A stretch of 64,000 bases of DNA from contig CP145417.1 of NCBI GenBank assembly GCA_036867785.1, positions 558,001 to 622,000 of the forward strand. The letters are read 5' to 3'. Under the pieces are notes generated by a model that saw nothing but the letters and a program-made list of their open reading frames with translations, did not search any database and was not told where the DNA came from. Position numbers and translations under genes: made by a program. Positions 1 to 64,000 of the stretch are shown piece by piece; position 1 is the stretch's first letter, and each line of letters opens with the position of its first letter. This DNA comes from Plasmodiophora brassicae. Lineage: Eukaryota.

Positions 1-1372
1 GGCGATGGCCAATGGGTGAAGTCGCGTCGGGAAATCGCTGTGCGGTACGCGCGATCATGGCTAATGGTCGACCTGATTTCGGCGCTTCCGCTGGACCTCA
101 TGTTCGCCGCTGCCGTCCACCTCCGGATCGTGAAGATCCTTCGTCTGGCGCAGCTACTTCGCGTGCTGCGCCTGTCCCGCTTCTGCAAGACGATGCAGGA
201 GAAACTGGCCATGCGCACGTCGGCCTATCGCGTCATTCGGTTCGTTGTGTTCCTGTGCATATCCGCGCATTGGTCGGCGTGTATCCTCTGGGCCATCGAG
301 CGCAACTCGCCTGAGCATGTCCGATGGCTCGACCGTGTCGGCCTGACGGGTACAAGGGTTTCCGGTTCGGCGATCTTCGTTGCCTGCCTCCAGTGGTCGT
401 TGTCGACCTTGTTCCCGATCGGATATGGCGACCTCGTGGCGACGTTGTACATACCCACACAGATCTATGCGATCGCCTGCATGGCGATCGGGGCGGGCGT
501 GTTCACGTTCATCATCACGCGATTCCATGGGCTGATTCGCGATGCCGAACATATCGAACGGACATCGTTCCAGCTCACTATGGAGCGCCTGACGCATGTC
601 GCTGAGGTGGCACGCCTGCCGGAAGACCTGCTCGCCGACCTACACGTGTTCATGCAGTACAACCGACGAGCGGCTGCTTCTGAGGCGTTTCACGAGCGAA
701 CTCTGCTCGACGAGCTGTCTCGTTCGCTTCGTGCCGAGGTGTGTACTGGTTGCTGGCGAATCAATTGCATGTTTCTTACTGGGGTGACAGGTGACTCGGC
801 ATACCATCAGCAATTTCGAAGCATCCGATGCGTTCTTGGTGGACTGTGTGCTGGCGATGACGACGCTATGCTTGCCACCGCGCGAGGTGATGTACGACAT
901 GGGCCGTAATGCGCTCTGGTTGATCATCGACGGCGAACTGGTACACGACGGCGAGCTTCTTCGTCAGGGCGACCACTTTGGCCAGTTGTCCTGGCAGGCA
1001 TCGAAGAGACAGACCGTAACTAGGACCAGGACGTGGTGCCACCTGTCTGTTCTCTCCAAAGCGTCACTGCTTGACGTCTTGAGAAAGTACGAGGGCATGC
1101 TGGATTCCACTGGCTTGCAGATCGCCGATCACGTGGAGCCCGACCTGACGGCTGGTGTCGTCACGAAAATCGTTCCCCGTTTGTCGCTCCGGCAAGCGCG
1201 GGCGTTGTTGGTCATAACGGAATCTCTGCGAAATCGTCTCCGTGCGCAAGACGTCCTGATCGAACGGGTCGACGAAGCGTTTGGCGCTCACATTGGGGCG
1301 AGAACACCGTCGCGATCTCAGGGCGACAGTGACGAAGACGAATCGTATAGGATACGACGCTTGTCAGGTTAA
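1..1372 (+). CDS. CNBD-family (EAG/HCN/plant-Shaker-like) cation channel, 5'-partial; intron 739-790
   Basis: IAVRYARSWLMVDLISALPLD (S2-S3), S4 KILRLAQLLRVLRLSRF, pore IGYGD, C-linker LLDELSRSLRAEV; GT..AG intron 739-790 joins a CNBD-like exon (GDHFGQ..TRTWCHLSVLSK). Confidence 0.85.
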
Positions 1373-1662
1373 GCTTGTCTGCGCACAGAATAAATATCAA
1401 TCGTAACCCTACTACAGCAATCTTGCCTGGAATCTTACCCGTCGAGATATGACGACGGAAGGCGTAGACGTCGCATGGAGTTCTGCAACGATGCTGAAGG
1501 CGAGATCCCGGCTGGTCTGGGAACGGGCGGGCATTAGTACTAAGAGCCGTTGCCTAGGGGATTGTCGATAGCTTCCTTAGGCGGCCGCCTGTTTCGTCCG
1601 GCGACGTCCGCGCGGCATGTTTCTCGAGCATACTGGCGCGCCTTCCGCCATCCAAGATCGGA

Positions 1663-1959
1663 ATGCCGCCGTCGCCTCAGCAGCAGGACGCCGCCGCCCG
1701 TTTTCGCGCTTTCAACGACATGGTCAATCGAATCCGGAAAGGCCAACCCATATCCGGCCACCTGCCCCACCAGTCATCACCGGCGAAAATCGTCCTTCTC
1801 CCTATACGGCAGCGGACCCCAACGCTGAACCGCACGCGCAGCGAGCCATCGGTCGCCGCGGGCACCCTGCGACAACGACCGCTGCCGACAAAATCACTGC
1901 TCAAAACTGCTGCCCTACTGAATGCGGGCAGATACCCTTTCCAGCCCAGCCGGAAATGA
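1663..1959 (+). CDS. Possible small hypothetical protein (5' end uncertain)
   Basis: 98-aa ORF filling the gap between two genes; no motif recognised. Confidence 0.25.
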   Translation: MPPSPQQQDAAARFRAFNDMVNRIRKGQPISGHLPHQSSPAKIVLLPIRQRTPTLNRTRSEPSVAAGTLRQRPLPTKSLLKTAALLNAGRYPFQPSRK

Positions 1960-2023
1960 AGTTGCGGCATGACATTAACTGGCTCACTGGCCACGGCAGA
2001 GTTCAAATCGCGTGGCGCGGCCC

Positions 2024-2089
2024 GCGGGGAACTGCATCGGATTTAAGTTGCGTGGCGCGGGGAACTGCATCGGGTTTAAGGCGCGTGGC
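2024..2089. repeat. Tandem duplication, 2 x 33 bp
   Basis: gcggggaactgcatcggatttaagttgcgtggc (2024-2056) / gcggggaactgcatcgggtttaaggcgcgtggc (2057-2089). Confidence 0.9.
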
Positions 2090-2103
2090 GCGCTGAAGCG
2101 TCG

Positions 2104-3314
2104 ATGGCATCGGCAGCGGTCGTGGAGGCGGCAGCAGCGGCGATGCCGGCAGTGTCGGAGGGTGTCGCTCGGCATATCCCGGTCCTGGTGGACAAAGTCG
2201 CGAACGCGCTCTGCAGAGAGTTGCGAGGGGTGATGCCGGGTCAGCCGAAGACAATGGTCGATGCGACCGTCGGCCTTGGGGGCCATGCCGCGCACCTGTT
2301 GAGCGAGGTAATGACATCGTAGGGTTAGACCAGAGGTTGCCATTTACGCTGAAGATATAATAGTTGCCCTCGCTGACGTCGTATGTTGGGATCGACCGAG
2401 GTGAGGGGCCAACGGTTTCGCTTTCGTTGATTGCGGTTGAAGTTTTCACTGTAGATCCTGAAGCGCTGCGACTCTGTAGAGATTCGCTTTCCGAGAAATT
2501 CCCATCGTTTAGATTGGAGGTCTTCCTGGACGGCGAGAAACAGGTGCTGAACAGCGGGGTCACCGATCGACGGATCGTTCTCGTTCACAGCTGTTTCTCT
2601 GACATCCATCGAGCGCTGGAGGTGGCCGAAGTTGATCGCGCTGACTGCATGCTGTTCGATTTGGGCGTGTCGTCGTTTCAGCTGGACAGCCCGGTGCGCG
2701 GGTTCGGTTTCAAGAACAACGGTCCGCTGGACATGCGGATGGATCGCGAACATGGAGACCGTACGGCCTTGGAGCACATAGGCAAGCAGTCGATTGTGTC
2801 CCTGGCTAAGATCCTGAAAGAGTACGGCGAGGAGAGGTATGCCTTGCGCATTGCCAAGAACGTTGTCAACAGCTTCGCCAGAGGCGAACTGCACACCACG
2901 GCTGACCTTGAAAGGCTTGCTTGGTCGGCCTATCCGGCCAACCAGCGTCCTTCAAGGACCCCAGCCGCGATTCGAAAGTCTGGTGGCCCTGGCGCTCAAC
3001 CCATTCACCCGGCAACGAAGACGTTCCAGGCCATTCGTATCGCGATCAACAACGAACTAGATCAGATCCAGGACGTCCTCCTGGAGATCCCAAAGCTCAT
3101 GAACCAGCTGGGCCGCGTGGGAGTCATCTCGTTTCACAGCCTCGAGGATCGAATCGTGAAACGGATGTTCCAGGCATACGTCAGCAAGCGGCTCGGGAAC
3201 ATCATCACGCCAAAGCCACTGCAAGCCGGTCCCGATGAGATCGAACAGAACCCGCGATCTCGGAGCGCCAAGCTACGCGTCTTCGAGATCGAAATAGGAT
3301 CAGCATCCAAATGA
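2104..3314 (+). CDS. rsmH: rRNA small-subunit m4C methyltransferase RsmH/MraW (METTL15-like); introns 2308-2363, 2401-2454
   Basis: HIPVL, VDATVGLGGHA, GIDRD (after splicing), DLGVSSFQLD..RGF, GPLDMRMD, HPATKTFQAIRIAIN, ISFHSLEDRIVK, NPRSRSAKLR. Confidence 0.95.
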
Positions 3315-3366
3315 ACTATGTAGCTGTGACGACAAACTAATTCTGATGGGATAGTTCAGCGTTCTA

Positions 3367-4488
3367 TTACATGGCATCGAGATCAGCTCCAACTTCCCTA
3401 CGATACCATTCCTCGTCGTCTGTGCCTTGACTGTCGCTATGAGCCTCTTGGCGTTGCTTCTTCTTGGCCTTAGCCTCTGCCACCTTCGCTGCCTTGCGCT
3501 TGACGTTGGCCTCCTGGGCCGCACGCCTAGCGGCCTTCGTGGCCTGCTTTTCGGCATAAGCGCGTCTCATCTCAGCAATCTCCTCAGGCGTCTTGTTGAC
3601 GAACCGGTTGTAGATGACAGGCCCACTGCACAGGCCTTCCTCGATCTTCAGCAGCTGCATGGTCATTCGAGGCCCGATTTCCTGCAGACGAATGGCGCTC
3701 TGCTGCGACTTGCGATTGCCGCGTCCCGAAAAGTCTTGTGGGAGGATGACACGCGAATCCTCAGCGTCGACCTCGCTCTCGCTAGCATTGCCGTTCAGGA
3801 CGTAGTCGCTGATGTCGTTGAAGTTGTGCAGGTCTGGAATGCGTGCACGGATGACCTTCTTGACGGTGCGTGTCAGTCCCGACGGCGATGCGTTGACAAG
3901 GTAGTGACGGAAATGAATGACATCCTTTTCGGCGTCGAGCGAGAACAAGACAACACGTCGGCAATCACTCAGCTTAATGGTCGCGACGTTCACAGTCGGA
4001 AACATGTTCTGAAACATAGCAGCCATGATCGGACGGACGTGGTCGCCATTCGGCGAAAAGTTATTCAAAACAACCAGGGGCGGATGCTGCAAATGGTTCT
4101 GAAGAGATGTGACAGGTCGTCGTGACATTCGCGCTACGTCAGCCAGCAACGTGTACTGCTGGACACGGAATGTTAGCGTAGGGCCGCGAGGAATACGCAA
4201 GAACCTAACGTTCGTCCCAAGATCGGTCTGCGACAATGCAACAATATGGGTCACACCCAATGGGCCACACACGGAAAGTATGTCACGCAGCCGCGTCTTG
4301 CTTCTTTCCTGCAATCGCCGAGCCGTGAACGGTTCCATAACGACTCGCAGGTTGCCAATGAGATCAACGATTGGCGGAGCCACGACTCCTCGCCGCATGA
4401 TCAATGACCTCGGTGCAAACGCCTCCTCGGTAGATTCCTCGCGTACATGAGTACGCCGCTTCTTTCGGCGGCCACCTCGAACAGGCAT
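3367..4488 (-). CDS. PPAN: Brix-domain ribosome biogenesis protein SSF1/Peter Pan (intronless)
   Basis: RRKKRRTH N-terminus, VMEPFTA, GPLGVTH, PRGPTLTF, FQNMFP, IHFRHY, AIRLQEIGPRMT. Confidence 0.95.
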   Translation of the reverse strand: MPVRGGRRKKRRTHVREESTEEAFAPRSLIMRRGVVAPPIVDLIGNLRVVMEPFTARRLQERSKTRLRDILSVCGPLGVTHIVALSQTDLGTNVRFLRIPRGPTLTFRVQQYTLLADVARMSRRPVTSLQNHLQHPPLVVLNNFSPNGDHVRPIMAAMFQNMFPTVNVATIKLSDCRRVVLFSLDAEKDVIHFRHYLVNASPSGLTRTVKKVIRARIPDLHNFNDISDYVLNGNASESEVDAEDSRVILPQDFSGRGNRKSQQSAIRLQEIGPRMTMQLLKIEEGLCSGPVIYNRFVNKTPEEIAEMRRAYAEKQATKAARRAAQEANVKRKAAKVAEAKAKKKQRQEAHSDSQGTDDEEWYRREVGADLDAM

Positions 4489-4696
4489 TGTGCAGAGCTG
4501 TTTCCTGCCGGGGAGGATTCACGGATTTCACGGACTCCGCCACGCAGTCCGAGAGCGAGGGTCTGCCGGGAACTGAGGGCCAGCGGTGGTCTAAGTTTGT
4601 TGCAAGTCCGCCGTCTTCAAGGTGCACATTGCACAATGACACAGGTATGAACATGCCCAACAGTTGTATTGCGTGATATTCGACAGGTGCCGGTTA

Positions 4697-7365
4697 TCAT
4701 TTCGTCTTTGTTGATCGCCCAATGCGGCTTTCGGTCGCAAATTGTGGTGACATTGGTTCCGTCAGGGGGATCATGCTTTTGCGAGTAGAGAACGGGCGTG
4801 GCGGACGAAAAGGCTTCGCCTTGAACGCCATCGCGTCGAGCGACGCAGCGAGTTCTTCATCGCGGCGCTTCTGTTCCTCGGCTTCGCGCTGCTTCCTTGC
4901 AGCTTCCGCTTCACGGTGCGCTTGCTCAACAGCGTGGTCAAACTGTTCCCGCTGCGGTATCCCAGTGAGAGTCATGGTCGTCTAAAATGGCAAGTCCATT
5001 ACAAACCTTAACGGCCCGTTCGGCAGTCGCCAAGTGGAATGGTTCTGGGACAACAGGCTCGTGCTGAGGTGGTTCTGGTACAAAAGGCTCTTTGATCCGG
5101 TGCAGTGGTACAGATGCCCGAAACGCGGAGAACTGTTCGTTCTCCTTGTCCAGCTCTTCTTGCATTTTCTGTGAACCAAACATTCAGAAAAGGCTATTCA
5201 AAAACAATACAGCAAAACAGACCTTCCGGAAGGAGGTAAGCATCTTCTCACTGAACTTCTGGCTACGCAGACGGAACGGTTTCGGCTCTGTGAGTGAAGC
5301 GTCGCTTTGCTGAACTTTCATCGGAGATGTGAAAACAAGAGGTCGAGCCTTGTACGTGCGAGCAGATTCCTCTGCCTCTTCCTGCGCCTTGGCCTAACAA
5401 CAAGGGAACCTTCAGAAACACCACTTTGCAATCTCGGTAATCTTATGCAAACGGACCTGAGCCATGAACTGGGCGCGCTTCTTGGCCCCGCGCTCCTCCG
5501 TCTTGAGAGCGAACGGTTCGGCAACGGTCACATGGCGGATATGGGAAACAGAAGAGCTTGCAGGGCGGGAGAAATCAGGCATGGGACGAGCATGGAATTC
5601 GACAGGAGGTTCTTCAGCCGGACTGGCAACCGATGGCTTTGATTTCGGTTTGGTAAGCATAGGAGAAATCGGAACCGTTAGTGAGTGACTTCTCTTTGAT
5701 GTGTGCGTTTGCGATGGCCCATTCAAAACTGACACAGGTACCTAAACCGCCATTAAGACAGGCGTTACGAAGGTATCCGTTTAGAGAATTTAACGAACCG
5801 GGCGTGCTTTGAACTGGTGGAACTCTTCCTTTTCCGACGTCTGAGGAGGGACCGAAGACGGACGCTTGGAGCTTGACAGCGAAAACTCCTTTGCCACTGT
5901 AGCAGACTTCTTGCGCACACGAGGGACACCAACATCACCCGTACTGTTAAACATCGGCAGTAAGAAGCGGTCGACAAACATGGCACCATGCATACCTGTT
6001 TAGGACACTACGCGGAACTTTTCGAGCCTTGAAGGCGGAATACGTCTTGATTTCTTTGAGCTGCTTCTCTTCAGTGCTCAATGTTGACGGTTTCGCGCGC
6101 GGAGTGGAAAAGTGGAATTCGTTTGGCGGCTTACGACAAGCAACTGAAGGAGTTGAGGGAGCTACACAAGCAACGGTGAGCGCCCATCAGAGGGAACCAC
6201 TAAGGCGGCAGTGTACCATGGCCTGCAGAGCGGTTCGCGAAAAACTTTTGGGTCGCAACAGAGAGTGGCTCATAGTCGCTCTTGGAAGTGGGCTCGGATC
6301 TCGTCGAATGCAGTGAGCTCGAGCGACTTACACTACGAGAGCCATCGAACGACCTCGTGCTGGACTTGCTCTTGGACCTTGAGCGTGTGGCGTCTTTCGT
6401 ATCCGTTGAGAATGACTGCGAAAATGTGGTCTTCGAACGATGCGCAGAAGAACTTCGGAATTCGAAAGGGCGCGGAACCGTGAGATGCTTCTTTGAATGA
6501 GAAGATGGCTGAACAGGTGGTGCTCCCGACAGCCCGGCTAGCATCCGCGTCTTGTTCCGCTCTCGAAGGGCTGCTGCAGCGCGCATCTCTTCGGCGAGCT
6601 TCTCCAGCTCCAGCTCTTCAGACGTTTTCGGAGACGGGCGACGAATGTTCCGGCTCTGTTGGAATCTTGGACGCTCTCCAGAAGCAACCGTCGTTGTACT
6701 GGCGCTTTTTTGAATAGCATCTATGCAGAATTAGGACACTTCAACAGATATATCAATCAGCTTACTCTTTGAGCGCGCCATCGCTGGTTTAAGCTTGTCG
6801 GCCTGTTTGCTAGGTGCGTTATTGCGAGCAGTGGCCGGGACGCGAGGGCGCATAAATCCAGGGACGTCGGACGATGTGCTCTTCGAGCTGTCAGGCAGAG
6901 CAATAGCAGCAGCCAGCTGTTCTGGAGCAAGAACTGAATAAGACGGGGCACGTAGCCCAGGCGACGGCGGCGGTGGGCCTCTCACAGCATCAAGAGCTGA
7001 GGACGAATTAAACCTAATTCGATCGGTGTGGCAACACAAACGGGCTGACCGGGTTGACTAATGGCGGGCGACGATTCCTTGCCCTGAGACGCGGGAGCAG
7101 ACCCTCCTTGAAGCAACGTCATGCGTCGGCCATCCTTTTCGAAGTACGACTCAGCGGCGATTGGGTCGTCACGGGCATTAACGAAGTCATGGAACTGAGG
7201 CGCGTTGAACTCATAGCTCGGGTCTGCATCCGCAGCGGTTAAGAGCCAGGCAATTGCAGGAGCGCCCACGCACTAACCAATGCTCGGTCGACCGCCTAGG
7301 AACGACACCGATCGAGAGCCTTCGTCATTGCGGCGGCCCTCCCCCTCTGGGCCTGGCGTCTCCAT
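4697..7365 (-). CDS. TPX2: TPX2-like spindle assembly factor (multi-exon)
   Basis: Aurora-binding motif DPSYEFNAPQFHDF; repeated TVPRPFEF, FKARP, LTVPISP, FHARPMPDF, TVAEPFAL, FKAKP and terminal LTEPMSPQFAT; start ATG 7365 inferred. Confidence 0.85.
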
Positions 7366-7902
7366 AGCGACACTACACTGCGTCTGTGCCGCGACAACAC
7401 CGAACTGACGGACACCAAAAACTCGTACGGAGGTCCCCACGCCACGCAGCCAGTGCCACCCCCCAAAATCAGAATGAGAAGTGCGCGCGCGCTCCAACCT
7501 TCTGGCTTGCACAGCACAGTATAAGGGCTTTTCCGGAAGCCAGGTTCCGTTGGTTGAGCAGGGAATGTGCATGAGCGGATGACACAGAAAATTTTATCCC
7601 TCCAGGCCGATACCTACTTTTTTTTCGCCCCCGATGACAATTCAAATCGATGGTCGTCCCGCCTATTCTAACCCTCCGTCTGCGTGGCGGTAAGTTCAAT
7701 GCACACAGCCTTGCCGCTGTACGGCAAGGGCTATTTCTGAGCGCGAATATGATGTAAGGTCGTCATGCTGGTAGGCAGTTTGTTGCAGGTTGAAATGCCC
7801 ATCATAGTCGTGCGGTGCTTTCCTAAAGTAGTTTGAACAGCAGACCTGGCGTCACCAACCGGACCGGATCATCGGAAACGACTCGTCTGCGCATTCCGCG
7901 AA

Positions 7903-8286
7903 ATGGATGCGGAAGCTGACGACGTCGAGTACGTGCTGCTGGACATTCCGGCCAGTCCTGAGTATTTGTTCAACGAGAAGCGTCTGGTGGTACAGGTACT
8001 GGCTAACTGTTGAGTGCTCGTGCTGTTTGGACCGAACGGAGTAAGTCAGAATTTGAACACGGACGCGCCGTCAATGGTTGTCGGAAGAAAGCACCTGGTG
8101 GGACGCCACGTGCCCATTATGGGAACATCACTGCTATTCGAAATTCAACATGGACAATCTCCGAGTAACGTCGCTGAGCCCGCGGTCTTTGGCGCAATCC
8201 ACAAGCCGCCTGCGAAGTCGCCGAAACGTCAGAAGCAGTCTCTTGAATACCTAGGAGCGGCGGTAACCAAAATTGTATTTGAATGA
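7903..8286 (+). CDS. TFIIIC subunit 6 (GTF3C6/Tfc7 N-terminal)-like small protein; intron 7996-8049
   Basis: Spliced MDAEADDVEYVLLDIP..VQ|NLNTDAPSMVVG..IMGTSLLFE resembles the TFIIIC_sub6 pattern. Confidence 0.6.
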
Positions 8287-8421
8287 AACAAATCCCAAAT
8301 CTTGACCCTACGACTGCCATTAACCTGGACTCCTCCTAGTTAGGTAGTTCGTGGCGGTTGCCGTACGTCGACTTGTCGAGAATTTTATTGGTGTCCCGGG
8401 ATTGCGCATGAAGGCGATCGG

Positions 8422-10125
8422 ATGGCACTGTTCGTGCAAACGAATGTCCTCGCCAGCGTGGATCAGATTCGATGCTCTAGCGATAAGCTGTCCAGGCGTC
8501 GCGCATGGAGACATGAATTAGACATTGCACAGCTGCGGCATGATGCAGTGTCTGTGACACAGGCCGTTGTCGAAGACAATTGGGACCGATGCCTGTTCCC
8601 AGGTTGGCAGTATGGCATCCGCTAATCCTATTTCCTCGCGTAAGGATTAATATCACAGAGGATTTGCCCGACCTGGAATACCCGTTTGTTGAAGGACTGG
8701 CGTTGGGTCACTCGATGCAATTCTCGGGCCCGCTCAGTCTCACCATGTACGGGCGGCATACACTGTCCCGAATTTTGCTCGTGCTTACATATAAGTAAGA
8801 ACCAAACATGTCCATTTCGCCATTCGCGTTGCTGAGTGTTGGCATTGCCAGGAACCCCGATCTCGTCTATTGTCCACTACTGGTTCATTTCATCGTCCTT
8901 ATGTTGACATTCTTAGACCCATCCAGGTTCGTTTATCAATCAGAAGCTTTTCGGTAGGGTTCTGAGTACACATTGACCAGGACCTTTGCTGTCGCCAATG
9001 CAATGGTGTGCTTGTCAAGGAACTCACCGCCCTCCGGACTTACGAAATACTTTCCTCTTCAGCGCAGCGACCTGGATATAATGGCCAGTTCCCTGTCTGG
9101 CCTCGTACCGAGTGGCATCCAGTCGCTGACCGAGTTCTTCACTGGCGAGTTTCTTGCGGTTATGTCTCTGCCAGTACAACTTCGTATATTTTCGTGCTTC
9201 GTGCACGAGGGTGCTAAGATCATATATCGTGTGGCAATCGCGATTATAAGGCGTTGCCGGCAGGATCTGCTATCCAGCGATTCTGAGTTGGCGACAACCG
9301 ACGCGTTCCGGCGCCTTTGCATAAGTCAGTATTGCGAATCGAAGGCGTTCATGAAAACTATATTTGCGATTCACTTAAGTCGATCGAGAATCGAACGGTT
9401 TATCCGTCAGGCTAAAGATTCCAGATCGCGTGCGTTGGTGATGGCACCTTCGACAAACCACGTCCCACTTTGGCCAAACATCGATCAGGCGCGAAAATGG
9501 TTCGACCCCGATTGTTCCGACATTTATCGGCGTGATTCACTCGGTGTAAATTTCGTGCTAGGTCCAACATCATCGACGTACAAACGTGGTTATTCCTTTG
9601 GGCCCAAGTACTGTCCGCAAGGTTCCGGTTTGGTTCCCCGCGAATTGCATTCTCAACTCAGGCCAATGGGCATTCTCTCGGCTTGCTGCGACAACAGGCT
9701 ATGCTGCAAGGCGCGTGTCTTCTCGTCATACGAGACAGTCGTAGAGTCGTGTTTGGGGTCTTCCTCTCACGAGGAATAACGGATGGGTGGCAAGTTGATC
9801 TCGAGGCCGTTGCCTTCACTAACCTCGGTGGATTTCGATCTTGGGGCATACCAGCAACAGCCAGCGTCGACGACGACCGCTGTGTCTTTGTATGCCACCT
9901 GTCTGATCGGTCTTTATCCGTTTCAGTCGGGTAGGGCGCTTCATCTGACCATCAATCTGTGGTTGATTGCGCCCGTTGTTTTATAGGTCGAAGCCCGTTC
10001 TATTGCTCCAGGAAGACCTTCAAGAAGGACGCGCTGAGTCTGTGCTCGGTAACGATCCGTTAACGCAAACCGCCGCCGATGGCGTGTTTATCGTGCATGA
10101 AGTCGAAGTCATAGTTAATTTTTAA
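8422..10125 (+). CDS. TBC + TLDc domain protein (TBC1D24-like), multi-exon
   Basis: PDLVYCPLL, RIFSCFVHEGAKIIYRVAIAI (TBC); STQANGHSL..LLVIRDS..VFGVF..HEVEV (TLDc); start uncertain. Confidence 0.75.
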
Positions 10126-10412
10126 AAGTCGCGATGTGCCTTCAGTGATAAACCAGGTGAGGTTTGTTGATTCGTACGTTTCGATACGTCTGAGGCCTGT
10201 AGTTTGTACGTCTTGTCAGGTGCCGATCCAGGCACAATACAGATTCGAATGGTTGTTCATCGTTCGTTCTGCGAGCGATTAGGTCGAGCGAACGACCCTT
10301 ATTGCCTTCGTTTCGTATGTTTGCTGCTGGTTCAGTCTTCTTTACTGACCTGCAGTCGTCTGTTTGGATTAGTGTATGATACGGTTTACTGTGCTGCCCG
10401 AGCGAGGATTGA

Positions 10413-11047
10413 TCACGAAGGTGGTGACTGCCTGCGAGGCATGACCATCTGTACCGGAAACGTTTCTTTGTTGTTGTAGTTGTTGACGGATCGAGGAGAA
10501 ACTATCGGTGATGTGCATGATGGAGACAACGTAGTCAGGTCATGGAATACGACGGGAGCCATATCCGTTTGGAACGCCGAAGAGAGCAGCTTGCTGGCGA
10601 CCGCGTCTGTGTTCCTACCAGTTACGAGTCCCTACATGCCACTGGGTAAGGTCATTTCTGACAAATACAATGGCACCATCCTAAAAGCACCTGAATGTCC
10701 AGGAAACAGAATGCCGCCGCTGGTCCGATCATGAATGAAAGCCCAAGCAAGACAAAGGCCAATTCGGTTGCCTCTGTGGATCCGACCATACGCGGTCGGT
10801 AAACGTGCACCGTGGGCACAACGACAGCGAGCAGAATCGCGCCGACCATCCAGCTCGCTAGCACGATCCGAACGATGTGCTTCAGTCTCTTGCGACGCTC
10901 CACTTCCTGTTCGCCCTCGGCCGCCAGCGGCGCTCCCATAGAGCCCGCCTTCCTTGTTTCGTCCGAGATAGTACACGCTCTGCCGATCGTCTGTCCCCTC
11001 AAGTCCAGAAGTATCTCTGCTGCAGATTCCCCAACTGGCAACTGCAT
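10413..11047 (-). CDS. Hypothetical small membrane protein (about 2 TM); exon limits uncertain
   Basis: ORF 10652-11047 has two hydrophobic segments after RRKRLKH; a plausible downstream exon ends near 10413. Confidence 0.35.
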
Positions 11048-11156
11048 AAATCCATTTCAGCTGTTTCGCTGCAATCCCGTTGTGGAACGGAAGGAAGGAC
11101 AGCGTTGCACTTGAAGGGTCGCAACAATATTTTTTGTGCGGTTGGGCGTGTGGTCG

Positions 11157-14100
11157 ATGACGACGGCGGGTGCTGCAGAGAAACGCGTTCGCGAGGTCCT
11201 GCCGGCCGGCGTGAAGCCGGTGCATTACGAGCTGTGTCTGGAGCCGGATCTGGCGACATGCACGTTCAAGGGCACCTGCGCGGTGGTCGTGCTGGTGACG
11301 TCGGATACGAATACCGTTGTCATGAATGCGCATGAGCTGAAGGTTCAGTCTGTGACTGTCGACGCCTCGGGGATTACTGCCCAGTCGTTCCCTGTCGACG
11401 ATAAGCTTCAGACGCTGACGATCAAGTTCAACAAGCCGCTTCCGCATGGCAAATCCAAAATGTACACCTGATGCGTCTGGTCGGTTACTGGTTATCAACA
11501 GTTGATTCTGTTTCAGAAACATTGAGTACACGGGCATCCTGAACGACAAGATGTGTGGGTTTTATGCAAGCAAGTACGAAAAGGATGGTGTCCAGAAGAC
11601 CATGGCAGTGACTCAGTTTGAGGTACGTTGAACCGGGGTTCGATAATTTAATCTGAACGGATATGTAGGCCTGCGATGCGCGACGAGCACTTCCTTGCTG
11701 GGATGAGCCTAACCTAAAGGCGACGTTTGGTGTCAGCCTGATTGTCGACAAGGTTTTCTAATGTTCTCTTCTTGAGTTTGAAAATGTTGCTGACGGTATC
11801 CATGGTATAGGCATTGACTTCAGTCAGCAACATGCCCGAATCCTCTTGCACAGATGTCGGAGGCGGTAAAGTCAAGCGGACTTATGAGAACACGCCGATT
11901 ATGTCGACCTATCTGCTCGCATTTGTTATCGGCGAGTTTGATTCTCTGCACCAGGTTTGGTTTTAATGGATTTACACATCTTCCCTTCCTAATATTCCAT
12001 GTCAGACAACGCAAGATAAAGTCGCTGTTCGCGTTTTCACCCCAGTTGGTGCGAAGGCGCAAGGCGAGTTTGCATTAGAGGTCGCGGTTAAGTGTCTGGA
12101 CTTCTACAACAAGTATTTTGAAATTAAGTATCCGTTGCCGAAGGTTGGCCTTTCCCACACTTTCCAGAATTGATACTGACAGCACATGCAGCTGGACCTC
12201 CTTGCTATTCCAGATTTCTCTGCAGGTGCCATGGAAAAGGTACGCGTAATATTCGAGGCAATGTGACAATCCTAACAAACGTTGCTGTTCGATAGTCAGT
12301 GGAAGATTGCTGTACGTCTTGATGAAGCTCACTTGCTATCAGTTGGGGATGCGTAACGTATCGTTCGACTGCGTTACTCGTGGATCCTGCGAACTCGTCC
12401 ACGTCGACCAAACAGTGGGTAGCGCTAGTCGTCGCTCACGAGCTCGCACACCAGTGGTTTGGAAACGTAATGACGCCGTATGCTATTGGCGAATGATATG
12501 TCTCTGAACCAATGTCGCTTGACGCAGCTTGTCACAATGGATTGGTGGACCGATCTTTGGTTGAATGGTTAGCGGTGCACTTCCGAGAACGTACGCATCG
12601 TTTCATTTTCTGTGCAGAGGGATTCGCATCATGGGTTGAGTATCTCGCTGTTGACTACTTGTTCCCGGCATGGAAGATGTGGACACAGTTTATTTCGCAG
12701 GTGCAGATTGGCCGCCCGTTTACCCATCTGTTTGTGCGTTCTGACCAAATGTATAGGATATGTGCCGTGCACTTACCCTTGACGCCTTGTTGAGCTCGCA
12801 CCCAGTCGAAGTTCCCGTTTTCAAGGTGCTGCTTGCGTAGCGTCCTGATGCCGAATGTATAAGATGTTTCATGTAGGCTAGCGAGGTGGACGAGATCTTC
12901 GATCACATATCGTATTGCAAAGGCGGATCCATTATTCGTATGCTCGTCAATTACCTCGGAGAGGAAGCTTTTCGAAAGGGTATCATGTTAAGACGCTGGA
13001 AAATGCGCCAACTGATTAGCTGCCTTTCGCAGGAATGGTTTCGTACTTGAAGAAATTTGCTTACGGAAATGCCAGTACTAAAGACCTGTGGAATGCTCTT
13101 GGTGAGTCCTCCGGAAAGCCCGTTTCGTCTGTTATGGAGAAGTGGACGCAGACACAGGTCGGGTTTATGATGCATAAGTAATCCCGCGTTAAGCTGGATG
13201 GTGTCTTAGGGCTACCCTGTCGTGTACGTCGAGGAGGATGCTCAACACAAGGGTCATATTTTACTTCGCCAAGAGCGGTCAGTGGACTCTTTGCGTCCGA
13301 CAACACCCATTTAATGTGTGCAGATTCTTGGTCGATGGACCTGCAAAAGATTATGCTGACCAGACATGGCCCGTCCCAATAACGCAAGTAACAGGCCCTT
13401 CGACATCTGGTGCTCCTCCACCACTGCATCTCATGACAACGAAGACCTGTGGGTTCTTTGGCGTGTCCAAGGCTTTACTCTGACTGACAGCTTGGTAGGT
13501 TCATTGAAATGCGAAGTGAACGCGGTACCTTTCCTGAAACTTAACGCGAACCAGTGTGGTGTTTACCGTGTAAAATACTCTGCGCCGCTAATGGATAGGT
13601 TGATTGCTGCTATCAAGAATGGCCAACTTGATGTGCCTGCCGACAGGTACTCGCTCTTCCCTGTTACTAGGCAGTTATTGACCCGATAAACAGGCTGGGT
13701 ATTGAAAATGACGCCATTGCCCTTGCTCGCTGCGGGTTGGTCAGCACAAGCCAGGCAATGTCACTTCTGCTGTCGTACGTGAACGAAATGAACTTCACTG
13801 TTTGGGACGACATCGTCAAGAACAATTTGGGCGAAATGAAGTTGTACGTTCGGAATTGATTGCGTGTTCGCCATTTGCGAATGTAGACGTCGTTGACTAC
13901 TATTTCGTAGGCTTCTAATGCTCCATGAGTCCATTTACACCAAGTTTAAGCTGTTCGCTTGTGATGTACTCCGGAAAGTTGGCACCTCTGTCGGATGGGA
14001 TGCCAAACCGACAGACGATCACCTCACGTCTCTCCTGCGTAGCCTCGTCATTCCCAAGCTCGGTCTGTATGGATTTGGCAACATCAGCTGCTTAATTCTA

Positions 14101-14890
14101 ATCCAAGGTTCTAGGAAGTTACGGTGACCGCGACACGATTGCGGAAGCTTGTAAACGCTTCGATGCTTTTGTAGCGTCGGGCTTCAAGTCTGGATTAATT
14201 CCTGATCTCCGTACTGGGGTTTACAGTATCGTTCTTGCGGAGCGTGGCAAAGAAGCATACGACACGCTCTTGAAGCTCTATCGAACGACAACCTTCCAGG
14301 AAGAGAAGGTATTCCCGTAACTATTGGCGGTACTTGAGTGATAATGAGTGATCGTCAACGCAGGTGCGTGTCCTTTCTGCTCTCGGCAGCGCGAAGGACG
14401 AAAGCCTGCTTAAGGAGGCCCTCGCGTTCTGCTTCACCCCAGATGTTCGTAAACAGGTACGTTGAAGTTCAGTTATTCCACGGTTTAACAGCCGTTCCTG
14501 ACAGTTGATTCAGGATGTGATGTTTGTTCTTGGCGGTGTCTCGGTGAACCCGAAAGGAGTCGAGTTAGCCTGGAAGTGGCTACAAACGAACTGGGACACG
14601 ATCCGTGATAAGTTCTCCTCGGGCTTTACCTTGAGTCGCCTTGTATCGTACGCGACTAAGCATTTTACGTCTCGCGACAAGGCGAAGGAGGTAACCATAT
14701 ATGCTGTTAGATGACCGTCCCTCAAAGTAATTTTCGGCTTCTGCAGATTCAGGACTTCTTCGCCAAGAACGCAACACCTGGCGCGGAGCGGGCTGTTCAG
14801 CAAAGCGTCGAGACCATATTGTCTACCGCGACATGGCTGGAGCGCGATGCCGACGGAGTGAAAGCTTGGCTTGATGCCCGGTACGCTTAA
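11157..14890 (+). CDS. NPEPPS: Puromycin-sensitive aminopeptidase (peptidase M1), many short introns
   Basis: [61 protein letters not shown] (after splicing), [33 protein letters not shown]. Confidence 0.97.
12239..12342 (+). other. Putative [D1,2] stwintron: internal intron 12240-12295 inside the donor of a 48-nt external intron
   Basis: G|GTACGC..CTAAC..TAG|TCAGT: removing the internal intron creates donor GTCAGT; then GCTCAC..CAG. Two-step removal gives GAA AA|T TGG (E-N-W). Confidence 0.75.
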
Positions 14891-15347
14891 GTGCAATCCC
14901 CCGCCTCGTTGCCTCATATCACCGAAATCAAATGGTTTCAATACAGTTTTCGTGTTGTTTGATGCCAGCTTCTCCTTTCATTCATTCCGGTTAAGAGACC
15001 CCCAATGACTTGCACGCCTTCAGAGTACTGTTGACGTTGCGCGACTTGGTGGACACTGCAGGTCGGATCGATGAAGTTGGTCAGCGCATCACGAAGGAGG
15101 CGCCACACGCGGGTCGACGCGAGTCCGAGTCTGACTTCAGCGTCATATGTTTTGTGATGGGATCAGCCAAATGACGTCGGCGACGAGGCGCGCCATCGTA
15201 TCATGACGATTGGGCCGCACTCGACTGGACTTGAGATCCCGTATCAAATTGATGCGGCTACCAAACGGGATGTAGAGTACGTGTTGGTGCCGAGGTCGAT
15301 CTCAGCGACCTGCTCCGTCGCCTGCCGACACTTCCGAAGCGTACGCT

Positions 15348-15964
15348 GTGGATGTCAGCCGAGCAGGCCTGCGTGTTTCGGCTGCGGCCAGGGAACGGCG
15401 ATCGAACCACGACGACCATTTGCGCGCAGGATGGTCTGGTTTCCTCGCCTCATTGAGTGCCAGACTGCGCCCAGAGCAGACCGTGCCCAGCGCTCTGGTA
15501 TTGACAGCGTCCCGGCCCTCCCATCCGGCAGGCCGGACGCTCCCTCGAGCAACCTGGCAGAGCAGCGTGGGGACTTCCTTCGCGCGAGACCCGCCAGGGA
15601 TGCAAAGACGCAAGCACGCATTCCTGCTCTCCAGCGACGTGTTTATGGCGTCGCTCGACGGATCGATCCCGCTTCACCGTTGCGAGCGTCCATCCGTAAT
15701 TCAGCTCTGACGTCCTCCATGAGCTCGTTGACGCGCGGTGCCTTTCGCTTCCTTCGCCAGCATGGCTCCTGGCTTCAGGCGTCGGGTGATCGTTCGGACG
15801 CGTCCTCCCCTCCGCACCACCCATGTAGGGACGGTTGCCATGACCAAGGAGTAAGACCAGTCTACGTTCGCATGCCTTCCATAGACGTGTGCTCGGTGGC
15901 CCCGGTCCCTGATGGAGCAGGCTTTACTATCATACAAGTCGTTCGTTGGGCATCAATAAGTTAG
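15348..15964 (+). CDS. Possible hypothetical protein
   Basis: Overlapping ORFs in the gap before the VPS15 3' end; no motif recognised. Confidence 0.2.
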
Positions 15965-15984
15965 GCTACCGCATATTGGTGTGC

Positions 15985-18900
15985 TCATATCCAGGCTTTG
16001 ATCCGACCATCCCGACTGCAGGTGACCTAACGACGAGCTATGTGAGACACGTGGCTAACGCGCCTCACACGTGACGTACCAGCATCTTTTGGGGATACTG
16101 CATAGCGGCGAGATGGGTGATCACGTCACTGTGGGCAGTTGCTGTTGCAACTGGACCACGCCTTCGAGGCTTCAGAGCAGGTTGCTCAGGGGCGGGTCCA
16201 GACGTCAAGGATTCAATGGAGTCCTACGACGGCAAACCGCATCACACATCGTGGACATGCGTGGAAGCAGATAGCCCTACTTCGAAGACCGCAACGTCAT
16301 TCTGCATCCGGCCGCTGTACGACACAAACGAAGGTTGCACGGAATGCTGTCCGGAGATCAGGTACGAAGCACGCGGCTCGGCCAAATCCCAGAACATGAT
16401 CTGCCTGGACCAGGACGACGTAATGGCCCACGACCCGGGGCACAGCAGCGCGCCAGAGATACCGCGGTTACGTTGTCCCATAGGCCACAACCGTAACTCT
16501 TCGCTGATAGAGCCATAACTGGCGATGTCGGCTTCAAGGTGGGGAACAGGGCCTACGCACGGTTCAGTTGCAAGGCAGGCCTGCGCGCGACGCAAAGGGC
16601 ACCTGCTGAGTTCATATGGAATGACGCGCGAGCGTCGCCGGTGAACAGATCGAAAGCAGTTACGCTGTCGTCGGCATGCGTCCCAATGAATGCAACCGGT
16701 CCAACGTCGGGATGATGCAAAGGACTGCCGGGCGACACAACCGTTGTCGTTGGGAACGGCTGTAAACACGAGATCGGGGCGTGCGACGAATGACGCCACG
16801 ATTGCACAGGCTTGTGAAAACGAGCATCGAACTGACGCACTCGTAGGTCAGAAAGGGCGAAAACAGTCGAACACAGTGAGTCGCTGACAATGGTTACGAA
16901 TCCCCTGGCAGACCCTGTCAGGATAGAGTGCAAAGAGGGACCGATTCGCATATGCGTCAGGAGCCCGTGATGATCAGCAACTTCCATGGAGAACGCCGGT
17001 CGCCTCGAACGTAAATCCCATCCTTGGACGCGGCCAAGCTCGGACGCGAACACGACCAACGATTCCGATATGCGATTGCAATGCTGAACCGACACGACGC
17101 CACCTTCCCGTGGCTCGAGTTTCGCCAACACGGTTACGCCAACAAATCTGTCAACCGACCCGTCCTTCTTTGCAGTGAATTCTACGCGTAGTACCTGGAC
17201 GCTTCCTGGGCGGCGTCCAGTGTTAGAGCGCAACGTAACACCGAAATTGAGTGGCTGACCTGACGAAGAACCAACGGCGACCGAATGTGATGCATCGCAG
17301 ACACAAACACAATTGACTCCACCGTCCGGCATGTTGTAGATCAAGTGAGAAGACGAGGAGATGGATTTCTCCAGACGCGAGCAATCCCACACTCGAACGC
17401 AACCGTCAACGGAGCCAGCCACCATCAGCTGATTGTCACGGGACACGCTGATTTGGGATATGCTAGAGCGATGCTCGATAAGGTCGGCGACGAGAATGCC
17501 TTGCGGACGCCACGTATGCGGGTGTGCAACGACGCGGGTATCAAACGGTGGCCCATGGTTTCCGAAAGTCCACGACGTTGACAAAGACGCTGCATGAGGT
17601 TCTCCCAAATCCGGAGGTGGACTGGGAACCTCTAGTCCAAACGAAAGTCACGTGTCGCTGATAGTGGTCGCGGCAAGTCCTTACCTAGCGCAGTGCAAAC
17701 CGCAGGAGGAGCGAAGGATGCCGCCTGACGAACGACCGACTTGGACCCAGACGTTCCGGCGCTTTTCGTGGCCATTCTTCGCTATGGAGTAACACGCGTA
17801 AGAACAAACGCCCGTGTTTGCAAATCCCCACATACGAAGAACATTTCACGCAGGGACGGTAACTGGTCGTGCCGATATCCGCAACCGGGATAAGGCTTGA
17901 ATTGTAGCGCGTTACTGTTGCCATCTGGGAATGGGGTCAGCATCGAACAGAGTCCATAGGCCAAACGTGACTCCAACCTGGAACTGATACGTCGAGGTAG
18001 AAGTCAGCCGAGTGGACACCAGAATTGTCACCGGCAATATGCTCAAGCAATTGGACGGTACCAAGAGATTCGGGGACGGCGGCATCAACAACAATGGCTT
18101 GTCGGCACGATTCTGGAACAGTATGCTCCACTGCAATCGCATAGAGCTGGATGTCGTCATCCATGTTCGTGTACTTTAACAATGGGTCGGCTTCTGATTT
18201 CGCGTAAGCCGACAGCGCATTGTGCGAACGCTGTTGCCGAACTGTGTTCATCCCATTCAGGTGCGGCATCATTGCAGCGAGAATATGTTCCTCATCGTCG
18301 TCCTGATCATTGAGCGGGCTGCGAGATGAAAACGCTCTCCTGCTCAGAGGGCAACGCAAACTTTGGGACAACGTTTCCCTAGACAGTCTGTTAATCGTAT
18401 AGACCACAGTAAATGATGCCGCGTAAGCACAATACCGGTCCAAGGTATAGACTTCAGGTTCAGGACGAAGAAACGGACGGAGCCGAGAACCCAACAGACA
18501 GTATGCCTTGGCGGGGCCGAGTTGATCCGCAATTGCTGAGTAGAACCGAAGAGAGTGAATTCGGATCCATGTTGACGGATGGCAGAGTAGTGGAGTAACT
18601 CGGGTTGTGACATCAATCAGGAAATGCTGCTCGAAAAGCCGGAGCTCGATAGCCGCAACAAGAGCTTGCAAAGCGTATACGATAACAGTCTCCTCGGCAT
18701 CGAACAGCGCTTGCTCAATACAAGGCAGAAGGAAATTTTGAAATGCGACGCGCCCGACGAAAACAGCAATGCCAACAACGCTGTGAAAGAATGCTGCCCT
18801 TAACTGCCAGTCGCGATCATTGAGAACAGTAATCAACATGGGCAGAAGCCACGAATTACACCGCTCAGCCCCGAAGAAAACGCAGAGCTTTGCGATGTCC

Positions 18901-21224
18901 TTGAGTATTGCAATCTTCACTTTGCTGCTGGTCGTTGTTAGTGTATCACCAACGAGACGACACACGATGTTCTGCAGGGCCTGGTAAACGATATTTATCA
19001 TACAGGTTGATCACGAAATACTGTAGAGAGCAACCCACCTCTAGGTCATCGGTGTACGAGCCTTGAAACGGAACCATCGATACGGAATCCGAAGGTGATC
19101 CTCTTGGCTGCGTGAATGTTGATATATCAAGAAATTGCTTCGATATGTCAGCCAACGTGGGGAGGTTCTACAACGCGACATTGTGGAAGATGTTGATACC
19201 GTGTCAAAGATTGCGAACTGACCTCTGCCAGACTGATTCTCACAATCTCCTCGGAATCCTGCGGAAGCATAGACAATGACGGAAATATATATCTGACCAT
19301 AACAGTTAGGTCAAGCGTACAGCAATATCGTGCGAAACTGACTCAATGAAAATCTGCTTCTCGGATGGGCCCACCACAGTTATGAAGCCAAGGACCTTCG
19401 TCAGAATACGGACAGCCTCAGAACGTAGGAGCGCGCTACACTGCATCAGAACGGAAGATGGAGCATTGCCTGAAGACAGCTGACCTCGGATCCACAGACA
19501 TCGACATAACGAAAGGCACGATGCGTGACAATCGCGCTGCGTCCGACACGCCATACGAGAGCGATTCCAACATGTCAAGAGCCATCAGCTTGCAAGCAGG
19601 TGTGTTGACGTTTCGCATGCAAGCACAAACTACATATGTAGACATTTAGATGAAACTGAGAATACGGTTCAAGAGTACGTTTACCGAACGACACCAACGG
19701 AAGAAGAGCATCAGCAGTACCAGAGCCGCCTGAGGACGTGCTCTCTACAGTATCCAAGGATACATTTGATGTGTCTTCCGCTGGCCCCTCCCCGGTCTTA
19801 CGAGGGATGACATCAGGAGATTCCTCAGCAAGGCGCTTTCTCAGCGAAGTAATCTGGTCAAGGAGGATGGACAGGTCCGTTGTTGTAGGTACGGGACGGA
19901 CGTCGAGCGGCTTTACAGCTACCGAAGTCAAGTGTCAGATTTAGGACTCTGTTTTGAGTTATAGGACGTACGTGAAGGAGGGTGCGGGTTTTCATGAGAG
20001 ACAACTTTGGAGAGGGAGCAAGCTCGGCGGTTGGGAGTTATCGATTCGACCAGCGACGAAAAACGCGAATGGAGGTGAAGCAGTTTCTTGTCAGGCAACG
20101 CAAGATCCTCGTGCATGGTCTCCTCCATAAACGAATATAGCCGATCAAAGCAAGTGGGAAACATTAGGTCCTTGAACATCGTCAAGCACTCCGCTGCGGA
20201 TGGTCGCGAATGTGGTGACAACTGGATGCACTTCTGGATGAGGTCCCGCACGTGCACATTGCTGATTTTCGCCAACGTTGCACTGGGGTCGAACCTGTCC
20301 TCCTTGTAGAGTAGCAAATGCGTCAGGTCGAATATCGCTTCACCTTCCAGAAAGATTTCGGCAATAACACACCCGCAAGAAAACATGTCCATCGAGGGTT
20401 GCAGAACATCAGTAGATTGCGTCCTCTGCCGCACCGATGGAGAGAAGAACCTTTCATCAACGCTTAGAGCAGTGTGCAGACAGACAGTGTCAGCTGGCGT
20501 ACCGCTCAGGTGCAAGGTAACACCTTCGTCGTTGAGTCAGGCCGCGGCCAGCGTCGAAAAACGTGTAAAAGTCGTAAGGATTGTCATCCGGGATATAGAT
20601 GGGCTTGTAGAACGACGACAAATCCGCCAACACGAGCCAGTTGAACGAATTCACGAGAATATTCTCGGTCTTCAGATCGGAATGGCATAGACCGGCGCCA
20701 TGCAGTGTCGCAAGCGCTCTTAGGATGCAGTACACCATCCAAGCCTTCGGTTACGATCAGGACGCGGAAGGCATTACCCCATCCAACAAAGACCGACCTT
20801 CTCAGTGTCGGTCAGGAACGGCCGCATGTGAAGCCGTTCGTAGAGGCTGCAGGCAATATACGGGCGTACAAGGAATGCTGCCCGAGGCGTGATGTGCCAG
20901 GAGACGAACGGGAGCAAGCACGGGGACGCAGCACATCGATCAGCAACGTTCTGCAGTTCAGCCAAGTACGGGCGCAGGGCGAACGTCGGATCCCGTCGAA
21001 GATATACCTTGACAACAACCGTTCCTTGCGCGTGCAGGCACTCCACCGTCTTCAGAATCTACACCGGGTCGCGCGTCAGACCACACAGCCGTGCTGGGAA
21101 TGCGACCCCCGTGGACCTTGCCGCCGCCCAGGTTACGCCGAAAGCACAGCGTCGACACGAGCTCGAGCAGCAGCGACGGTAGGTCCTGCAGCGACCCGCC
21201 GCTGACGCCCAGCTGATTCCCCAT
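15985..21224 (-). CDS. VPS15: VPS15/PIK3R4 (kinase + HEAT + WD40), multi-exon
   Basis: MGNQL myristoylation start, SLYERLHMRPFL, HSDLKTENILV, LADLSSFYKP, RRRCYLAPER, LITVLNDRDWQLRAAFF, WRPQGILVA..EH, ends SRDGRIKAWI. Confidence 0.97.
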
Positions 21225-21578
21225 CGTGACACGCGGCTCACGCCATTGAACTCCGTGCAACACTCCGTTCTGCACCCAGCACGCACTGCAACGCACCGCA
21301 CCCCCGGGCCCCGGCCCCGGATCGTCTGCACGCCACCTACCTGCCGGAACGCCGGCCAGTCCAAAACGGCGCTGGCTAACGACCCACCGTTATGCGATTC
21401 CGAAGACGTTCTTGGTTGAACGGTACACACCCTGACAGCCGAATCCAGCAGTGGACGCAATACGCGAACGAGACTATGGGGCGCGCAATGACGACTTGTA
21501 AATCGACGACGGGTCGGGGGTGGGTGCCCCAGTCATCGCGCGGGCACGGCACAGTCCGGACCCCTCTGGAGTGGTGCA

Positions 21579-21601
21579 GGGGGGGGGGGGGGGGGGGGGG
21601 G
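21579..21601. repeat. Poly-G tract (23 G)
   Basis: Direct reading; lies between the divergent VPS15 and CLC starts. Confidence 0.9.
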
Positions 21602-21744
21602 CGGAAAAGGCGCGTGCGGCGGAGTGCTGAACGGTCACGTCACGTCACGTCCTCCTGTTTCGCAGTCTGCCATTGCCGGGCGAAGCTACACCAAACGGTG
21701 ACCCTGCGGCCCGTGACGCTGCACAGGCGTCTGTGCAACGGCGG

Positions 21745-24700
21745 ATGGTGCGTACGAAGAATGTGGACGTGCACCAGCGGGAGGCACTGTCGGCCCCGTT
21801 GCTGGCGAACGCGAATCGGGTGAGGGCGGCGGCCCCGGTCGTCCAGGGCATCGTGCGGCATATACGCGGGTCGGCAACGGCCACACCCACCAGCCCTTGC
21901 CATTTCGATAGCTTCGGTACGTTGGCCGTTCGCCGTTTGCGGGAATCATGTGCCGACGCGCGTGTTAGATTTCGAGGTCCCGAACTCCCTTGTGCGCCAG
22001 ACGTATATCAGGACCCGTTCGTCGTCCGATAGGCGGAACGAGATCCTGTGGCGTTGGATTATTACGCTCGCTATAGCGGCCTCGATGGCCGTGATTGCAT
22101 TCGCGGTCGGCTCGTCGATTAAGGCCATTGAATCTGCCAAATACCGTGCTGTAATGGTGTGCCCCTCCGCCGCCGTGGCTGACGAAACCGCTTTCTGAAC
22201 CTCTGCCTGTTTACAGAACCTTCTGGCTGCACGCAAGGCTCCTGTCGCTGCTCTTTTGACATACGTGTCTATCACCATCGGCCTGGCATCGGTGGCGGCG
22301 CTCGTCGTGGCACTGTACGAGCCAATCGCGGGGGGCTCGGGCATTCCTGTAATTGCTTCGCCCAGCATTACGGTCGTTGATAGAAACTAAATAGGACCAC
22401 ATCCAGGAGATCAAATGCATCCTGAATGGGCTCAAAATCCCTCGAGCAGTGCGGTTCCGGACGCTCTTTGCCAAAGCAATCGGTACCGGTGATGATCCAC
22501 CGTGTCAACGCCCTGTTCGTCATAGCGATTCGCAGGAATAACTGGTGCTGTATCTGCTGGGCTTCCCATTGGCCGAGAAGGCCCGATGATTCATATCGGG
22601 GCTGTCTGTGGTGCTGGTGTTTCACAGGTGTCACTCAGCCCGGTATCGCCACACAGCGCTGCGCTTACTTCAATGCAGGGGAAATCCACGACGATGGGTG
22701 TGGATACGAAGCTTGGGCTGTTCCGTCCGTTCCGGAATGATCGGTAAGCATTCTGCCCGCATTACATATCGCATCGCACAGTAATAATTACATTGGTGTC
22801 CGAAGGGAAAAGCGAGATTTCATTGCTTGTGGGGCGGCTGCAGGTGTCGCGTGTGCTTTTGGAGCTCCCGTTGGTGGGGTTCTATTCGCAATTGGTATGG
22901 CTGTGCTGTATCATTATGACCAGGGCCCTTGACGTTACGTGTAAAACAGAGGAAGGCGCTTCGTTCTGGAACCCGTCGTTAACTTTGCGCGCCTTCGTTA
23001 CTGCAATGACGTCAGCGTTCCTACTCAATCTCATGACGATGACCGCCGGTGGTGGCCCTGGTGCAGCATCAACCTTCGCATTTGGATTGTTCTCCGATTT
23101 TGGACAGAACGAATCCACCTATACGGTTGCTGAAATACCGTTCTTCATGCTCATCGGTAACGTCGTATCGTACTTGAACCGTATGCCAACTACATTGACA
23201 CTCGGACAGGCGTTTGTGGCGGGCTCCTGGGAGCTCTGTTCAATGATTGCAATCGAAAGCTGACAATCTGGAGGAAGGACCGCGTTAATTCGGTGGTGAC
23301 TAAGTTTGCGGAGGTGCTCATCCTTGCTGCCCTCATGGGTCTGCTTTCGATTGGCATGCCGCTCCTGTTTGCAAACTGTGTCAAAGATGAAACGATGATG
23401 CAAAAGCATTCCATTCGTTCTCATATTTGGGGGCAGCATCGCCTGTTAAATGCTCGTAGGCAATTTACATGTCCCGAGGTACGAACGTTTAAGACATGGG
23501 TCATGTCTCATGTCTCACAGAGGTTTAGGGGTACTACAGCCAGACTGCGACATTGTTCTTCAACCCAGCTGAATCGGCCATCATTAACCTGTTTCATGCG
23601 AATGAAACCTTTGGTTCGTTATCAGCAGAGTATCGGATCAAGTACACTGATGTTTCCGGCCAGATGTTGGTGCAACGGCGTTCTTCGTCGTCGTGTATTA
23701 TATGATGTGCTGCGTTTCGTATGGCATGTCAATACCTTCCGGGTTGTTTGTACCGAACCTCTTGGTCGGTGCGGGTTTCGGCAGGCTTGTACGTGTTCTG
23801 CTCAGCAAGTTTCTGCTTTGAAGATCTGACACGTACCGACAGGTCGGAGAATTTCTCCCATGGGTTCTACCGTTTGACGTTGTCAATCCTGGAACATACG
23901 CCCTGATCGGGGCTGCTTCCGTGCTCGGTATTGCCGTGGCCTTTGGCTACCTACTTATGTAGATCTGCTCCTGATACAATCCCATAGGCGGAATGGCACG
24001 GATGACTATATCGCTGACCGTCATTCTGATAGAAGCTACTGGCGACATCCAGTATGGTTTACCCTTAATGCTCGTATTGATGATCGCCAAAGGAGTTGGT
24101 GACTTCTTCAATGAGGGGCTGTATGACATCCACATCCATCTCAAGCGATTCCTATTTCTGAACTGGTCGCCTCCACCAATTGCTGAGTATCTACTTGCCA
24201 CTGTCGGTACGATACCGTGTCCAAGGTGCTGGCAACTGACACCACGCTGCAGGATATTATGGAACACAACGTGATCTTTGTTCGCGAAGTGCAACAAGTT
24301 CGCGAGATTCTTCGCGTTGTGAAGGAGACACCGCACAATGCTTATCCTGTCGTCTCCGCTTCGCGTCGCAATCCAAAGACGTTTGTTGCTGCCTCTGGGG
24401 ATGTCTTCCCAATCTGAGCACTTACCTCTGTTTCGCTAGGCGTGACCATCGTGGGTCCATCCTGCGTCGACATCTCATTCAAGTCCTTCTTCACAGTAAT
24501 CATGATCAACGAAGTGACGAAATTGACGTAACTGACATCCCTACCACCAGAGGACTTCTATTCCATGAGGCCGACACCTCACGAATCTAGCCCGCGTTTA
24601 ACTTATATGGATCTCGAGGGATGCTATCCAAGGTCTGCTACTTATCGTCGTCTCCGGAAAACTCTGATTCCCTGTCCAGGTTTCCAGACGTCTCTTCAGT

Positions 24701-25254
24701 GTCCCTCGACGATTCGGATCTTGACTTATGGGTGGATCTGACTGTATGTAAACGCTTTTCGTCCGAGCACCGTTGAACGTCAACTGACGTTCTTCCCACA
24801 GCCGTACATGAATCCATCGCCGTATGTTATCCAGGAGCACTCACCGGCAACCCATGCCTTCGATCTGTTCCGGACCATGGGTCTTCGGCACCTTTGGTGA
24901 GATTTGCTACCGACCAATACGGGCTGTCATACTCATTGTATGGTCGTGTAGTGTTGTCAACAACAAGAACCAGGTTCACGCGAACACTGGTACACAGTAG
25001 ACTAAACGCGGGTCTAATCGTGTGTGTGGTTGCAGATTACCGGTATGATAACGCGCAAGAACCTGGGCGATTGCCGCCTGCGGAGGCAGATGGACTCCCT
25101 TCTTGGCGTCCAGGCCACACAAACGTCGGACGGCAAGACGCCGAGCATCACCTGCACCCGACGCAGTCTGCCAGAGAACCAGCCGCCCGTGCAATCCCCG
25201 TACGCCTTCGTGAGGAATTTGGACCAGCAGTTTGCCCCGCATCCCATCGACTAA
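21745..25254 (+). CDS. CLC Cl-/H+ exchanger (CLC-6/7 or plant-like) with CBS domains, multi-exon
   Basis: After splicing: [16 protein letters not shown] (gating Glu), [20 protein letters not shown] (proton Glu), [44 protein letters not shown]; start 21745 inferred. Confidence 0.95.
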
Positions 25255-25421
25255 ACCGTATCCAATCCGCTGTCTTAACCGATGGGCGAAGATGCCCGTG
25301 TAATTCTGCCAGTACGGCGTGACCCCCTCTAGGGTGGGTCACCGGCTGTCAGAGGAGGTGGCTGCTGGGCCACTGCTCCCGACTGTCGGGGGATCACGTT
25401 GCCAGCACCCGGTCGGGGGGG

Positions 25422-28400
25422 ATGGCGACCAAGTTCTTCACTCGGGTCCGCAAGACGCCCGTCCGATACAAATTCGAGATCTCGCTGATCGAGGTCCGAC
25501 TCAGCAAACCCGTCGACCTGCCCATCACGGTTCACTGATGCGGCTTCGCGTCTCTCCCCGCATCGCGCCTGACCTGTCTCTGCTTCAGATTACGTGGACG
25601 CGCGGCCGTAAACAGGTTCGAACGGGAGAGATTACCGGCCAGCAAGGCCGGTACAGGTGGACGTCACCGTTGAAGCTGGCATGTAATATCTACAAGGACG
25701 CCAGCCGGCCATCATCGCCATTCCAGACGAAACCATCGACGATCGCGCTGCAGATCAAACGGAGATCCGGCGACGTGAAACCGTTCGCTCAGGTTCGCGT
25801 TGACCTGGCTCAGTTCTGCCCAGCAACCGACAACTCGCTAGCGGATTCGCTTGCCGTTCGCGAGTTCCCATTGGATCAATGCCCCGATCCCGATGCAACC
25901 GTACCGCACATGCCCCGTCCGTCTCGCAATGCTGGAGCTTATGGTCGAACGTCAGATCACGATCCGGATCACGTCGACCTGTTTGAACGGGGCAGACGAC
26001 TTCCAGTCGGCGAGCGACGAGCCCAGCGAGAGTATCGCCCCGCGCAGGACAGGCAGGACCGGGTCGGCATCGTCCTCGGAATCCGCTGAGGAATCGTCCA
26101 CATTGCAACTGGATCGGCCGCCGACGACGACCACGACAGGGGGTGTTCGTGTCCAGGCCAAACCCGCCGACGAAGACGAACTTCGTGCCACTATCGCTGA
26201 CCTGGTCGGAACCGCGCCCCGCAAAGGGTACCCCGGGTTTAACGACGTTGCACAGGAAGCGAGGTTGGAGGCGGAACGGGGGCGGTTGAGGTCGACGGTT
26301 GACCAGGTGGACGACCTGTCGGCGCGCCTGTTCCAGCAGGAAGAATCAGAACGTCGAGCAACGCGAGTGGCGGACGTGGAGAAGGCGGCGTTGTTGCAAC
26401 GGGTGCAAGATTCGGCCCAGCAGGAGATTCGCCAGTACCGCTTGCGGATCGTCGATCTCGAGGCACAACTGAACGTATCACAACGTTCGCTGCAGGACGC
26501 GCTCAAACGCATGGACGTAAGTGACGCCAAAGTGGACGATGCGGTGGTCGACAAAGCCGGGGACCTGGACGTCCTCGAGAAGGTCGTCCTGGCCATGAAG
26601 GCGTCGATGAACGATGCTATCGAGCGGCAGAACCGCCAGGATCAGGTCATCGCCGACCTGCAACGCGACCTGGAACGAGAGCGCGACAAGGCGTCGGAGG
26701 CGATCAAGACGCAGCAGAAGATGCTGGCGGAAGGCGCGTCCGAATCGCGATTCGGCAAGCTGCGCCCTGTGAAATCCATCGGGAGCACATCGCCAGCGGC
26801 GGGTGCCGCGTCCAGCGAGATGGAGAAGGACCTGAAGCAAGCCGAGGAGAAGGTCGCCAGCCTGAGGAAAGAACTTGCGCAGGCACACGAGCAGGTCGCG
26901 ACCGCCACGAAATCCGCCAAGATCGCGGAAAGCGGCAAGATGATGGCGTCGAAGCAGTTGGAGCTCGAACGCAAGTGGCGGGAGACGCTCCAGCAGCAGA
27001 TCGCGAACGGTGCGGCGGGCGGGTCGCAGCCGGCGTCAGCGCCCGACGAGAAGCTTCGCGCCCAGGTTGCTGACCTCGAGGCGCAGCGCGCCGTCGCGTC
27101 CCAGCAGGGCGACTTGCTGCGCTCACGCGTCGCTGAACTCGAGGCGCAACTCGCTGGCGAACGCGACAAACTCCAGAAGGCGTTGGACGAGGCGAGAACC
27201 GCCCAAGAAGCGGCGCGCGACGCCTCCCGAACCGCTGCTGAGCTACGGGGGCAGGTTGGGAACGCCGGCCAGACGCGACGATTGGAGGAGGAGATCGAAG
27301 AGCTCAAAGCGGTGCACGCCCGCGAGTTGCAGATGCTGGCGGCGGCGAGCTCGCCGCGTTCCCGCCGATCGACGTCGATGCTGGAAGTCGACAACGTGCG
27401 CATGGAGCTGGAGAAGGAGCTGACGTCTGTGAAAGCGGATCTGGACACGGCGACGGCGGCGCAGGCGCGTCTCACGGCCGAGCTGAAACAGGTCAGCGAT
27501 GAGCGCGACCAACTGGCCAGCAAGGCCCGCGCGTCGGAAGGCTCGGGGACGATGGCCGCCCAGCAGCTCGTCATCGAACGCAAATGGCGCGAAGGACTGC
27601 AGCAGCAGCTGAACGACCTCGCCAAACGCGCGGACTCGTCGCCAGACAGCAGCAAGAAGGCGGACGAGTTGCAGCGACAGGTCCAAGAGGTGGGTGCCAC
27701 GGAGAAACTGCACATTGCACGCCGTGACAGTGAACGTTCGGTGAAGCTTCAGGAGCAGTTGCGCAAGGAGGCTGGCGAGTTGGAAGGCGCACGTCGTGAT
27801 GTGGAATTGGCCAGGCGTGACGTGGAGTCGGCCAGGCGTGAGGCGCAGGCGGCGACGCGAGAGACGCAGGCGGAACGAGCGGCGAAGGCGGCGGTGCAGG
27901 CCGAGATGAAGGCGTTGCAGGCGGCGCTGGATAGCAGCAGAGCGAGCGCGTCTGCGGCCGTGTCGCCGGAGGTGATCATGACGATGAAGAGGGAGAGGGA
28001 CGACCTCGTGCAGCGGGTCCGCGATGCGGAATTCGACCGCGACCGTCTGAACGGGGAGATCGACCGGCTTCGCGACCAGGTGGACGGCGTTGTCCGCGAG
28101 AAGAATGACCTTGGCAACATGAACGGACAGCTTCGCAAAGAGAACACGAACATGTCCAAGCAGCTGAAGCAGGCTCTGGCGGTGGGCGAGGCGACCGTCA
28201 GGAACGCGGTCCAGGACTTGAAGGCGAGCCCGACGTCGCCCTCGCGGTTGGATGATGCGCAAGCGAGGCTATGGGAGCGTCGGGCGAAGGACGCTGAAGA
28301 AATGCTGGTCATGGCGCAGAAATCGTTCGCAGAGACGACGAAGATCCTGGAGGAGCGGTCGGCCTTGCTGGATGCTGAGTTGAATGAGACGCGGGCGAGG

Positions 28401-28709
28401 TTGGTAGCGGCGACGCAGGAGCACGCTGAGAAGGACGAGGAGATCGAGAAGCTGAAGAAGAAGCTACAGCTCGGGTTCAAGGAGCGCCTCGATATGAGCG
28501 AGTACCTGAACGAGCTCGAGATTGACCTCGCGAACAACAAGGCGCGGTTCGTCGACACGATCGACGAGCTCAGCAACCTGGAGAACGAGAACATGCGATT
28601 GAGAGAGAAGCTTGCCAGCGTGGGCGTTAGTGTGTCCCCACAGCGCAAACCGAACCCCAGGTTTCCTGGTGACAACGTACCCATCAAACAGGCGACACAG
28701 TTGCCTTGA
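25422..28709 (+). CDS. N-terminal C2 (NT-C2, EEIG1/EHBP1-type) domain plus long coiled coil
   Basis: RYKFEISLIEV..ITWTRGRK..W..IYKD..FQTK..VDLAQF..PLDQCPD; long heptad-rich region follows. Confidence 0.8.
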
Positions 28710-28813
28710 CCAATCAGTGTGTACGGGGCGGGGCGCCTTGCCGTCAAATACAAACGTAGATTTGCCAGAGAAATACCCTGCATCATATGATTGTGTATAT
28801 ATGCATAAGTTAC

Positions 28814-31800
28814 CTAGAATTCCAAAAGAGGGTCAACGTCGCCGTCGATGAAGTTCTCGATGGTGTACTGGGTTGTAGGGTTTGGCCGCTTCTCGGGCAG
28901 GCTTACCATGCAATGGTTCAGTAGCCGGTCATCACCCAGGTCTTCGTCGATACGCCTCGTGACCCGCTCATCGACTGGCCGAGCGCACAACCCCAGTTGC
29001 GACAGATGAGTACTTGCTGAGCTCGACGGTGCCCACGTTCCCATCTGCGAACTAGACAGCGCAGTTGGAGTCGGTACGAGGGCTTCGGGTGAGTTCTGGG
29101 ACGACGGGGCTTGACCCGATGCTGATTGATCTTGATGACCAAGTGCACGCTCAGGCCGAGTAACGACTGATATGGGATCACGACTAGTGATGTTGATGGT
29201 AGAAATGGCGGGGACGTCCGGAAACTGAATGAGCGTTGCTTTCTCGGCAGCGTGTTTTCCAGCAACAGCTTGCGCATACCGCAGAATGTTTGCCCATAGC
29301 GGATCCTGACCCAGAGCAGATCGCGATCCGACAATAATGAGATGGTACTGCGGATACGGTCAGTGTAATCGTACGCATGGAATTTGCAATGACCTTACAC
29401 GAGCTCGTGACAGTGCAACGTTGAGGCGATAAGGACAGTTCGTAAACCCGACACCTGAGCTGCGAACACACGAAAGGATTATAATGTCCTTCTCAGACCC
29501 TTGAAATGCATCGACAGTGGATATTTGAATATCCTGGTCGCCAAGGTCAATGGTTTCTTGAAGAACAGACCGCAGGCGAGCTTCCTGTGATTTGTACCTA
29601 TAAACCCATTGGTAAATACGGACGGAGCAACCGTTTGTGATCGCGGCCATGCGTACAAGGCAATAATTCCAATCGAAGCACACTTGAGGCTGTTGACGGA
29701 TGTTATGATGCGAACCAGCTTGCAGATGACCCCAATTTCATCTGAAAGGGGAACGACTGAATTGGATGGGCAGAAAGCATTACACCTGATTCTCGGACCT
29801 TGATTATACAGACTGCCACCGGCTGTTGATAGCTGCTGGCTCTTGCGCTGCGACATGTCGATGAAAGCCAGAGGAGGACATCCGACCAAAATCTCTTCGC
29901 GATCATGGAGCGACACACCGTCTACAACCGTATCTGCTTCAGCAAGCAACGGCATATGGATAGGTTACACAACAGACCCTTCAACTGATCTTTGTAGAAC
30001 AGGCGACTGCACAGAAGACTGAGACTTGGGTGGCAACGATACTGCCACATGTTTACACGTTAGGTTACCGCTGATGTACGCCGCGGCTCTCGAACCTGAC
30101 CTGGGTATCTAGCATAATTGTCGGCAGCCCAGCTCGATGGAGACGGACGAACATTGTTTTCCTTAAATCATCTCCATCCGAAGAACCGCTGCGTTTGTCA
30201 GATAGTCGTTGAACACTTGGGGACCTCCCAAACGTACCAGACAAGGTTGGACGACATCAGTGTTGGAGGTAGCTGCACGGGGTCGCTTTGAGGGGCGTCA
30301 GATGACTATATTCTCATAAGCACCTTTCGGGCCGTACCCAACAAGGACCGCGCGAGCGGAATTGAATTTGGTCAACGGGAGTAAGCTCAGGCTCTACACA
30401 CAGTCAGTCAGCCGAAGTTGCCTTCCAGATAAACCAGATGCGACCTCAATCATTTGTGAGCACTCGTCAAGCACCACAAAAGTAAATTCGCTCTCAGAAA
30501 AGACGGTTAGTTCGGTCGCTGCACAGGTTGCTCCGACAACCCGTCGCGACTTCAATCTCTCGGCACGGGCCATCGTTTTCTGGAATGACAACTCCTCAAT
30601 TGCCTTACGAATATGGCAGCGATCGGCAGGTGTTGTCTCTGGATCAGAAAGCATTTCCCGGTACTGCTGAATGGCAATAGCATCACTTTCTTCTTGGCTG
30701 GACGCCTTTTCACTCCTGCAATACAAATTTTAAACTATCCCTAAATTGTGTGTAGGAATGGTGGTGCTTACCAATGCATGACGAACTGCAGTAACGGTTT
30801 CGCGACACGTTTTACGGAGCCAACGCGTGAAAAGTCTGTGAACTGACGATCTTGCAAACTCAGCAAGATGCGGTCGACAGCAACATTGGTGAGAGACGCA
30901 ATCAAAATGCGACTTGAGTTGTCGCCAAGAATATCGAACGCACGACAGAGAAAAATGACAGTTGCGGCGAGAAGATGACTCTTGCCCTGGAAAGTGAGCG
31001 TTACTGCTCGTGTAGCATAGTCACTAACGCTGCAAATACATACCGATCCAAATACGCCATGAACAAGGACGAACGGCGACTTGCAGTCTGGCTTAGCTTC
31101 TGGATGGAACCATTCTGCAACGGATCGTATGACCCTTTGCTGGCAGTCGTTCAATGTGAAGTCCTATCCATTTTGAATCAGATTTGCGATCCAGCATCCT
31201 CTACTTGGAAATACATGTATGATATCGTCGACGAGGGTTTCAAGTGAGCTGCAGCCTTCAACCGTTACTTGAATCCCATTGGACTCCGGAACCCGCTTTG
31301 ACGTTAACATCCCTCGAAAGTTGCCAGCTCTCATAGGATCTAGTATAGATCGGAGAAGAGGAGGGCTTCGGCTTTCGCCGCTGCGTTCCAAGAACAGGAG
31401 GTGTTGTAACATTGACACCTCGGTATGAATATTTGGCGCGCGAATGGCGAACAGGTGCTCGTGTTTCCCTGGTTCATCATGTTAGTCACGCTTACGTGCA
31501 GACGCAGCTCATTAGAAACCTTTCGCCTTCACTGGAGCAGGAAGAGTACTTCCAGGCAACAAAGCAATTTCGAGAAACCCTGTCTTCGCCGGGGCGTGAT
31601 AACTGCCATTAAAAGTCAGCATCACGTAGAAAAAGAAATATTCCTGGATATACAGTGCCGATGCAATGATTGTCCAGCTGCGCAGGTCCGTCTCTTGCTG
31701 GAAAGACGGCGAATTCGACACAATCCAGCAATCGTGAAGAGCGAATGTCGACGATGGTTCCTTGGTTTCAACCTTCAAGAAAAGTCTGCCAGTGGACGGC

Positions 31801-33329
31801 CCATTGCCAGAATTATGATTACTCTACGCAAACGTCAGATCTCAAGTCGATGCATTTTGCATGCGCCAATGTACCTGTCGAATCAGCTCACAGGAAGAGT
31901 AATATGCAACGTGGTGAGAATTGTAGAACTTCTGGCGCTGTTTGTGCCCATCTATGGGTATCTCGAAAAGTGGCGGATACCTTGTTGTTTCTGCAACGAT
32001 GTCATCCTAACCACATCATGAGCATCTTCAACATTGTAAAGGTAATAACATACTCTGGGAACAGTATAACTGCAGTCTCGCCGCCGGCAGCGGAGCGTGG
32101 GCTTACTGTTGTCTTTGAAATTCGTTAACTCCAGAATACCTGTAACAAAGAATTGAGTGGGAACCGATTGCGTGTCATTTGCAAAGGCTACGGTACCTCC
32201 GTGTTTCGTACATCGAGGCCAACCATGTAGCTCGGTCGGCTGACGTGGGAAAGGAGCGTTTGACGCATCGGTTATTTGCCAATACAGGAGGGCAAATGCT
32301 AAAGAAAGCTCATCTGCAAAGGTTATCAGCTAATGCAAGACCAAATAGGGTCGGCGCTAATTACTTAGCATGTAGTTGATCTCAAATATTACAGCACTAA
32401 AGAACGCTGCAAACGTTTCAGAAACTTGCGAGACAGTCAGACACGAATTTGTCTACAGTTGACGTATGACCGAACATCGGAGAACTTGTCGGGAATGGAA
32501 ACCCTATGTAATGTAACACCATCGACGAGTGCAATGAGCTGCGGAAGGCATTGTTCTGGTCCCAGAAACACAGGTTGCCGGCCACCAGGTTTCAGACGTT
32601 GTACTGGTCCTGCCTTGTGGGGCAATGAAAACTTGGGCCTCTTACGAGCCTCGGGCCCAGCAATCGTGTTTACTGTCTGTCGTAAACATCAGCACTCAGT
32701 ATTTTACTTGAATCCGATACTCATACATACCTTTGACAGTGTTACGATCGAATTTGACACAGGTTGCAGCGCGATCCTGGCCATCGTTCGGGGCGCAGCT
32801 GTGTCTTATCTCAGTTCATGGAGTTCAGTGGAAAACGTTTCGCATACTGCGTTCGATGGTCCGCTGAGACGTGCTTGGAACAGTTGGCAGGGCCTATGAC
32901 GTCCTCTACCTCAGATCGATACGTGAATAAGATGCTGATCTGAACCTGTGAGCCTGCGATGTCAACGATGCCATCAACCTCAACCAGGAAATTCGGCAAA
33001 TCAATCTGTAGACCAGACTCGATCGTCTGACCCATCTTCAGGAAGCACTCATCGATGGCATCAGACGCCTTGCCAGGCTGATCCTCGAACAGCATTATCT
33101 GCACCCAACGTCAGGCCCCTGTAGGACGTTCGATACCGCGCGCTGAGAACCTTGCGGTTCGACATCTGCATCAGGTACCCGTCCTGCCATCGCTTATTCT
33201 TCTGTATCTGTTGGCGCCGCTCAGACGAGTCGATACATCGGGTGGACCACTGCTGCAGCCGGATACCTTCATCTTCGTATACGTCACCTGCCACAGGCTC
33301 GTCGACGGCGGGGCGCCTGTCGACGACAT
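28814..33329 (-). CDS. ZGRF1: ZGRF1-like protein: N-terminal DUF2439 plus UPF1/DNA2-like SF1 helicase, multi-exon
   Basis: Spliced [76 protein letters not shown]; no GRF zinc finger recognised by eye. Confidence 0.85.
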
Positions 33330-33584
33330 AACCCCGCAGCGCCACTGAACCGCCAAATGAGCTACTCTCACTATCCCAGTCAGAATTGGGGGGCAGCAAA
33401 CCCCCAGCAGCTACACCATCAACTTTAGGTCGAATTACGAGCAACGTTGGCTACATTAATTGGCGAGCACCGATGGCCGTCGCCGGGACCCTTCCTTCGA
33501 GGAGTCAGCTCGGCATCAGCTGCATCACCGACAGTGAGTTGCCGTCACAGGTTGTTCTGCATAGGTAGGGACGGCGGGTTGTCG

Positions 33585-34043
33585 ATGGCTCTGCAGGGAG
33601 CCTCGCTTCAGAACTACAACATCGAGTTGGCGAAATGTGGGTGCAGAGATGCGGTGCCGTTGGCTAGAGGTTGACTGGGTCGACAAAGGTATCGAAGACC
33701 TGCGGGAGAAGCGCGATCGCGTTTGCCAGGCCATGACCAAGGACGAGCGCGACCGGGTCGCTGTGCAGAAGGAGCTGACTGCGCTGACGGAGAAGTACCA
33801 TAAGCTTGAGGAGAGCATTGCAAAGAAGAAGGAGACCGTCGAGGAGTACGACCGCACGATCCGCGAAACCGAAGCGGCGTACATGAAGGTTTGGCCACAA
33901 CCCCAGAACGCCCGCGCCCTATTACTGATCGAATCGTTGCGCCGAAGATCCTGGAAAGCTCACAGACCTTGCTGCACGTACTGAAACGGGAGACCCAGAA
34001 CCTGTCCAAACGCCGGCTCAGTGATGAAACCCTTAAACAATGA
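33585..34043 (+). CDS. SSNA1: SSNA1/NA14/DIP13 centriole-flagellum coiled-coil protein (2 introns)
   Basis: [56 protein letters not shown]. Confidence 0.95.
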
Positions 34044-34233
34044 AATGGGTCACCCAACGGAAAGCGTGCACCCGCCTGACCTTCAAAATCGGATCGCTGG
34101 CTGCGCCGAAGTGGGATGAAACGTGAACGCCGGTACAGTAACCTTGGACACCTTACCAGTCGCACGGCAGGCCGCTCTTCTGCTGAATGCTGCTGCCGTC
34201 ACAACGTTCTGAGGCGTGTGCCGTTAAACGCCG

Positions 34234-37200
34234 ATGGGGATCTCGTGGTCGAGCGAATTCGACTACACAAAGGACTTGCTGGCCGATACTGTACTTCAGT
34301 CGGCGTGCATCGGACACGAACCCGGATGCGACCCGAACGTCAGAGAGCAACCGTTGCCGTGCTTTGCTCGCTCTCAAAGCAGCGCTGCTGGAACAGGAGT
34401 ATTCCAAAACGTATCGCGCTAAAAGCGCTGAGAAAGGCCTCCTGCGGTACGCCTTCGAAGGCACCAGCGAAGAATGCAGGACAATCTGGGACATTGCAAC
34501 GTTAGGCAACCGCCCCTGATGTCTCATCGAGCGTCTGATTCCATTAACAATAGGCGTGCTTCGAAACTATTCGCTGACAGGGAATAGTATGGCGCTGTGG
34601 CACGAGGACTGTTTGTCTCGAACGTGACGCTTTCTTTCAGCTTTGGTGTTCGCGTGGATGGCGTCTACAAGTGGCAGACGTACTCGCAAGTGTATCAGAA
34701 GGTAACATGTGTCATATCGTCTGGAAGTTCGTGACTGGCTCAGAAGATCTAGATGCTGGCGATTGGCGCCGCGTTGCGCTCCATGGGTTGCCAGCGGGGG
34801 TCGTCCATTGGCATCATGGCTCCGAATCGCCCCGAATGGGTCATCACCGCGTTTGGCGCCTACTCGCAGACACTGAGCGTTGTGGCGTTATGTAAGTCGC
34901 ACCAGAGCCTACATGTGGGGGGTCAGCTGAGGCCTAGTGAAGATTCGACGCTCGGTCCCAATGCCGTCGAGTACATTCTGAACCACGCCGAGCTGACAAT
35001 CCTGTTTGTCGCCAAGAAGCACCTGGTTGAAATTCTGCCGATCCTGTCGAAGACGAAGGTTCGGCATGTGGTCCAGTTCGATGTCGACAAGGAGGCGTAC
35101 GGCAACGTTAAGGACGCCGTCGATGCGAAAGACGTTGATGCAGCCCGCCAATCTGGGGTTGAACTTATTGGGTTCTCGACATTGATTCAGAAAGGTCGGC
35201 GACGATATCTGAGAGATGACGACGCTAACCTGAATGCGCCCGGAAGGAATCGCATCCGGGTTGCAGCCGGATGCGCCCGGGCCAGAGGACCTCGCGTACA
35301 TCATGTACACGAGTGGAACAACGGGGAACCCCAAAGGTGCCTGCTTAACACATGTCAACATCATCAGCACGGTGGCCGCCGTCGAGACCATCTTCAAACT
35401 GCTCGACAGCGACGTTCAGTAAGGCGGGAGCAGCCTTGTCGAACGCGGCACAGTCTGACAGCAGGTCAACCAGCTACTCGTTTCTGCCACTGGCACACAT
35501 CTTCGAAACAGGTATCGACGCGTACGTAAAGGGCCAGGTTAACCACTAACGCTCTGTGCGAGCAGATGTCCAGGTGCGGGGTCCCCCTGGTGTTTCCTGA
35601 AGGATGCGTGTTGAGAGTTCGGGACGCAGGTCGGAATGGCAATGCGCGGTGCACGAGTGGGCTTCTGGCAGGATGACATCAGGCAACTGGTTGAAGACCT
35701 GTGCGCCCTGCAACCGACCATCATGTTCGGTGTCCCTCGGGTATTCACGCGCATCTACCAGAAGGTTGGCGGTCTGGAACGGCTGCGTTGCATGTGTTTT
35801 GAGACGGACGAAGGTGTTCGCAGGCGTCGACACGAAATTCTGCCTTGTGCGGGCGCTGTTCCATCGAGCGTACGCTTACCAGGCTGATGCGCTTCGCAAA
35901 CGATACCCGCGAAGCGCACTCTACGACAACCTCGTCAGGACTGGTCCAATAGTATACGTCATGGATCTATTTACTTTTCAACTGTAGGTGTTCTCCAAGG
36001 CGGCGGCACAGGTTGGTCTCGGGAATTGCAGAATCATTGTCTCTGTACGTATCGAACGATTTTACATCGTGACGCTTTTATCATTTCAACCCAGGGTGCT
36101 GCACCGTTGCCGCCCTACCTATGTGAGTTCCTGAAGATTCTCTTCAATTGCCCAGTCCTTCAGGTACGTTTGGCCGTGTTCACGTCATCACACTGCCGCC
36201 CAGGCGGATTCAATTCGGCAGGGATATGGCATGACGGAGACAGCGGCGGCCGTAACAATATCGCTGCCGACGTGCCCTAACTTGGGACATGTGGGGCCAC
36301 CAGTCGCCTCCTCTGAACTACGTTTGAGATCTGTGCCGGAAATGAATTACAATGTAAGGCACTATCACGTCATCGTACGTTTGATCATGGCGACCTTAAC
36401 GAATTCCAGGTCACTGATGAACATCCGCGGGGAGAGATCCAGATGCGTGGCAGCAACATATTCAAAGGTATCGTTCCAAAGATGACGGCCGGTAAACGCG
36501 CTTATTCCCATTACCACGAATAGGTTACTTCAAGAACGAAGAGGCCACAGAGGGCGTCCTCAATGACGGGTGGATGAGCTCGGGCGATATCGGCCGTCTG
36601 AACCCGAACGGCACATTTTCCATCATCGGTGACGTCGTCTTCGTATGTCGCCTCCTACCGGCTGACATTTCGCTCCAGACCGAAAGAAGAACATATTCAA
36701 GTTGTCGCAAGGAGAGTCAGTATCCAATGCTAGTCGTTTCGAGAGGACAACCTCTAATGGACAGCGCTATCTAGATACGTCGCTGCAGAAATGGTCGAAG
36801 CCGCGTACGGCAAGTCGCCCATGGTGTCCCAGATCTGGATCTACGGGAACAGTTACAAGTCCTTCGTTGTGGGCGTAGTTGTCCCCAATTCCGAGCGTTT
36901 CATCGAAATAGGCCGATCCAAAGTAGGCTCAGGAAACAACCACCCCTGTGAGCTCCTACTAACAAAGGGACGCAACGTCTTGTAGGGCTGGTATACCGGG
37001 CCTGGCTTTACTGCCGACGGTTATCCAGAAGCATTCGCCAAGCTCTGGGACGAACACCTACCAGAACTGAAGCACGAGCTCATTGCTAGCCTTCGTGACT
37101 TCGAGGCCGACTTGAAAGGATTTGAAAAGGTTCGCGCCCTGGCCGGATGGCTGGTAGTTTCGCTCGCTGAAGTGCTGCCCAGGCGCGCGATTTCATTGTG

Positions 37201-37371
37201 GAATTTAACGTTAACAACATGGGCCTTGGCTTCACGGAGGAGAACGAAATGTTGACGCCAACGTTCAAGCTGCGACGCGCCAACCTTCTCAAGACGTACA
37301 TGGCCAAGCTTCGCGACACGTACAAAGCGAACGGCGAGCCACCCAGTGCTGACGAGATTTGGTCGGGTTGA
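34234..37371 (+). CDS. Long-chain acyl-CoA synthetase, multi-exon including an 8-nt micro-exon
   Basis: [62 protein letters not shown]. Confidence 0.95.
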
Positions 37372-37410
37372 TTTGTTCGCCGCACATCATACAGTCCGAT
37401 GCCTGCTTGG

Positions 37411-38225
37411 CTATATTACTGGAACAACAAGCTTAGTCGTGGTGTCGCTTGGGCCTGGTACGGTGTCAGGTTGCGGCGCCGGTTTCTCCTCGTCGTCTTC
37501 GTGCGCGAATGTGACATGTCTCGGTTCGGCGCTCTTCCCACTCCGCATCGGGGAACGATTCTGCTTAGCGCGTCGAGCAGAGGGCGGCGGTTCTGTCGGC
37601 GGTGCAGGCGGTTCACTAACAGCAGACAGCTCCACATGCGGATGCGCTCGTTTCCAGATGTTGTACAGACGAACATGCTCCTCGTACTTGATGATGACTT
37701 GCCCAGCCGCCTGCGCGAACGCGCTCCTGAAACAGGTCGTGAAATGATTCATCAGGTGCGCATTGAAAGCCGCATCGCTCTGGATGTCGATCAATGTGCC
37801 GGTCGCCTGGTCCAACGTATCGAGGTCAACAGCAACCCCATCACTAATGTCCACGAACGCGAATGCGTCCCGTTCGAGGGCCGAGGTGTTCACCTAGGTA
37901 AACATCTTCGCGTAAGGTCATGTCAGCTCATACGGAAACGGGGACGGACGCTTCGAATGGCACAGCGAGTGCAAACGCGTTGAGGGACGTCGGCGTGGAA
38001 CCCGAACTGGGGCAAGTACTCGGTGTAGGGACTGCACGTGGAGCAAACGGTGTGCCCGCACGCTCGGCAGTGATGCCGACGGAACAGCAGGGTGAAGACG
38101 GCACCACAGTGGGAGCACGCTGGTCCCTGCCCTTCCCAAGTGATCAACGACGGCCGCGACGCCGACTGTGCATGGTCGTTAAAGCGCCGGCCGGGAGTCG
38201 ACGAACTCCTGCTTACTGCTCCCAT
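37411..38225 (-). CDS. FYVE zinc-finger protein (2 exons)
   Basis: W..CSHC..F..RRHHCRACGHTVCSTCS..RVCTRC; start MGAVSRS inferred. Confidence 0.85.
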
Positions 38226-38586
38226 GGCGCGAGGTCGGTAACTGGTTATGGATGCCGCCGCGTCGGCATATGGGCGCGACAAGTGCCAGTGATATTACCC
38301 CGAATGATTTCGGTTGGTCCGATCCAGCTGGGATATTTTGTAATGCCATAGACAATAGGCCAGATTCGAGTCGACGTTTCCGCCAGGGATGGACTTGCGC
38401 TACGTAGCCTCAATACCTATAGGCGGATGTCAGCTACAGGATCGCAACGAATTGAAAATGCCGACCTTCTTAGATTAAATAGATCTGAATCAGCATTCAA
38501 TCATCGCGAGGTCTTCGTCAGCCATCGGGTTCGATACGCGCGTGCTTCGATCGCCTTCCAGGGCATGTCAAAGGCAACCTCTGCGT

Positions 38587-64000: not shown

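Follow-up and report, generated by a model that had tools for sequence, protein, structure and literature searches.

The stretch of Plasmodiophora brassicae DNA analyzed here (64 kb, called the window) carries a gene for an M1 aminopeptidase of the puromycin-sensitive type, the features of which are collected in Table 1. Its host is the clubroot parasite, a member of the Rhizaria, which puts a name to the non-fungal protist that a first-pass annotation, made from the letters alone, had supposed. Public model P0124 matches the Pfam families Peptidase_M1_N, Peptidase_M1 (PF01433, E 6e-85), and ERAP1_C, and the first exon matches P0003 from Plasmodiophora brassicae with 100% identity. In our gene model, 15 joints were taken from joins in the X15 and X16 contigs and the remaining 5 from contig pieces, GT..AG ends, and the reading frame. 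The spliced model carries GAMENWG and the zinc motif, as expected of an M1 aminopeptidase (gluzincin), whose hallmarks we take to be the GAMEN exopeptidase motif and the HEXXH-X18-E zinc motif. Exon 7 corresponds to positions 42 to 83 of the Pfam Peptidase_M1 profile (E 7.8e-16).

Apart from the sequence discussed below, the gene has 19 introns, all of them GT..AG and 46 to 67 nt long (mean 53.2, sd 5.3), with CAG as the acceptor in 10 and TAG in 9. Their donors are weakly conserved beyond GT: position -1 is G in 15, T in 3, and C in 1, and position +5 is G in 10/19. The sample of 86 P. brassicae introns summarized in PMC2483917 has a mean length of 55.66 and an sd of 7.01. Such short and narrowly distributed sizes suggest that splice sites are paired by intron definition in this host.

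Table 1. Features of the aminopeptidase gene around the GAMEN motif, in window positions
Feature	Position	Strand	Description
M1 (puromycin-sensitive-type) aminopeptidase coding region	11157..14890	+	21 exons, 20 intervening sequences, 872 aa
Exon 6	12192..12238	+	ends ...GGT GCC ATG GAA AA (GAME, then two bases of the codon for Asn)
Single G	12239	+	-1 of internal donor; would become G1 of external donor after the first splice
Proposed internal intron, 56 nt	12240..12295	+	donor aag|GTACGC, acceptor TAG at 12293-12295
CTAAC, branch-site candidate of internal intron	12272..12276	+	A12275, 20 nt before acceptor G
Proposed external-intron remainder	12296..12342	+	48-nt intron when joined to G12239; GTCAGT as donor, CAG (12340-12342) as acceptor
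CAG then T, alternative internal acceptor	12297..12299	+	would give internal 60 nt, external 44 nt, donor GTGGAA
TTGAT, second external branch-site candidate	12319..12323	+	20 nt before CAG 12342
CTCAC, branch-site candidate of external intron	12328..12332	+	A12331, 11 nt before end
Exon 7	12343..12466	+	starts T TGG GGA (completes Asn, then WG); contains HELAH zinc motif

The mature junction in RNA-derived contigs

Contigs from two studies, X15 and X16, join position 12238 directly to 12343 (GAAAA^TTGGGG), the mature junction predicted by the first-pass annotation, skipping 104 nt that end in GG..AG with zero positional ambiguity; an mRNA without 12239-12342 encodes GAMENWG. The RNA label of X15 and X16 is itself a guess, and the contigs come from spliced RNA because 14 other listed introns are also joined across, all of them GT..AG with 46 to 61 nt skipped. 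Between 12141 and 13690, the X15 contig has, by its record coordinates, exactly the length obtained by adding up the exons of our model (932 nt); therefore, exactly 104 nt are absent and nothing is inserted. Only the junction 12238|12343 aligns without gaps with relatives P0004 and P0005 across GAMENWGC[V/I] and 11 further residues. It also keeps the Pfam profile continuous, exon 5 ending at profile position 25, exon 6 supplying 16 residues, and exon 7 starting from 42.

No contig of X15 or X16 covers any part of 12239-12342, and the depth in the bin 12159-12309 is what its 49 exon letters would give at the contig depth. An intermediate, a mis-splice with an extra G, and the dead-end joint 12294|12343 are all absent from these contigs, which drop rare variants and so are uninformative about them either way.

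Other ways of removing the sequence were rejected. A single step from GT at 12240 to AG at 12342 shifts the frame, and if 12240-12295 is removed alone, reading on leads to a stop codon. Minor (U12-type) introns begin with an extended RTATCCTT-like donor, which the 5' end of the intervening sequence, GGTACGCG, does not resemble.

Two proposed nested units within the intervening sequence

The layout around the GAMEN codons, from the GAA AA exon end and GG start through the GTACGC, CTAAC, TAG, and CAG signals to the resumption at T TGG GGA, is as first described. For a two-step route using only GT..AG units, the internal intron must start at 12240 and end in an AG followed by T, which leaves exactly two ends of plausible length, 12295 and 12299. 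The internal donor has the gene's commonest donor base at -2, -1, +3, +4, +5, and +6, and the three variants of the divergent DNA contig X8 within this unit (12246, 12279, and 12288) all fall outside its donor, branch, and acceptor motifs. Given how weakly the gene's donors are conserved past GT, however, agreement of GTACGC or GTCAGT with a consensus carries little weight. The external 48-nt intron exists only after G12239 has been joined to T12296, where TCAGTGGA begins. The 56- and 48-nt units each differ from the mean intron length by no more than about 1 sd, and their lengths and signals are typical of the species. The -1 base of the external donor would be A, found in 0/19 of the other donors.

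The hexamer GTCAGT is a used donor at 13278 of the same gene and also occurs, as reported, at 36716. The first-pass annotation gave weight to a donor sequence shared with 13278, and the 9-mer GTCAGTGGA does exist there as part of a used donor; its recurrence carries no statistical weight, with 2 matches against 0.6 expected and 10/100 shuffles reaching 2 (not significant). The present example stands alone: sister copies of the whole sequence or of the internal or external unit were not found in the 64-kb window by blastn-short, which returned only 8- to 16-nt matches, the best off-target ones being 12 to 16 nt long (E 0.12 to 0.29). The 104 nt fold with -22.6 kcal/mol (z = 0.17; 105/200 shuffles fold as well) and form no near-terminal stem.

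We conclude that 12239-12342 in this aminopeptidase gene is very probably a [D1,2] stwintron, with one intron nested in the split donor of another, and from the end product we strongly infer a route of two consecutive splicing steps. In the first step, the spliceosome would recognize 12240-12295 (aag|GTACGC, CTAAC, TAG) by intron definition as the transcript emerges and remove this unit. G12239 would thereby be joined to T12296, creating a GTCAGT donor that the unspliced transcript lacks at the exon border. In the second step, the 48-nt intron would be removed using CTCAC (or TTGAT) and CAG 12342, joining GAA AA to T TGG GGA. The order would matter. Positions 12295-12342 also make up a GT..AG unit, which shares one G with the internal acceptor; excising this unit first would fuse A12294 to T12343 and deprive the upstream unit of its acceptor. 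Only the donor-first order would give the correct mRNA because the base after the stwintron is T12343 and not G.

Alternative explanations

That the GG is a sequencing or assembly artefact, the genome having one G and hence an ordinary 103-nt GT..AG intron, is extremely improbable. Homopolymer-type errors are common in assemblies, and X1 to X7 were flagged as possible sources of the sequenced DNA and hence are not independent. However, the DNA contigs that span the site and carry the G12239 missing from mRNA include not only the identical X1 but also X8 from a divergent strain, which differs at 61 positions in 4501 nt and crosses the site without an indel; the only indels listed for spanning contigs are at 11029, 15169, and 15233, none of them at GG. 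Moreover, in each of the three public protein models, P0003 and P0124 among them, ...GAMEK is followed by V or S, that is, AAG then G (AAG GTA); P0124 comes from a different strain and carries the 12246 variant as Ile. The claim of GG at 12239-12240 is thus borne out by an independent DNA contig (X8) and implied by three public models. These models are themselves wrong at the GAMEN junction in 3/3 cases: P0003 evades the stop by an additional intron without support from the RNA contigs, and P0123 and P0124 use an in-frame intron, contradicted by the RNA contigs, that adds 14 residues and drops the Asn.

If the GG is real, the sequence could instead leave in one step as a non-canonical GG..AG intron, cleaved before G12239 with the downstream branch site and CAG 12342, and the internal unit would be a coincidence. 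The final junction is the sole product seen, and the loose donor positions +3 to +6 in this gene could mean relaxed recognition of 5' sites. Chance alone seldom produces the nested pattern, although less seldom with GGT given: it arose in 742/20000 shuffles of the interior (3.7%), in 2442/20000 (12%) when GGT was kept, and in 2/427 GG..AG stretches of 104 nt across the 64-kb window. Nevertheless, one-step removal is quite unlikely, since U at +2 is near-invariant for the U2-type spliceosome and GT opens each of the 19 other introns of the gene, and since, as one unit, 104 nt would lie 9.5 sd above the mean of these 19 introns and 6.9 sd above that of the published sample, with a second complete set of signals inside. 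A canonical aag|GT lies one base downstream and would compete; paired with the distal acceptor, it would leave an extra G and a frameshift, yet the in-frame form was assembled in both X15 and X16. A closer rival keeps the nesting and moves the internal acceptor to CAG 12299, so that the internal intron has 60 nt and the external one, G12239 plus 12300-12342, has 44 nt and the donor GTGGAA. Here the CAG|T at 12297-12300 likewise supplies G+T and the mRNA would be the same; the CAG, at a distance of 24 nt from the branch A, satisfies the length and branch filters equally and is of the kind used by 10 of the 19 other introns, against 9 with TAG. We consider this variant unlikely, since TAG 12295 is the first AG past the branch site, a 44-nt external unit would be shorter than the shortest of the 19 other introns (46), and GTGGAA has A at +5, where 10/19 donors have G. 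The first-pass annotation named only the internal acceptor at 12295, and the less likely CAG 12299 has to be set beside it.

Origin of the proposed nested intron

Searching metagenomes for the pattern PDFxxGAME followed by AAGK gave 10 loci, among which are four distinct M1 genes (L001; L004, identical to L006 and L007; L008; and L010) with a protein identity of 30 to 44% to the P. brassicae enzyme. Each of the four has a single GT..AG intron of 60 to 114 nt exactly at GAR AA|..|Y TGG GG. L002, L003, and L009 were unrelated pattern matches, L005 was an intronless GAMEKWG reading with stops, and no GG-type case in an M1 gene was found among the 10 loci. Comparison of these sequences suggests that the intron position in P. 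brassicae may share ancestry with that of the metagenomic M1 genes. Because M1 genes of distant eukaryotes have an ordinary intron at this very codon position, the stwintron points to an intron gain inside an older donor, the new intron having probably entered between G1 and T2 of the older intron. Taken together, it is likely that this rhizarian sequence is a genuine [D1,2] stwintron removed in two steps, the first known outside fungi, and that it was formed by intron gain between G1 and U2 of an older donor at a position shared with distant eukaryotes.

Comparison with known systems

Recursive splicing, intrasplicing, and nested splicing in animals involve kilobase introns in which a whole donor is regenerated downstream of the junction. 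They share with the case here that one intervening sequence is removed in several steps and that the first of these recreates a 5' splice site; in contrast, the P. brassicae sequence totals 104 nt, and its donor would be built from one base on each side.

The closest counterparts are the [D1,2] stwintrons of ascomycetes (Aspergillus, Hypoxylon/Xylariales, and others), whose apparent ends, as described in PMC12403724 and PMC5639578, are likewise 5'-GG...AG-3'. In the cases these sources describe, as here, an internal U2-type intron begins at the second base, a U follows the internal acceptor so that G1 and U2 form the external donor, the units are of normal size for a species with short introns (intron definition), and automatic annotation fails at the site. 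The mechanism is described as established in fungi, with intermediates detected there (PMC12403724), whereas here the end product alone was seen and the host is a rhizarian protist. Also unlike the ascomycete stwintrons described there, the P. brassicae sequence has no sister copies within 64 kb and no near-terminal stem.

Two other fungal cases described in PMC5639578 bear on origin. The bioDA [D2,3] stwintron of Pezizomycotina sits where non-Dikarya have a standard intron, and a lipase [D1,2] stwintron is said to have arisen within a pre-existing intron. Both resemble the present case in that a complex intron occupies the position of one ordinary intron elsewhere, which suggests that a new intron was inserted into an older one. 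However, the split here is between donor bases 1 and 2, compared with 2 and 3 in bioDA, and the gene and supergroup differ. In the alternatively spliced [D1,2]/[A2,3] stwintron described for the alternative oxidase gene of Helminthosporium solani (PMC5639578; PMC5587772), two GT..AG units have the G of AG|T in common, so that two orders of removal can be imagined, as in P. brassicae, but the second route, or rescue, in such fungal stwintrons needs a G right after the stwintron, where P. brassicae has T12343.

Significance

In the literature searched, stwintrons were described from fungi only, apart from passing mentions, and a search for nested introns together with Rhizaria or Plasmodiophora found no paper combining both. 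The case here would place a known intron class in a new eukaryotic supergroup, the Rhizaria. Stwintrons offer a window on intron gain and splice-site pairing that has so far been confined to fungi; if the reading is true, the rhizarian case shows that the arrangement is independent of fungal biology and that donor-split nested introns arise as a general outcome of splicing by intron definition. With an ordinary intron at the same codon position elsewhere, its history is readable, and it can illustrate how one intron is gained within another.

A scan of the window for G|GT..AG|T..AG returned 60 motif matches, 50 of which passed an open-frame filter that chose the wrong frame for the true case. 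If the reading is true, Plasmodiophora and other protists with short introns should harbor a hidden class of such introns, mis-modelled by every gene finder. Gene finders that admit only GT..AG silently damage proteins at such sites, here in the catalytic GAMEN motif, and searching RNA data for GG..AG junctions of double length could repair annotations in the clubroot crop pathogen and its relatives.

The mature mRNA and its product

Four runs were compared, two of them DNA (X1 and X8) and two, X15 and X16, from separate studies and provisionally taken for RNA. No intron of the aminopeptidase gene is present in the contigs of X15 and X16, so their source is spliced RNA. In both, 12238 abuts 12343, with 104 nt skipped, GG..AG ends and zero letters that could be assigned to either side, and this is the mature junction that the first-pass annotation had predicted. 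The 14 other listed joints are all GT..AG and skip 46 to 61 nt. In the X15 contig, window positions 12141 and 13690 lie at contig positions 3192 and 4123, and the ten model exons between them sum to 932 nt, a base-exact fit indicating that exactly 104 nt are absent, with no insertion. The RNA contigs show zero differences from the window exons and hence stem from a strain like that of the window. Around the start of the gene (window 10800-11461), the 10.6-kb X15 contig continues unbroken across the upstream flank into exon 1, and a minus-strand X16 contig ends at 11061; neighbouring transcripts adjoin or overlap in this compact genome.

The gene model, built from 15 RNA-supported joints and five introns deduced from contig pieces, GT..AG ends and reading frame, covers 11157-14890 in 21 exons, and its 872-aa frame is open only with exactly 12239-12342 removed. 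It encodes a puromycin-sensitive-type M1 aminopeptidase, with Peptidase_M1_N, Peptidase_M1 and ERAP1_C found by Pfam on the public model and puromycin-sensitive aminopeptidases as the best named homologues among 120 listed (7995 of 8000 scored candidates at E<=1e-50). Exon 5 ends at Peptidase_M1 profile position 25 and exon 7 by itself matches positions 42-83 (E 7.8e-16), leaving between them a gap that exon 6, with its 16 residues, fills exactly. The exon 1 protein is 100% identical to an NCBI-named Plasmodiophora brassicae protein, and the whole model agrees with the P. brassicae protein at 833 of 851 aligned positions. Since this plasmodiophorid is described as belonging to Rhizaria (PMC4471660), the host is a non-fungal protist, as had been assumed. 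At 67 nt, 13844-13910 is longer than any other ordinary intron of the gene; its ends come from contig pieces and reading frame, its joint being among the five not listed from contigs, and it holds an unused earlier TAG at 13884-13886.

Sequence features at the split GAMEN motif and at a matching metagenome locus
Feature	Position	Strand	Kind
Exon 6 end, ...GGT GCC ATG GAA AA	last base 12238	+	sequence
G12239, then G12240-TACGC		+	sequence
CTAAC	12272-12276	+	branch motif
TAG	12293-12295	+	internal acceptor
TCAGTGGA	from 12296	+	sequence
CTCAC	12328-12332	+	sequence
CAG	12340-12342	+	sequence
Next exon, T TGG GGA	from 12343	+	sequence
L001, intron-bearing M1 locus	1794-1873		metagenome contig

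Probable consecutive splicing of two nested introns

The layout described by the first-pass annotation is borne out by the sequence (see the table). Read through unspliced, exon 6 runs into ...AGAMEK, and the downstream aminopeptidase frame starts at 12344. A single cut from GT 12240 to AG 12342 leaves one G in excess and shifts the frame, as had also been pointed out. If both steps are GT..AG, the observed mRNA allows only one kind of two-step route: the first intron would have to start at 12240 and have a T directly after its terminal AG, a new GT then being formed by G12239 and that T. Acceptors at 12295 (56+48 nt) and at 12299 (60+44 nt) are the two that yield plausible sizes. Within the nested model, 12295 is roughly four times as likely and is preferred because it is the first AG past the branch motif CTAAC (20 nt), because the resulting donor GTCAGT has the G at +5 that 10 of the gene's 19 donors share, and because both units stay within the observed intron size range. 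At positions -2, -1 and +3 to +6, the internal donor aag/GTACGC agrees with the most frequent base among the gene's donors.

An assembly error at the GG is very unlikely. The X1 contig is identical to the window but is possibly its source, hence not independent. X8, however, represents a different strain (61 differences in 4501 nt), and its contig crosses the 12239-12240 region with its sole listed indels at 11029, 15169 and 15233. Moreover, three public P. brassicae protein models of the gene (P0003, P0123 and P0124) all continue from GAMEK into V or S, which corresponds to AAG and then G. P0124 has Ile where the window encodes Val, corresponding to a 12246 G>A variant also present in X8, and must therefore derive from another strain's assembly. 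The first-pass reading of GG is thus upheld by a divergent strain and by three models.

The remaining arguments concern size and chance. The 19 other introns of the gene, all of which obey the GT rule, range from 46 to 67 nt (mean 53.2, sd 5.3), placing 104 nt at +9.5 sd; published P. brassicae introns average 55.66 nt (sd 7.01, n=86; PMC2483917), and the genome paper puts introns at ~60 bp (PMC4471660). The size argument for two units is strong. The nested pattern arose in 742 of 20,000 interior shuffles (3.7%), in 2442 of 20,000 (12%) with GGT kept, and in 2 of 427 window GG..AG stretches of 104 nt. Although size and chance rate each carry moderate weight when taken singly, their combination with the strict GT of 19 introns makes consecutive splicing much the best reading, and probably the right one. 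Junction, GG, sizes and signals thus support the nested-intron interpretation of the first-pass annotation, and we strongly infer the two-step mechanism. At the sequence level, 12239-12342 has every feature by which [D1,2] stwintrons are defined in ascomycetes (PMC12403724), in which an internal intron lies between G1 and T2 of the external donor.

A constraint on the order of removal, absent from the first-pass annotation, follows from the overlap of the two units. In the primary transcript, 12295-12342 is already a complete GT..AG unit that overlaps the internal acceptor by one G, GTCAGTGGA being contiguous at 12295 in the genomic sequence. Cutting it first would join A12294 to T12343 and leave the upstream unit without an acceptor. 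In fungal [D1,2]/[A2,3] cases described in PMC5639578, the second order works too, the base after the stwintron being G, whereas in P. brassicae it is T, which would make the upstream-first order obligatory. Such an order would fit co-transcriptional splicing, and wrong-order removal predicts a minor dead-end RNA.

Consequences for annotation

None of the three public models carries the RNA-supported junction, and all three are wrong there. P0003 (853 aa) excises the internal intron and, after SVEDCS, jumps to LVVAHE, losing 28 conserved residues. P0123 (887 aa) and P0124 (885 aa) extend into intron sequence and use an invented in-frame GT..AG, with 14 foreign residues replacing the Asn of GAMEN. 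The donor taken by P0003 is GTACGT at 12313-12318, inside the external intron and 30 nt from its end; this hexamer is the donor of three other introns in the gene and may act as a decoy.

Origin and comparison with fungal stwintrons

Searching for metagenome contigs in which PDFxxGAME precedes AAG and then G or T, we found 10 loci, 7 of them M1 genes and none a GG case in an M1 gene. Six of the seven, representing four distinct sequences (L001; L004=L006=L007; L008; L010), have one GT..AG intron of 60-114 nt at GAR AA/intron/Y TGG GG, the same place and phase (phase 2, in the GAMEN Asn codon) as in P. brassicae. These four sequences share 30-44% protein identity with the Plasmodiophora enzyme, and their nearest named relatives, among the matches found, vary by locus. 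Another locus, L005, has an intronless GAMEKWG reading with in-frame stops and is possibly a pseudogene. An ordinary intron at the identical codon position in distant eukaryotes indicates that the external intron position is shared, be it through ancient origin or through repeated gain. The most economical history has a new intron arising inside the donor of an older one, between G1 and T2, a path also proposed for fungi (PMC12403724; PMC5639578).

In contrast to the repeated "sister" stwintrons of Xylariales, the P. brassicae case has no similar copy of the 104-nt unit within the 64-kb window and, by folding, no near-terminal stem in the 104 nt. In the literature searched, which lacks most subscription journals, "stwintron" refers to fungi or appears in passing mention, and no paper brings Rhizaria or Plasmodiophora together with nested-intron terms. 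Multi-step splicing of other kinds (recursive splicing, intrasplicing, nested splicing) is described there from long animal introns and yeasts. Within this literature, no donor-split nested intron outside fungi is in print, and the P. brassicae case is a clean, RNA-backed first one, in a new supergroup, of a mechanism already known in fungi; its origin can be read from it, and the lesson for annotation is immediate.

Other observations in the window

At the 3' end of the gene (window 14880-14995), P0003 and P0123 end in ...DARFRVV, requiring an additional intron starting near GTACGC 14883, and P0124 and the present model end in ...DARYA with a stop at 14888-14890. The short ending is favoured by the contigs of X15 and X16, which are unbroken over 14745-15300. 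Elsewhere, GTCAGT at 36716 is followed by CTAAT and by a TAG ~58 nt on from the GTCAGT, so that 36716-36773 looks like another short candidate intron. Finally, a large inverted duplication (55526-58407 / 59300-62180), with arms of 684 nt at 96% and 1723 nt at 84% complementarity and further pieces reaching the window end, probably represents diverged gene copies, head-to-head or tail-to-tail.
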